Shown in pieces: positions 1 to 64,000 of a stretch of DNA of 64,000 nt. This DNA is from Alphaproteobacteria bacterium (GTDB lineage: Bacteria > Pseudomonadota > Alphaproteobacteria > UBA8366 > JADFVY01): positions 14,303 through 78,302 of the forward strand of contig JBFIFO010000001.1 of assembly GCA_041602815.1 (NCBI GenBank). The letters run 5' to 3'. The position numbers were made by a program, and so were the translations under genes. Within the stretch, counting starts at the first letter, position 1. The number at the start of each line of letters is the position of its first letter. The notes below the pieces were generated by a model. That model searched no databases and was not told the origin of the DNA. It worked only from the letters and a program-made list of their open reading frames with translations.

Positions 1-1784
1 AGAGCCTGCCCGACGGGACGCGGGTGACGCTGGAACAGGTCCGGCTGCAAGATCACGCACGGGAGCAAACGCCGCGGCGCGTGCGCGTCAAGCTCCGCCG
101 CGGCGACCATCCCGCGGTTGGCGACCGGATCGACGTTTTCGCCAGACTCTCGCCACCGCTCACGCCGGCCATGCCGGGCGCGTTCGATTTCCAGCGCACC
201 GCCTGGTTCAGGGGGCTGGGCGCGACGGGGTTCGCATTGGCGCCGATGCGGGCAGTGCCGGGTGACGAAACATCGTCGGTGCGGCTCGCCATGGTCAGCC
301 TGCGATATCGCATGGCCGAGCGGGTCCGGCAGACGCTGCCGGGCCAGACGGGGGCTGTGGCGGCGGCACTGATGACCGGCGACCGCAGCGCGATTTCGGA
401 GCGGACGCTGCATTCGATGCGCGATTCGGGGCTTGCACATCTGTTGGCGATCTCCGGCCTCCATCTTGGCCTCGTGGCCGCCACCCTGTTCTTCGGCGTG
501 CGTGCGTTGCTGGCGCTCTCCGAGCGGCTTGCCCTGCGTCACCCGATCAAGAAATGGGCCGCCGTCGCGGCGCTCACAGGGAGTTTCGGCTATCTCCTTC
601 TTGCCGGCGCCACGATTCCCACCCAGCGCGCGTTCTTGATGACGGGCCTGGTCCTGATCGCCGTGTTGCTGGATCGAGAGGCAATCTCCATGCGACTGGT
701 GGCCTGGGCCGCTGTTGCGGTCCTCTTGCTGGCGCCGGAAAGCGTGCTCGGTGCCAGCTTCCAGATGTCGTTCGCCGCCGTGGTCGCACTGGTCGCGTTC
801 TACGAGGCCGTGCGGGGGCGACTGCAGAGTCTGCGCGCGATGTTGCCCGGAGGAATTGTCGGCCGGATCCTTGCATACACGGTCGGTGTCGCGGCGACGA
901 CGATCGTCGCCAGTGCGGCGACCGGGATGATCGTCCTCCACCATTTCGGGCGTATCGCGATGTACGGTTTGCCCGCAAATATGCTGGCGGTCCCGCTTAC
1001 CGCGCTGTGGATCATGCCGTGGGGCGTGCTGGCGGCGATTCTGATGCCGCTGGGTGTGGAGGGGCCGGCCCTGGCGGCGATGGGGTTGGGCATCGATGCC
1101 GTCCTGTGGATTGCGGGCTCCGTTGCGGATTGGCCGGGCGCCGTCCGGCATGTCGCGGCGATGCCGCTGGCCGGCCTCGTCCTCGTCGCCGTCGGCGGCC
1201 TTTGGCTGTGCCTGTGGCGATACCGATGGCGGTACCTGGGATTGGCGGCTATTGCGGCCGGCGCCGCCACCATTCCGCTGACGCCGGGGCCGGATATCAT
1301 CGTTTCCGGCGATGCGCGACTGATGGCCGCGCGCCTCGCCGATGGCCGGTTGAGCCTCTCGCATGGCAACCGGGAGCGTTTCCGGGCGAACATTTGGCTG
1401 GAACGCAGCGGGCAGTCGACTGCCGATACCTGGCCGGAGGCGGGAGGGACCCCGGATTCGAGGCTCGTATGTGACAGGCTGGGCTGCACATACCGTGTCG
1501 CGGGCCTTGAGATCGCGCTGTTGCGGGACGGCCGCGCCCTGGACGAAGATTGTCGCCGGTCCGATGTCGTGATCAGCGCGGTGCCGGTCCGCACGCGATG
1601 CCCCAATCCGACGCTACTGATCGACAGATTCGATCTGTGGCGCAGCGGAACCACCGCACTCTGGGTGAGGCGGGGGAGGGTGAGCATTCGCACGGTCGCG
1701 CAAATGCAAGGAAACCGGCCCTGGTCATCCCTTGCGCAACGCAATCTGCGCAGGCAACCGCGCGACGGGCGAGACAGTCAATAG
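1..1784 (+). CDS. comEC: ComEC/Rec2 family DNA internalisation channel protein; the 5' end lies outside the window
   Basis: The frame is open from nt 3 to the stop at 1784. It encodes a polytopic membrane protein with the ComEC hallmark [13 protein letters not shown] and a DUF4131-like N-part. The ORF track starts it at 24, but there is no upstream stop, so it is probably truncated by the window edge. Confidence 0.85.
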
Positions 1785-2443
1785 GAGCGGATAAGTCCGA
1801 CGAGGCGCCCCTGCACCTTGACCCTGTCGGGCCCGAAAATCCGCGTTTCATATGCCGGATTCGCGGCCTCCAGTGCGATCGACGCCCCCTTGCGGCGCAG
1901 GCGTTTCAGCGTGACCTCGCTGTCATCGATCAGCGCGACGACGATGGCTCCGTTCTCCGCCGAATCGCAGCTCTTGATGAGCACGGTATCGCCGTCGAAA
2001 ATGCCGGCGTCGATCATCGAATCCCCCTCGACGGTGAGCGCATAGTGATTGCCGCTCCCCACCAGACTCGCCGGTACACCGACGTCCGCGGAGCTGTCGC
2101 GCAGCGCCTCGATCGGCGTGCCCGCGGCGATCCGGCCGAGAAGCGGCAGAGTCGCGCTTTCGCCCACGGGCGCCGCGCTTCCCTTGAAGTCGGGTCGGAC
2201 GATGTTGCCCCGCGCCTGGCCGCCCATATTCTCCGGCAGGCGCGTAACTTCGAGGGCCCGGGCGCGATGCGGCAACCTGCGGATGAAGCCGCGTTCCTCC
2301 AGGCCAGTGATCAAACGATGGATACCGGATTTCGACTTTAGATTGAGCGCATCCTTCATTTCATCGAAGGACGGCGAAACCCCGGTCGATTCGAGCCGTT
2401 CGTTGATGAAGTTGAGTAATTCGTATTGCTTGCGTGTCAGCAT
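1778..2443 (-). CDS. lexA: LexA SOS repressor
   Basis: 221 aa. The N-terminus [13 protein letters not shown]...SFDEMKDAL...[18 protein letters not shown] is a winged helix. The C-terminal S24 peptidase carries [11 protein letters not shown] and the Lys motif TLKRL. This is a classic alphaproteobacterial LexA. Confidence 0.96.
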
Positions 2444-2570
2444 GGCCGGTTTGTCCCCCTTGGTCGCCTTGCCCCTCCCGGTCGAGCCTCGGTCTTCGGA
2501 CTGCCCTTTGCTTCCGTGGCTGCGCCTGGTTCCATCCTAGTGGTCCGCGAGCCGGCGGGTACCACATATA

Positions 2571-2585
2571 GAACAAAACCAAAAC
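2571..2585 (-). promoter_or_regulatory. Second, imperfect SOS-box-like repeat (GAAC-N7-AAAC on the plus strand)
   Basis: The sequence gaacaaaaccaaaac lies 10 nt from the perfect box and has one mismatch in the second half-site. Alphaproteobacterial lexA promoters often carry two boxes. Confidence 0.35.
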
Positions 2586-2595
2586 ATCGATACAT

Positions 2596-2610
2596 GTTCT
2601 AGTTTAGTTC
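2596..2610 (-). promoter_or_regulatory. Alphaproteobacterial SOS box (GAAC-N7-GAAC on the lexA sense strand)
   Basis: The plus strand reads GTTCtagtttaGTTC, a perfect GTTC-N7-GTTC, located about 150 nt upstream of the lexA start. It matches the direct-repeat LexA operator described for Alphaproteobacteria. Confidence 0.7.
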
Positions 2611-2652
2611 TAATGGGGGGTCAAGGGATTTCCCGGGGGTGCGACGCTTTTT

Positions 2653-3870
2653 TCAGGCCGAAAGAAGACTTCCGGGAATCGGAAGGACTTCGACGATGGC
2701 GCCGGCATCGAGAGACGGCGCATGCGGCGCCCGGACGATAAGGCAGTCGGCTGCCGCGAGTGTCGCCAGCATGGAGCTGTCCTGGCGGGAGAAGGGCGTG
2801 ACAACGAGACTCCCGTCCGGGCCATTACCCAGCGTGGCCCGCAGATAGTCCTGTCGTTCATCGTTCTCCGCCAGCGGCTCGGCCAGCCGCGCCGTCAGGC
2901 GCGGCGCTGCCTCGACCTCGCTGGAACCGAGCATCCGGCACAGCGCCGGCCGCAAATAGACCATCGCGCAAACGAGCGCAGAGACGGGATTGCCCGGCAG
3001 GCCGAGCACCGGCGTATTGCCGACGCGGCCGAAGATCAGCGGCTTTCCCGGGCGCATCGCGATCTTCCAGAAGTCGAGCTCGAACCCGATCTCGCCCAGC
3101 ACGCTGCGCACGAGGTCATGATCGCCGACCGAGGCGCCGCCGCTGGTCAGCAGCAAATCCGCCCCGGCAGCGCCTGCGGCCATGGTGGCGAGGGCATCCC
3201 GATCGTCCGGGGCGATGCCCAGCATGCAGGGCTCGCCTCCGAAGACGCGGACTGCGGCGGCGAGCGCGATGCTGTTGGAGCTGACGATCTGGCTCGGTCC
3301 GATAGGATCGCCGGGCATCACAACTTCATCCCCGGTCACGAGGATCGCGACCCGCGGCCGCCGGCGCACCATCAGCCAGGGCACGTTCATCGCAGCGGCA
3401 AGTCCGACATCGCGTGCGGTGAGTACCCGGCCCGCCTTCAGGCGCACCTCGCCGGCCTTGAAGTCAAGACCGGCTGGGCGCACGAAGCGTCCCGTTTCGG
3501 CACTCTCGAGCACCGAGACCGTGCCGTTGCCGGGTTTGGTGTTCTCCTGAATGACGATGGTGTCGGCGCCGTCCGGCACCGGCCCGCCGGTGAAGATGCG
3601 AACCGCCTCACCGGCTCCCACGGTGCCGGAGAACGCATCGCCGGCCGGCGCCTGCCCTATGACCTTCAAGGTGACCGGAACCGTCGCGACATCGGCGGCC
3701 CGGACGGCATAACCGTCCATCGCCGACACCGCGGCGGGCGGTTGGCTGCGGCGTGCTGCGACGTCCTCCGCGAGGACGCGGCCGAGTCCATCGGCAACGA
3801 CGACCTGCTCTGCCGGCAGCGGTTTGAGGGTGGCGAGTATGCGCTCCAGTGCCTCGTCGACCGACAGCAT
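2653..3870 (-). CDS. moeA: Molybdopterin molybdenumtransferase MoeA
   Basis: The conserved MoeA sequence starts at [13 protein letters not shown] trimmed the track ORF (2653..4122) to the ATG at 3870, which overlaps the moaC stop as TGATG. The upstream 84 codons are an Arg-rich over-extension that overlaps moaC. Confidence 0.9.
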   Translation of the reverse strand: MLSVDEALERILATLKPLPAEQVVVADGLGRVLAEDVAARRSQPPAAVSAMDGYAVRAADVATVPVTLKVIGQAPAGDAFSGTVGAGEAVRIFTGGPVPDGADTIVIQENTKPGNGTVSVLESAETGRFVRPAGLDFKAGEVRLKAGRVLTARDVGLAAAMNVPWLMVRRRPRVAILVTGDEVVMPGDPIGPSQIVSSNSIALAAAVRVFGGEPCMLGIAPDDRDALATMAAGAAGADLLLTSGGASVGDHDLVRSVLGEIGFELDFWKIAMRPGKPLIFGRVGNTPVLGLPGNPVSALVCAMVYLRPALCRMLGSSEVEAAPRLTARLAEPLAENDERQDYLRATLGNGPDGSLVVTPFSRQDSSMLATLAAADCLIVRAPHAPSLDAGAIVEVLPIPGSLLSA

Positions 3871-4355
3871 CAACGCGCCCTGAATTCGCCCGACTTGCCG
3901 CCGGATTTGTGCGTGAGCCGGATGTCGGCGATGTGCATGCCGCGATCGACGGCCTTGCACATGTCGTAGACGGTAAGCGCGGCGACGGAAACGGCGGTGA
4001 GCGCCTCCATCTCCACCCCGGTGCGGCCGGCAAGCTTGCAGGTCGCGCTGATATCGACCGCGTTGCGTGCCTCGTCCACCGTCAGGTCGACGGTCACCGA
4101 ACTGAGAGGCAGTGGATGGCACAGCGGGATCAGGTCCGGGGTGCGCTTGGCGCCCATGATGCCAGCCAGCCGCGCGACCGAGAGGACATCGCCCTTCTTC
4201 ACGCCGCCTGAAACGATCATGGCGATGGTCTCGGGCTGCATGATGACGCTGCCGGCCGCGGTGGCGGAGCGTTCGGTCACGTCCTTGCCCGATACATCGA
4301 CCATTTGCGCCTTGCCGTGTTTGTCGAAATGGGTGAACTCTGGCATCGCGGTCAT
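3870..4355 (-). CDS. moaC: Cyclic pyranopterin monophosphate synthase MoaC
   Basis: 161 aa with full-length similarity to MoaC ([17 protein letters not shown]..., [29 protein letters not shown]). Confidence 0.96.
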
Positions 4356-4362
4356 ACCCTCG

Positions 4363-5166
4363 TCAGGCCTGTACCGGATCGGCGAGCAACAGCGCCGTCG
4401 CCGCCGCGACGTCGGCCGACCGCATGAGCGACTCGCCGATCAGGAAGCACCGCGCGCCGGCCCGTGCCATGCGGGCCAGGTCGGCCGGATCGTGCAGGCC
4501 GCTCTCGCAGACCGGTATGCGGTCCGCGGGTACCGCGGGCGCCAGCGCTTCGGTTGTCGCAAGATCGACGGCCAGAGTCTTGAGATTGCGGTTGTTGATG
4601 CCGAGCAGGCGCGAGCGCAGTTTCAGTGCACGCGTCATCTCCCGGGCATCGTGCACCTCGACCAGAACGTCCATGCCGAGCGAGCGGGCGCCGCCCTCCA
4701 GCTCGGCGGCCTGTTCATCGCCGAGCGCCGCCATGATCAGCAGGATGCAGTCGGCGCCGAGCGCCCGCGACTCGTAGATCTGATAGGGCTCCAGCATGAA
4801 ATCCTTGCGCAGGACCGGCAGGTCGCAAGCGCCGCGGGCCGCCACCAGGTCCTCGTCGCGACCCTGAAAGTACGGCCCATCGGTCAGTACGGACAGGCAT
4901 GTCGCGCCGCCGTCGCGATACGCCCGGGCCAGCGCCGGCGGATCGAAGTCGGCGCGGATCAGCCCTTTGCTGGGCGACGCCTTCTTGATTTCGGCGATCA
5001 GCCCGTACCGGCCAGCGGCCAGCGCGGCGGTCAGCGCATTCGCGAATCCACGGGGCGGTGTCGCGGCGGCCGCACGCGCCTCGATTTCGGCCCACGGGAC
5101 AGCCCGTCTTGCGACCGCGACATGGTCGCGCTTTTCGGCGCAGATGCGGGATAAAACGTCGCTCAT
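4363..5166 (-). CDS. trpC: Indole-3-glycerol phosphate synthase
   Basis: The conserved N-terminus [13 protein letters not shown] and the [10 protein letters not shown] motif identify it. I trimmed the start from 5610 to the ATG at 5166, which overlaps the trpD stop as ATGA. Confidence 0.93.
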
Positions 5167-6203
5167 CGTTGCTCCGCCGCAAGCCCGGCTATCGATACGA
5201 GCTTGTCGAGCGCCGCCTTGGCCTTGCCCGAGTCGATCGCGGCGGCGGCCTGTTTGGCACCGTCGCGCAGGTCCGACGCCTTGCCGGCGATCAACAGGGC
5301 GGCCGCCGCATTGTATACGGTGATATCGCGATAGGCGCCGTGCGTCCCATCGAGGACGGCACGGAGGGCGACGGCATTCTCTTCCGGCGTGCCGCCCTTG
5401 AGGTCCTCCGGCCGGGCCTCGGCGATACCGGCATCCTCCGGCGTGACCTCGAGTGCGGAAATGGCACCGTCCTTGTATTCCGCGACGTAGCTCACCCCCG
5501 TCGTGGTCAGCTCGTCCAGCCCGTCGCCGCCATGCACCACCCAGACCCGCTCGGCACCGAGATTGCCGAGCACTTCGGCCATCGGTTCGATCCAGTGGCG
5601 CGAGAAACAACCGACGAGCAGCCGCTTGACGCCGGCAGGATTGGACAGCGGGCCCAGAATATTGAAGATCGTGCGCGTGCCGAGCTCGACGCGCGTCGGC
5701 CCGACGTTACGCATCGCACCGTGGTGCCGCTGCGCCATCAGGAAGCCGATGTTCGCCTCGCGGATTGCCTGCTCGACCTTCGTGAAATCCGCCTCGATGT
5801 CGACGCCCAGCGCCGACAGTACGTCGGCCGATCCCGATCTCGACGAGGCGGCACGGTTGCCGTGCTTGGCGACTGGCACACCGCAGCCGGCCACCACAAG
5901 AGCCGCCGCGGTGGACACGTTGTAGGTGCCGGACGCGTCGCCACCGGTGCCAACGATATCTATCGCATCCTTCGGCGCCGGCATGGGCACCGCCTTTGCC
6001 CGCATCACGCGCACGGCGCCGGTGATCTCCGCCACGGTCTCGCCGCGCACCCGCAGCGCCATCAGGAAGGCGCCCATCTGAGACGGCGTCGCGTCTCCGG
6101 ACATCATGATGTCGAAGGCGCGTTCCGATTCCGCTTCGGTCAGCGGCTTGCCATCGGCAACCTTGCCGAGCAGCCCCCTGAAATCCTCCATATCCCCTGT
6201 CAT
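5163..6203 (-). CDS. trpD: Anthranilate phosphoribosyltransferase
   Basis: TrpD motifs are present ([20 protein letters not shown]). I trimmed the start from 6488 to the Met beginning [14 protein letters not shown], giving a protein of typical TrpD length. Confidence 0.92.
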
Positions 6204-6395
6204 GCGGGTGCCCCGGTCTTCTGTCGTGATGCCTGATATAACAGCCGAATGGGCGAATCGACCACAAAAGTTTGATAGCTGTCGGTGATTTCGAAACTCG
6301 CGGAAACGTGCGTTTCGGACTAGCCTGTTGTGCGGCGCTGCAACTGGCCGCAGTCGAGACAGGCGCAACCAGGAGCCACAGAGGGAGGAAAATCC

Positions 6396-6722
6396 ATGTC
6401 CGTATACGTCATCGCCATCGTGAAGGTCACCGACGACAGCTGGATCCCGGATTACGCAGGCGCGGTCCACGAAATCGCCGCCCGGCACGGCGGTCGGTAT
6501 CTATCGCGCAGCGGCAACATAACGACTGTCGAGGGCAAGCCCCTGGATGCGAATGTGATCGCACTGATCGAGTTCCCGTCGCTGGATGCCGCCCAGGCAT
6601 TCTATGACGACCCGGATTACGCGCCCTATCTGAAGGCCCGCATCGCCGGAACCGTCAGCGGGCTTTACGCCATCGACGATACCGACGCCACCGGCGGGAT
6701 TCCTTACCTTCCCAAAGGCTGA
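6396..6722 (+). CDS. DUF1330 domain protein (dimeric alpha/beta-barrel-like small protein)
   Basis: The sequence [13 protein letters not shown]...GGRYLSRSG...[20 protein letters not shown] matches the DUF1330 pattern. A GAGGGAGGA Shine-Dalgarno sequence precedes the ATG at 6396. The track start at 6330 is an over-extension. Confidence 0.85.
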
Positions 6723-6723
6723 A

Positions 6724-7308
6724 TTACGCGTACACGACCTCGTGACCCGCAAGCTTGAGGAAATTGGCCAGCAGGTCGTGTCCGTGTTCGGTGGCGATGC
6801 TTTCCGGATGGAACTGCACGCCGTGCACCGGCAGATCCCGATGCTGCAGGCCCATGATCAGGCCGTCGTCGGACTCCGCTGTCACCTCGAAACAGTCCGG
6901 CAGGCCGTCGCGCGCGACCACGAGCGAATGGTAACGGGTCGCGGGGAAGGGGGCCGGCAGGCCCGCGAATACGCCGGCGCCCCTGTGATGTATCTGGCTG
7001 ACCTTGCCGTGCATCGGCAGCGTGCGCACGATCGTCCCGCCGAAGGCCTGGCCGATCGCCTGATGTCCGAGACACACGCCGAGCAACGGCACCTTGCCGG
7101 CGGCGGCCCGGACCAGCTCGAGGCAGATCCCGGCCCTGTCGGGATCGCACGGGCCCGGCGAAATGACGATCCCCTCGGCCTTCAGGGCCAGCGCTTCGTC
7201 TACGGTGATCGCGTCATTTCGACGCACAGTGACCTCCGCCCCGAGTTCGCCCAGGAAGTGCACGAGGTTGTATGTGAAGCTGTCGTAATTGTCGATTAGC
7301 AGAAACAT
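6724..7308 (-). CDS. trpG: Anthranilate synthase component II / aminodeoxychorismate synthase glutamine amidotransferase
   Basis: A class-I GATase with the catalytic GVCLGHQAI and FHPES motifs and the typical TrpG/PabA N-terminus [16 protein letters not shown]. Confidence 0.92.
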
Positions 7309-7405
7309 ATCAATCCCTTGGCGCCAACGGCGACGGCACCGGACGGCGGTTTATAGCAGTGTTCGACCGGGGACGGAAGGGACGCGTTGTCGGCAGCTTC
7401 CGATA

Positions 7406-7424
7406 CTTTCCAGTTTTTGGAAAG
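7406..7424. promoter_or_regulatory. Upstream CueR-type inverted repeat (CTTTCCA-N5-TGGAAAG)
   Basis: A perfect 7+5+7 palindrome, ctttccagtttttggaaag. It shares the core TTCCAGTTTyTGGAA with the promoter-embedded box 31 bp downstream. Confidence 0.4.
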
Positions 7425-7431
7425 TTTGCCA

Positions 7432-7462
7432 TTGACCTTCCAGTTTCTGGAACCCTTATGTA
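7432..7462 (+). promoter_or_regulatory. MerR/CueR-type promoter of copZ-copA, with the dyad inside a 19-bp spacer
   Basis: The layout is TTGACC (7432-7437), a 19-bp spacer containing the perfect dyad TTCCAG-TTT-CTGGAA (7438-7452), then TATGTA (7457-7462). This is the same architecture and -35 element as E. coli PcopA. A cueR gene lies downstream of copA. Confidence 0.65.
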
Positions 7463-7505
7463 TGTCGCCGACAGTTTCCATCGCTGATACGGAAGGGATA
7501 CGGCC

Positions 7506-7730
7506 GTGACTGGATCGACGACGAAGACGGTGACTCTGAAAATCGAGGGCATGACCTGCGGCCATTGCGTGGCGCGCGTGCAGAAGGCGCTCGATATGGC
7601 ATCCGGCGTGCGCGCCGCGAAGGTCGATCTTGCAGCGGGAACTGCGGAGGTCCAGTTCGACGGCGAAACCGATGCGTCGACGCTGATCGGTGTGGTCGGG
7701 GCCGCGGGCTACACAGCCCAGGCCGCGTGA
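7506..7730 (+). CDS. copZ: Heavy-metal-associated copper chaperone CopZ
   Basis: 74 aa in a single HMA fold with the GMTCGHC metal-binding loop. GTG start. Confidence 0.85.
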   Translation: MTGSTTKTVTLKIEGMTCGHCVARVQKALDMASGVRAAKVDLAAGTAEVQFDGETDASTLIGVVGAAGYTAQAA

Positions 7731-7789
7731 CGGGACCGTCGCCGCAATGACCGTTCGAATTGTCGGGTAAGAGTTAAGAGGAGTCTCAG

Positions 7790-10225
7790 ATGACCGCGGC
7801 ACATACGGCCGACACAGCCGATCACCCGGCACCGAAGCACGCCACCCGCCATGCGCGGCTCAAGGTGGAGGGCATGACCTGCAGCGCCTGCGTCGGCCAC
7901 GTGGAACGGGCGCTGAAGGCGGTGCCGGGTGTCAGCGCGGCGTCGGTCAACCTCGGCACCGAGCAGGCCGATGTCGACTTTGCGGATGGCGTCGCAGTCG
8001 ACGCGCTGGCCCGCGCGGTCGAGGACGCAGGCTACGGGGTGACCAGGAGCGAAATAACGCTGTCGGTTTCCGGCATGACTTGCGCCGCCTGCGTGGGCCA
8101 TGTCGAACGTGCGCTGAAGGGCGTGCCGGGGGTGCTTGACGCCAGTGTCAACCTCGGCACCGAAACCGCACGGATCACTGGGCTCGGAGTCGAGCCGGCG
8201 GATCTCGTCGCCGCGGTCGAAGGGGCCGGATACGGCGCCGAGATCTCCGACGGCGGCGCACCGGCGGAGGAGGCGGAGCGAGCGGCCGACCGACGGGAGA
8301 TGCTGCTGGTCCTGGCATCGGCGTTGCTGACCGTGCCGCTCGTCGTGCCGATGTTCGGGGAATTCGCGGGATGGCACTTCGCCCTCCCCGGCGTGTGGCA
8401 ACTCGCCGTCGGCGGCATCGTCCAGTTCGTCATCGGCTGGAACTTCTATGTCGGGGCCTGGAAGGCGCTCAAGTCGCTGACCGGAACGATGGATCTGCTG
8501 GTCGCATTGGGCACCAGCGCGGCCTATGGACTCAGCACCTACAACCTGTTTCTTGCGTCGCCGGGCGTCGAGGCGCATCTGTATTTCGAGGCGGCCGCTG
8601 TCATCATCACCCTGATCAAGCTCGGCAAATGGCTCGAAGCCAGGGCCAGGCGCGGCACGTCGGCGGCGATCCGCCAGCTCATGAAACTGCGGCCGGAGCA
8701 GGCGCATGTCGAACGCGACGGTGTCGTCGTAACGATTTCGGCGGCGGCGGTGCGGACCGGAGAGATCGTTGTCGTCCGGCCGGGCGAGCGAATTCCGGTC
8801 GACGGCACCGTGGCAAGCGGCGACAGTGCGGTCGACGAGTCGCTGCTGACCGGGGAAAGCATTCCGGTTCACAAGGCGTCGGGCGATCGCGTCACTGGCG
8901 GCAGCGTCAACGGTGACGGACTGCTGCGCATCGAAACCACCACCGTCGGCAAGGATTCGATGCTGGAGCGCATCATCGCCCTCATCGAAAGCGCGCAGGC
9001 GGCGAAACCCCCGGTGCAGCGCCTGGTCGACCGCGTAACCAACGTGTTCGTGCCGGTGGTCGTCGTGATCGCGATCGTCGCCTGGGCCGGCTGGCTGCTG
9101 AGCGGCGGCACCATGGAGCAAAGCATCATCGCCGCCGTCTCCGTGCTGGTCATCGCGTGCCCGTGTGCGCTCGGGCTCGCCACCCCGACGGCGATCATGG
9201 CGGGAACCGGCGCGGCCGCGCGTGCCGGCATCCTGATCAAGGATGTCGAGGCGCTGGAGCGGGCGGGTGCCGTCGACACCATCATCTTCGACAAGACGGG
9301 GACCCTGACCGTGGGCCGCCCCGAGGTGACCGACATCGTTGCCGCGGCGGGCGTCGATGAGGCGAGCCTGTTGCGCCTCGCGGCCTCGGCGCAGCAGGGC
9401 AGCGAGCATCCGTTGGCCAAGGCCGTGCTCGAAGAGGCAGCGGCCCGCGGGCTTGATCTCCAGGCCGTGGAGAGCTTCAGTCGCATCGGCGGTCGCGGTC
9501 TGACCGCGCGCGTTGGCGGCACGGGGCTGTGGATCGGCAACCGCAGCCTGATGGCCGAGGCTGGCGCCGACACCGGACCGCTGGAGGACCGCGTGGCCGG
9601 GCTGGAAAATGACGGCAAGACCGTGATGTGGGTCGCAGCCGAGGACGGCCGAATGCAGGGTGCCATCGCCGTCGCCGACCAGCTGCGCGACGAGGCGGCG
9701 CAGGCCCTGGAGATCCTGCACAGGCGCGGCGTCGCGGTGATGATGCTGACGGGCGACAATGCCCGCACCGCGCAGGCGATCGCGTCACGTCTGGGACTCG
9801 ACGATTTCCGGGCGGAAGTGCTTCCGGAGGACAAGGCCGCCGAGGTCGAGCGGCTACGCCGCGAGGGGCGGGTGGTCGCCATGGTCGGCGATGGCGTCAA
9901 TGACGCCCCGGCGCTGGCTGCCGCCGACATCGGCATCGCCATGGGCAGCGGCACCGACATCGCCATGGAGACCGCCGGGATTACCCTCATGCGGCCGGAT
10001 CCGCGACTCGCTGCCGACGCGATCCACGTCAGCCGGGCGACCGGACGCAAGATTTACCAGAACCTGTTCTGGGCGTTCATCTACAACATCGTCGGGATTC
10101 CGTTGGCCGCGTTCGGCTTTCTCAGCCCGATCATCGCCGGTGCCGCAATGGCGTTCAGCAGCGTCAGCGTCGTCACCAATGCCCTGACGTTGCGCCGGTG
10201 GAAGGCAACGGCATCGTCTAAATAA
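7790..10225 (+). CDS. copA: Cu(I)-translocating P1B-type ATPase
   Basis: It has two N-terminal HMA domains ([15 protein letters not shown] and [15 protein letters not shown]), the CPC motif ([11 protein letters not shown]), DKTGTLT and [10 protein letters not shown]. An AAGAGGAG Shine-Dalgarno sequence precedes the ATG. Confidence 0.96.
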
Positions 10226-10268
10226 GTTAATAATATCAGAAAAATGTAGCGGGAAACGGAGCGTTTAG

Positions 10269-10670
10269 ATGAATATTGGACAAGCGGCGAGGCAGTCGAA
10301 TGTGAGTGCCAAGACGATCCGCTATTACGAGAGCATCGGCCTGATCGCACCGGCCAGCCGCACGGAAAGCGGTTACCGGACCTACAGCGAAAAAGACGTG
10401 CAGACTCTCAGCTTCATCCACCATGCCCGGAACCTGGGGTTCAGCGTCAAGGACGTGTCGATGCTGCTGGATCTGTGGCGCGACCAGAAACGTGCCAGCG
10501 CCGACGTGAAGGCGCTGGCCACGGCCCATATCGCCGCAGTCGACCGCAAGATCGAGGAGCTGCAGCGGATGCGGGATACGCTGCTGGATCTGACGCATCG
10601 CTGCCACGGCGACGACCGGCCGGACTGCCCGATCCTCGAAGGGCTGGCCGGCCAACTGGTCGATGCCTGA
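10269..10670 (+). CDS. cueR: Cu(I)-responsive MerR-family regulator (CueR/HmrR)
   Basis: The MerR HTH is MNIGQAARQSNVSAKTIRYYESIGL. A dimerisation helix follows, and the C-terminal metal loop is C-x7-C (CHGDDRPDC), as in CueR. Confidence 0.9.
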   Translation: MNIGQAARQSNVSAKTIRYYESIGLIAPASRTESGYRTYSEKDVQTLSFIHHARNLGFSVKDVSMLLDLWRDQKRASADVKALATAHIAAVDRKIEELQRMRDTLLDLTHRCHGDDRPDCPILEGLAGQLVDA

Positions 10671-10744
10671 CAGGCATCGTCGGAAAAACGCAAGATCTCA
10701 ACGATTTTGAAACGGTTGGCCGGTAACGCTTTCCCCGTTACCCT

Positions 10745-12418
10745 GTGGGATGCGGGATATGCGAGGGCGGGATATGCGAGGGAATGATGCGGCGTAATAG
10801 TGCCCCAGGGCCGATCGGCCGCCGGCGGAGGATCCGCCGGCGCCGGCGTGCGATTGCGCCGGCCGCGCCATCGGTATTCCGGCGCGGCAGGCTGCGGCGG
10901 CGCCTCCTGCCGCTGACCGCGTTTGCGAGGGCGATTGCGCGCCGTGCGGGCGCGCTCGGCCACCACCTCGCCGGTTCCTTGGCATCGATCCGGGTTCGCG
11001 AATCCTGCCGCGAACTGACCGCTCGCGGGTGGTCCGCCTGTACGCGGTTCTTCGAGCAGGCCGCGGCTCGGCTCATATTCGCACGCCGCCAGCTGGCGGG
11101 ACCGGCAGCCCGCTTCTACCTCGCATGCCACCGCGTGGCGCAGCGGATCGCGCACATTCGCCTGCCGGAAATCCCGGGCCGCGATCCCGTCATATTCGGC
11201 ACCGCGGTCGGCATCGCGGTCATTGCCTTCGCGGGCCTCGTCGTCCTGGTCGGACACGCGCTGCGCGATCGCGGCCCGGCGCCGCAGGACGTTGCCGTCG
11301 TCACGGCGGATCGTCCGGTCCCGGGTCCGGATCGCCGCCCCACGGCGATGCCGGAATGGACCGAAAGATCACCCGCGGACTTCGAATCGCAGACGCCGCC
11401 GCAAGGGCGTGGTTTGACACGTGGCATCGTCGAGCCGGCACCCGGTGTTCCTGTGGCACGCGATGGCGGGGCGACCGACGAGGACGAAAACCTGGCGGCG
11501 GCGTTGCCTCTGCTCGACCTGCCCGACGGCCGTCACCGCGACGGCGTTGCGAGAGGGCCCGAGCGCCCGCCGTCGCCGGATTCGCCGTACCGGCATGACG
11601 GACAGCCCCCGGTGCCCTCTGTTCGTCCGCAATGGCTCGCCAACGCGGTCGAGACCGAACACGTGCCGGGCCGGCGTCCTATGGTTTCGATCGTCATTGA
11701 CGATGCCGGTGTCGCCCAGGCGCGGACCGCGCGGGCCATCGAGCTGCCGGCGCCGCTCACTATCGCCTTCATCCCCTACAGCCGGAACCTGGAGCAGCAG
11801 ACGCGCCAGGCGCGCGAGAACGGCCATGAACTCCTGCTGCATATCCCGATGGAGCCGGGTAGCGACACCGTCGACCCCGGTCCGAACGCCTTGCTTACGA
11901 CGCTCGACGAAGACGAGATCATGCGCCGGTTCCGCTGGGCGTTGTCGCAGTTCGACGGCTATGTCGGGGTCAACAACCATATGGGCAGCAAATTCATGGC
12001 ACGGGCCGACCTGGTGGAGCCGCTGCTGACCGAAATGAACGCCCGCGGCCTGATGTTCCTCGACTCGCGGACCGACAGCAGGACCGTCGGTGCCGAACTG
12101 GCCCGCGGCATGGAGCTGCCCCATGCCAGCCGGCAGGTCTTCCTCGACAACGAGCTCGACGCCGACAGCATCCTGGCACAGCTTGCGGTGCTGGAACGCG
12201 TCGCACGGCAGCGCGGCCACGCCATTGCCATCGGTCATCCGCACGATGTGACCGTCGACGTTCTGGCGGAGTGGATTCCGGCAGCCCGGGCACGTGGACT
12301 CGACCTCGTGCCGGTCAGCGCCATCGTCAAGCTCGAGTATGGCGCCGATGCGGGAAGCCAGCTAGCCGCGGCCGCCGGCAGCGGCAAAGCGAACGGCCTC
12401 CTCGGCAGCCCGCAGTAA
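10745..12418 (+). CDS. Divergent polysaccharide deacetylase family protein (YibQ-like); start uncertain
   Basis: The C-terminal ~250 aa (VSIVIDDAG...IPYS...LLHIPMEP...NNHMGS...FLDSRT...IAIGHPH) match the YibQ/DUF610 fold. It is preceded by one TM helix and an Arg-rich N-region. Third-position GC stays high throughout, so the long ORF may be real. Alternative starts are at 10784/10787 or the GTG at 11135. Confidence 0.75.
   Translation: MGCGICEGGICEGMMRRNSAPGPIGRRRRIRRRRRAIAPAAPSVFRRGRLRRRLLPLTAFARAIARRAGALGHHLAGSLASIRVRESCRELTARGWSACTRFFEQAAARLIFARRQLAGPAARFYLACHRVAQRIAHIRLPEIPGRDPVIFGTAVGIAVIAFAGLVVLVGHALRDRGPAPQDVAVVTADRPVPGPDRRPTAMPEWTERSPADFESQTPPQGRGLTRGIVEPAPGVPVARDGGATDEDENLAAALPLLDLPDGRHRDGVARGPERPPSPDSPYRHDGQPPVPSVRPQWLANAVETEHVPGRRPMVSIVIDDAGVAQARTARAIELPAPLTIAFIPYSRNLEQQTRQARENGHELLLHIPMEPGSDTVDPGPNALLTTLDEDEIMRRFRWALSQFDGYVGVNNHMGSKFMARADLVEPLLTEMNARGLMFLDSRTDSRTVGAELARGMELPHASRQVFLDNELDADSILAQLAVLERVARQRGHAIAIGHPHDVTVDVLAEWIPAARARGLDLVPVSAIVKLEYGADAGSQLAAAAGSGKANGLLGSPQ
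10752..10781 (+). repeat. Perfect 15-bp tandem duplication (GCGGGATATGCGAGG x2)
   Basis: Read directly from the sequence: 10752-10766 equals 10767-10781. It lies at the extreme 5' end of the yibQ-like ORF (translating as GICEG-GICEG), or just upstream of its real start. Confidence 0.9.
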
Positions 12419-13876
12419 GGCACGGGCCTTGTTGCAGCTTTCCTGGAATTCGCTTTCCGGATTGCTGTCATACACGATCCCGCCGCCGGCCTGGACATAC
12501 ATCCTGCCATCCTTGACCACTGCGGTGCGCAGCGCGATGCAGGTGTCCATATCCCCGTTGGCGCCGAAATAGCCGATGCATCCGGCATAGACGCCGCGCC
12601 GGTCCGGTTCCAACTCGTCGATGATCTCCATCGCGCGGACCTTCGGCGCGCCGGAGACGGTCCCGGCGGGAAATCCCGCGGCGAGGGCCTGGAGGGCATC
12701 GAATTCCGGCGCGATGTCGCCTTCCACGTTGGAGACGATGTGCATGACGTGGGAGTAGTACTCGACGGTCATCTGCTCGGTCACCGTAACGCTGCCGACG
12801 CTTGCGACCCGGCCGACGTCGTTGCGTCCCAGATCGAGCAGCATCAGGTGTTCGGCCAGTTCCTTGGGATCGGACAGCAGGTCCGCGGCCAGTGCCTTGT
12901 CTTCGGCGGCGTCCTTGCCGCGCGGCCGCGTGCCGGCGATCGGCCGGATGGTGACCTTGCCGTCGCGCAGACGTACCAGGATTTCGGGGCTCGATCCGAC
13001 GATGCTGAACGACCCGAAATCGAGATAGAACAGGAACGGAGATGGGTTGAGGCGGCGCAACGACCTGTACAGCGCGAAGGGCGGCAATGCGAACGGCACC
13101 TCGAACCGTTGCGACAGGACGACCTGAAAGATATCGCCGGCCAGGATGTATTCCTGGGCCGCTTCGATCATGGAGCGGAACTCCGCGGGCGTCATGTTCG
13201 ATGTGGGCTCGGCCGGCTCGGCCGTAATCGTGCCCGGCTCCCGCCGATAGGGCAGCGATCGCTCGAAGTCGGCCACGGTGTCGGCAAGCCGCTCCAGCGC
13301 GCCGCGCCATGCGGTCTCGGCGTCGACACCCGGTTGCGGACGGACGGGTGTGATCACGGTGACGAGGTCTTCGATGGTGTCGAAGACAGCGATCACGGTC
13401 GGGCGCACGAACAGTCCATCCGGCACATCGATGATCCGGGGGTTGCCCTCCGGCAGCCGTTCCATCAGCCGGACCATGTCGTAACTCATGTAGCCGACCA
13501 GCCCCGCGGCCATTGGCGGCATGTCGTCGGGCAGCTGGATCGCCGATTCCTCGAGCAGCGCTCGGAGCGACTCCAGTGCGCTGCCGTCGCATGGCTCGAA
13601 CGCATCCTCATCGAACCGGGCATCGCGATTGATCTCTGCCTTGTCTCCGAAACAGCGCCAGATCAAATCGGGTTTCAGGCCGATGAATGAATACCGTCCG
13701 CGGATCGATCCGCCCTCCACCGATTCCAGCAGGAAACTGTTCGGTTTTCCGTCAGCCAGCTTGAGCATGGCCGAAACGGGTGTCTCGAGATCCGCGATCA
13801 GCGACGTCGACACAACCTGCGGTCTGCCGGCGGCGTAGACGCGTTCAAACTCCGCAAAGGCCGGCTTGACGATCAT
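12362..13876 (-). CDS. trpE: Anthranilate synthase component I
   Basis: 504 aa containing chorismate-binding enzyme motifs (LDLGRNDVGRV, GAPKVRAMEIIDELE, YAGCIGYF). Confidence 0.96.
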   Translation of the reverse strand: MIVKPAFAEFERVYAAGRPQVVSTSLIADLETPVSAMLKLADGKPNSFLLESVEGGSIRGRYSFIGLKPDLIWRCFGDKAEINRDARFDEDAFEPCDGSALESLRALLEESAIQLPDDMPPMAAGLVGYMSYDMVRLMERLPEGNPRIIDVPDGLFVRPTVIAVFDTIEDLVTVITPVRPQPGVDAETAWRGALERLADTVADFERSLPYRREPGTITAEPAEPTSNMTPAEFRSMIEAAQEYILAGDIFQVVLSQRFEVPFALPPFALYRSLRRLNPSPFLFYLDFGSFSIVGSSPEILVRLRDGKVTIRPIAGTRPRGKDAAEDKALAADLLSDPKELAEHLMLLDLGRNDVGRVASVGSVTVTEQMTVEYYSHVMHIVSNVEGDIAPEFDALQALAAGFPAGTVSGAPKVRAMEIIDELEPDRRGVYAGCIGYFGANGDMDTCIALRTAVVKDGRMYVQAGGGIVYDSNPESEFQESCNKARALLRAAEEAVRFAAAGGRG

Positions 13877-13883
13877 TGCCGCG

Positions 13884-15752
13884 CTAGAAGCGGTTGAGGG
13901 CGGCCCGGTCGACCTCCACCCCGAAACGCTGCCGGACGCTGTTGTTGAACTGGATCACCACGTCGCCGATCATCTGGTTGGCCAGGATGGTGGGCAACTC
14001 GCCGGGTTTCGACGGATCGGCCGGCTCGATGGACTTGAGCTGGGCGACGGTAATTCCGTCCAAAGCCTCGTCCATGGCGGCCTGTCCGGCCCGGATATTG
14101 AAGATGTCGCCGGCCAGCAGCGGCGTGATGCGCGGCGATTCCGCGCCGTTGCCACGCCGATCAAACGGTTTGCTCTCGTTCACGACTAGTCCGTCCGCGG
14201 CGGCAACGTCCGACAGCGCCTCGCCGTTCTCGACACGCGCGACGATCGCAAGGGCACGCTCCCGGGCCACCTCGCGACGACGCTCCTCCTTCCACAGGGC
14301 GGCAACCTCATCGCGGACGTCGTCGAGCGGACGCAAGGCCGACGGCACGACTTCGTCGACCCGCAAGAGGTAGTAGTCGCCCTCGGGAAGCTGGGTGACA
14401 TAGCTCAGCTCACCACTGATGGTCAGGAATGCGGTGTCGAGGAAATCCCCGCCCGGCAGGTTCTCGGCCAGCTCGCCATCGACTCCGGCACCACCGACGT
14501 CGATCAGGCCCGTCTTCCGTACCGGCACGGCAAGCGCCGCCCCGGCCTCCTCGAGCGTCGCCCCGCCGGCCAGCTCGTCCTCCAGCGCCCGCGACAGGCG
14601 CCAGAGCACGTCACCCGTTTGTTCGGCTTTCAATTCTTCCTCGATGCGGGTGCGCGCGTCATCGAAGGGTGTGACGGATTCGGGTACGATGGCGGTGACC
14701 CGTAAGATGTGCCAGCCGAACGGCGACTCCCGGGGTTTCGACACTTCCCCCTCGGCCAACTCGGCGATGGAATCCCATAGCTCGGGCATCGGAAACGCCG
14801 CTGCGCTGTAGGTGCCGAGTTCAAGATCCGCCGCATCCAGGTCGGCGAACTGCTTGGCGACACTTTCGAACGTACGACCTTCACGCAGGGCACCGGACGC
14901 CTGCTTCGCCGCCGCCTCAGCAGGCACAAGAATCTGTTGTACCGTCCGGGTCTCGGGCTCGGTGTAGGCTGCAAGATTCTCTTCGTAGCGCTGCCGCAAC
15001 TGCTCGTCGGTGACGACGATCTCCTTTTCCGCAACTTCCCGGCTGAGATGCAGGAAGCTCAAGCGCCGCCGCTCCGGTGCGGTGAAACGCTCGGCTTGTT
15101 CCTGGTACAACGTCTCGAGTGCCGCCGCGTCGGGTTCGCCGACATCCAGATCCGCGTCCACCGGTACGGTCACGTAGGTGGCCACGTGCTTCTCGCCGCG
15201 CCATTGATGCAGCGTCTTCACCAGCGCGTCAGGCGCCTTGTCGGAGAAGTCCAGACTGTTGAGGATCTGGCGCCGCAGGATATCGCGCCGCACGTCGGCG
15301 ACGAACTGCCCCTCGGAGATCCCCGACTGGCTGAGAATGAACTCGTAGCGCGAGCGACTGAAGCGCCCGGTTTCGTCGAAGAAGGACGGTTCTTCTGCGA
15401 TCACCCTGCGCACGATATCGTCGCTGGCCGCCAAACCGAGCCATTCGCCGCTCGCCTCATAAACCCGAGCCGAGATCAACCGGTCGAGAATCTGGTCGAG
15501 AAGTCCCAGGCTGCGCGCCTGTTCCGAGGTAAGCTCGATGCCCTGCGCGCGAAACCGATTGAGTTCCCGCTGGAACGCCGCCGACAGTTCAGCCGCGGAA
15601 ATCGAGACGTCGCCGACGGTGGCGACGGCATCGTCCTGCTGGGCCTGGGTGATGTAGTCGGTCACGCCCCACGCCGCGAAACTGATGATCAGCAAGACGA
15701 CGAGTAGCTTGGCAACGAGGCTTGCGGCGGAGGTACGAAGCTGCTGAAGCAT
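13884..15752 (-). CDS. ppiD: Periplasmic chaperone / peptidyl-prolyl isomerase PpiD-like (SurA N-domain protein)
   Basis: An N-terminal membrane anchor (MLQQLRTSAASLVAKLLVVLLIISFAAWGV) is followed by SurA-like and parvulin-like regions. I trimmed the start from 15884 to the Met before the anchor. Confidence 0.85.
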   Translation of the reverse strand: MLQQLRTSAASLVAKLLVVLLIISFAAWGVTDYITQAQQDDAVATVGDVSISAAELSAAFQRELNRFRAQGIELTSEQARSLGLLDQILDRLISARVYEASGEWLGLAASDDIVRRVIAEEPSFFDETGRFSRSRYEFILSQSGISEGQFVADVRRDILRRQILNSLDFSDKAPDALVKTLHQWRGEKHVATYVTVPVDADLDVGEPDAAALETLYQEQAERFTAPERRRLSFLHLSREVAEKEIVVTDEQLRQRYEENLAAYTEPETRTVQQILVPAEAAAKQASGALREGRTFESVAKQFADLDAADLELGTYSAAAFPMPELWDSIAELAEGEVSKPRESPFGWHILRVTAIVPESVTPFDDARTRIEEELKAEQTGDVLWRLSRALEDELAGGATLEEAGAALAVPVRKTGLIDVGGAGVDGELAENLPGGDFLDTAFLTISGELSYVTQLPEGDYYLLRVDEVVPSALRPLDDVRDEVAALWKEERRREVARERALAIVARVENGEALSDVAAADGLVVNESKPFDRRGNGAESPRITPLLAGDIFNIRAGQAAMDEALDGITVAQLKSIEPADPSKPGELPTILANQMIGDVVIQFNNSVRQRFGVEVDRAALNRF

Positions 15753-15961
15753 GGGCGGACCCGGTGATAGCGGTGATGATCTCGAGAATACGCGCGGCCG
15801 GCCGCGCGGCGCGGCATCATAAAGGTGCACGGGTGGGCATCGCAACAGGCAATCCGCCAGCGAAACACCCGCCGATATGGCCAAGCGCCTGACCGCATGT
15901 TAAGGCAGGTGTGGCGCCGGAACACCGGCGCGATGTTGCGAACCGAGGAAGGAGCAGAAGC

Positions 15962-16711
15962 ATGCCCAGCCGCATCCCGCTGATTGCCGGAAACTGGAAG
16001 ATGAACGGACTGCGGACCGACTCAGTTTCTCTCGCCCGCGCCGTCGCCGCCGGTTCCGTTCAGGGATGCGATTTGCTCATCTGCCCTCCGGCGGTCCTGA
16101 TCCCGCCGGTCGCAGATGCACTTGCCGGGAGCGCCGTCGCGCTGGGTGCCCAGGACTGCCATTTCGCGGAGGCCGGAGCGCACACCGGCGACATCGCCGC
16201 ACCCATGCTCGCCGACGCGGGCTGCAGTCATGTCATTCTTGGCCATTCCGAGCGCCGCGCCGATCATGGCGAGGACGATGCGCTGGTTCGAGCCAAGACC
16301 ACGGCTGCGCATGCCGCAGGGCTGGTCGCCATCGTCTGCGTCGGCGAGACCCTGGACGAGCGGGACGCCGGCCGGACGCTGGCGCGGATCGGCAGTCAGG
16401 TCGAGCTATCGCTGCCCGACGATGCCACCGCCGAAAACACCGTGATCGCGTACGAGCCGGTCTGGGCGATCGGGACCGGTCGCACGCCGACCGCGGACGA
16501 CGTCGCCGAGGTTCATACGCACATCCGTGGCCAGATCGCTGCGCGATTCGGTCCTGAGGTCGCGGACGGGATGCGAATTCTGTACGGCGGATCGATGAAG
16601 CCGTCGAATGCCGATGCGCTGCTCGCCATCGACGGGGTCGATGGGGGATTGATCGGCGGTGCCAGCCTGAATGCACAGGATTTCCTCGCGATCGCGACGA
16701 GCTGTCCGTGA
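15962..16711 (+). CDS. tpiA: Triosephosphate isomerase
   Basis: Motifs [15 protein letters not shown] and [11 protein letters not shown] are present. The ATG at 15962 is preceded by GGAAGGAG. Confidence 0.96.
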
Positions 16712-16860
16712 CGGCGGTGGGTTCCGCACTGGTCGGCGCACGGCACCGAAAGATGGCGCTGGCAATCCGGCACATGACTCGCTAAATAAGCCGCGAGCGC
16801 GGCCGGACCGGGCAAGAAGCTCCGCCCGCTTTCTTATAACCGCTGGCCCCGGGAAGTTTT

Positions 16861-18943
<2,083 letters not shown>

Positions 18944-18965
18944 CCGGGTGTGAGCGGGACCGATC

Positions 18966-21118
<2,153 letters not shown>

Positions 21119-21232
21119 CAGAACGCCTAATACGAGTCTTGGCACTCCATCGATACAGCCTAAGGAATCATATTGTAATTAAAGACTCTTTTTTCGTTGA
21201 CGTGCGACTCGGCCCTGTGATTCTCTCATTGC

Positions 21233-21556
21233 ATGGCTGTGATTCGCGAGCTTCGTCGACAGGCCCGGCAGATTCTTGCCTCGTTGCTGGGCATCGCTGT
21301 GATTGGCTACTTTGCCTATCACGCGGTCGATGGCGAACGCGGCCTGCGCAGTTATGTTGCCCTTCGACATCAGATCGAGCTGGCTCGCGCCGAGCGGGAC
21401 AGTGCGCGAGAAGAGCACCAGTCCATCGAACGCCGCGTCGCTGCATTGCGGCCCGGTTCGCTTGACCTCGACGTACTTGACCAACGCGCCCGTCAATTGC
21501 TCAACCTCGTGCACGAAGACGATTTCGTGATCCAGTTGCCACAGCCGCAACGCTGA
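21233..21556 (+). CDS. ftsB: Septum formation initiator (FtsB/DivIC family)
   Basis: 107 aa with an N-terminal TM helix and a coiled coil, in the conserved position between eno and pdhA in Alphaproteobacteria. Confidence 0.8.
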   Translation: MAVIRELRRQARQILASLLGIAVIGYFAYHAVDGERGLRSYVALRHQIELARAERDSAREEHQSIERRVAALRPGSLDLDVLDQRARQLLNLVHEDDFVIQLPQPQR

Positions 21557-21843
21557 TGTGGCGGTAACCGGCGCCACGGCCCGCCGGACGTTGAATTTCG
21601 GCTCCGCAAGACCGGGCTCTTTCAAAACTGGGAGCCGCCGGCAGTTGTGCCGGCGCGCTTTCTGCCGGCCCGGGTAAAACGACTGGTTGGTTTGGCAGAT
21701 GAACCGATATATGGTTAATTAGATAATTGTCATTTTAAAACAATAAGTTACAAAGAACTTGATAAAATTCTCAGGGAAACCTACGTTGCGCCCCGCAATC
21801 AAACCTTGACGCGTCCGCGACCAAGACAGACCGGGAGGATCGC

Positions 21844-22860
21844 ATGGCAAAGGCCTCTGCCAGGCGCAAGCCGCGTGGCAAACCGCAGCCGTCACCCGCG
21901 GCCGGCGAAGAGCTTCTCAAATACTACCGTGACATGCTCTTGATCCGCCGGTTCGAGGAAAAGGCGGGCCAGCTATACGGTATGGGGCTGATCGGCGGCT
22001 TCTGCCATCTGTACATCGGGCAGGAGGCGGTGGTCGTAGGTGTCCAGTCGGCGTGTCGGCCGGAGGACGCGGTGGTGACGAGCTATCGCGACCATGGTCA
22101 CATGCTGGCCTGCGGCATGGAGCCGCGCGGTGTCATGGCGGAGCTGACCGGCCGTTCCGGCGGCTACTCGAAGGGCAAGGGCGGGTCGATGCATATGTTC
22201 AGCCGCGAGAAGAATTTTTATGGCGGGCATGGAATCGTCGCCGCACAGGTACCGATCGGCACCGGTATCGCCTTCGCCTTTCAGTACCGCGGGACCGACA
22301 ACATCTGCGCCACCTATTTTGGCGACGGCGCGGTCAACCAGGGCCAGGTCTACGAGTCCTTCAACATGGCCGCGCTCTGGAAACTGCCCGTCCTGTACGT
22401 GATCGAAAACAACAAATACGGCATGGGCACCGCCGTCGAGCGTGCCTCGGCGAGCACCGACCTCTGTCTGCGCGGCAAGGCCTACGGCATCCCCGGCGAA
22501 GCGGTCGACGGCATGGATGTCTCCGCGATGCGGGCCGCGGCGGAAAAGGCGATCAACCACTGTCGCGCCGGAAAGGGTCCATACATCCTGGAAGCGCTGA
22601 CGTACCGGTATCGCGGCCATTCGATGTCCGATCCGGCGAAATACCGGACCAAGGAGGAGGTCCAGAAAATTCGCAGCGAGCGCGACCCGATCGATCTTCT
22701 GCGCGAGCGCATTCTCGAGGGCGGCCATGCCGACGAGGCGGCGCTGAAACAGATCGATCGCGAGGTCAAGGACATCATCGCAGATGCCGCGGCGTTCGCC
22801 CAGGAAAGCCCTGAACCCGACCCGTCGGAACTGTGGACCGACGTTCTCGTCGAGGCGTGA
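21844..22860 (+). CDS. pdhA: Pyruvate dehydrogenase E1 alpha subunit
   Basis: A TPP-dependent E1 alpha (GFCHLYIGQEA, YRYRGHSMSDP). Confidence 0.96.
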   Translation: MAKASARRKPRGKPQPSPAAGEELLKYYRDMLLIRRFEEKAGQLYGMGLIGGFCHLYIGQEAVVVGVQSACRPEDAVVTSYRDHGHMLACGMEPRGVMAELTGRSGGYSKGKGGSMHMFSREKNFYGGHGIVAAQVPIGTGIAFAFQYRGTDNICATYFGDGAVNQGQVYESFNMAALWKLPVLYVIENNKYGMGTAVERASASTDLCLRGKAYGIPGEAVDGMDVSAMRAAAEKAINHCRAGKGPYILEALTYRYRGHSMSDPAKYRTKEEVQKIRSERDPIDLLRERILEGGHADEAALKQIDREVKDIIADAAAFAQESPEPDPSELWTDVLVEA

Positions 22861-22875
22861 CGGAGAGGCCAGACC

Positions 22876-24243
<1,368 letters not shown>

Positions 24244-24259
24244 AGGGGAGGGGGACGAT

Positions 24260-24490
24260 ATGCCGATCGAGATCCTGATGCCGGCGCTGTCGCCGACCAT
24301 GACGGAAGGCAACCTCGCGAAATGGCTCAAGCACGAGGGCGATGCGGTTGCTGCCGGCGACGTGATCGCCGAGATCGAGACCGACAAAGCGACAATGGAA
24401 GTCGAAGCGGTCGACGAGGGGGTGCTGGGGCGAATTCTCGTACCCGACGGGACCGAGGGCGTGGCCGTGAACCAGCCGATCGCCCTGCTC
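24260..24490 (+). repeat. Lipoyl-domain coding repeat, copy 2 (in pdhC)
   Basis: Direct repeat of 22876-23106; see copy 1. Confidence 0.9.
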
Positions 24491-25573
24491 CTGGAAGAAG
24501 GGGAGGACACCGCCGCGCTGGAAGGCTACGCTAAGAAGACAGCGCCTTCTCCCGCAGAAGCGCCGCCGGCACCGGAACCGACACCGAAAGCTGCGGCGGC
24601 CGCGCAGCCAACCCCGGCCGCACCGCCCGCGGCAACCCCGCAACCGGCCCCCGCAGCCAAGGGCACGCGGATATTCGCCAGCCCGCTGGCGCGTCGGATG
24701 GCGCAGCAGGCGGGGCTGGATCTCGCGCAACTGAGGGGTAGCGGGCCGAACGGCCGCATCGTCCGGACCGACGTGGAGGCTGCGAGGTCGGGTGGGCCTG
24801 GCGCCATGGCGCCTGCCGCCGCACCCGTCGCACGGCGTCCGTTGACGGCGCCGGTCGGCCCGGGTGCCCGCCAGATGGCCGAGGCCCTGGGCATGTCGTA
24901 CCGGCTCGAGCCGAACACCAATGTGCGCAAGACCATCGCCCGGCGGCTGAGTGAGTCGAAGCAGACCGTGCCGCATTTCTACCTGACGATCGAAAGCGTG
25001 ATCGACGATCTGCTGGCCGCCCGCAAGCGCATCAACGAGGACAACGATCTCAAGGTTTCGGTCAACGACTTCGTCATCAAGGCGGCCGCTGCGGCGCTGA
25101 TGCATGTCCCGGCGGCCAACGCCTCGTGGGATGACGACGGAATCCTGTATTACGATCACGCGGATATCTCGGTCGCGGTGGCGACGCCATCGGGCCTCAT
25201 CACGCCGATCGTACGGGCAGCCGAGGGCAAGGGCCTGGCGGCGATCTCGGCCGAGATGAAGGATCTCGCCGGCCGTGCCCGCGCGGGCAAGCTGAAGCCG
25301 GAAGAGTACCAGGGCGGCACGTTCTCCGTCTCCAATCTCGGCATGTACGGTATCAGGGAGTTCTCGGCCATCATCAACCCGCCGCAGGGCTGCATCCTGG
25401 CGGTCGGCGCCGGCACACAGCAGCCGATCGTCAGGGACGGCGCGCTCGCCGTCGCCACGGTGATGAACTGCACCCTCTCGGTCGATCACCGGGTGGTCGA
25501 CGGCGCCGTCGGAGCGGAATTCCTCGCCGCTTTCAAGCGGTTCGTCGAGAATCCTGTTGCCATGTTGCTGTGA
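24260..25573 (+). CDS. pdhC: Dihydrolipoamide acetyltransferase (PDH E2)
   Basis: It has a lipoyl domain, an E3-binding domain (ASPLARRMA) and a catalytic domain (SVDHRVVDGA). The start is the ATG at 24260, after GGGGAGGGGG. The track ORF from 24035 is over-extended. Confidence 0.96.
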   Translation: MPIEILMPALSPTMTEGNLAKWLKHEGDAVAAGDVIAEIETDKATMEVEAVDEGVLGRILVPDGTEGVAVNQPIALLLEEGEDTAALEGYAKKTAPSPAEAPPAPEPTPKAAAAAQPTPAAPPAATPQPAPAAKGTRIFASPLARRMAQQAGLDLAQLRGSGPNGRIVRTDVEAARSGGPGAMAPAAAPVARRPLTAPVGPGARQMAEALGMSYRLEPNTNVRKTIARRLSESKQTVPHFYLTIESVIDDLLAARKRINEDNDLKVSVNDFVIKAAAAALMHVPAANASWDDDGILYYDHADISVAVATPSGLITPIVRAAEGKGLAAISAEMKDLAGRARAGKLKPEEYQGGTFSVSNLGMYGIREFSAIINPPQGCILAVGAGTQQPIVRDGALAVATVMNCTLSVDHRVVDGAVGAEFLAAFKRFVENPVAMLL

Positions 25574-25579
25574 GGCACC

Positions 25580-25942
25580 ATGAACAAAGTCAATCTGGCC
25601 GAGAAATTCGCCCTGTTCGACGATCACTGGACTCCGCGGCTCGTCGGCACGGTCGACGACTTCGACATCAAGCTGGTCAAGCTGCAAGGCGAATTCGTCT
25701 GGCACAAGCACGACGCCGAGGACGAGCTGTTTTTCGTCGTACGCGGACGCATGGCAATCGACTTCCGCGACCGTTCGGTGGAACTGGGACAGGGCGAGTT
25801 CCTGGTGGTTCCCAAGGGCGTCGAACACCGTCCGCGCGCGAAACGGGAATGCGAGGTGATGCTTTTCGAACGTTGTGGCGTCGTCAACACGGGCGATGCA
25901 ACCGTTAGCGAACTCACCCGCCAAACGCTGGACAGGATTTGA
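25580..25942 (+). CDS. Cupin domain protein
   Basis: 120 aa with the cupin motifs WHKHDAEDELFFVVRG and VVPKGVEHRP. It sits between pdhC and lpd. Confidence 0.8.
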   Translation: MNKVNLAEKFALFDDHWTPRLVGTVDDFDIKLVKLQGEFVWHKHDAEDELFFVVRGRMAIDFRDRSVELGQGEFLVVPKGVEHRPRAKRECEVMLFERCGVVNTGDATVSELTRQTLDRI

Positions 25943-25944
25943 CC

Positions 25945-27348
25945 ATGGCAGACAGCAAATTCGACGTCGTCATCATCGGCGGCGGCCCTGGTGGATACGT
26001 GACCGCGATCCGGGCTGCGCAGCTTGGTATCAGCGCCGCCGTCGTCGAACGCAAGCATTTGGGCGGAATCTGCCTCAACTGGGGCTGCATACCGACGAAG
26101 GCGTTGCTGCGCTCGGCGGAGGTCTACCGCAATATGAACCATGCGGTCGATTACGGCCTGACAGCGGAAAAGGTGGGGTTCGACCTCGGCAAGATCGTCG
26201 AACGGTCACGCAAGGTTTCGAAGAAGCTCAGCGGTGGCGTCGGCTTCTTGTTGAAGAAAAACAAGGTTGCGGTCTTCGATGGAGAGGGCCGGCTGGATGG
26301 CCCCGGCAAGGTCAAGGTTACCAACGAAGGAAAGCCGGTGGCCACCGTTACGGCCAAGCACGTCATTCTGGCGACCGGCGCGCGTGCGCGCGAACTGCCG
26401 GGCTTGGAGCCGGACGGAAAGTTCGTGTGGTCGTATATGGAAGCGCTGGTGCCCGATAAGATGCCGAAATCGCTTCTGGTTGTCGGATCCGGCGCCATCG
26501 GCATCGAATTCGCCAGTTTTTTCCGCACACTCGGTGCAGCGGTAACGGTTGTCGAGGTGCTGCCGCAGATCCTGCCGATCGAAGATTCGGAGATCGCTGC
26601 GCTGGCCCACAAGCAGTTCGAGAAGGACGGCATGACAATCATCACGGGGGCCAAGGTGACCGGGTTAAAAAAGGGCAAGGATACGGTCACCGCCACCGTC
26701 GAAGACGCGAAGGGGAAGAAGACTGAGATCACCGTCGAGCGCGTAATCTCGGCCGTCGGGGTGGTCGGAAACGTCGAGGACCTGGGGCTCGAAGGGACCA
26801 AGGTGAAGGTCGAGCGCGGCTGCATCGTCGCCGACGGTTTCGGCCGCACTGACGAGCCGGGAGTCTACGCGATCGGGGATGTCGCGGGCCCGCCGATGCT
26901 GGCCCACAAGGCGAGCCACGAAGGAATCGTCTGCATCGAGAAGATCGCCGGTCTGAAGGACGTCCATCCCATGAACAAGGCACGGATCCCCGGCTGCACC
27001 TACTGCCATCCCCAGGTTGCCAGCGTTGGCCTTACCGAGGCCAAGGCCAAGGAATCAGGGCGCAAGGTGCGCGTCGGCCGCTTTCCGTTCGCAGGCAACG
27101 GCAAGGCGATCGCGTTGGGCGAGCCGGAAGGCATGATCAAGACCGTCTTCGACGAAAAGACCGGGGAATTGCTCGGTGCCCACATGGTCGGCGCTGAGGT
27201 GACCGAGCTGATCCAGGGCTACGTCGTTGCGATGGGGCTGGAGACCACAGAGGCGGAGCTGATCCACACGGTCTTCCCGCATCCGACATTGAGCGAGATG
27301 ATGCACGAGTCCGTGCTTGACGCCTACGGCCGCGTCATCCACATCTGA
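25945..27348 (+). CDS. lpdA: Dihydrolipoyl dehydrogenase (E3)
   Basis: It has the GGGPGGY FAD site and the redox disulfide [11 protein letters not shown] prefer the ATG at 25945 over the TTG at 25939. Confidence 0.96.
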
Positions 27349-27376
27349 TGTCCACGAGTCGTTGGAAGAAAGTGAC

Positions 27377-28321
27377 ATGAGCATCGGTGCGGCCCCCAGA
27401 CCGCGGCATCCCGAGAAACGCAACCGGCCCGACAGCCCGGTGGCGCGCAAGCCGGACTGGATCCGCGTGAAGGCGCCCGTTTCCAGGGAATACCAGGAGA
27501 CCCGCAGAATCGTGCGGGACAACCGGCTGCATACCGTCTGCGAGGAGGCGGCGTGTCCGAACATCGGTGAATGCTGGGCCAAGCGACACGCCACCATGAT
27601 GATCATGGGCGAAGTCTGCACCCGTGCCTGCGCGTTCTGCAACGTCGCCACCGGACGGCCGGCGCCGCTCGACCCGATGGAACCCCTCAACGTTGCGCTT
27701 GCTGTGGCCCAGCTGGGACTAGAACACGTCGTCGTTACCTCGGTCGACCGAGACGACCTTGCCGACGGCGGAGCCGATCATTTCGCGAAGGTGATCCGGG
27801 CGATCCGTGAGGAGGCACCGAACACCACCATCGAGGTCCTGACCCCGGATTTCAAGCACCGGAACGGTGCCATCGAGATTGTGACCGCGGCCCGGCCGGA
27901 CGTGTTCAACCACAACCTCGAAACGGTGCCCAGGCTGTATCCGGCGATCCGCCCGGGTGCGCGTTATTTCACCAGTCTCGAACTGCTGCACCGCGTCAAG
28001 CGCATCGATCCGTCGATGTTCACCAAATCCGGGCTGATGGTCGGGCTGGGAGAGACGCGCGAGGAGGTCGGCCAGGTGATGGATGATCTCCGGGCGGCGG
28101 AGGTTGATTTTCTGACGATCGGCCAGTACCTCCAGCCGACCCGCAAACATGCGCCGGTCGACCGGTTCGTCACGCCCCAAGAGTTCAACGAATACGCCAC
28201 TCTTGCCCGCGGCAAGGGCTTCCTTCTGGTCGCGAGTACGCCATTGACGCGGTCTTCCTACCATGCTGGGGAGGATTTTGCGCGGCTCCGTGCGGCCCGC
28301 GAGGCGCAGCAGCTAGGCTGA
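27377..28321 (+). CDS. lipA: Lipoyl synthase
   Basis: It has the radical-SAM cluster CTRACAFC and the auxiliary cluster [12 protein letters not shown]. The start is the ATG at 27377. Confidence 0.96.
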
Positions 28322-28334
28322 CTCGCTCCCAACC

Positions 28335-28787
28335 ATGGCCACTCACGCGGAAAAGCGGGTGCTCCCCTACCGCCCGGACCAGATGTTCGACCTCGTCGCG
28401 GGCGTCGAACAGTATCCCGAGTTCCTGCCCTGGTGCCTTGGAGCGCGCATTCGCAGCCGACGGGACAACGTCATCGTTGCCGACCTGATCATCGGGTTCA
28501 AAGGCATTCGAGAACGGTTCACAAGCCGGGTGACGCTTGACCGGCCCGGCATGCGCATCGACGTTGCCTATCTCGACGGCCCGTTCCGCTACCTCAACAA
28601 TCACTGGATCTTCAACGCGTTGCCCGGCGACGCATGCGAAATTGACTTTTTTGTCGATTTCGAGTTCCGCTCGCGCATCCTTCAGCGGATCATGGGGGTG
28701 CTGTTCAACGAGGCGGTGCGGCGCATGGTGGCCGCCTTCGAAGCCCGGGCCCGCCGCCTGTACGGGACCGGCACCCAGACGACCTGA
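28335..28787 (+). CDS. SRPBCC/START-fold protein of the RatA/Coq10 family
   Basis: 150 aa (YPEFLPWC...NHW) typical of the cyclase/dehydrase protein that follows lipA in Alphaproteobacteria. Confidence 0.85.
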   Translation: MATHAEKRVLPYRPDQMFDLVAGVEQYPEFLPWCLGARIRSRRDNVIVADLIIGFKGIRERFTSRVTLDRPGMRIDVAYLDGPFRYLNNHWIFNALPGDACEIDFFVDFEFRSRILQRIMGVLFNEAVRRMVAAFEARARRLYGTGTQTT

Positions 28788-28966
28788 CGACCGTCCGGAA
28801 CCGATACGCTGTTGTAACGAATGATACTTAAATTTTAGTAGAATCCCGCCGACCGCAATGCAATGTGGTTGAGGTCATTGGGCCGTTCGTAGCAGCGAAA
28901 CGGGATCCGCGGGGCCAGGAAACCGGATTGCCCGTAAGAAACTAGGCATGGCACCTAATTTTTAGT

Positions 28967-29719
28967 ATGGTCGCGGTCGAGTCGGCGGGGGGTCAAAGGC
29001 TGGTGACCATCACACCACGGCAGATTCGCGCAGCGCGCGCGATGCTCGAGATCAAGCAGAAGGACCTTGCACGCGCGGCAGGGATATCACTTGCGACGCT
29101 GAACAACATCGAACGTGGCGTCGCCGACCCGCGCAGCAGCACGCTGGCCGCGATCGAGCGTGCGCTCGCCACTGTCGGTGTCGAGGTGGGCGACGACGGA
29201 TTGACGGAGGAGGTCCGCCTGCACCGGCTGTCGCGGCCAAGCTCCTACGATACGCTGTTCGCGAGCCAGCGCGTCCTTGAGACGGTCGGTCCGGCCTCAC
29301 TGGTGCGCATTCGCAGGATTCTCTTTTTCGCCCGGCTGAGCGGGCGGGTCGGCGCCACGGCGCCGCGTATCTGCCTGCTAATCGAGGGGCGCAGCCGGAC
29401 GGTCCTGTTCGATCTGGTCGATTTCACGGTTGAAAATGACAGCCGTGCCGCCGAGGTCGCCGGTATCTTGTTGGCCTGCTATGCCTTTCACGCGGATAAG
29501 CTCTACTATCTCGACCGGGTGCTAGAGGACACCAGCACAGCGGACGTCGCCGAGACCGTGTCGCGCTTGCGGGACATGCAGTGGCGGCGCTTGGAGCACC
29601 CGCGCGACCTGTTCAACGTGTTCGACAGCTGGGACGAGCATCTGCTCAATTTCGCGCGACGTCCCGGTCATCCGATGCGCGATCTCGTCGCTCTGTTGCT
29701 CAAACCACAGCAAGACTGA
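28967..29719 (+). CDS. XRE-family helix-turn-helix protein with an uncharacterised C-terminal domain
   Basis: The N-terminal ~70 aa (ITPRQIRAARAMLEIKQKDLARAAGISLATLNNIERG) form a clear HTH_XRE domain. I do not recognise the remaining ~160 aa. An alternative GTG start at 29003, with an AAAGG Shine-Dalgarno sequence, is plausible. Confidence 0.7.
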   Translation: MVAVESAGGQRLVTITPRQIRAARAMLEIKQKDLARAAGISLATLNNIERGVADPRSSTLAAIERALATVGVEVGDDGLTEEVRLHRLSRPSSYDTLFASQRVLETVGPASLVRIRRILFFARLSGRVGATAPRICLLIEGRSRTVLFDLVDFTVENDSRAAEVAGILLACYAFHADKLYYLDRVLEDTSTADVAETVSRLRDMQWRRLEHPRDLFNVFDSWDEHLLNFARRPGHPMRDLVALLLKPQQD

Positions 29720-30197
29720 GCGCAAGGTCCAGCGCCGCCAGCACGGTGGCTTCGCGAATTTGTGCCCGGTTTCCTCCGAAAAGATGACGATCGACGCGCG
29801 TGTGCCCGTCGCGACGGGCGCCGGCGATGAATACCAGTCCGACCGGTTTTTCTGCCTGGCCGCCTCCTGGCCCAGCGATCCCGGTGACGGCGACGGCGAT
29901 ATCGGCGCGCGAATGCTTGAGGGTTCCTCTTGCCATGGCTCCGGCCACCGGCTCGCTGACCGCACCATGTTCGATCAGGAGCGCTTCCGGAATTTCCAGA
30001 AGTTCGGCCTTGGCCTCGTCCGCGTAAGTTACGAAACCGCGCTCGAAAACGTGGGACGACCCGGCCAGTTCGGTCATGCAGGCGGCGATCAGCCCACCCG
30101 TGCACGACTCCGCCGTCGCGAGCTTGAGTCCGGCCCTGTCCAGCGCCGACATGACGGCTTCCGCACGCATCACCAGCGCAGGTGGAAGCGTCGCCAT
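29700..30197 (-). CDS. CinA-family nicotinamide-nucleotide amidohydrolase (PncC domain)
   Basis: It has the TAESCTGG motif and GIAGPGGG. The start is taken as the ATG at 30197, which overlaps the pgpA stop (TAATG). The track start is 30212. Confidence 0.85.
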   Translation of the reverse strand: MATLPPALVMRAEAVMSALDRAGLKLATAESCTGGLIAACMTELAGSSHVFERGFVTYADEAKAELLEIPEALLIEHGAVSEPVAGAMARGTLKHSRADIAVAVTGIAGPGGGQAEKPVGLVFIAGARRDGHTRVDRHLFGGNRAQIREATVLAALDLALSLAVV

Positions 30198-30682
30198 TAC
30201 CCGACCACCCACAGCAGGGCATAAAGGGCGAGGCCCGCATAGACGCCTGCAACCATGTCATCGAGCATGACGCCCATACCCCCTTCGAGCTTACTGTCCG
30301 CCCAGTTGGCCGGCCAGGGCTTGGCGATGTCCGCCATACGGAACAGAATGAAGCCCGCGATGTACGTCGTCGGATCCGGGCTGAATGGCGCAAGTGTCAG
30401 CCACTGCCCCGCCACTTCGTCGATGACGATCGGGCCGGCATCCTTGATACCGGAGTGCCGGCCGTAAACGTCGGCGGCCCAGATACCGATAACGAACGCT
30501 ATGAGTGCGGCCGCGAGAAGCGCCCAGGGACCGCCATACCATGCAATCGCCCAGGCAAAGGGCAGGGCGGCGGCAGAGCCCCACGTACCCGGGATTTTCG
30601 GAAGCAGGCCGCTGCCGAACCACGTTGCGAGGAGAAACGCCGGATGCCAGACCGGCAGCGTCGCGGGTATCTTGCCGCTCAT
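30197..30682 (-). CDS. pgpA: Phosphatidylglycerophosphatase A
   Basis: 161 aa with PgpA motifs (FGSGLLPKIPGTWGS, DEVAGQW). It has a 4-nt overlap with the ispDF stop. Confidence 0.9.
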   Translation of the reverse strand: MSGKIPATLPVWHPAFLLATWFGSGLLPKIPGTWGSAAALPFAWAIAWYGGPWALLAAALIAFVIGIWAADVYGRHSGIKDAGPIVIDEVAGQWLTLAPFSPDPTTYIAGFILFRMADIAKPWPANWADSKLEGGMGVMLDDMVAGVYAGLALYALLWVVG

Positions 30683-31827
30683 AGCCGAACCGTCGCCGCC
30701 GCCTGCGCGGCTATGCCCTCGCGCCGCCCCGTGAAGCCGAGCCCCTCCGTCGTGGTCGCCTTCACACTGATACGATCGACCGCGATGCCCACGATTTCAG
30801 CAATCCGTGCCTTCATGGCCTCACGGTGGGGGCCGATCCTCGGCGCCTCGCAGATCAACGTCACGTCGAGGTGCCGGATTTCACCACCGCGCGCAGATAC
30901 GAGTGATACGGCATGCTGCAGGAACAAAGCCGAATCGGCATCGCGCCAGCGCGGATCGGACGGCGGAAAATGATCGCCGATATCGGCATCGCCCAGAGCC
31001 CCCAGAACGGCATCCGTCAGCGCATGCAGCGCGACGTCCGCATCGGAATGTCCCGCGACGCCTTTATCATGAGAAATCCATATACCACAGATATATAGAC
31101 CATTTCCCTTAATAAAACGATGAACGTCGAACCCGGTTCCGACTCGGATATCCCCCCGGCGCGACAGCAGCACTGCCGCACGCTCGAAATCGTCCTCGTG
31201 AGTGATTTTGAAATTGTCTTCGCTACCGGCCACGAGCGTGACCGGGACGCCGGCGGCTTCGGCGACCGCGGCATCGTCCGGCAGGTCGGTGGCGTCGACG
31301 CGACGATGCGCGTCGAGTATTGCCGAGTACACGAACCCCTGGGGGGTCTGGGCACGCCAGAGTCCCTGGCGCGGTATGGTCGATGAAACGCGTTTGCCGG
31401 GGCCGGCCGTCTTGAGGGTGTCGCTCACCGGAACCGCCGGAACTGCTGCTGGCACTGTCTCGAGGGCATCGAGCACCCGGTCGACAATCGGACGGTCCGC
31501 CAGGGGGCGGGCGGCGTCGTGGATCAACACGAGGTGCGGCGCATCATCGGCGAGCGCCTCCAGTCCATTGCGGCATGATTCGTGGCGACTGGCACCGCCA
31601 CTTATCGGAGGCGGCAGGCCGAGACCGGCAGTCGCCTCGTCATAGCGGGCCCGGTCGTCCGGATGGATGACGACGCGGACAGAGGCGACGTGCGGATGTC
31701 GAAGGAATGTGGCGCAGCTGCGCCGCAGGACGCTCTGACCGGCCAGCATTCGGTACTGTTTCGGCACGCCGCCGCCGGCCCTGCGACCCCGTCCGGCCGC
31801 GACGATCAAGGCGACGGCATCGGCCAT
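30679..31827 (-). CDS. ispDF: Bifunctional MEP cytidylyltransferase / MEcDP synthase
   Basis: The IspD part is VALIVAAGRGRRAG and the IspF part is GHSDADVALHA. The start is trimmed to MADAVALIV; the track start is 31884. Confidence 0.93.
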   Translation of the reverse strand: MADAVALIVAAGRGRRAGGGVPKQYRMLAGQSVLRRSCATFLRHPHVASVRVVIHPDDRARYDEATAGLGLPPPISGGASRHESCRNGLEALADDAPHLVLIHDAARPLADRPIVDRVLDALETVPAAVPAVPVSDTLKTAGPGKRVSSTIPRQGLWRAQTPQGFVYSAILDAHRRVDATDLPDDAAVAEAAGVPVTLVAGSEDNFKITHEDDFERAAVLLSRRGDIRVGTGFDVHRFIKGNGLYICGIWISHDKGVAGHSDADVALHALTDAVLGALGDADIGDHFPPSDPRWRDADSALFLQHAVSLVSARGGEIRHLDVTLICEAPRIGPHREAMKARIAEIVGIAVDRISVKATTTEGLGFTGRREGIAAQAAATVRL

Positions 31828-31929
31828 GTCGTATCCCCTGTCGATGAGCTGCGGCATTTTGTACAGTTCCGTTCGCACTGCCAAGCGTTTGCTTTGTTGC
31901 GGCGGGTTCGGTGGTATAGTGCGCGCGCC

Positions 31930-32730
31930 ATGAGCAGCTCGACGGTTCTGTCCCTTTCCGCCCTGTTAGCACTCGTTCCAGCCGCCGTTGGCGCCTGGCG
32001 CGGTATTGGCAACCGCTCTCCTTTGTTCTGGCTGCTCACCGTCGTCGCCGGGGTTGGCCCTCTGGCGCTGATTGCAGTACGGTTCGGCGGCGTATGGAGC
32101 ACGGGTCTGGCGGAAACGTTGTGGGTGACGGTGTTCGCCAGCATCCTGCTGTTTGCTGCGGTCGCCGGACTGTCGCGTGAAGGGTGGCGGCTTGCACCGC
32201 TGTTGTTTCCATACCTGATCCTTCTAGGCCTCATTGCCACGATCTGGGAACAGGCACCGCGGGGACCAATGCCGGAGGCATTGCGCGACGGCTGGATCCT
32301 GTTCCACGTGGTCATTGCGGTGGCGACGTACGGACTGCTGACCCTGGCAGCGATCGCCGGCCTCGCGGTCTTGCTCAGGGAGCATGGGATGCGGGCCAAA
32401 CGGCGCGGCGCCCTCTCGGACCTTCTGCCATCGGTGGCCGATGCCGAACGCCTTCAGGTCGGCCTGCTGGCGGCCTCCGAGATCGTGCTCGGTCTTGGCC
32501 TGGTGACCGGTATGGGTCTGCAACTCCTGGCCACGGGCGACCTGCTCGCGTTCGATCACAAGACATTGCTGACTCTCGGCGGCTTCGCGGTCATCGCCGG
32601 CCTGCTGTTCGCGCATTACCGCACCGGTCTGCGCGGGCGCAGGGTGGCCCGTCTCCTCCTGGTCGCCTATCTGTTGGTGACCCTCGGCTTTCCGGGTGTG
32701 AAATTCGTCCAGGACGTCGTTCTGGTTTGA
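31930..32730 (+). CDS. Cytochrome c assembly family (CcsA/YpjD-like) inner membrane protein
   Basis: 266 aa and about 8 TM helices, with a pattern like YpjD/CcsA-family proteins. The start is trimmed to MSSSTVLSLSALL (ATG 31930); the track start is 31582. Confidence 0.72.
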   Translation: MSSSTVLSLSALLALVPAAVGAWRGIGNRSPLFWLLTVVAGVGPLALIAVRFGGVWSTGLAETLWVTVFASILLFAAVAGLSREGWRLAPLLFPYLILLGLIATIWEQAPRGPMPEALRDGWILFHVVIAVATYGLLTLAAIAGLAVLLREHGMRAKRRGALSDLLPSVADAERLQVGLLAASEIVLGLGLVTGMGLQLLATGDLLAFDHKTLLTLGGFAVIAGLLFAHYRTGLRGRRVARLLLVAYLLVTLGFPGVKFVQDVVLV

Positions 32731-32883
32731 CGATGAGCTGGCCGTCGAATTGTTATCCCTTGCTTTTGATGGTCAAATTGGGTTAATTGCCCAAATTTCG
32801 AGCACGTCAATATTGCGCACAAACATTAAGCAATTGCCCAAGTTTTTCCCACTTCAAACCCTTACAGCTGCGAAGTATCACTT

Positions 32884-34014
32884 GTGGAAATCTTGCAGGA
32901 ACAGGACCACCAAATATCCGGATCAGCCGAGGTCGACGGCACTGCCGTACTGAATGCCCTGCCGGATCCCGTGCTCGTCATCGACGGCCCCGGAAGCGAC
33001 ATCCTCTATGTCAATGGCGCGGCCGAGCAATTGTTTCAGGCCAGTGCCGCTTTTCTGCGGACAAAAGCGCTTGCCGATATCATCCCTCATGACAGCCCGG
33101 TCCTGCTGCTCGTCGAACGCGTCCGGCGCAGTGGCAGCAACATGTCGCAGCACGCGGTGCGTCTGGATTCGCCACGGATCGGCGAGCATCTCATGCGCGT
33201 CGATGCGGCGCCGATGGCGGAGTATGAGGAACGAATTGTCCTGACCCTCCAGGAGCAGTCGATCGCCGGCAAGATCGACAGATCGCTGACACACCGCGAC
33301 TCGACGCGGTCAGTCTCGGCAATGGCGTCGCTGCTGGCGCACGAGATCAAGAACCCGCTGTCCGGTGTGCGCGGTGCCGCGCAACTGCTCGAACAGTCGC
33401 TGGGCCCGGAGGACGCCCAGCTGACGCGCCTCATCGTCGAGGAAGCGGACCGGATCGTCCGGCTGATCGATCGGATGGAAGCCTTTACCGGCGATATGCC
33501 GCTCGACGCGCTGGGTCCAGTCAACATCCATGAAGTGCTTGAGCGTGTCCTTTCGCTTGCGCGTACCGGCTTTGCCTCGCACGCTCGCTTTGCCGAGCGT
33601 TACGATCCGTCGCTGCCGCCGGTCTACGGGAACAGCGACCGCCTCATCCAGGCGTTTCTGAACCTGGTCAAGAACGCGGCGGAGGCGGCGCCGAAGGACG
33701 GGGGCGAAATCATCGTGACGACCGGATACCAGCATGGCGTACGGCTTGCCGCGCCAAGCGGCGACACGCCGATGCAGCTACCTCTGGTCGTTACGATCCA
33801 GGACAATGGATCCGGTATTCCGGAAGACCTGCGGCCACACATCTTCGATCCGTTCGTAACGACCAAACCGGGGGGCACCGGGCTGGGCTTGCCCTTGGTC
33901 GCCAAGCTGATCGGCGAGCTCGGTGGCGTGATCGACGTTGAGAGCCGGCCGCGGCGCACGATCTTCCGAGTCCTGTTGCCGATTGTCCGCGAAGGAGGGC
34001 CCGGCCATGCCTGA
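32884..34014 (+). CDS. ntrB: Nitrogen regulation sensor histidine kinase NtrB
   Basis: It has a PAS domain, the H-box [12 protein letters not shown] and N/G boxes. It has an 8-nt overlap with ntrC. GTG start. Confidence 0.9.
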
Positions 34015-35482
34015 AGCCACGATCCTGTTGGCCGACGATGACCGCGCGATCCGCACCGTCCTGATCCAGGCCCTCGGCCGTATGGGCCATCAGGTTCGGG
34101 CCACCGGGAATGCCGCCACGTTGTGGCGGTGGATATCCGATGGGGAAGGGGACGTCGTGATCACCGACGTGGTCATGCCCGACGAGAACGGTCTCGATCT
34201 CGTGCCGAGGATCCGCAAGCTGCGGCCGGAGCTGCGGGTCATCGTCATGAGCGCACAGAACACCTTGCTGACCGCTGTAAAGGCGACGGAGAGGGGGGCT
34301 TTCGAATATATTCCGAAACCTTTTGATCTCAAGGAGTTACTGGCCATCGTCGAACGGGCCCTGACGGAGCCCAAAGCCGGATCCCCCGGATCCGGAGAAG
34401 CGGCCGGCGACGCGGCGGAGGACCAGCTCCCGCTGATCGGACGATCGCCCGTCATGCAAGAGATCTATCGTGTTCTCGCGCGACTCATGGGCACCGACCT
34501 GACCGTCCTGATCAGTGGCGAATCGGGGACCGGTAAGGAACTGATTGCGCGTGCCCTGCACGATTACGGAAAACGCCGCAACGGCCCCTTCGTCGCTGTG
34601 AATATGGCGGCAATTCCGCGCGAACTCATTGAAAGCGAGCTGTTTGGCCACGAAAAGGGGGCATTCACGGGCGCCACCATGCGTTCGCCAGGGCGCTTCG
34701 AGCAGGCCGACGGTGGCACGCTGTTTCTCGATGAAATCGGCGACATGCCGCTTGAGGCGCAAACTAGATTGCTGCGGGTCCTGCAGGAAGGTGAGTATAC
34801 CTCTGTCGGCGGCCGTACACCGATTCGCGCCAATGTCCGGATTGTGGCGGCAACGCACCGCGATCTCCGGCAACTGGTGTCACACGGACTGTTTCGCGAG
34901 GATCTGTATTTCCGGCTCAATGTCGTGCCGATTCGCGTTCCGCCCCTACGCGAACGAACGGAGGATATCCCGGAACTCGTCCGCCATTTCCAGAGCAGCA
35001 TGGCGGAGCTGGGTCTGCCGACCAAACGACTCGATACGGCGGCGATGCAGCGACTGCAGACCTATCGTTGGCCGGGCAACGTCCGCGAGCTTGAAAATCT
35101 CGTCCGGCGCCTGTCCGCGCTGTATTCGCACGACACGATCGGCGTTGACGTCGTCGAGGCCGAGCTTGCGGAGGACCCGCCCGTGGCCTCGTTACGTTAC
35201 GGCGCGCCATCGGCCAATGACGGCCTTTCGGGTGCGGTCGAGCAGCACTTGCGGTCATATTTCAACGCGCATCGGAGCGAACTCCCAGCAGCCGGGTTGT
35301 ATGACCGCGTATTACGCGAGGTCGAACGGCCTCTCATCGAACTGTCGCTGGCAGCCACCGGGGGAAATCAGATAAAGGCAGCGCAATTGCTCGGTCTCAA
35401 TCGCAACACCTTGCGAAAGAAGATCCGCGAATTGGACATCCATGTGGTCAGGGGCGTAAAATACGGCCAAAGAACGCCATGA
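34007..35482 (+). CDS. ntrC: Nitrogen regulation sigma-54-dependent response regulator NtrC
   Basis: It has a REC domain (ILLADDD), a sigma-54 AAA+ domain ([14 protein letters not shown]) and a C-terminal Fis-type HTH. Confidence 0.96.
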
Positions 35483-35489
35483 GACGGCA

Positions 35490-37751
35490 ATGATCACCAG
35501 CGAGCCCGCAGCGGAGCGCAAATTTCTGATCGACCGGGTGGCCGGCCTCTGGCGGCGTTTCCGGCTTGGCCGCATATTGGGCATTGCACTGCCGCTGGCG
35601 GCGCTGGTCGCGGGCATCGCGACCTATATTGCGTTGTCCGATACCGATCCGCTCGGCAGTCAGCCAGAGGACATACTCTACCTCCTGTACGTCGATTTCG
35701 TGCTGTTGCTGGCGCTGGCGGTCGTCGTCATGAGACGAATCGTCAAACTGTGGCTCGCCCGGCGACAGGGTTCCGCCGGTTCACGGCTCCACTCGCGCCT
35801 CAGCTTCCTGTTTGGTCTGGTCGCCGTGGCGCCGACGATTTTCGTCCTGCTCTTTTCGGTGCTATTCATCAGCTCGGGAATCCAGGACTGGTTCAGCGAA
35901 CGTGTTGCCAGCACGCTGGAGGCTGCGAACGCCGCGGCGCAGGGATATCTGAAAGAACATCAGCAGAATATTCGAGCGGACGCCCTGCGGGTGGCGCGCG
36001 ACTTGAACCGCGATGCACGGCTGCTGGAGGGCAGTCCGCGACTGCTCAACCAGGCCGTCAACCTGCAGGCGCAGTTGCGCGGGCTTACCGAGGCAATCGT
36101 GTTTGACGGCACGGGCAAGGTCCTGGCCAGGTCCGGATTGACCTTTGCCCTCGAATTCGAGGTTATCGAGAGCGCGCATATGGAAAGCGCCAGGGCCGGC
36201 GACGTGCCCATCTTCCTCAATGAGAGCGAAGATCGGGTACGGGCGTTGCTTCGCCTGGACAATTTCCTGGATGCTTACCTGTTTGTCGGACGGTTCGTCG
36301 ATGCGTCGGTTCTTTCGCACACCGAACGGACCCGGGATGCGGTGGACGAATTTTACAAGCTGAAAAGCAAGAGCACGGACATACAGATATCGTTCACGTT
36401 GATATTCCTGCTGGTCGCTCTGCTACTCGTGACCGCTGCCGTCTGGATGGGGCTTAACGTTGCTACCGAGCTCTCGCAGCCGATCAGCGAACTCATCGCG
36501 GCGGTAGACAAGGTCGGCGAAGGCGACTTGTCGGCGCGGGTGCGAGAGCTTCCCCCGGACGATGAAATCGGTTCGCTCAGCCGGGCGTTCAACCGTATGA
36601 CCGATCAGCTGGCGGAGCAGCGCCAGGAACTGATTCAGACCAATCAGCAGCTGGACGAACGCCGTCAGTTCACCGAAACGGTCCTGTCCGGCGTTTCGGC
36701 CGGCGTGATCGGTGTCGACCGGCGGGGACGGATCGACCTACCCAACAGGTCGGCGGCTCGCTTGCTTGGCATCGAGGTCGAGAGCATGATCGGCCAACCG
36801 CTGGAGAAGGTGGTACCCGAGGTTGCGGCGCTGTTCCGGGAGACAAAGCGGCGCGGTGGACGTTCTACGGAATCGCAGATCAAGATTACTCGCGGCGGCA
36901 ATGTGCGGACGTTGCTGGTGGCAATCGCGGTTGAACAGCTGAAGGGGAAGGTGATCGGCTACGTGGTGACCTTCGACGACGTCTCGGAACTGCTCGAAGC
37001 GCAATGGAAAGGCGCCTGGGCCGACGTTGCCCGCCGTATTGCGCACGAAATACGCAATCCGTTGACCCCCATCCAGCTATCGGCTGAGCGACTCAAGCGC
37101 AAATATATGGATGAGATCACATCGGACAAGGAAACCTTCGAAATCTGCACCGACACGATCGTCCGGAGGGTTGACGACATCGGCCGAATGATCGAGGAGT
37201 TTTCGAATTTCGCGCGGATGCCGGCGCCGGTCCTGCGCCTTGAGAATCTCAGTGAGCTGACCCGACAGGCCATGTTCCTGCAGCGTAACGCCCATCCGCA
37301 GATCGACTTCGTCGCCGTTATGCCGGAGGAGCCTGTATTCGCCAACTGTGATGGCCGGCAGCTCGCGCAAGTGGTCACCAATCTGCTGCAGAACGCGGCC
37401 GAAGCGCTGGAACGCGACAACGGACCGGGTGCCGAGAAACCTCGGGTGATCATGCGTCTCGCCAATGCCGACGACAGGGTGGTCATCGAGGTCGAGGACA
37501 ACGGGCCGGGACTGCCGGAAGAGGGTCGCGAAAGATTGACCGAGCCATACATCACGACTCGCCAGAGCGGTACGGGTCTCGGACTGGCGATCGTCCGCAA
37601 GATCATGGAGGATCACCGGGGCACTCTGGTTCTCGGCGACGCCGAGGGTGGCGGCGCCTGTATTCGCGTGGAACTGCCGAAGGATGGAGATAATGCAGCG
37701 GCTGCGCGCAGACAGATGACGGCGGGGGGTCCGTTGGCCAATGGCCCATGA
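35490..37751 (+). CDS. ntrY: Sensor histidine kinase NtrY
   Basis: It has N-terminal TM helices, HAMP and PAS domains, the H-box AHEIRNPLTPI and an HATPase domain. It occupies the conserved ntrYX position. Confidence 0.92.
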   Translation: MITSEPAAERKFLIDRVAGLWRRFRLGRILGIALPLAALVAGIATYIALSDTDPLGSQPEDILYLLYVDFVLLLALAVVVMRRIVKLWLARRQGSAGSRLHSRLSFLFGLVAVAPTIFVLLFSVLFISSGIQDWFSERVASTLEAANAAAQGYLKEHQQNIRADALRVARDLNRDARLLEGSPRLLNQAVNLQAQLRGLTEAIVFDGTGKVLARSGLTFALEFEVIESAHMESARAGDVPIFLNESEDRVRALLRLDNFLDAYLFVGRFVDASVLSHTERTRDAVDEFYKLKSKSTDIQISFTLIFLLVALLLVTAAVWMGLNVATELSQPISELIAAVDKVGEGDLSARVRELPPDDEIGSLSRAFNRMTDQLAEQRQELIQTNQQLDERRQFTETVLSGVSAGVIGVDRRGRIDLPNRSAARLLGIEVESMIGQPLEKVVPEVAALFRETKRRGGRSTESQIKITRGGNVRTLLVAIAVEQLKGKVIGYVVTFDDVSELLEAQWKGAWADVARRIAHEIRNPLTPIQLSAERLKRKYMDEITSDKETFEICTDTIVRRVDDIGRMIEEFSNFARMPAPVLRLENLSELTRQAMFLQRNAHPQIDFVAVMPEEPVFANCDGRQLAQVVTNLLQNAAEALERDNGPGAEKPRVIMRLANADDRVVIEVEDNGPGLPEEGRERLTEPYITTRQSGTGLGLAIVRKIMEDHRGTLVLGDAEGGGACIRVELPKDGDNAAAARRQMTAGGPLANGP

Positions 37752-39141
37752 AATTCTGATCGTCGACGACGAACCCGATATCAGGACCCAGGTCGCGGGG
37801 ATTCTCGAGGATACGGGGTATCAAACCCGTCAGGCAAGCAACAGCACGGAAGTCCTGGATGCTCTGGCCAGCCGACAGCCTGCCTTGATCATCCTCGACG
37901 TGTGGCTCGGTGACAGCGAGAAGGACGGCTTGCAGACCCTGGAGACAATCCGGCGCGATTATCCGGATCAGCAGGTGGTCATGATCAGCGGCCATGCAAC
38001 CTTCGACATGGCCGTCTCTGCGACCAAGATGGGTGCCTACGATTTTATAACCAAACCCTTCAAATCGGATGTGCTGATCCACACGGTTGAGCGGGCGCTC
38101 CGGGAACTGCGCCTGCACGAGGAAAATCTCGAGCTGCGGCGGAAAGCGGGTACCCAGACGGAGGACATCATCGGCACCTCGCCGATCATGGTTCAGCTTC
38201 GGCGCAGCATCGATCAACTTGCCCGCACCGACAGCCGCGCCCTTATCTTTGGTCCCACCGGTTCGGGGAAATCCCTTGTCGCGCGGGCCATACACCGGGC
38301 GTCGCCACGCGCTCGAGGCAGGTTTGTCGTCCTGAACTGTGCGACGTTGGAGCCGGACCGCAGCGACGCCGTCCTTTTCGGGCTCGAACCACATGCCGGC
38401 AAGCCGCGCGGAGTGGGCGTCTTCGAGAAGGCGCATGGCGGAACCCTCGTGCTCGAGGAGGTTGGGGCGCTCTCGCGGCAGGCGCAAGCCAAGATCGTCG
38501 GGCTGCTCCACGACAACACGTTCCGACGGCTCGGCGGCAACAAATTGATCGACGTGGATACGCGTGTTCTCGCGACGACCACCCAGAACCTCAAGTCGGA
38601 GGTCGATGCGGGACGGTTCAACGAAGACCTCTATTACCGCCTGAACGTGGTGCCGCTCGAAGTGCCACCGCTGCACGTCCGCCGCCGGGATATTCCCGGG
38701 CTCGTTCGCTATCTCATACCACGAATCGCGGCCGAAAAGGACCAACCACCGCCGATCCTGAATGCCGATGCCATCGACGCCCTGGAAGGACATGACTGGC
38801 CGGGCAATCTGTGGGAGCTGACCAACGTAATCGAACGGCTTCTGCTGACCGCGCGCAGTGCCGACGACCACACGATCAAAGCCTCGTCCGTCGCCGCTGC
38901 GATCGGCGAGGGAGTTCGCAACGCGACACGCTGGGATCATAATCTTCAGGTCCTCAACCGGCCGCTCCGCGAGGCGCGGGAGGCATTCGAAAAGGAATAT
39001 ATGCAGTTCCATCTGACGCGCTTCGGCGGCAACATAAGTCGCACTGCGGAGTTTGTCGGCATGGATCGAGCCGCCCTGCATCGTAAACTCAAGACGCTTG
39101 GCGTGACGGCACCCGAAAGATCAGAAGGGGCGGACGCCTGA
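37741..39141 (+). CDS. ntrX: Response regulator NtrX
   Basis: It has a REC domain (ILIVDDEPD), an AAA-like domain (GPTGSGKS) without an intact GAFTGA loop, and a C-terminal HTH. This is typical of NtrX. Confidence 0.92.
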   Translation: MAHEILIVDDEPDIRTQVAGILEDTGYQTRQASNSTEVLDALASRQPALIILDVWLGDSEKDGLQTLETIRRDYPDQQVVMISGHATFDMAVSATKMGAYDFITKPFKSDVLIHTVERALRELRLHEENLELRRKAGTQTEDIIGTSPIMVQLRRSIDQLARTDSRALIFGPTGSGKSLVARAIHRASPRARGRFVVLNCATLEPDRSDAVLFGLEPHAGKPRGVGVFEKAHGGTLVLEEVGALSRQAQAKIVGLLHDNTFRRLGGNKLIDVDTRVLATTTQNLKSEVDAGRFNEDLYYRLNVVPLEVPPLHVRRRDIPGLVRYLIPRIAAEKDQPPPILNADAIDALEGHDWPGNLWELTNVIERLLLTARSADDHTIKASSVAAAIGEGVRNATRWDHNLQVLNRPLREAREAFEKEYMQFHLTRFGGNISRTAEFVGMDRAALHRKLKTLGVTAPERSEGADA

Positions 39142-39166
39142 GTCCGACAGCGGGAAATTTCACCAT

Positions 39167-40552
39167 ATGAAGGTAATTGTCTGTGGAGCCGGGCAGGTCG
39201 GGTTCAACATTGCCCAGTATCTGGCGATGGAAAACAACGATGTCACGGTGATTGACCAGGCGGCCGACCTGATTGGCAAGGTCAACGATCTCCTCGACGT
39301 GCAGGCGCTGGTGGGTTACGCGTCGCATCCTGACGTGCTCGAGCAGGCCGGAGCCGCCGATTCCGACATGTTGATCGCGGTCACCTACGCCGACGAAGTC
39401 AACATGGTCGCCTGCCAGATTGCCCACTCGTTGTTCAATGTTCCGACCAAGATCGCGCGTGTGCGGCAGCAGAGTTATCTCAATCCGATGTGGGCCGACC
39501 TGTTCAGCCGGGAACACCTGCCGATCGATGTCATAATTTCGCCCGAGATTGAAGTGGCGCGGGCCATCGGCCGCCGAATGAGCGTGCCGGGCGCGTTCGA
39601 CATGATCCCCCTTGCCGATGGTAAGGTCCGCGTGGTTGGCGTTCGATGCACAGAACGGTGTCCGGTCATCAATACGCCACTCCGGCAGCTTACGTCGCTG
39701 TTTCCGGAGCTGAACATCATCGTCGTGGGCATCCTGCGCGACGGTGAGCCGATTGTGCCAACGTCCAACAGTCAGATGCGCGCTGACGATGAGGTGTATT
39801 TCGTGGCTGATACGGCACATTTGCCGCGAGCGATGGCAGCCTTCGGGCATGACGAGAAATCGGCACGAAAAGTCGTCATCGTGGGCGGTGGAAACATCGG
39901 CCTCAACCTTGCGCGTGAACTCAGCGAAGCGCGCAAGGGCATATCGACGAAGGTCATCGAGATCGACCGCGAGCGGGCCCGAAAGGTCGCTCAGGCGCTT
40001 CCTGCGGTCACCGTCATCCAGGGCGATGCATTGGACAGCGATATCCTCGAGGAGGCAAACGTGGCGACGGCGGAAGCTGTCGTGGCCGTGTCCAATGACG
40101 ACGAGACCAATATCCTGGCGTCGCTGCTGGCCAAGCGCAGCGGCGTCGAGCGTGCGGTTACGCTGATCAACAAGCCGTCCTACGGCCCGCTGATCACGAC
40201 ATTGGGGATCGATGTCGTGGTCAGCCCCAGGGCCATTACCGTATCGACGATTCTGCAGCACGTGCGACGCGGCCGGATCAGGTCAGTCCACTCGCTCGGT
40301 GACGGATTCGCGGAGATCATCGAGGCGGAGGCCCTGGAAACGTCTCCGCTGGTCGGTACGGCGCTCAACGAGATCGAGTTGCCGGACGGTGTGATCATCG
40401 GTGCGGTCGTTCGCGGCGGCCAGGATGGTCAGGTGATCATTCCGCGGGGATCGACGGTCATTGAGGGCAACGATCGGGTGATCCTGCTCGCGACGGCAGA
40501 TGCCGTCAAACAGGCGGAGAAGATGTTCACGGTCGGCCTGGAATTCTTCTGA
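39167..40552 (+). CDS. trkA: Trk system potassium uptake protein TrkA
   Basis: Tandem TrkA-N Rossmann folds (GAGQVG, GGGNIG) and TrkA-C domains. Confidence 0.95.
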   Translation: MKVIVCGAGQVGFNIAQYLAMENNDVTVIDQAADLIGKVNDLLDVQALVGYASHPDVLEQAGAADSDMLIAVTYADEVNMVACQIAHSLFNVPTKIARVRQQSYLNPMWADLFSREHLPIDVIISPEIEVARAIGRRMSVPGAFDMIPLADGKVRVVGVRCTERCPVINTPLRQLTSLFPELNIIVVGILRDGEPIVPTSNSQMRADDEVYFVADTAHLPRAMAAFGHDEKSARKVVIVGGGNIGLNLARELSEARKGISTKVIEIDRERARKVAQALPAVTVIQGDALDSDILEEANVATAEAVVAVSNDDETNILASLLAKRSGVERAVTLINKPSYGPLITTLGIDVVVSPRAITVSTILQHVRRGRIRSVHSLGDGFAEIIEAEALETSPLVGTALNEIELPDGVIIGAVVRGGQDGQVIIPRGSTVIEGNDRVILLATADAVKQAEKMFTVGLEFF

Positions 40553-40572
40553 GCGAGAGGGGATGTCCGGAC

Positions 40573-41436
40573 ATGACGCGTCTCGCATACGTCAACGGAC
40601 GGTACCTGCCGCATCGGCTGGCCGCCGTGCATATCGAGGATCGCGGCTACCAGTTCGCGGACGGCGTCTATGAGGTTGTGACCGTGGTGGCGGGGCAGGC
40701 GGTCGACGAAGGTCCGCATTTCGACCGGCTCGAACGCTCGTTGTCGGAAGTAGCGATGGCCATGCCAATGAGCCGTCGCGTCCTCCAGCTCATCGGACGC
40801 GAGCTGATCCGCCGAAACTGTGTTCGTAACGGTTTGCTCTATATCCAGGTGACGCGTGGCGTGGCGCCACGCGATCACAAGTTTCCTGTTCAGACACGAC
40901 CCGCACTGGTGATGACGACGAGGCATATCGACTTCGCGTCCCAACCGAAATTCAGCGACGGTGTCGCCGTCATCACCATACCCGACCAGCGCTGGGCCCG
41001 GCGCGATATCAAGACAATCAGCCTGCTACCGAATTGCCTGGGCAAGCAACAGGCTGCAGACGCCGGCGCATACGAGGCCTGGCTGGTCGACACCGACGGA
41101 CTGGTTACTGAGGGGACTTCGTCCAATGCGTGGATCGTTACGTCAGAGGGACGTCTCGTAACGCGTCAGCTCGGCAACGAAATCCTGCACGGCGTGACGC
41201 GCCGCACGATCCTGATGATTGCCGCCGAAGAAGGCATTGAACTGGAAGAACGCCCATTCAGCGCGGACGAAGCGAGGACCGCCGCCGAGGCGTTCGTGAC
41301 CAGCGCAACATCATTTGTCACACCGGTCGTGCGTATCGACGACGCAGTGATCGGGGATGGTACTCCAGGGCCATTGTCGCGCCGGCTCCTCGCGTGGTAC
41401 CGCGATTACATGAACGGTGTGAGGCAGACCGGATGA
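40573..41436 (+). CDS. Class IV aminotransferase (D-amino-acid transaminase-like)
   Basis: 287 aa with the EDRGYQFADGVYE motif. It is in the same position as dat upstream of hfq in Rhizobiales. Confidence 0.85.
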   Translation: MTRLAYVNGRYLPHRLAAVHIEDRGYQFADGVYEVVTVVAGQAVDEGPHFDRLERSLSEVAMAMPMSRRVLQLIGRELIRRNCVRNGLLYIQVTRGVAPRDHKFPVQTRPALVMTTRHIDFASQPKFSDGVAVITIPDQRWARRDIKTISLLPNCLGKQQAADAGAYEAWLVDTDGLVTEGTSSNAWIVTSEGRLVTRQLGNEILHGVTRRTILMIAAEEGIELEERPFSADEARTAAEAFVTSATSFVTPVVRIDDAVIGDGTPGPLSRRLLAWYRDYMNGVRQTG

Positions 41437-42089
41437 CCAGTGGGCGTTCGCGCCCCGAGGCCATCGTGTTTGACTGGGACAATACGCTCGTCGACACTTG
41501 GCCGGTGATCCACGATGCGCTGGCGGTCACGTTCCGGGCCATGGGGCATTCCAGTTGGACCTTCGAGGAGACGCGCACGCGGGTTCGCCGGTCCCTGCGC
41601 GATGCCTTTCCGCGTCTGTTCGGCGAGCGCTGGAAGGAGGCGCGAGGAATCTTCTACGACGCCTTCGAACGTGTCCACATCGAGCGCCTCCGGCCGCTTG
41701 ACGATGCCGACGAACTTCTCGGCGCCTTGTCCCAGATGGGCGTCTATCTCGCGGTTCTAAGCAATAAGACGGGCCGGTACCTGCGCGCCGAGGCGGCGCA
41801 TCTCGGATGGACGGGGTATTTCGATTGTCTGGTCGGCGCAGGCGATGCGGCACGGGATAAGCCCGCGCCGGAGGCGCTGCAGCTCGCGCTGGCGCGGGCG
41901 CCGGTCGGGCCAGGGCAACGCGTCTGGATCGTCGGCGATGCGGGATTAGATATGGAAGTCGCGCACAAGACCGGGTGCCGACCGGTGCTGCTGAACCGGG
42001 ACCCCGGCGACTCCGAATTCGCCGCATGGCCGCCCGGCCATTGCTTTGCGAGTTGTAGAACGCTATTAGAATACATAGAAGGGTGGTAA
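41433..42089 (+). CDS. HAD-superfamily hydrolase (phosphoglycolate phosphatase-like)
   Basis: It has the DxDxT motif (VFDWDNTLVD), SNK and GDAGLD. The ATG at 41433 overlaps the upstream stop (ATGA). Confidence 0.8.
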   Translation: MTSGRSRPEAIVFDWDNTLVDTWPVIHDALAVTFRAMGHSSWTFEETRTRVRRSLRDAFPRLFGERWKEARGIFYDAFERVHIERLRPLDDADELLGALSQMGVYLAVLSNKTGRYLRAEAAHLGWTGYFDCLVGAGDAARDKPAPEALQLALARAPVGPGQRVWIVGDAGLDMEVAHKTGCRPVLLNRDPGDSEFAAWPPGHCFASCRTLLEYIEGW

Positions 42090-42210
42090 TGCATCGCGCC
42101 TGTCATATAATCGTTGGCGTTCCGGCGCATTGGACCCATATTAATCGGTGGAGCCTGAGCCGGGGGGGCGCGGGCACCCAAACAAACAGCCAAGAATTTC
42201 GGGGCGAAAA

Positions 42211-42474
42211 ATGTCGACAGAAAAGAGCCAGAACGTACAGGACGTGTTCTTGAACCATGTCCGGAAGAACAAGCTGCCGGTTACCGTCTTCCTTGTGAAC
42301 GGTGTCAAGCTTCAGGGGATTATCACGTGGTTCGATAATTTCTCGGTGTTGTTGCGGCGGGATGCGCATTCGCAGCTTGTGTACAAACATGCAATTTCGA
42401 CGGTGATGCCTGCGCAGCCGATTCAGTTGTTCGAGGCGGATCGGACCGAGGCTGAAGCCGTTCCGGCGGGCTGA
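42211..42474 (+). CDS. hfq: RNA chaperone Hfq
   Basis: The Sm1/Sm2 motifs are [40 protein letters not shown] and YKHAISTV. The start is trimmed to the ATG at 42211. Confidence 0.97.
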
Positions 42475-42487
42475 ACCGCCGACCGGA

Positions 42488-43786
42488 GTGCCGGATAAAA
42501 ATCATCTAGAAGCAAACCACACGGGCCGCGCACTGGTCCTGCATCCCGTCGTTGTCAACGGGGGCCCGGCGCGCGACCCGTTGGCGCGATTGGACGAGGC
42601 CGTTGGCCTCGCGCGGGCAATTGACCTCGAGGTCGTTGACGCGCAGACAATCAGGGCCGCGCCGATTCGACCTTCGACATTCATCCGCAAGGGACTGGTC
42701 GAGCGGTTTACGTCTCTGATCGAGAATGAGGACATTGATCTCGTCGTCGTCGATACGTCACTGGCACCGATTCAGCAGCGCAATCTCGAACGGGCGTGGA
42801 AGACGAAGGTCATCGACCGGACCGGTCTCATACTGGAAATCTTCGGCGCACGGGCACGCACCCGGGAAGGCGCCATGCAGGTGGAACTTGCGGCCCTCAG
42901 TTACCAGCGGTCGCGTCTGGTGCGCAGCTGGACGCATCTGGAGCGGCAGCGCGGCGGTTTCGGATTTCTTGGTGGCCCGGGCGAAAGCCAGCTGGAAATC
43001 GACCGCAGGCTGATCGGTGAGCGCATCGCTCGGCTGCGTCGCGACCTCGCCGAGGTCAAGCGGACCCGCGCGCTCCACCGCCGGGCACGACGCCGCGTGC
43101 CGTATCCGATTATCGCCATGGTCGGTTACACCAATGCGGGGAAGTCGACGCTGTTCAACCGGCTGACACGGGCCGACGTGCTGGCCAAGGACATGCTGTT
43201 TGCGACGCTCGACCCGACCATGCGGTCTCTTGACCTGCCCTCGGGACGTACTGTGGTGCTTTCCGATACGGTCGGTTTCATTTCCGATCTGCCGACCCAG
43301 TTGGTAGCGGCGTTCCATGCAACCCTCGAGGAAGTCATTGAGGCCGACATCATTCTTCACGTGCGAGATATCGCGCATCGCGACAGCGAGGCGCAGAAGC
43401 GCGAAGTCGAAGCAGTACTTGCGGAACTTGGGCTGCAGCACGCGCGACCTCTCGAGGTGCTGAACAAGACAGACCTGCTCGATGCGGAAACGCATGCGAT
43501 GGTCCGCAACCGGGCCGCCCGGACCGAGGACAGCGTCGCCGTTTCCGCGGTGACCGGGGAGGGCTGTGAGGATCTGCTGCGGCTGCTGGATCGCCGCCTT
43601 GCGGAAAGCAGGCACGTTGTTGACATCGAGGTCAGTCTTGCCGACGGCGCGGCTCTGGCGTGGCTGTACCGTCATGGCGAGATTCTGGAGCGCCACGATG
43701 AGGGCATGTCGACGCATATCGTCGTGGCTCTCGATGCCGATGAGGAGGCTCAGTTTCGAAGCCGATTTCAAGGCCCGAGAGTTTGA
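42488..43786 (+). CDS. hflX: GTPase HflX
   Basis: It has the G-motifs GYTNAGKST, DTVGF and NKTD, and sits directly after hfq. Confidence 0.95.
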   Translation: MPDKNHLEANHTGRALVLHPVVVNGGPARDPLARLDEAVGLARAIDLEVVDAQTIRAAPIRPSTFIRKGLVERFTSLIENEDIDLVVVDTSLAPIQQRNLERAWKTKVIDRTGLILEIFGARARTREGAMQVELAALSYQRSRLVRSWTHLERQRGGFGFLGGPGESQLEIDRRLIGERIARLRRDLAEVKRTRALHRRARRRVPYPIIAMVGYTNAGKSTLFNRLTRADVLAKDMLFATLDPTMRSLDLPSGRTVVLSDTVGFISDLPTQLVAAFHATLEEVIEADIILHVRDIAHRDSEAQKREVEAVLAELGLQHARPLEVLNKTDLLDAETHAMVRNRAARTEDSVAVSAVTGEGCEDLLRLLDRRLAESRHVVDIEVSLADGAALAWLYRHGEILERHDEGMSTHIVVALDADEEAQFRSRFQGPRV

Positions 43787-44598
43787 GTTTGGTGGTTGAC
43801 CTGCCCGATTCGGACAAAGTCGTCGCGATCATTCGCGAGACCGCGGAACGCGATATCATTCCGCGATTCCAGCGCCTGCAGCGGCACGAGGTGATGGAAA
43901 AGCAGGCCGGTGAAGTGGTTACGATCGCCGACATCGAGGCCGAACGCAGGCTCTCGCGCCGCCTTCCCGAACTCGTTCCAGGATCGCAGGTTGTTGGCGA
44001 GGAGGCCGTAGCAAAAAACCCGGCGGTGCTCGACAGGTTAGTTTCCGGGGGGCCTGCGTGGCTGGTCGATCCGGTCGACGGGACCGGGAATTTCGCCGCC
44101 GGAAGCCCGGTCTTTGCAGTCATTGTGTGTTTTCTTGTCGATGGCAGGAGCCGGGCAGGCTGGATCCATGACCCGGTATCCGGCAACACGGCCATCGCAT
44201 TTGAGGGGGAGGGAGCATGGTATGCGGGGCAGCGGCTGTCGGTCAGCCAGCCGGTCCCGCTCGAGACGATGATCGGATCCCTGAACTACAGCTATTTCCC
44301 GCATGATATGCGTGAGGCGGTTCGCCGGCGCGCCCGTGCCTTCCGACAGCTGCGCACCTATCGATGCGCCGCGCACGACTATATTTCGCTGGCCCGCGGC
44401 GAAAAACATTTCTCGCTCTACCGGAGACTCTGGCCCTGGGATCACGCGGCGGGAATCCTGTTGCTGCAGGAAGCGGGAGGCTACAGTGCTCGGCTCGACG
44501 GTCGACCATACCGCGCCAGCGACCGGGTCGAAGGCCTGCTGTCGACCACGGATGCCCAATCTTGGCACGCGATCAAAAACTTCCTGCAGACGGCGTGA
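43783..44598 (+). CDS. Inositol monophosphatase family protein
   Basis: It has the WLVDPVDGTGNF metal-binding motif and a WPWD C-terminal motif. The TTG start overlaps the hflX stop, and the exact start is uncertain. Confidence 0.8.
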   Translation: MSLVVDLPDSDKVVAIIRETAERDIIPRFQRLQRHEVMEKQAGEVVTIADIEAERRLSRRLPELVPGSQVVGEEAVAKNPAVLDRLVSGGPAWLVDPVDGTGNFAAGSPVFAVIVCFLVDGRSRAGWIHDPVSGNTAIAFEGEGAWYAGQRLSVSQPVPLETMIGSLNYSYFPHDMREAVRRRARAFRQLRTYRCAAHDYISLARGEKHFSLYRRLWPWDHAAGILLLQEAGGYSARLDGRPYRASDRVEGLLSTTDAQSWHAIKNFLQTA

Positions 44599-44687
44599 CC
44601 GACGTTGAGATCGCCACGCAACGACTTTAGGATGCGGCCGATTCCACCACCCACCTTCCCGCAGCGTATTTCCGGAGGACGAACGTT

Positions 44688-45557
44688 ATGACCAAGGTTG
44701 CCTTCATCGGCCTTGGCGTCATGGGATATCACATGGCCGGACATCTGAAGTCCGGCGGACATGACGTCACCGTTTACACCCGCACCACCGAAAAGGCCGC
44801 GGCCTGGGTCAAGGACCATGGTGGTGCGATGGCCACGACTCCGCGCGAGGCTGCGGCCGGTGCGGAGATCGTGTTTTCCTGCGTTGGCAATGACGATGAC
44901 TTGCGAAACGTCACACTCGGTGATGACGGCATCTTTGCCGGAATGGGTGAGGGCACGATCATGGTCGACAACACGACGGCCTCCGCGAACGTCGCGCGTG
45001 AGCTCTATGGGATCGCCAGGGACCAGGGCGTTGGGTTCATCGACGCGCCCGTGTCCGGCGGAGAGGCCGGCGCCCAGAACGGCGTGCTCACCGTCATGTG
45101 CGGCGGGGACCAGGACGTCTTCGATCGTGCGCAGCCGGTGATCGATTGCTATGCGCGCGCGGTGACGCTCTTGGGTCCGGCCGGATCCGGGCAACTGACC
45201 AAGATGGTCAATCAGATCTGCATCGCCGGGCTCGTGCAAGGCCTGTCGGAGGGGATGAATTTCGGGATGCGCGCCGGTCTCGATATGGAAAAGGTCATCG
45301 ACGTCATCTCCAAGGGGGCGGCCCAGTCGTGGCAGATGGACAACCGGGCCCGCACCATGTGCCGGGGCGAGTTCGAGTTCGGCTTCGCGGTCGATTGGAT
45401 GCGCAAGGATCTCGGCATCTGCCTAGGGGAAGCGAACACCAACGGGGCGCGGCTCCCGGTCACCGCCCTGGTCGACCAGTTCTACGCCCAGGTCCAGGCC
45501 CGTGGCGGTCGTCGCTGGGATACGTCGAGCCTGATGCATCTCCTGGTCAACGAGTGA
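44688..45557 (+). CDS. NAD(P)-dependent 3-hydroxyisobutyrate dehydrogenase family oxidoreductase
   Basis: It has the Rossmann motif FIGLGVMG and a 6-PGDH-like C-terminal domain. A GGAGGA Shine-Dalgarno sequence lies upstream. Confidence 0.85.
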   Translation: MTKVAFIGLGVMGYHMAGHLKSGGHDVTVYTRTTEKAAAWVKDHGGAMATTPREAAAGAEIVFSCVGNDDDLRNVTLGDDGIFAGMGEGTIMVDNTTASANVARELYGIARDQGVGFIDAPVSGGEAGAQNGVLTVMCGGDQDVFDRAQPVIDCYARAVTLLGPAGSGQLTKMVNQICIAGLVQGLSEGMNFGMRAGLDMEKVIDVISKGAAQSWQMDNRARTMCRGEFEFGFAVDWMRKDLGICLGEANTNGARLPVTALVDQFYAQVQARGGRRWDTSSLMHLLVNE

Positions 45558-45575
45558 CGCGCGGCCGGCGATTCT

Positions 45576-46394
45576 CTATTTCTCCGACCGGCCGGACTCG
45601 GGTGCCCGCTTCACTTCATTCCAGAGCCTGTCCAGCTCGCCGATATCGACATCCTGCGGCTGCCGGCCCTGCTCGTTGAGGTGCGTCTCGACGCGGCGGA
45701 ACCTGTCCTCGAACTTGCGGTTTGCGCGACGGATCGCCGCCTCCGGCTCGATCGACAGGTGCCGGGCGAGATTTGCGACGGCAAACAACAAGTCACCAAG
45801 CTCGTCTTCCAGGCGGTCCGCCGCCCCTGCGCCGTCGATTTCCGAGCGCAATTCCGCTGTTTCCTCGTCGATCTTGGCCAACACACCGGAAATGTCGGGC
45901 CAGTCGAACCCGACGCGGGCGGCCCGCCTTGCAAGCTTGACAGCCCGCGTCAGGCCGGGTAGGGCGATCGATACGCCGTCAAGGACACTCGGCTCACGGC
46001 CTTCGGCACGCGCCGTAACCAGGCGTTCGGCAGCCTTCTGCTCCTCCCAGGCGGCGGTCTGCTCAACCGCGGACTCGACGGTTTCGTCGCCGAATACGTG
46101 CGGATGGCGACGGACCATCTTGTCCGAGATGCCCTGTGCGACGGCATCGAAGTCGAAGTGTCCATCCTCCTGCGCCATGCGGGCGTGGAAGACGACCTGC
46201 AACAGAAGATCGCCCAGTTCGTCCTTCAGCGCGGCCATATCGTGGCGGTCGATCGCCTCGGCGACCTCGTAGGCCTCTTCGATGGTATAGGGTGCGATGG
46301 TTGCGAAATCCTGCTCCAGATCCCACGGGCAACCACCCTCCGGGTCCCGCAGCCGGGCCATCACCGTCAGCAGCCGGTCGAGTTGCGCACTCAT
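45576..46394 (-). CDS. mazG: Nucleoside triphosphate pyrophosphohydrolase MazG
   Basis: It has tandem MazG domains (EEAYEVAEAI...ELGDLLLQ and EETAELRSEI...ELGDLLFA). Confidence 0.93.
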   Translation of the reverse strand: MSAQLDRLLTVMARLRDPEGGCPWDLEQDFATIAPYTIEEAYEVAEAIDRHDMAALKDELGDLLLQVVFHARMAQEDGHFDFDAVAQGISDKMVRRHPHVFGDETVESAVEQTAAWEEQKAAERLVTARAEGREPSVLDGVSIALPGLTRAVKLARRAARVGFDWPDISGVLAKIDEETAELRSEIDGAGAADRLEDELGDLLFAVANLARHLSIEPEAAIRRANRKFEDRFRRVETHLNEQGRQPQDVDIGELDRLWNEVKRAPESGRSEK

Positions 46395-46501
46395 GATCGG
46401 GTCGTCTCAGCCTTCAGTTGTCGGACCGAAGGCAGACTAACGCGCATTGCCGTGCAGCGAAAAGAAAACCGCTGCACCGGCGGACGAACGATGGCATAGT
46501 A

Positions 46502-46517
46502 TATCTACTAGTAGATA
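46502..46517. promoter_or_regulatory. Perfect 16-bp palindrome (TATCTACTAGTAGATA); candidate operator overlapping a candidate promoter
   Basis: Read directly from the sequence. It sits inside ATGGCA(46491-46496)-17 bp-GATAAT(46514-46519), about 45 nt upstream of the small ORF that starts at 46564. Confidence 0.5.
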
Positions 46518-46563
46518 ATGCGTGTCCTGGTCCAGGAACGGCATGAGCCCACGGGAGTTTCGT

Positions 46564-46827
46564 ATGGCGACGACAGCAGCTCAGCGACGCTGGCGGGACA
46601 AGAACCGCTTCGTCAAGACTCAGCTGAACATCATGGCACGCCGGATTGTCCACGACGACTTGGCCGAGACGGCCCGCGTCTTCAAGCTGCGCGGAAAAGG
46701 GGAGGCCGTGGCGTTCTCTTCGTTCGCGACCAAGGGGTTGATGCAGTATGCCGTGCACAACGACGAAGCCCGTCGATTGCTGGAGTTGTTCGTCAAGTCC
46801 TGGTACCGCGACCGCGATCTCTATTGA
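46564..46827 (+). CDS. Small hypothetical protein, possibly ribbon-helix-helix-like
   Basis: The ORF track gives 46522..46827. I prefer the ATG at 46564, which is preceded by GGGAG at a 6-nt spacing. The 87-aa product (MATTAAQRRWRDKNRFVKTQLNIMARRIVHDDLAETARVF...) belongs to no family I recognise. The strand-helix-helix pattern is an inference. Confidence 0.5.
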   Translation: MATTAAQRRWRDKNRFVKTQLNIMARRIVHDDLAETARVFKLRGKGEAVAFSSFATKGLMQYAVHNDEARRLLELFVKSWYRDRDLY

Positions 46828-46932
46828 TGAAGGCGCGCCGCGACGTATGCCCGTCGCCAACAAATCAGGCCCACGTCAACAGGACGTTAACGGTTTACCG
46901 GATAGATTGAGGCTACCGAATCCATCCAGAAC

Positions 46933-47265
46933 TTGCTGGAGATGAGCAGGATGGCACGTGGAGCCTCTTACAATCTCGACGAACTGATTTGGAAGAACCG
47001 CGGCGAAGGCCGCAACACCGGATGTCCGCGACTCGCCGGCCTCATTCGCGATGCGCGCGAACAGGCCGGGATGAGCCTCGAGGATCTCGCCGACAACATG
47101 GGCGTCGACCCCAACCGCCTCAGCGTCTGGGAAACCGGCACCGAAGGCATGGGTCGCGCCGATGTCGAAGCCTTTCGCTCGGTGTTCCCCGATATCGATC
47201 TGTCGATGGTGCGCTACCGTCCGACGCCGCATCACGGTGAGATCGCGCATATACCGCCCGACTGA
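46933..47265 (+). CDS. XRE-family helix-turn-helix transcriptional regulator
   Basis: It has the HTH core LIRDAREQAGMSLEDLADNMGVDPNRLSVWETG. The real start may be the ATG at 46942 or 46951. It is followed by a strong terminator. Confidence 0.72.
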   Translation: MLEMSRMARGASYNLDELIWKNRGEGRNTGCPRLAGLIRDAREQAGMSLEDLADNMGVDPNRLSVWETGTEGMGRADVEAFRSVFPDIDLSMVRYRPTPHHGEIAHIPPD

Positions 47266-47290
47266 GCCGGTTTCGCCACAGGTGTTCCTG

Positions 47291-47324
47291 GGCCGCGTTC
47301 CGAAACTGCGGGCGCGGCCTTTTT
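47291..47324 (+). terminator. Rho-independent terminator
   Basis: The GC-rich stem GGCCGCG...CGCGGCC is extendable by G-U pairs and is followed by TTTTT (47320-47324). It lies 26 nt after the XRE gene stop. Confidence 0.65.
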
Positions 47325-47551
47325 GCCGTAGCGTCCAACATTGTGTCGGACGGGGGGCGGGCTGTTCGGCACCGTCGCTGGGTCCGCAAATTGCGACGGC
47401 ACGCGTCAGTCCCTGGTGATTGCCTAAACAAAGTGTTTCCACGAACTCTTCGTAATCATTGAGAAATTAGAATTCGTAACCGATCATCATAAAGTCGCAT
47501 AATGTATATTATGGAAAATAAAGTGCACGATGCGGCGATGGTCCGGGGCGC

Positions 47552-48325
47552 TCAGACCTCGATGGTAAGGCCGTCATGTGCCGGTCTGACATGTCCCGGC
47601 AGTTCCTCACAGAGCGCTGCGTAGTCGAGCGTGTGGCTCATATGCGAAAGCCAGGCTCGTGTCGGCCCGACCCGTTCGATCCATTCAAGCACCTTATCGA
47701 CATGCGCGTGGGTCGGGTGCGGTGCGCGGCCGAGACACCCGACGATCCAGTTGTCCACACCATAAAGGCGCTCGAACGCTGGCTCGTCGAGCGCGACCAC
47801 GTCGACGGAATACGCAAACCCCTCGACACGCAGGCCCATGGTTGTACTGAAACCATGATCCTGGCGAAACGGGCGGATTTCGAGTTCGCCGATGCGAAAG
47901 CTACCGTCGCCGACGGGTCTCGGGTCGAGGCAGGGCTTGTAGAAGTGGCCGCGCGCTTTGTGATCGAGTGGCGCGAAGACATACCCGAACCGGGTGTTGA
48001 TCTGTTCCAGCGTCACGTCATACGCATACATCGGGATCGCCGCCCCCATGGCGACGTTAACCCAGCGCAGATCATCGATTCCATGGATGTGATCCGCATG
48101 GGCGTGGGTGAAGATAACAGCGTCGAGGTGGGCAGTTCCCGCGTCGAGCAGTTGGGCTCGGCAGTCCGGAGACGCATCCACGAGTATGGTGGCGCCCTTC
48201 CCTTCGATTAGGATGGAGGACCGGCGTCGCCGGTTTCGCGGTTCCGACCGGTCGCAGTCGCCCCAGTTGTCCCCGATCAGCGGCACGCCACCCGAGGCAC
48301 CGCAGCCGAGCACGGTGATCTTCAC
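47552..48325 (-). CDS. MBL-fold metallo-hydrolase (PhnP/GPMBL-like)
   Basis: It has the THAHADHIHG motif and sits in the conserved position downstream of tatD. Confidence 0.85.
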   Translation of the reverse strand: MKITVLGCGASGGVPLIGDNWGDCDRSEPRNRRRRSSILIEGKGATILVDASPDCRAQLLDAGTAHLDAVIFTHAHADHIHGIDDLRWVNVAMGAAIPMYAYDVTLEQINTRFGYVFAPLDHKARGHFYKPCLDPRPVGDGSFRIGELEIRPFRQDHGFSTTMGLRVEGFAYSVDVVALDEPAFERLYGVDNWIVGCLGRAPHPTHAHVDKVLEWIERVGPTRAWLSHMSHTLDYAALCEELPGHVRPAHDGLTIEV

Positions 48326-48337
48326 AGCATTTCTCCT

Positions 48338-49144
48338 TCAGTCCGGCCCAGCGCCCGCACCGGGTCGGGACGCCTTGCGGAACAGGCGGAAGAAATTGTC
48401 GCTGGTCACCCGCGCCAGTTCAGCAGGATCGATCCCCTGAAGGCCGGCAACCGCAGCGCCGGTATGGGCGACAAAGGCCGGCTCGTTGCGTTTGCCACGG
48501 TTCGGAACAGGTGCAAGGTACGGCGCATCGGTTTCGATCAGCAGGCGGTCGAGGGGAAGCGCGCGGACGGTTTCGCGCAAATGGTTCGCCGCCTTGAAGG
48601 TTACGATCCCGGAAAGCGAAATATAGAACCCTATTTCCAATGTTTTTTCAGCAAGATATCGAGATGTACTAAAGCAATGGATTACGCCGGGGAACACGCC
48701 CTTTCCATACTCCTCGGCCAAGATCGCCACGGTATCCTCGTCGGCGTCCCGTGTGTGAACGATAAGCGGCAGCCCGGTGTGGCGCGCCGCCGCAATGTGT
48801 GCGCGGAAGCTTGATATCTGAGCCTCGCGCGTGCTGTGCTCGTAGTAATAGTCGAGCCCGGTCTCGCCGATCCCGACCACCAGCGGGTCGGCTGCCAGTT
48901 CAATCAACCGTTCGGACGTGGCAGCGGGTCCCTCCCCGTCCGCCTCGTGCGGATGGACGCCCACCGAACACCACACGCCGTCGAACCGCGCTGCGATGGC
49001 GCGCACCTGTTCGAACCGGCTGAGATGGGTGCAGATCGTCACCATCGTGCCAACCCCGGCATCGCGGGCGCGGGCGACCACGCCCTGCAGGTCGTCGGCG
49101 AAGGTCGGAAAATCGAGGTGACAGTGGCTGTCGACGAGAAACAT
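48338..49144 (-). CDS. tatD: TatD-family metal-dependent hydrolase
   Basis: It starts at MFLVDSHCHLDF, trimmed from 49309. TatD motifs run throughout. Confidence 0.9.
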   Translation of the reverse strand: MFLVDSHCHLDFPTFADDLQGVVARARDAGVGTMVTICTHLSRFEQVRAIAARFDGVWCSVGVHPHEADGEGPAATSERLIELAADPLVVGIGETGLDYYYEHSTREAQISSFRAHIAAARHTGLPLIVHTRDADEDTVAILAEEYGKGVFPGVIHCFSTSRYLAEKTLEIGFYISLSGIVTFKAANHLRETVRALPLDRLLIETDAPYLAPVPNRGKRNEPAFVAHTGAAVAGLQGIDPAELARVTSDNFFRLFRKASRPGAGAGPD

Positions 49145-49160
49145 CGTGCCCCGGACCTCG

Positions 49161-50717
49161 TCAGTTGCCTTCTTCCTCGTCCGCATAGCGCGGAAACACT
49201 GGCTGTGGCCCTGGCAGAGTCGTTCCCGGCCGGAGCGGCGTTGCCAGGTCGGCCAGCGTTCGCGCCTCCGCTGGCACTGCGACCTGGTCGAGGATCGCGG
49301 CGGCGGCATCGGGCATGAACGGCTGTAGCACGATGGCGATCTGCCGGATGGCCTCGGCTAGCGCGTAAAGCACGGCGCCCATGCGGTCCGGGTCGCTCTT
49401 GCGCAGAGCCCAGGGCGCTTGCGCGTCGATATACCGGTTGGCTTCGCCGACGACCTCCCAGACCGCCGCAAGCGCCACATGGAACGCCTGCACCTCCAAC
49501 TCCCGGCGCAAACGGGGCAATAGGGCTGTCGCCTGCGCAATCAGCGCTGTATCGGTGTCGTCGACCCGCCCCGCCGGATCGGGAACCTCGCCGCCGCAGT
49601 TCTTGGCGATCATCGCCAGTACCCTCTGGCAGAGGTTTCCAAGATCATTGGCAAGATCCCCATTCAGCCGCCCAACCATCGCTTGGTGCGAATAGTCGCC
49701 GTCGTTGCCGAATGGCACCTCGCGCAGCAGGAAATAACGCACCGGATCGAGTCCGTATTTCGCGATCAGTGCATGCGGCTCAATCACGTTTCCCAACGAT
49801 TTCGAGATCTTCTTTCCTTCGTTCGTCCACCAGCCGTGGGCGAACACCCGTTTCGGCGGTTCCACGCCGGCCGCCATCAGGAACGCCGGCCAGTAAACCG
49901 CATGGAAACGCAGGATATCCTTGCCCACCATGTGCAGGTCGGCCGGCCAGTAGCGACGGAACGCGTCGCAATTCTTATCGGGATAACCGACGGCCGTGAT
50001 GTAGTTGGTCAGCGCATCCAGCCACACATACATGATGTGATCGTCGTCGCCGGGAACCGGAATGCCCCATTTGAACGTGGTGCGGGACACCGACAGGTCC
50101 TTCAGACCCGATCGGACGAAGCTCACCACCTCGTTGCGCCGCGACTCCGGCAGGATGAAGTCGGGATTCTTCTCGTAGAATTCGAGGAGCCGGTCCTCCC
50201 ATGCCGACAGCCGGAAGAAGTAGCTCGGTTCCTCGACCCATTCGACGGCGGCGCCTGATGCCTTGGAGACCTTGGTTCCGTCCGACCGGGTCTCGAGTTC
50301 GGACTCGGTGTAGAACGCTTCGTCGCGCACCGCGTACCAGCCGGCGTAGCTGCCGAGATAGATCTCGCCATTGTCGGCCAACGCCCGCCAGATCGCCTGG
50401 GCGGATCGTGTATGCCTGTCCTCGGTGGTGCGGATGAAGTCGTCGTTGCTGAATCTCATCGCCGTCGCCAGGTCACGAAAATTCACCGAAACCCTGTCGG
50501 TGAACGCCTGCGGGTCGGTGCCGGCCTCAAGCGCCGCTTTTTCGACTTTCTGGCCGTGCTCGTCTGTGCCGGTCAGGAAATGGACATCATATTCATCCAG
50601 GCGCTTGAACCGTGCCAGCACGTCGCAGGCCAGCGTCGTATAGGCGTGGCCGATGTGTGGGGCATCGTTCACGTAATAGATCGGCGTCGTGATGTAATAG
50701 GTCTTGTCGCCCGCCAT
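49161..50717 (-). CDS. metG: Methionine--tRNA ligase
   Basis: It has a HIGH-type motif (PHIGHAY) and the KMSKS variant KISKSLGN. 518 aa. Confidence 0.97.
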   Translation of the reverse strand: MAGDKTYYITTPIYYVNDAPHIGHAYTTLACDVLARFKRLDEYDVHFLTGTDEHGQKVEKAALEAGTDPQAFTDRVSVNFRDLATAMRFSNDDFIRTTEDRHTRSAQAIWRALADNGEIYLGSYAGWYAVRDEAFYTESELETRSDGTKVSKASGAAVEWVEEPSYFFRLSAWEDRLLEFYEKNPDFILPESRRNEVVSFVRSGLKDLSVSRTTFKWGIPVPGDDDHIMYVWLDALTNYITAVGYPDKNCDAFRRYWPADLHMVGKDILRFHAVYWPAFLMAAGVEPPKRVFAHGWWTNEGKKISKSLGNVIEPHALIAKYGLDPVRYFLLREVPFGNDGDYSHQAMVGRLNGDLANDLGNLCQRVLAMIAKNCGGEVPDPAGRVDDTDTALIAQATALLPRLRRELEVQAFHVALAAVWEVVGEANRYIDAQAPWALRKSDPDRMGAVLYALAEAIRQIAIVLQPFMPDAAAAILDQVAVPAEARTLADLATPLRPGTTLPGPQPVFPRYADEEEGN

Positions 50718-50757
50718 TGCGGCACTCCGAAATGCTGGTTCACGTCACTGTACGGGA

Positions 50758-51849
50758 TCAGCTGCGCACGACTGCTTGCAGGGTCAGGAACACGTTGACC
50801 ACGACCTGCTTGCGGTCGAGATTGGCGCTCCCGGCCTGGTAAAACAGGCGGGCCACCTTTTCCCACACCTCGAGCCAGTTCGCAAGGTTGCTGCGGGAGC
50901 GCCAAGCAAGCGCTGCCACGGTTTCGCCGTCCACTATTTCCGTCGGCGTGGCCTTCCGCGCCGTCCCGAGTACCACGCCGGAGAGCCAGCGGTCGACAAG
51001 CTGCCCCAACATGTCGAACGATTCGTCCGCGCCGGGTCGACCGACCTTGCCGGCCAGCGCATGTACGCCCTTGATGTCCAGGCAGCCGGCCTGCGACAGC
51101 AGTTCGACAAGGTCGCGATAGAGGGCGGCCCCGCCAGTATCGGCCAGGGCCAGCGCCCGGCCGATACTCCCGTCGGAGAGGCGTGCGACGGCCCGCATTT
51201 GCTCCCCGGACAGGTCGCGTCGATGATCGGACAACAACCTTACGACCATGTCCTCGTCGAGGGCGGTCAGATTGAGAATGCGGCAGCGCGAACGTATCGT
51301 TGGCAACAGGCTGCCCGGACAATGGCTGACAAGCAGGAACAGGGTCTGCGCGGGCGGTTCCTCAAGGCCTTTGAGAAGCGCGTTCGCGGCGTTGCGGTTC
51401 ATCTCGTCGGCGGCGTCGATGATGGCGACCCGCCACGCGCCAGCCGCCGTCGTTAGCGCAAGGAACGACGAAAGCCGCCGCACATCCTCCACGACGATTT
51501 CGCCGCGCAGCTTGCCGGTCTTCGGATTGACGGAGCGCTCAACGGTCAGGAGGTCGGGATGTCCGCCGCTCGCGACCTGCCTTTCGACGGGATGATTGAC
51601 GGGCAGTGCGAGGCTGTCGGCGGGCGGTTCCGTCGCCTCGAACAGACCGGCACGCCCGCCCGCGGCGAGCACGAAGCGGGCAATGCGAAAGGCCAGCGTG
51701 GCCTTGCCGATGCCGCGCGGACCGGCGAGCAGCCAGGCGTGGTGAAGCCGGCCCGATTTCCAGGCATCGAGAAAAACCTGCTCGGCCCCGGCGTGTCCGA
51801 GCAGGGCGGTCGTCTGTCGCGGTGCGGGGCGTTCCGGCTGGTCGCTCAT
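50758..51849 (-). CDS. holB: DNA polymerase III subunit delta prime
   Basis: An AAA+ clamp-loader-like protein (GPRGIGKATLA). It has a 4-nt overlap with tmk. Confidence 0.9.
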   Translation of the reverse strand: MSDQPERPAPRQTTALLGHAGAEQVFLDAWKSGRLHHAWLLAGPRGIGKATLAFRIARFVLAAGGRAGLFEATEPPADSLALPVNHPVERQVASGGHPDLLTVERSVNPKTGKLRGEIVVEDVRRLSSFLALTTAAGAWRVAIIDAADEMNRNAANALLKGLEEPPAQTLFLLVSHCPGSLLPTIRSRCRILNLTALDEDMVVRLLSDHRRDLSGEQMRAVARLSDGSIGRALALADTGGAALYRDLVELLSQAGCLDIKGVHALAGKVGRPGADESFDMLGQLVDRWLSGVVLGTARKATPTEIVDGETVAALAWRSRSNLANWLEVWEKVARLFYQAGSANLDRKQVVVNVFLTLQAVVRS

Positions 51850-52496
51850 AGCGCCGATGATACCTGCAGGCGCGTCTCAGCGGCAGCGCGGATCGCGGTA
51901 TGAACGGTATCTTCGTCCTGGGCGGCATCAATTACCACGCAACGGCCCGGTTCGTCCGCCGCGATGGCAAGGAATCCACGGCGCAGGCGCTCGTGGAAGG
52001 CATGGTCCATCCGTTCGTACCGATCCTCGCCGGCGCCGCGGGCTGCCGCACGTGCCAGGCCCAACTCCACCGGCAGGTCCAGAATCAGCGTCAAATCCGG
52101 TTTCAGGTCGCCGACGCAGATCCGGTATAGCTCCGCCAGTGCCGCGCGGTCGACGCCGTGTCCGTATCCCTGGTACGCCATGGTCGAATCCGCAAAACGG
52201 TCCGACACGACCCAGGCGCCGCGATCCAGCGCCGGCTGGATGGTGCTCACCAGATGGTCGCGCCGGGCCGCGAAATGCAGGAGCGCCTCGCCCAGCGGAT
52301 CCCAGCGCCGTACGTCTCCGTCGACCAGCAGGCCGCGGATCTGCTCGGCGCCGGGTGCGCCACCCGGTTCACGCGTCAGAACGATCTCGGGGACGAGGCC
52401 TGCAAGCCAGTCCGCAAGACGCCGGGCCTGGGTGGACTTGCCTCCCCCCTCCCCGCCTTCCAGGGTGATGAAGCGTCCCGGATGCCCCGCTCCCAT
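51846..52496 (-). CDS. tmk: dTMP kinase
   Basis: It has the P-loop LEGGEGGGKST and the DRY/DRF motif. Confidence 0.94.
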   Translation of the reverse strand: MGAGHPGRFITLEGGEGGGKSTQARRLADWLAGLVPEIVLTREPGGAPGAEQIRGLLVDGDVRRWDPLGEALLHFAARRDHLVSTIQPALDRGAWVVSDRFADSTMAYQGYGHGVDRAALAELYRICVGDLKPDLTLILDLPVELGLARAAARGAGEDRYERMDHAFHERLRRGFLAIAADEPGRCVVIDAAQDEDTVHTAIRAAAETRLQVSSAL

Positions 52497-52509
52497 CGCC
52501 GGATGGCTC

Positions 52510-53688
52510 TTATTCGGCGAAACCCAGGACTAGCTGACCGAGCGCGGTCCCGATGCGCCCGAAGAAGTTACGTTCCCCGACCGCCGCGCCCGCATACAGC
52601 GGCACCGCGATATCCTCCATACCCGGTGCGGAAACCACCAGCTTCGCGATCTCGTCGCCCCTCCCCACCGGTGCCGGCACCGCCTTCTGGTGAACAACGC
52701 TGACCTTCATTTGCCGCCGCGACTGGCGCGGTACGGCGACCTTGAACTCGCGATCGATGAATACGGGGACGGTTTCCCGCTGGCCCAACCACACGGGAAC
52801 TTCGGCAACGGTCTCACCGGAATCAAACAGAGCATACTGGCCCCATTCCCGAAACGCCCACTCGATCAACCGCTCGGTCTGTGCGCTACGCTCCTTCATC
52901 GACGACATGCCGTGGGTAACGGCGACGATCCGCCGCCCATCCCTGATGGCCGATGCGGCAATGCCGAATCCCGACTCCTCAGTATGGCCGGTCTTCAGGC
53001 CGTCGGCACCAAAGTTCTTGTATAGCAGCGGGTTTCGGTTGCCCTGCCTGATTTTGCTGAAGGTGAATTCCCGCTCTGCATAATAGTGGTAGAAATCGGG
53101 AAAATCGCGAATTGTCGCCATAGACAGCGTGGCAAGATCGCGCACGGTCGAATAGTGCTCCGGGTCCGGCCAGCCGCTTGAGTTGCGGAAATTGGTGTTG
53201 GTCATGCCGAGGGCTTTCGCCTTCTCGGTCATTTCCACGGCGAACGCCTCCTCCGTGCCGCCGAGCGCCTCTGCCACGACGATCGACGCGTCGTTTCCGG
53301 ACTGCACGATGATGCCGCGAATCAGGTCCTCGACCTTCACGCGCTTGCCGACCTCGACATACATTTTCGAGCCGCCCTTGCGCCATGCCTTCTCGCTGAC
53401 CGGAAGCGTGTCTTCCAGCGAAAGACGCCCGTCGCGCAAGCGCTCAAACAACAGATAGATGGTCATCATCTTGGTCATCGAGGCCGGACCGACGCGCTCG
53501 TCCGCGTCCTTCGCCAGCAATACGTTGCCGGTGTCGAAGTCGATGACGATGGCCTGTTTCGCCGTGGTTTCGATCGCATGCGCCGCCCCGGCCGGCAGGA
53601 AACCGATCGCCAGAACGAGGGTGAAAATTGACGAGGTAACTCGTGTAGCAGTCATTATGTGGCCAACACTTCCATGAGTGGTTTGCAA
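52510..53688 (-). CDS. dacC: D-alanyl-D-alanine carboxypeptidase (S11, PBP5/6-like)
   Basis: It has a signal peptide, SxxK (ASMTK), SGN (QSGND) and KTG (KTGHT). The start could be the internal Met at 53655. Confidence 0.9.
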   Translation of the reverse strand: MQTTHGSVGHIMTATRVTSSIFTLVLAIGFLPAGAAHAIETTAKQAIVIDFDTGNVLLAKDADERVGPASMTKMMTIYLLFERLRDGRLSLEDTLPVSEKAWRKGGSKMYVEVGKRVKVEDLIRGIIVQSGNDASIVVAEALGGTEEAFAVEMTEKAKALGMTNTNFRNSSGWPDPEHYSTVRDLATLSMATIRDFPDFYHYYAEREFTFSKIRQGNRNPLLYKNFGADGLKTGHTEESGFGIAASAIRDGRRIVAVTHGMSSMKERSAQTERLIEWAFREWGQYALFDSGETVAEVPVWLGQRETVPVFIDREFKVAVPRQSRRQMKVSVVHQKAVPAPVGRGDEIAKLVVSAPGMEDIAVPLYAGAAVGERNFFGRIGTALGQLVLGFAE

Positions 53689-53690
53689 TT

Positions 53691-54719
53691 TCAGTCGATT
53701 ACGATCTGGGCGTCGGCATACCCCGCGGCGACCAGACGATCAAGCGTCCGGTCGGCCGCTTCGACCGAGCGGAGCGGTCCAACGCGCACGCGAAACATCG
53801 GCTGATTCGTGATGTAGACCTGATGCACCCGGACGGGATAGCCGAGCAACCCCAGCCGAGCCCGTAAACGATTGGCGTTCTCATACTGCGAAAAGGCGCC
53901 CGCCTGGATGAAGATCGGTGGCGTCTCCCCAACGGGCACCAACACGATCGATTCGTTTGCAGTCGGCTCCGGTATGTCGCCTGAAGCCTGGGATAGCGAA
54001 CCTGTCGAATCGGATTCGATATTGGTCATCCCGTCATAGGGCGGCGGACTCCCCGGTGGCGCCGGATTGGCCGACGCCACGCGGAGCGATGGCTGCGCCG
54101 CACTTTCCCTTGTGCTGGTGGGCGCCGCATCCTGACCGTCAAGGTTTTCAATTGTTACCTCGATACTTGGCGCGGCCTTCGGCGGGGCCGGGCCGAAATC
54201 CGGATGATCGGCGGCGCCGACCGCCAAGGCGGCCTGGCGGCTGGGTTCCAACAGGAGCTGGACTTCGACCAGCGCCGTGCCCTGTTCCACAAATCCCAGC
54301 AGGTCCGCGGCCTTGTGCGAAAGATCGATGATCCGGCCACGAACGAACGGCCCGCGGTCGTTGACCCGGACAACAAGGCTGCGTCCGTTTTCGAGGTTGG
54401 TGACTCGCACGACGCTTGGCAGCGGCAGCGTCTTGTGGGCCGCGCTGACCCGGTTCATGTCGAAAACCTCGCCGTTCGCCGTCGGCTTGCCATGGAAATT
54501 CGGGCCGTACCACGATGCGAGTCCCTTCTCCTGATATGCGTAGTCGACCTTCGGATAATACCATTGCCCGGCGACGCGGTAGGGCTTGCCGACCTTGTAG
54601 ACGCCCGGCCCCTTGGCCTCCGGGCCGGTCGGTTTGGCGCAAGCCGACACCATCAGGGCCGCGGCCAGGAAGCAGAGCAGTTGCCACGTTGTTCGCGATA
54701 TCGGGCGATCCTGCATCAT
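53691..54719 (-). CDS. rlpA: Septal ring lytic transglycosylase RlpA (DPBB + SPOR)
   Basis: It has a lipoprotein signal with a VSAC lipobox, an RlpA double-psi beta-barrel (ASWYGPNFHGKPTANGE), a Pro-rich linker and a C-terminal SPOR domain. Confidence 0.9.
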   Translation of the reverse strand: MMQDRPISRTTWQLLCFLAAALMVSACAKPTGPEAKGPGVYKVGKPYRVAGQWYYPKVDYAYQEKGLASWYGPNFHGKPTANGEVFDMNRVSAAHKTLPLPSVVRVTNLENGRSLVVRVNDRGPFVRGRIIDLSHKAADLLGFVEQGTALVEVQLLLEPSRQAALAVGAADHPDFGPAPPKAAPSIEVTIENLDGQDAAPTSTRESAAQPSLRVASANPAPPGSPPPYDGMTNIESDSTGSLSQASGDIPEPTANESIVLVPVGETPPIFIQAGAFSQYENANRLRARLGLLGYPVRVHQVYITNQPMFRVRVGPLRSVEAADRTLDRLVAAGYADAQIVID

Positions 54720-55753
54720 TCGGTGAAGATCACGGTGTTCTTTCCAGCAATCCGGTCGGCCAGGTATCCAGCCGTCAGCGCGAAGTAATCGGACCTGTTC
54801 CAGCGCAGAAACACCCGGAAATTGTTATATACCAGAAAAACCGGGCCGTCGGGACCGTCCGGCATGATCAGCGAAGCATTGATCTGCGCCGGTGGCAGGT
54901 CGCGCCCGTCCGTCCGGCGTATCCCCAGCGCCTGCCATTCCGCCAGGGATTTCTGTGTATCCAGTCCCTGAACACCGAGGTCGAACACGTCCGGAAGCCG
55001 CACCGGCCGGCCCCATGTCCAGCCGCGCTCCCAGCCGTTGCCGGCCAACAGGTTGGCGGCCGACGCAAATATGTCGGCTTTGGTCTTCCAGATATCCTTG
55101 CGTCCATCGCCGTCCCCGTCCACAGCGAAATTCAGGAAGCTCGACGGCATGAACTGGCACTGGCCCATGGCCCCGGCCCACGAACCGACCATGTCTGCCG
55201 ATTTGATGTGTCCCTGCTCCAGTATCGTCAGTGCGTTGAACAGTTCTTTGCGGAAGAACGCGCTGCGCCGGCCGTCATGCGCCAGAGTCGCCAGCGCCGG
55301 GATCACCTTGAAACCGCCGGTCAGACGCCCGAAGTCCGTCTCGATCGCCCACAACGCAACGATGACGTGTGGCGGAACGCCGTAAGTGCGGGCGGCCGCG
55401 CCGAGCAGAGCCTGGTTTTCTGCCAGTTTCTTGCGACCCGTGGCGATGCGGTGCTCGGGCGCCACGCGCATCAGATATTCTCGGAAGGTCAGGGTGAATT
55501 CCGGCTGGTTCCGGTCAAGCTCGACCACGCGCGGAATCGGTTCGATCCCGTCCAGTGCGTCGGCCAGTATGGCATCGGAAATCCCGCGCTGCGATGCTTC
55601 GAACTTGAGGTCCGCGAGCCATTCGACAAAGGGCTGAACAGGTGGGGCGTACGGATCCGCTAGCGGCGCCTGGGCGTGCACGGACGGCGCGCCGGCGGCC
55701 ACAATCAGGAGAACCATCAGCAGCGCCGCCATTCTTACGTTCGAAAAGGGCAT
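54716..55753 (-). CDS. Lytic murein transglycosylase (MltB-like)
   Basis: It has a signal peptide and the catalytic region WAIETDFG ... GAMGQCQFMPSSF. It has a 4-nt overlap with the rlpA start. Confidence 0.88.
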   Translation of the reverse strand: MPFSNVRMAALLMVLLIVAAGAPSVHAQAPLADPYAPPVQPFVEWLADLKFEASQRGISDAILADALDGIEPIPRVVELDRNQPEFTLTFREYLMRVAPEHRIATGRKKLAENQALLGAAARTYGVPPHVIVALWAIETDFGRLTGGFKVIPALATLAHDGRRSAFFRKELFNALTILEQGHIKSADMVGSWAGAMGQCQFMPSSFLNFAVDGDGDGRKDIWKTKADIFASAANLLAGNGWERGWTWGRPVRLPDVFDLGVQGLDTQKSLAEWQALGIRRTDGRDLPPAQINASLIMPDGPDGPVFLVYNNFRVFLRWNRSDYFALTAGYLADRIAGKNTVIFTE

Positions 55754-55946
55754 TTCTCGCTTGGGTTTTCAGCCAAAACTATCTCCCTACCTTTGCCATA
55801 CGGCGGCAGTGCAGGCAATACGCACTGAAATTAGGTGCGCCATTCCGTTCGTGCCGATAACAGGCAACTGTGGTCCGACTATGGCAGCGTTGGCGGCAAG
55901 GCGGTAGACGCCCTTGCCGGGGCGCATTAGATATGGCCCTGTCGCA

Positions 55947-56036
55947 GGATGGGTGGCCGAGCGGTTTAAGGCACCGGTCTTGAAAACCGGCAGGGGTTTA
56001 CGCCTCTCGTGGGTTCGAATCCCACCCCATCCGCCA
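55947..56036 (+). tRNA. tRNA-Ser (anticodon UGA)
   Basis: It folds by eye. The acceptor stem is GGATGGG/CCCATCC, the anticodon arm is CCGGT-CTTGAAA-ACCGG, there is a long variable arm, the T arm is GTGGG-TTCGAAT-CCCAC, the discriminator is G, and CCA is encoded. Confidence 0.9.
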
Positions 56037-56150
56037 TCACGTTCCCTGGCCTGAAGGGTGCGCCGATTCCATGATCGTTTTTTCCCAGCAGACCCACCGC
56101 CGGCCGAAGCAGAGGGTCGGAAGCCCCCGCAATTCCCGTTGCGACGGCGC

Positions 56151-57551
56151 ATGACCGAAGCTGATTCGAACGGGAGAAGCAGGCCGGCGCCAAGCGAGGG
56201 CGACGTCAACACCTCGCCGCGGCGGCAGCAATGGGCTGCGAGCAACATCGGCGCTGCCCACCGGGCGCTACTCGACGAGGATGCCCATTTTTTTCTGCAT
56301 CAGTCGGTGTCTACCCCCTGTCTTGCCGCCGTGGCACGGGCCGAGGGGATCTGGATCGAGGACGTCGACGGCCGGCGGTACATGGACTTCCATGGCAACA
56401 ACGTCCACCACATCGGCTACGGTCATCCGCGACTCAAGAGCGCGATTTCAACTCAAATGGACGCCCTGCCCTTCGCGCCACGCCGTTTCACCTGCGCGCC
56501 CGCTGTTGCTCTCGCCCGCAAACTGGCGCAGATCGCCCCCGGGCGCCTGGAGAAGGTCCTGTTCGCAACCGGCGGCTCGGATGCCATCGAGATCGCATTG
56601 AAGATCGCCCGGGCCGCGACCGGCCGTTTCAAGACACTTTCGTTCTGGGATTCTTTCCACGGGGCTGGATTCGGCGCGGCAAGCGTCGGCGGTGAACAGC
56701 TGTTCCGGTCCGGACCGGTCGGCCCGCTGTTGCCGGGCAGCGAGCACGTACCGCCCTTCGGCTGTTACCGCAATCCGTTCGGGTATTCGCATGACAGCCG
56801 GGAGTCGCATACCAGCGAATGCGGTTCGGTCTGTGCCGAACTCGTCAGATATGCCCTGGAAAAGGAGGGCGATATCGCGGCGGTTGTTGCCGAGCCCTGC
56901 CGCGCCGTGCCCTACTTCGCCCCGCCGGACTTCTGGGCGAAGATCCGAGCCGCCTGCGATGATTTCGGGGCGCTTCTGATCTTCGACGAGATCCCGACGG
57001 GCCTGGGTAAGACAGGCCGCATGTTTGCGTGCGAGCATGACGGCGTCGTGCCGGACATCCTGGTCCTCGGCAAGGCGCTGGGCGGCGGCATCCTGCCGAT
57101 CGCGGCGACGCTGTGTCGGCCCGAGCTGGACGTCGTCGGCGACTGGGCGTTCGGACACTACACCCACGAGAAGAACCCGGTAACGGCGTGCGCGGCGCTG
57201 GCCACAATCGAGATCATCGAGGACGAGGGGTTGGTGGAAAACGCCGCGCACATGGGCGATCGTGCCCTGGCGCGGATGCATGAAATGATGGATCGCATTC
57301 CGGCCATCGGTGACGTGCGCGGCCGGGGACTGCTGATGGGGATCGAACTCGTCGAGGACCGCGCCACCCGTGCGCCGGCGAGCGCCATGGCGGAAGATGT
57401 GCTCTATCGGGCGCTGGAGCGCGGCCTCAGCTTCAAGACGACAATGGGCAACGTCCTCACCCTGACGCCGCCGCTGACCGTTACTGCAGATGAACTCGAC
57501 AGGGCCTTCGACATCATCGAGTCCTGCCTCGTCGCGACGGTCGGGGCGTGA
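56151..57551 (+). CDS. Class III PLP-dependent aminotransferase family protein
   Basis: It has GGSDAIE and [11 protein letters not shown], and the PLP-lysine context LGKALGGG. Substrate is unknown. I trimmed the start from 56058 to the ATG at 56151 so it does not run up against the tRNA. Confidence 0.85.
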
Positions 57552-57593
57552 CCGGTTCGCGTAACGATGCCGCGTCGCGGCGAAAACCGCGGA

Positions 57594-58175
57594 TCAGCGC
57601 TCGACGACGTGCTGCTTGCCGATGACATGCACCGTTGTGGCCTGCAGGCCCTTTTCCCCCTGCGTCGTCGCGAACCGGACCTCGGCCCCCTCCTCAAGCC
57701 GGTCGAATTGCCCGTCGACCACACTGTTGCGGTGAAAGTAGATCTCGCCCTGTTCGGAGGTTGCAATAAAACCGTGATCCGGGAACAGGCGCACGATGAC
57801 CCCGTGCGGCAGCGCCTCATGGCTCTTTACCTTTCCGCGCGACGTCCGGGCGTGGTCCTCCAGCTGCCGGCGCATGGCGCTGAACGCGTCACGCAGCGCC
57901 ACATAGACGTCCTCGTGCGAATGGTTGAACCGCTTGCCGGTGTTGACGACGAATTCGCCACCGGGAACCGTCACGTCAACGGAAACGAGGTACAGCTTTC
58001 CCTTCTGGTGCCGCCGGTGCGGCGCTTCGACGACCACGCGACACGAGATGATACGGTCGTGGAAGGTTTCAAGTTTTCTTACTTTTTCACGGATTCGACG
58101 CTCGACTGCGGGCGAGGTGTCCATGCCGCGAAAGGTGATCTGAACCGGAACTTGCACGGCTACCCCATCGACCAC
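57594..58175 (-). CDS. HPF/RaiA (S30AE) ribosome-associated domain fused to a cold-shock-like OB domain
   Basis: The N-terminal ~110 aa match ribosome hibernation factor (VQITFRGMD...VYVALRDAFSAMRRQLE). The C-terminal ~65 aa resemble a CSD (GVIVRLFPDHGFIATSEQGEIYFHRNSV...EGAEVRF). It has a GTG start, and the alternative GTG at 58157 gives MQVPVQITF. Confidence 0.8.
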   Translation of the reverse strand: MVDGVAVQVPVQITFRGMDTSPAVERRIREKVRKLETFHDRIISCRVVVEAPHRRHQKGKLYLVSVDVTVPGGEFVVNTGKRFNHSHEDVYVALRDAFSAMRRQLEDHARTSRGKVKSHEALPHGVIVRLFPDHGFIATSEQGEIYFHRNSVVDGQFDRLEEGAEVRFATTQGEKGLQATTVHVIGKQHVVER

Positions 58176-58341
58176 ATGCGGTATTCTTCTTGGCTTCGAT
58201 TGTCCCGCCGCGACGCGCGCATAGTCGTTGATCTAGCGCAATTCGGGTCGAGTCCCAGCCCGGAGCGCAGATTCTTATGGACGGCCGGTTGCCAGAGTCG
58301 GACTATTGGCCGCGGACGACTGCACCAGCTGAAGGGCCGAC

Positions 58342-59685
58342 ATGGGAATCGGAGCCTACATCTTGATCGCCGGCGCTTCAGCCCCGGCAGATCGGTCCGC
58401 CGTTTTGGGGCGGGCCGGGTATCGCTGCACGAACATGCCGTTCGACGCCGACGTTGCAGCAGCTGCGGCAGCGGAGAACCCGAACGTCGCCATGATTGGC
58501 TGCGCAGACCCGGCGGGGCTGGAGGTGATCCGCACACTCAAAAGCAACTTGCGAACGCGGCATATTCCTGTGGCGGCGGTCGACGTTGACGCCGATCCGT
58601 ATACCTTGCGGGCCTGTTTCGATGCCGGCGCCAACGACGTCTTCGAGCATGGTGTAGAGGACACCGAGGTCCTTGCCCGTTTGGTGCCGCTGGTACGACT
58701 GAGCAACATGGAGGCGGAACTGCTGCGCCGGGCCGAGACCGCAGGCGAATTCGGCATTTCCGTGGACACGAATGTCGAGGTCACGCCGCCGGACGCGGGC
58801 GTCTATCGCCTCCTCATCGTGGGCCTGGCACAGGACGAATTCGAGGCAATGTGCCCTCTCCTTTCGAAGACGGGGATCCAATACGAAGCGGAGCCGGATG
58901 CGTACCGTGCCCGTTCCCGTCTCATCGACCGGTCGACCGGGGACTTCGCCGGCGCCCTCGTCTACGTAAGGGGCGGCGAAGGCGAGGACCGATCTGCATT
59001 CTTTTGCCGTTCGGTGCGGGGCGACCGGCGCCTGTTCGACCTGCCCCTGTTCGTTGTCGCGGAGACGGAAGCCTTTCGCAACGCCGCGGAAGCTTATAGC
59101 CAGGGTGCCAGCGTCGTTGCCCACATACCGGTCGACTGTGATTTCGTCGATGTCCATCTGCGAATGCTTGACAAGGGACGTGCGGTGCGGCGCGCACTCG
59201 CCAAGCGACTCGTCGGTGCGCTCGGTGCAACGTCGGCGGACAGCCTGGGCAGCATCTATTCGACGGAATTCCTGCAGGCCCATATGCGGCGGCTGGAGCG
59301 CGATGCCGCGGCATCGGGCAGACGGTCAAGCGCCATCCTGTTCTTCGTCCCGACGATCGGCGAGGTTGCAGCGCTGTATGGGGACGAGAATGCGTTGCGG
59401 TTGCGCCAGCAGGTTGCGGACTGGCTGGCCGGCCTGGTCAGGGTGGAGGACATCGTCGGGCGTGCCGGCGCCGACGAGTTTCTGATGCTGTTGCCAGAGA
59501 CGGGTCAGGACGACGCGGATCGAGTCCGCCGGCGGGTAACGGGCGTGCTGCATCAGTCAGAGTTCGGGCTGACGGACAATGTGCCCGTCGGAGTCGAGGT
59601 CTACATCCAGTCGGCGCTTGTTGCGCTCGAGCCTGGCGATACTGTGGAAAAACTCGTAAAGCGCGCCAGCGGCGGTCTCGCATAG
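58342..59685 (+). CDS. PleD/PopA-architecture protein: two receiver-like domains plus a degenerate GGDEF domain
   Basis: Both REC-like domains lack the acidic pocket and phospho-acceptor residues (ILIAGA, LLIVGL). The GGDEF motif reads GADEF, and upstream catalytic positions are degenerate. An RxxD (RVED) sits 5 residues before the motif, like the PleD I-site. Confidence 0.8.
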   Translation: MGIGAYILIAGASAPADRSAVLGRAGYRCTNMPFDADVAAAAAAENPNVAMIGCADPAGLEVIRTLKSNLRTRHIPVAAVDVDADPYTLRACFDAGANDVFEHGVEDTEVLARLVPLVRLSNMEAELLRRAETAGEFGISVDTNVEVTPPDAGVYRLLIVGLAQDEFEAMCPLLSKTGIQYEAEPDAYRARSRLIDRSTGDFAGALVYVRGGEGEDRSAFFCRSVRGDRRLFDLPLFVVAETEAFRNAAEAYSQGASVVAHIPVDCDFVDVHLRMLDKGRAVRRALAKRLVGALGATSADSLGSIYSTEFLQAHMRRLERDAAASGRRSSAILFFVPTIGEVAALYGDENALRLRQQVADWLAGLVRVEDIVGRAGADEFLMLLPETGQDDADRVRRRVTGVLHQSEFGLTDNVPVGVEVYIQSALVALEPGDTVEKLVKRASGGLA

Positions 59686-59766
59686 CCGGCGGGTGTCACG
59701 CCGGCGATCACCGCAACGTGAACCCCGGGGTCGCACGGCGACCGATAAACATGTTAGAAGCACGAC

Positions 59767-60417
59767 ATGATTATCGATGTGTTCTCCGATCCCATCTGCC
59801 CCTGGTGTTATATCGGCAAACGCCGGCTTGAAAGCGCGCTCGACCAATTCGGGCGGGCTGGCGACACAACGGTTCGCTGGCGGGTGTTCCAGCTCAACCC
59901 CGCTATGCCCCCGGAGGGGATGACCCGCAGCGCATACCTTGCTCTGAAATTTGGCGGCAGTGAGCGGGCCAGCCAGATTTACGAGGCCGTCGGACAGGCC
60001 GGAGCCGAGGTCGGCATACCATTTGCGTTCGACAAGATCGAACGAACTCCGAATACCGTGCAGGCGCATCGCCTGATCCGCCACGCGGCGCGCAGCGGTC
60101 ACGACGGCGACCTGGTGGAGGCGCTGTTCCGCGCCTACTTCATCGATGGGTGCGACCTGAGCGATGATTCAGTACTCGCCGACATCGCCGGGAGCTGCGG
60201 CATGGATGCCGGGGAGTGCAGCACGTATCTCGCCGGCCGCGACGATGCAGAGGAGGTTCGTGCCGAGCACGAGTTCGCCGTGTCGCTGAATATCAACGGG
60301 GTGCCGTGTTTTATTCTGGGGGGGCGCTATGCGGTTGTCGGCGCCCAGCAGCCCGAGGCGTTCGGCCCGGTGTTCGACCTTGTCGACGAGGAGGCGCGCG
60401 CCGCCGCGGACGTGTGA
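59767..60417 (+). CDS. DsbA-family thiol oxidoreductase (FrnE/HCCA isomerase-like)
   Basis: It has a thioredoxin fold with the CPWC active site near the N-terminus (FSDPICPWCYIGK). Confidence 0.88.
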   Translation: MIIDVFSDPICPWCYIGKRRLESALDQFGRAGDTTVRWRVFQLNPAMPPEGMTRSAYLALKFGGSERASQIYEAVGQAGAEVGIPFAFDKIERTPNTVQAHRLIRHAARSGHDGDLVEALFRAYFIDGCDLSDDSVLADIAGSCGMDAGECSTYLAGRDDAEEVRAEHEFAVSLNINGVPCFILGGRYAVVGAQQPEAFGPVFDLVDEEARAAADV

Positions 60418-60424
60418 GCGCCGG

Positions 60425-63400
60425 TCACGCGGCGACAACGTTTCCCGCCGCGAGGGCGGCCAGTTCTTCCAGCAGTTTCTGAACCCCCTTGGTCCGCACA
60501 CGTGGGTCGGCCCAGGGCCTCATCAAGACGAGCCGATGATCGGGCCGTAGCTTTACGGTGCCGGCATTCTTCTGGATGAATTCGACGAGCGCGTCTGGCG
60601 CCGCGAAGCGATTTTGCCGAAACGCCAACACCGCGCCCTTCGGGCCCGCCTCGACCTTCTCGACACCGGCGCGGCGGCACATCTGTTTTATGGTGATCAC
60701 TTGCAGGAGGTTGTCCACGGCGTCGGGAAGCGGGCCGAAGCGATCGATCAATTCCGCCGCAAACGCATCGATTTCCGATTTTTCCAGGAGATGAGCGAGG
60801 CGCCGGTACAGTCCAAGCCGGACCGGAAGGTCCGGAACGTAGTCGTCGGGAATCAAGACCGGCGTGCCAAGTGAGATCTGCGGTGTCCAGCGCTCCTCCG
60901 GCATATCCTTCTCCTCCGCCCCGGCCGCGGAGACCGCTTCCTGCAGCAGGTGCTGATACAGCTCGACGCCAATATCGCGAATGTGGCCGGATTGCTCCTC
61001 TCCGAGCAGATTTCCTGCCCCCCTTATATCGAGGTCGTGGCTCGCCAGCGTGAACCCGGCTCCCAGCGTGTCCAGGGTCTGCATCACTTCCAGACGTTTC
61101 TGCGCCGATGGCGACAGCACCTGGCCGGGCGGCAGGGTGAGATAGGCATAGGCCCGGATTTTCGAGCGCCCGACCCGCCCGCGGATCTGGTACAGCTGTG
61201 CCAGGCCGAAGCGGTCGGCCCGATGCACGATCATGGTGTTGGCTTCAGGGATATCGAGTCCCGACTCGATGATGTTGGTGCTGAGCAGGACATCGTAACG
61301 GCCGTCAATGAACCCGGCCATGACCTGTTCAAGCTGGCGCGCCGGAATGCGGCCGTGGGCGAGGCCGATGCTGGCCTCCGGCACCAGTTTGGCGAGCCGA
61401 TTGTGGACGCGCGATAGATCCGCGATCCGAGGGCACACATAGAACGTCCGGCCACCGCGATGCTTCTCTCGCAGGATCGCTTCGCGGACGATGACCGGAT
61501 CGTACGGCAGTACGAAGGTGCGGACCGCCAGACGATCGACCGGCGGCGTTGCGATGATGCTCATCTCGCGCACACCGGTCAGGGCCATCTGCAGGGTCCG
61601 GGGAATTGGCGTTGCGGTCAGCGTCAGGACGTGGACCTCCGACCGCAGCTGTTTGAGGCGCTCCTTCTGCGCAACGCCAAAGTGCTGCTCTTCATCGACC
61701 ACCAGGAGCCCGAGATTGGCGAAGCGGATGCCCTTGCCGAGGAGCGCATGGGTGCCGATAACGATATCGATTGTGCCATGTGCGATACCGTCCTTGACCT
61801 GCGCTGCCTCCTTGCCGGTTACGAGGCGGGACAGCTGCGCGATGCGGAGCGGTAGTCCCGCGAACCGGTCCCGGAAATTGCCGTAATGCTGACGTGCCAG
61901 CAGCGTGGTCGGGACGATGATCGCCACCTGGTAGCCCTGGTTCACCGAGACGAAGGCGGCGCGCAGCGCAACCTCTGTCTTGCCGAATCCGACGTCACCG
62001 CAGACCAGGCGGTCCATCGGCCTGCCGGAGGCCAGGTCGTCCACGACGTCGTCGATTGCCCGCTGTTGATCTTCGGTTTCCGTCCACCCGAAGCGGGCCG
62101 CGAACTCGTCGTAGGCGCCGTGCGGCGCCTCCAGGACAATGCCCTGGCGGAGTTGCCGTTCCGCAGCCACCTTCAGCAGCTCGTTCGCAATATCCCGGAT
62201 CCGCTTCCTGGCCTTCGCCTTGCGTGCCTGCCAGGCCGAGCCACCGAGCCGATCGAGCTGAACGTCGGCGTCCTCCGACCCGAACCGTGAAAGGACGTCG
62301 AGGTTCTCGACCGGCAGATACAGCTTGTCGCCGCCCTGGTACAGCAGCCGAAGGCAGTCGTGCGGTGCACGCTCCACGGTCAACGTCTCGAGACCGTCAT
62401 ACCGGCCGATCCCGTGATCCACATGGACCACGAGATCGCCTTCGCTGAGGGTCGAATACTCGGCAATGAAATCTTCCGGCCGCCGCTGGCGGCGGGCCAC
62501 CCGACCCAGGCGTTCGCCAAGGATGTCCTGCTCGCTGTAAACGACGATGCCGTCGGCCGTGAACCCGTGCTCGAGGCCAACGACAGCAATGCCGACCGCA
62601 CCGGCCGGCACGCGCAACGCCTGCGTCCAGTCGGCAACATTGACGAGCGGCGCGACGCCATGTTCATCGAGCAACGTGGAGAGACGGTCGCGCGATCCTT
62701 CGGTGTGCGCGCTGACCAGGACGGTCGAGATGCCGGCGTCCGCCAGCAACCGCGCGCGGACCGAGTCGAACAGGGCGACGTCGGCTCTGGCGCGAGCCGC
62801 TGAAAAATCCTGGACGCGCCGCCCGCCGGCGTCGATGGAGGCCAGTGCGTCCGTCGGCGCCGAAAACGGAGCAAAACTCAACACCGCGCGCGCCGCGAGT
62901 CGGCCCCGCCACTCCGCCGCGTCGAGAAACATCTGCTCCGGTGGTACCGGCTTGTACGGAGGTGCGGTCGTCCCGGCGCTACGGGCTTCGCGCTGGCTGG
63001 CGGGAAGCATATCGGCGCGTGCCTCGTGGTACTCGGCGATCACCTCCAGCCGCGCCGCCACCGCCTCGTCGACCTGATGATCCAAGGTCACCGCGGCGTC
63101 CGGAAGATAGTCAAACAGCGTTTCGAGCCGTTCGTGGAACAGTGGCAGCCAGTGTTCCATGCCGACATGACGCTGGCCGGCGCTGATCGCTTCGTACAGC
63201 GGATCGGACTCGATCGTTGCACCGAACAATTGCCGGTAACCGTGCCGGAAGCGCTGGATCGCCGCATCCGTCACGGGCGTCTCGCTGACCGGCCGCAACG
63301 AGAAACCCTGTTCCGTGCCCGTCGTGCGCTGGGACATCGCATCGAAACGGCGTACGGTTTCCAACTCCTCCCCGAAAAAGTCCAGTCGGAGGGGCTCGCT

Positions 63401-63931
63401 CGCACCCGGCGGAAAGACGTCCACGATTCCCCCGCGAATGGCGAATTCGCCCCGTTCGCGGACGGTTCCGGCCCGGTGATAGCCATTGTCCGCGAAATAC
63501 GCCAGAAGACGAGATTGCGGCACTATGTCTCCGGTCTGCACCGACAGCGTGGCTCCAGCCAACGCCGCCCTTGGCGGGACGCGTTGCAGGATCGCGTTGA
63601 CCGTCGTCAATACGATTCCCCGCGGTGTGCCATTTCGTGCGAGACGCGACAGGATATCCAATCGCCGGGCAACGATTTCCGCATTCGGCGAAACACGGTC
63701 ATACGGCAGGCAGTCCCAGGCGGGAAACGACCAAACCTCGAGTTCCGATGCCACGAAGTGCAGCATTTCGGCCAGTGCGGCCATACGGGCGTCATCGCGG
63801 CTGACGTGCAGGATGAACGGCGCGCAAGCGGACATGGCCGCTTCGCCGAGCAAGACAGCATCCAGGCCATCGGGGACCGAACCGCAGTTCGTACGGCCGG
63901 ATGTTCTTAGGTATTTTGTTATACGTATCAA
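60425..63931 (-). CDS. mfd: Transcription-repair coupling factor
   Basis: 1168 aa with a UvrB-homology module, a CarD-like RNAP-interacting domain, SF2 helicase motifs (GDVGFGKTE, DEEQHFG) and a TRG motif region. Confidence 0.97.
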   Translation of the reverse strand: MIRITKYLRTSGRTNCGSVPDGLDAVLLGEAAMSACAPFILHVSRDDARMAALAEMLHFVASELEVWSFPAWDCLPYDRVSPNAEIVARRLDILSRLARNGTPRGIVLTTVNAILQRVPPRAALAGATLSVQTGDIVPQSRLLAYFADNGYHRAGTVRERGEFAIRGGIVDVFPPGASEPLRLDFFGEELETVRRFDAMSQRTTGTEQGFSLRPVSETPVTDAAIQRFRHGYRQLFGATIESDPLYEAISAGQRHVGMEHWLPLFHERLETLFDYLPDAAVTLDHQVDEAVAARLEVIAEYHEARADMLPASQREARSAGTTAPPYKPVPPEQMFLDAAEWRGRLAARAVLSFAPFSAPTDALASIDAGGRRVQDFSAARARADVALFDSVRARLLADAGISTVLVSAHTEGSRDRLSTLLDEHGVAPLVNVADWTQALRVPAGAVGIAVVGLEHGFTADGIVVYSEQDILGERLGRVARRQRRPEDFIAEYSTLSEGDLVVHVDHGIGRYDGLETLTVERAPHDCLRLLYQGGDKLYLPVENLDVLSRFGSEDADVQLDRLGGSAWQARKAKARKRIRDIANELLKVAAERQLRQGIVLEAPHGAYDEFAARFGWTETEDQQRAIDDVVDDLASGRPMDRLVCGDVGFGKTEVALRAAFVSVNQGYQVAIIVPTTLLARQHYGNFRDRFAGLPLRIAQLSRLVTGKEAAQVKDGIAHGTIDIVIGTHALLGKGIRFANLGLLVVDEEQHFGVAQKERLKQLRSEVHVLTLTATPIPRTLQMALTGVREMSIIATPPVDRLAVRTFVLPYDPVIVREAILREKHRGGRTFYVCPRIADLSRVHNRLAKLVPEASIGLAHGRIPARQLEQVMAGFIDGRYDVLLSTNIIESGLDIPEANTMIVHRADRFGLAQLYQIRGRVGRSKIRAYAYLTLPPGQVLSPSAQKRLEVMQTLDTLGAGFTLASHDLDIRGAGNLLGEEQSGHIRDIGVELYQHLLQEAVSAAGAEEKDMPEERWTPQISLGTPVLIPDDYVPDLPVRLGLYRRLAHLLEKSEIDAFAAELIDRFGPLPDAVDNLLQVITIKQMCRRAGVEKVEAGPKGAVLAFRQNRFAAPDALVEFIQKNAGTVKLRPDHRLVLMRPWADPRVRTKGVQKLLEELAALAAGNVVAA

Positions 63932-64000
63932 CTTATTTTTCGTAATATTTAAAGTTCAACAATAACTTCATTACGTCGTGGTTGAAAGCTGTCGGCGGCG

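Follow-up and report, generated by a model that had tools for sequence, protein, structure and literature searches.

The window analysed here is a 64,000-nt stretch of contig JBFIFO010000001.1 (GCA_041602815.1; positions 14,303–78,302, forward), and all coordinates are window positions. Between mazG and the converging operon metG–tatD–mbl, of which mbl is the last gene, lie two small genes, ORF1 and ORF2, whose neighbours are mazG, mbl and a predicted chromosomal dif site (Table 1). mazG and ORF1 are transcribed divergently, with a perfect 16-bp palindrome in the spacer between them. The neighbouring mazG encodes a pyrophosphohydrolase and is not mazEF. In agreement with a preliminary description of the locus, no enzyme or toxin partner adjoins the two genes; the gene annotation likewise places no toxin, phage or integrase gene beside them. 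Rfam models searched over 45500–48500 gave no credible match.

Table 1. Features of the mazG–mbl interval, in window coordinates.
Feature	Position	Strand	Basis
mazG (NTP pyrophosphohydrolase)	45576–46394	-	Pfam MazG, 1.6e-41
Promoter-like hexamers ATGGCA-17-GATAAT	46491–46519	+	consensus scan
Perfect 16-bp palindrome TATCTACTAGTAGATA, candidate operator	46502–46517	.	direct sequence reading
Invariant palindrome core TCTACTAGTAGA	46504–46515	.	conservation in relatives
Shine–Dalgarno sequence GGGAG of ORF1	46552–46556	+	7 nt ahead of ATG
ORF1, 87-aa basic protein, undescribed family	46564–46827	+	homologues
Direct repeat ACGTCAAC-N3-ACGTTAAC upstream of XRE gene	46873–46891	+	conserved block, 10 species
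TAGATT after direct repeat	46903–46908	+	candidate XRE promoter/operator with repeat
ORF2, XRE-family HTH regulator, 104 aa	46951–47265	+	HTH_31 and HTH_3, homologue starts
Predicted intrinsic terminator of XRE transcript, hairpin and T5	47291–47324	+	fold and conserved stem
Predicted chromosomal dif site AAGTCGCATAATGTATATTATGGAAAAT	47492–47519	+	22/28 match to E. coli dif
MBL-fold hydrolase (mbl)	47552–48325	-	Pfam Lactamase_B_2

An 87-aa reading frame behind a GGGAG element had been proposed, and both are present, the frame running for 87 codons from its ATG. Comparison with relatives indicates that ORF1 is a real gene: its 262 homologues are nearly all 88 aa long with a MAT... start, and divergence at codon positions 1, 2 and 3 is 0.29, 0.22 and 0.53, respectively. 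Carriers comprise at least 123 Rhodospirillales-like GTDB species, and the gene lies in the same syntenic block, hfq-hflX...mazG / mbl-tatD-metG, in 80 of 80 species. The preliminary description had taken the locus for acquired DNA wedged into core synteny. This does not hold for ORF1, which occupies this exact position throughout the order and has no homologues on plasmids or in phages (a tblastn search of 50,697 phage records was empty). The slot between ORF1 and dif varies in gene content across relatives (gamma-glutamyltransferase and TPP-enzyme subunits, for example), and no conserved partner gene was found 3′ of ORF1 among the relatives' loci.

The ORF1 family is closed and undescribed, with no Pfam, NCBIfam, PDB or fold match. 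Consistent with the earlier statement that the protein fits no named family, searches of Pfam, NCBIfam, PHROG (none significant) and PADLOC gave no match, the ORF1 profile had 0 matches among PDB sequences at E ≤ 10, and Foldseek with the ORF1 model found nothing in its PDB or viral libraries. Run against 1.84e9 representative proteins, the profile recovered the ORF1 family alone, in 44 clusters. One candidate relative, a protein of 3594 aa, was rejected as a low-complexity repeat artefact. The sequence follows the pattern MAT..QRRWR.KNRFVKTQLNVMARRLVHDDL...RGKGEAV...RDRDLY, in which Q7, W10, R11, K13, N14, R15, K18, Q20, L21, N22 and M24 vary little or not at all; the net charge of the first 27 residues is about +7.

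A ribbon-helix-helix (RHH) fold had been suggested for ORF1, and the order of a strand-like segment, a helix, a G-x-G turn and a further helix does resemble that of RHH proteins. However, the AlphaFold2 monomer, built from 113 sequences, is all-helical (pLDDT 89; helices 4–39, 45–62 and 67–83, no strand), with a helix at the strand position and an extra C-terminal helix; pLDDT is 75–81 at residues 1–30. As RHH proteins are intertwined dimers, a model of the monomer tests this fold weakly. Pfam searches with all 113 members at E ≤ 10 gave no RHH match, just scattered noise. Alignment to Arc with hhalign chose the Arc Q9-F-N11 register at P = 0.12, and because of this value it was not counted as RHH evidence. 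The suggested fold is not borne out by these comparisons, and no DNA-binding domain was detected in ORF1 by Pfam, PDB profile, fold or model.

ORF2 was correctly recognized as an XRE HTH protein. It scores above the cut-offs for HTH_31 (5e-9, 36.7 bits; cut-off 27) and HTH_3 (6e-8, 33.1 bits; cut-off 23), and its start at ATG 46951 is set by homologues, which form 48 clusters, all of 104 aa, at 63–94% identity. In the AlphaFold2 model, a helical XRE core (helices 26–38, 43–50, 54–62 and 69–78) is joined by a C-terminal β-hairpin, and the best Foldseek matches are HipB, the restriction–modification (R-M) controllers C.Esp1396I and C.BclI, and SinR (probability 1.00; target TM-score 0.64–0.81). 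Unlike these XRE/Cro-C1 regulators, ORF2 lacks a toxin, R-M or phage partner, and its best-conserved parts, the N-terminal 27 residues and the C-terminal YRPTPHHGE β-hairpin, both lie outside the HTH. PADLOC models gave weak matches (best E = 0.0011, HTH_VI), and a separate search gave nothing beyond sub-threshold matches to the MqsA and HipB models. No homologues of the XRE protein were found on plasmids or phages, the tblastn search of the same phage records again being empty.

Only the closest ~10 of the 80 species carry the XRE gene, which comes with an upstream repeat and a terminator of its own. The direct repeat ACGTCAAC-N3-ACGTTAAC is a conserved block in the otherwise diverged ORF1–XRE spacer of 10 species, and together with TAGATT it constitutes a candidate XRE promoter and operator. 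The proposed hairpin and T5 terminator folds as claimed. Its z-score of −1.33 is weak alone; in relatives, however, compensating changes preserve the stem and a T-run comes after it. A simple terminator scan missed this hairpin because of the scan's loop-length rule. The two genes therefore do not form the unit that had been proposed, since ORF1 and the palindrome are order-wide and the XRE gene is confined to a few species with a repeat of its own. By this distribution, the XRE gene, which encodes an ordinary HTH regulator, was added later, in a single lineage, between ORF1 and dif. The XRE protein was rejected as a binder of the palindrome, which is far older than the XRE gene.

AT-rich flanks had been read as a sign of acquired DNA. 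The flanks exist (GC falls to 0.48 at 47400–47599), but the right one coincides with a sequence laid out like dif over 28 bp, as XerC arm, 6-bp centre and XerD arm. It shares 22 of 28 positions with E. coli dif (GGTGCGCATAATGTATATTATGTTAAAT; PMC3025954), the central region matching throughout, and differs in the outer arm bases (here AAGT.. and ..GGAAAAT). Allowing up to 3 mismatches, the window contains no second copy. The cumulative GC skew reaches its maximum at 44–48 kb, and gene strands converge at the same place; a single copy at a GC-skew switch with converging genes is also the arrangement of chromosomal dif sites. Because the site lies at the GC-skew turning point, the right flank is not foreign DNA; judged by match and position, it is the dif site of the chromosome, and this site is conserved throughout the order. 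We detected dif in 44 of the 80 loci; its place is in each case between ORF1/mazG and mbl, and its orientation is constant. ORF1 lies within about 5 kb of it in every such locus and adjoins it directly in six. Compared with terminus regions generally, such order-wide conservation of dif-flanking genes is unusual.

The palindrome is present and perfect, as the preliminary description had it. It extends no further than 16 bp because 46501 and 46518 are both A, and its core occurs once in the window. The proposed promoter hexamers are also in place, and the palindrome covers their spacer and −10 element, but the −35 hexamer ATGGCA is not kept in relatives; a scan for such hexamers found 2 sites in 1.4 kb against 0.6 expected. 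In 63 of the 80 species the core TCTACTAGTAGA precedes ORF1. Information content is 2 bits at all 12 core positions, centre included, and about 0 in the flanks; the A/T-rich bases touching the palindrome are kept in relatives, and position ±6 is always T/A at ORF1 sites. Conservation of this kind marks the palindrome as a real, selected cis-element overlapping the core promoter. The upstream site is missing, with ORF1 unchanged, in 17 of 80 species belonging to several independent lineages; it has decayed in L013–L016 and L080, for example. Among named carriers of ORF1 (CP070634.1, OZ245815.1, OZ245851.1, Caenispirillum bisanense, Magnetospira thiophila and Defluviicoccus vanus, NZ_CP053923.1), CP070634.1 and C. 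bisanense have the palindrome and D. vanus has no site at ORF1.

The mazG start codon is 116 bp away from the centre of the palindrome. In loci L063, L073 and L077, where ORF1 is located elsewhere, a separate copy stands 111–120 bp upstream of mazG, and metagenome contigs L093, L113, L188 and L191 show the same arrangement. mazG is probably a second target of the palindrome. Copies also occur within genes. Two independent lineages without the ORF1 promoter site have a near-perfect copy inside mbl, where the residues LLVD are written CTA CTA GTA GA, in rare codons (five loci); these copies lie 0.75–2.6 kb from dif. Locus L009 has a copy inside tatD. The distance from palindrome to dif is about 120 bp in L093 and L116 and 293 bp in L077, and three loci (L011, L012 and L033) have ORF1 and dif and no palindrome in the locus. 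A full-text literature search for the palindrome found no paper, and a search with its 10-mer returned mostly synthetic-biology constructs, none of them relevant as judged by titles and abstracts.

The palindrome also occurs away from this locus. We sampled 120 metagenome contigs carrying the exact 16-mer, 105 of them outside the ORF1 neighbourhood, and in 22 of these 105 a gene of one TetR subfamily (TetR_N + TetR_C_13) lies within about 2 kb of the site. Genes adjoining these sites encode SDR, DJ-1/PfpI, GST, FMN reductase and cupin proteins. The TetR proteins are NemR-like (PF00440 + PF16925; JGI 'repressor of nem operon') and share the same palindrome type, with the core CTACTAGTAG. Carriers of the TetR gene beside the exact 16-mer include Cupriavidus and the cyanobacterium Xenococcus, so the DNA specificity is old and widespread; because these are not Rhodospirillales, their taxonomy was of no help as a decider. 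A variant with a different outer base pair stands beside NemR-like TetR genes in Bordetella, Rhizobiales and Nitrospirillum. We retrieved six TetR orthologues blind to the palindrome (Dongiaceae, Nitrospirillum, Pleomorphomonas, Hartmannibacter, a Rhizobiales MAG and Bordetella), and tacCTACTAGTAGgta was present in 6/6 of these loci, about 14 nt 5′ of the tetR start codon, ahead of the gene that follows, or both. Rather than being private, the palindrome is, on this linkage, the operator type of a large TetR_C_13 clade. The box of E. coli NemR itself (TAGACC..GGTCTA) is another sequence than the ORF1 palindrome.

Operators of NemR-like TetR proteins overlap the −10/start region of the regulated gene, as the palindrome does here, and their site-to-ATG spacing is the same in several species. 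The end of the site lies 13–14 nt from the tetR ATG, and 6 nt from the ORF1 ATG in three loci. The arrangement at ORF1 differs in that the regulated gene encodes an orphan small protein instead of a detoxification enzyme and in that no TetR gene is near the site: neither the 64-kb window nor any of the 80 loci (12 kb each) contains one, with about 100 loci covered. Sites distant from TetR genes are also found outside the ORF1 neighbourhood. Among 12 high-GC contigs that extend 1.5 kb or more to each side of the site, six have no TetR gene in reach, and in two loci the site lies within glyA (YLLVD).

Based on these observations, we tentatively favour, at somewhat under even confidence, a mechanism in which a TetR encoded elsewhere in the chromosome represses ORF1 and mazG. 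A putative NemR-like TetR dimer, produced from the distant gene, would bind the CTACTAGTAG-type palindrome and block RNA polymerase at the promoter of ORF1 and probably at that of mazG as well; the block would end once an electrophile or oxidant inactivates the repressor. ORF1 would then be a regulated effector and not a regulator. As a small, strongly basic and helical protein, it might plausibly act as a nucleic-acid-binding stress protein. Conservation of the site, linkage of its type to TetR genes in other taxa and independence of the XRE gene are shown by the data; the presence of such a TetR in these genomes, its binding at the palindrome and this role of ORF1 are inferred. The sampled contigs and the blind-fetched loci point in this direction, as do the promoter geometry common to ORF1 and tetR sites, the sites elsewhere that lie within genes or away from any TetR gene, and the lack of a detectable DNA-binding domain in ORF1. 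Moreover, retention of ORF1 where the site is lost fits regulon turnover better than loss of self-control. Against the distant TetR stand the missing tetR gene at all loci covered, an exact 12-mer that is unusually strict for the site of a distant regulator, and position ±6, which is fixed at ORF1 sites and yet flips between T and C among close TetR orthologues. ORF1 is also always the neighbour of the site, its N-terminal basic segment is nearly invariant, and copies inside mbl after loss of the promoter site are not predicted by such control.

The main rival, which we regard as unlikely though deserving serious weight, is that an ORF1 dimer or dimer pair itself reads TCTACTAGTAGA and represses its own and the mazG promoters. 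The reading part would be the invariant basic N-terminus, either as an RHH strand (K18-x-Q20-L-N22) or as a protruding basic helix. Like the Arc, CopG and omega autorepressors, ORF1 is small and basic, and its gene directly follows a perfect palindrome located on the gene's promoter. Precedents among RHH proteins are the omega repressor, which recognizes inverted 7-bp heptads, and MatP, whose target is a 13-bp palindrome. The site adjoins the gene across the order, no other regulator gene ever adjoins it, and all 12 core positions are invariant, the centre too. The (near-)invariant, strongly charged N-terminus would suit such a reader, as would a polar/hydrophobic alternation followed by helix, G-K-G and helix, for which hhalign takes the Arc register. 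These points are set against a model in which residues 4–39 form a single helix, the lack of any significant RHH or DNA-binding profile or fold match, and a protein that stays unchanged in the species without an upstream site. Elsewhere the identical palindrome is that of a TetR clade, so binding by ORF1 would need two unrelated families to converge on one operator.

In a special case of ORF1 binding its own site, which we consider improbable, the main job of the protein would be at the replication terminus, where it would mark or organize the dif region, the promoter position of the site being secondary. Stated in full, ORF1 would be a new site-specific DNA-binding family, of no detectable kinship to known folds, that reads TCTACTAGTAGA and marks the Rhodospirillales dif/terminus as a functional counterpart of MatP/matS or ZapT, its sites being retained near dif by means of rare codons even within coding sequence, a long shot in our estimation. 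The proximity of ORF1 to dif, the short palindrome–dif distances in L093, L116 and L077, the rare-codon copies in mbl where the promoter site is lost, the copy in tatD of L009 and the lack of plasmid or phage copies of ORF1 would all fit, and as with matS, copies lie inside coding regions near the terminus. However, all loci were centred on ORF1, so that 'near dif' is inseparable from 'near ORF1' or plain synteny. In contrast to the matS array there is a single site here, with 1–3 sites per 12 kb among the loci and one in the whole 64-kb window, and the loci with ORF1 and dif but no palindrome, like the use of the same palindrome in ordinary TetR regulation elsewhere, speak against a terminus role. 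The reading of the locus as an acquired two-gene cassette, with ORF1 and the XRE protein acting jointly on the palindrome, is very improbable. Two small tandem genes on one strand with no terminator between them, a lineage-specific XRE gene adjoining dif, and fold matches of its product to HipB and R-M controllers could suggest it, and Xer-dependent mobile elements are known to enter chromosomes at dif. On the other side, ORF1 and the palindrome are older than the XRE gene by the full depth of the order, a conserved repeat of its own precedes the XRE gene, no homologue of either protein was found on plasmids or in phages, no second dif-like site was seen in the ORF1–XRE spacer alignment, and dif has no near match in the window. 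Of the origins proposed for such a cassette, an orphan antitoxin pair finds no adjacent toxin and no above-threshold antitoxin homology (ORF1 has no PADLOC match at all), and a prophage immunity remnant finds no phage or integrase genes nearby and no match in the phage records. As far as ORF1 is concerned, the acquired cassette is in our view already refuted by synteny in every one of the 80 species.

ORF1 thus represents an undescribed basic family kept across an order-level clade, beside dif and behind an extremely strict 12-bp element. If it is a TetR-controlled stress protein, mazG and an unknown effector would join an undescribed electrophile/oxidant regulon. If it binds the site, it would found a new alphaproteobacterial DNA-binding family and might be a terminus-marking protein, which would bear directly on terminus recognition outside enterobacteria. 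The core CTACTAGTAG is now tied, through its linkage, to a large TetR clade in several phyla. In addition, dif and the replication terminus have been placed for a largely uncultured bacterial group.

ORF1, the 87-codon frame preceded by a GGGAG motif, was borne out as a coding gene: its divergence per codon position (0.29/0.22/0.53) fits coding sequence, and with 0.15/0.08/0.43 for ORF2, the XRE-type helix-turn-helix (HTH) gene downstream, both frames are by this measure evolving as coding sequence. Searches with ORF1 against Pfam, NCBIfam, PHROGs and PADLOC, with all 113 aligned family members for domains, with its profile against solved structures, and with its model in Foldseek against PDB and viral models all came back empty, in line with the preliminary description, which could assign it to no named family. 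Against 1.84 billion representative proteins, the profile recovered 44 clusters only, all of its own family or fragments thereof. Family members are nearly all 88 aa long and 50–98% identical, and share the near-invariant N-terminus M-A-T-x-x-x-Q-x-x-W-R-x-K-N-R-x-x-K-x-Q-L-N-V-M. The family is real but undescribed. As for the ribbon-helix-helix fold suggested earlier, the residue pattern fits, and hhalign chose the register of the ribbon-helix-helix protein Arc, but at P = 0.12, and the confident AlphaFold2 model (pLDDT 89) contains three helices (4–39, 45–62 and 67–83) and no strand; the fold is a lead, not a result.

Features of the ORF1–dif interval (window coordinates)
Feature	Position	Strand	Remarks
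Promoter-like hexamers ATGGCA-17-GATAAT	46491-46519		Straddle the palindrome
16-bp perfect palindrome TATCTACTAGTAGATA	46502-46517		Read from sequence
Shine-Dalgarno GGGAG	46552-46556		Ahead of ORF1 ATG at 46564
ORF1	ATG 46564, end 46827	+	87-codon frame
Direct repeat ACGTCAAC-N3-ACGTTAAC	46873-46891		Upstream of XRE gene; followed by TAGATT, 46903-46908
ORF2 (XRE gene)	ATG 46951 (to 47265)	+	Start set by homologues, all 104 aa
Hairpin + T5	47291-47324		Downstream of XRE frame
dif AAGTCGCATAATGTATATTATGGAAAAT	47492-47519		22/28 positions identical to E. coli dif (PMC3025954)

In a search covering a single genome for each GTDB species, ORF1 turned up in 123 species, the best 80 of which are all Rhodospirillales-like alphaproteobacteria (e.g., Caenispirillum, Defluviicoccus, Magnetospira and Magnetovibrio). 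The gene order in the window is ntrY-ntrX-trkA-aminotransferase-HAD, a small hfq-sized gene, then hflX-impase-hibadh-mazG(−)-ORF1-XRE-mbl(−)-tatD(−)-metG(−), where mbl encodes an MBL-fold hydrolase. The small gene was named hfq from the cluster representative in the loci and from tblastn (82–83% match of the ORF at 42148-42474 to related contigs), without a Pfam match. Among the relatives' loci, order is identical to the window in L001–L010; ORF1 again lies between mazG and mbl in L011–L040, with the XRE gene absent and variable genes inserted, and between hflX and an inositol-monophosphatase-family gene in L041–L080. The two genes had been read as an acquired two-gene cassette. However, the XRE family (48 clusters) is confined to the ~10 closest species and has its own upstream repeat, the neighbourhood of ORF1 is conserved across relatives, neither protein has plasmid or phage homologues, and the AT-rich right flank is, by its sequence, a chromosomal dif site. 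Horizontal import was rejected on the grounds of this synteny and the lack of such homologues, and we regard the cassette reading as highly improbable.

At dif, the site of XerC/XerD-mediated chromosome dimer resolution, the 24-bp block TCGCATAATGTATATTATGGAAAA is invariant in relatives amid unalignable surroundings, and its 16-bp core was found in 31 loci. The dif-type sequence occurs once in the window, at the cumulative GC-skew peak and the point of gene-strand convergence; the replication terminus thus falls inside the window. In 44/80 loci dif was found, each time between ORF1/mazG and mbl, and thus ORF1 is a terminus gene; the flanking mazG/ORF1 and mbl-tatD-metG are conserved order-wide. 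ORF1 directly adjoins dif in six loci (L014, L025, L029, L030, L031 and L039), and the XRE gene is an insertion between the two in the window's lineage. The ORF1–dif slot of L011–L040 is a hotspot of variable genes (gamma-glutamyltransferase, TPP-enzyme subunits and others), with the gamma-glutamyltransferase gene upstream of ORF1 in one clade. Such variability would agree with genes having been gained at dif, but no second site resembling dif turned up.

ORF2 exceeds the Pfam cut-offs for an XRE-type HTH, as had been proposed, and its predicted fold is that of an ordinary XRE protein. The direct repeat and TAGATT form the sole conserved block of the ORF1–XRE spacer (10 species) and probably serve the XRE gene as a promoter and operator of its own. 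The terminator described downstream is present, its stem preserved in relatives through compensating changes. Invariant residues of the XRE protein (alignment A6) cluster outside the HTH, in YNLDELIWKNRGEGRNTGCP at the N-terminus and in a beta-hairpin, YRPTPHHGEIAHI, at the C-terminus, which suggests a conserved partner or ligand.

The palindrome and overlapping promoter-like hexamers ahead of ORF1 were both confirmed. In 63/80 species the 420 bp ahead of ORF1 contain the 12-bp core, TCTACTAGTAGA, mostly 10–70 bp from the ATG and at times in 2–4 copies. Information content is 2 bits at all 12 core positions and ~0 past an A/T-rich ±7 to ±9, and the palindrome is a strongly selected site. Where ORF1 has moved away, a copy lies 111–120 bp upstream of mazG; in L014 an extra copy follows hflX. 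The ORF1 ATG lies only 6–12 nt past the palindrome in several species (L132, L155 and L157; also L043, L078, L056, L060 and L065), a gap that leaves no room for a Shine-Dalgarno sequence and hence suggests leaderless transcripts. In the first three of these (L132, 2332-2356; L155; L157), exactly 6 nt separate the 16-mer from the ATG, and TAGATA could be the −10 element of such a transcript. A tandem region ahead of ORF1 (L031:5860-5990) holds two exact and two degenerate copies in 34- and 24-bp units.

The exact 16-mer was found on at least 120 metagenome contigs, 16 of them from the ORF1/mazG neighbourhood. Among the matches listed, one TetR subfamily lies within ~2 kb of the 16-mer in 22/105 contigs from elsewhere, near genes for SDR, DJ-1/PfpI, GST, FMN reductase, cupin and secreted repeat proteins. 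This subfamily (TetR_N plus TetR_C_13) bears the JGI label 'repressor of nem operon'; its closest NCBIfam model is AcuR, under the cut-off. Six orthologues were picked independently of the palindrome (Dongiaceae, Nitrospirillum, Pleomorphomonas, Hartmannibacter, a Rhizobiales MAG and Bordetella), and tacCTACTAGTAGgta is present at 6/6 loci, 13–14 nt ahead of the tetR ATG and/or ahead of the next gene. The exact 16-mer is carried by, among others, Cupriavidus and the cyanobacterium Xenococcus. Outside ORF1 loci, the palindrome is the property of a TetR clade. At four orthologue loci (L201, L207, L208 and L210), a CTACTAGTAG-type TetR gene is followed by a conserved operon encoding a ~211-aa uncharacterised protein, a cytochrome b (Ni_hydr_CYTB) and a molybdopterin oxidoreductase (Oxidored_molyb), with a second palindrome ahead of it. 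The operon looks like msrQ/msrP by gene content, which hints at an oxidant-responsive regulon.

No TetR gene occurs in the window or any ORF1 locus, and about half of the well-flanked high-GC 16-mer sites have none in reach. We tentatively propose, at somewhat less than an even chance, that the palindrome is bound by a NemR-like TetR whose gene lies elsewhere; this distant protein would repress ORF1 and mazG, with ORF1 as an effector. Arguing for this are the same operator across phyla, the many sites with no TetR gene close by, the fact that the site has been lost repeatedly while ORF1 stays unchanged, and the promoter geometry common to ORF1 and tetR sites, TetR genes of this operator class having a similarly short site-to-ATG gap (13–14 nt). 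That ORF1 itself is the binder, the other reading to survive, strikes us as rather unlikely, with the constant adjacency of palindrome and ORF1, the invariance of ORF1's basic N-terminus, stricter conservation of the site at ORF1 than among TetR orthologues, and mbl-internal copies where the promoter copy is lost speaking for it. A terminus role for ORF1 as binder would be a further, speculative step, and an improbable one.

The mbl-internal copies arise where LLVD is spelled CTA CTA GTA GA (L018:9547, L020:9856, L021:11449, L024:5219 and L025:9064), all in loci without the ORF1 promoter site. The same codon spelling is used for tatD LLVE in L009:7829, and a glyA-internal palindrome lies at YLLVD in L107:1338 and L146:1233. 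In ORF1 loci these amount to three independent events (mbl 2, tatD 1) versus ~0.001 expected by chance in the DNA sampled, a rough estimate. In GC-rich genomes, palindromes in coding sequence coincide with protein (Y)LLV[DE], for which they use the rare codons CTA CTA GTA GA.
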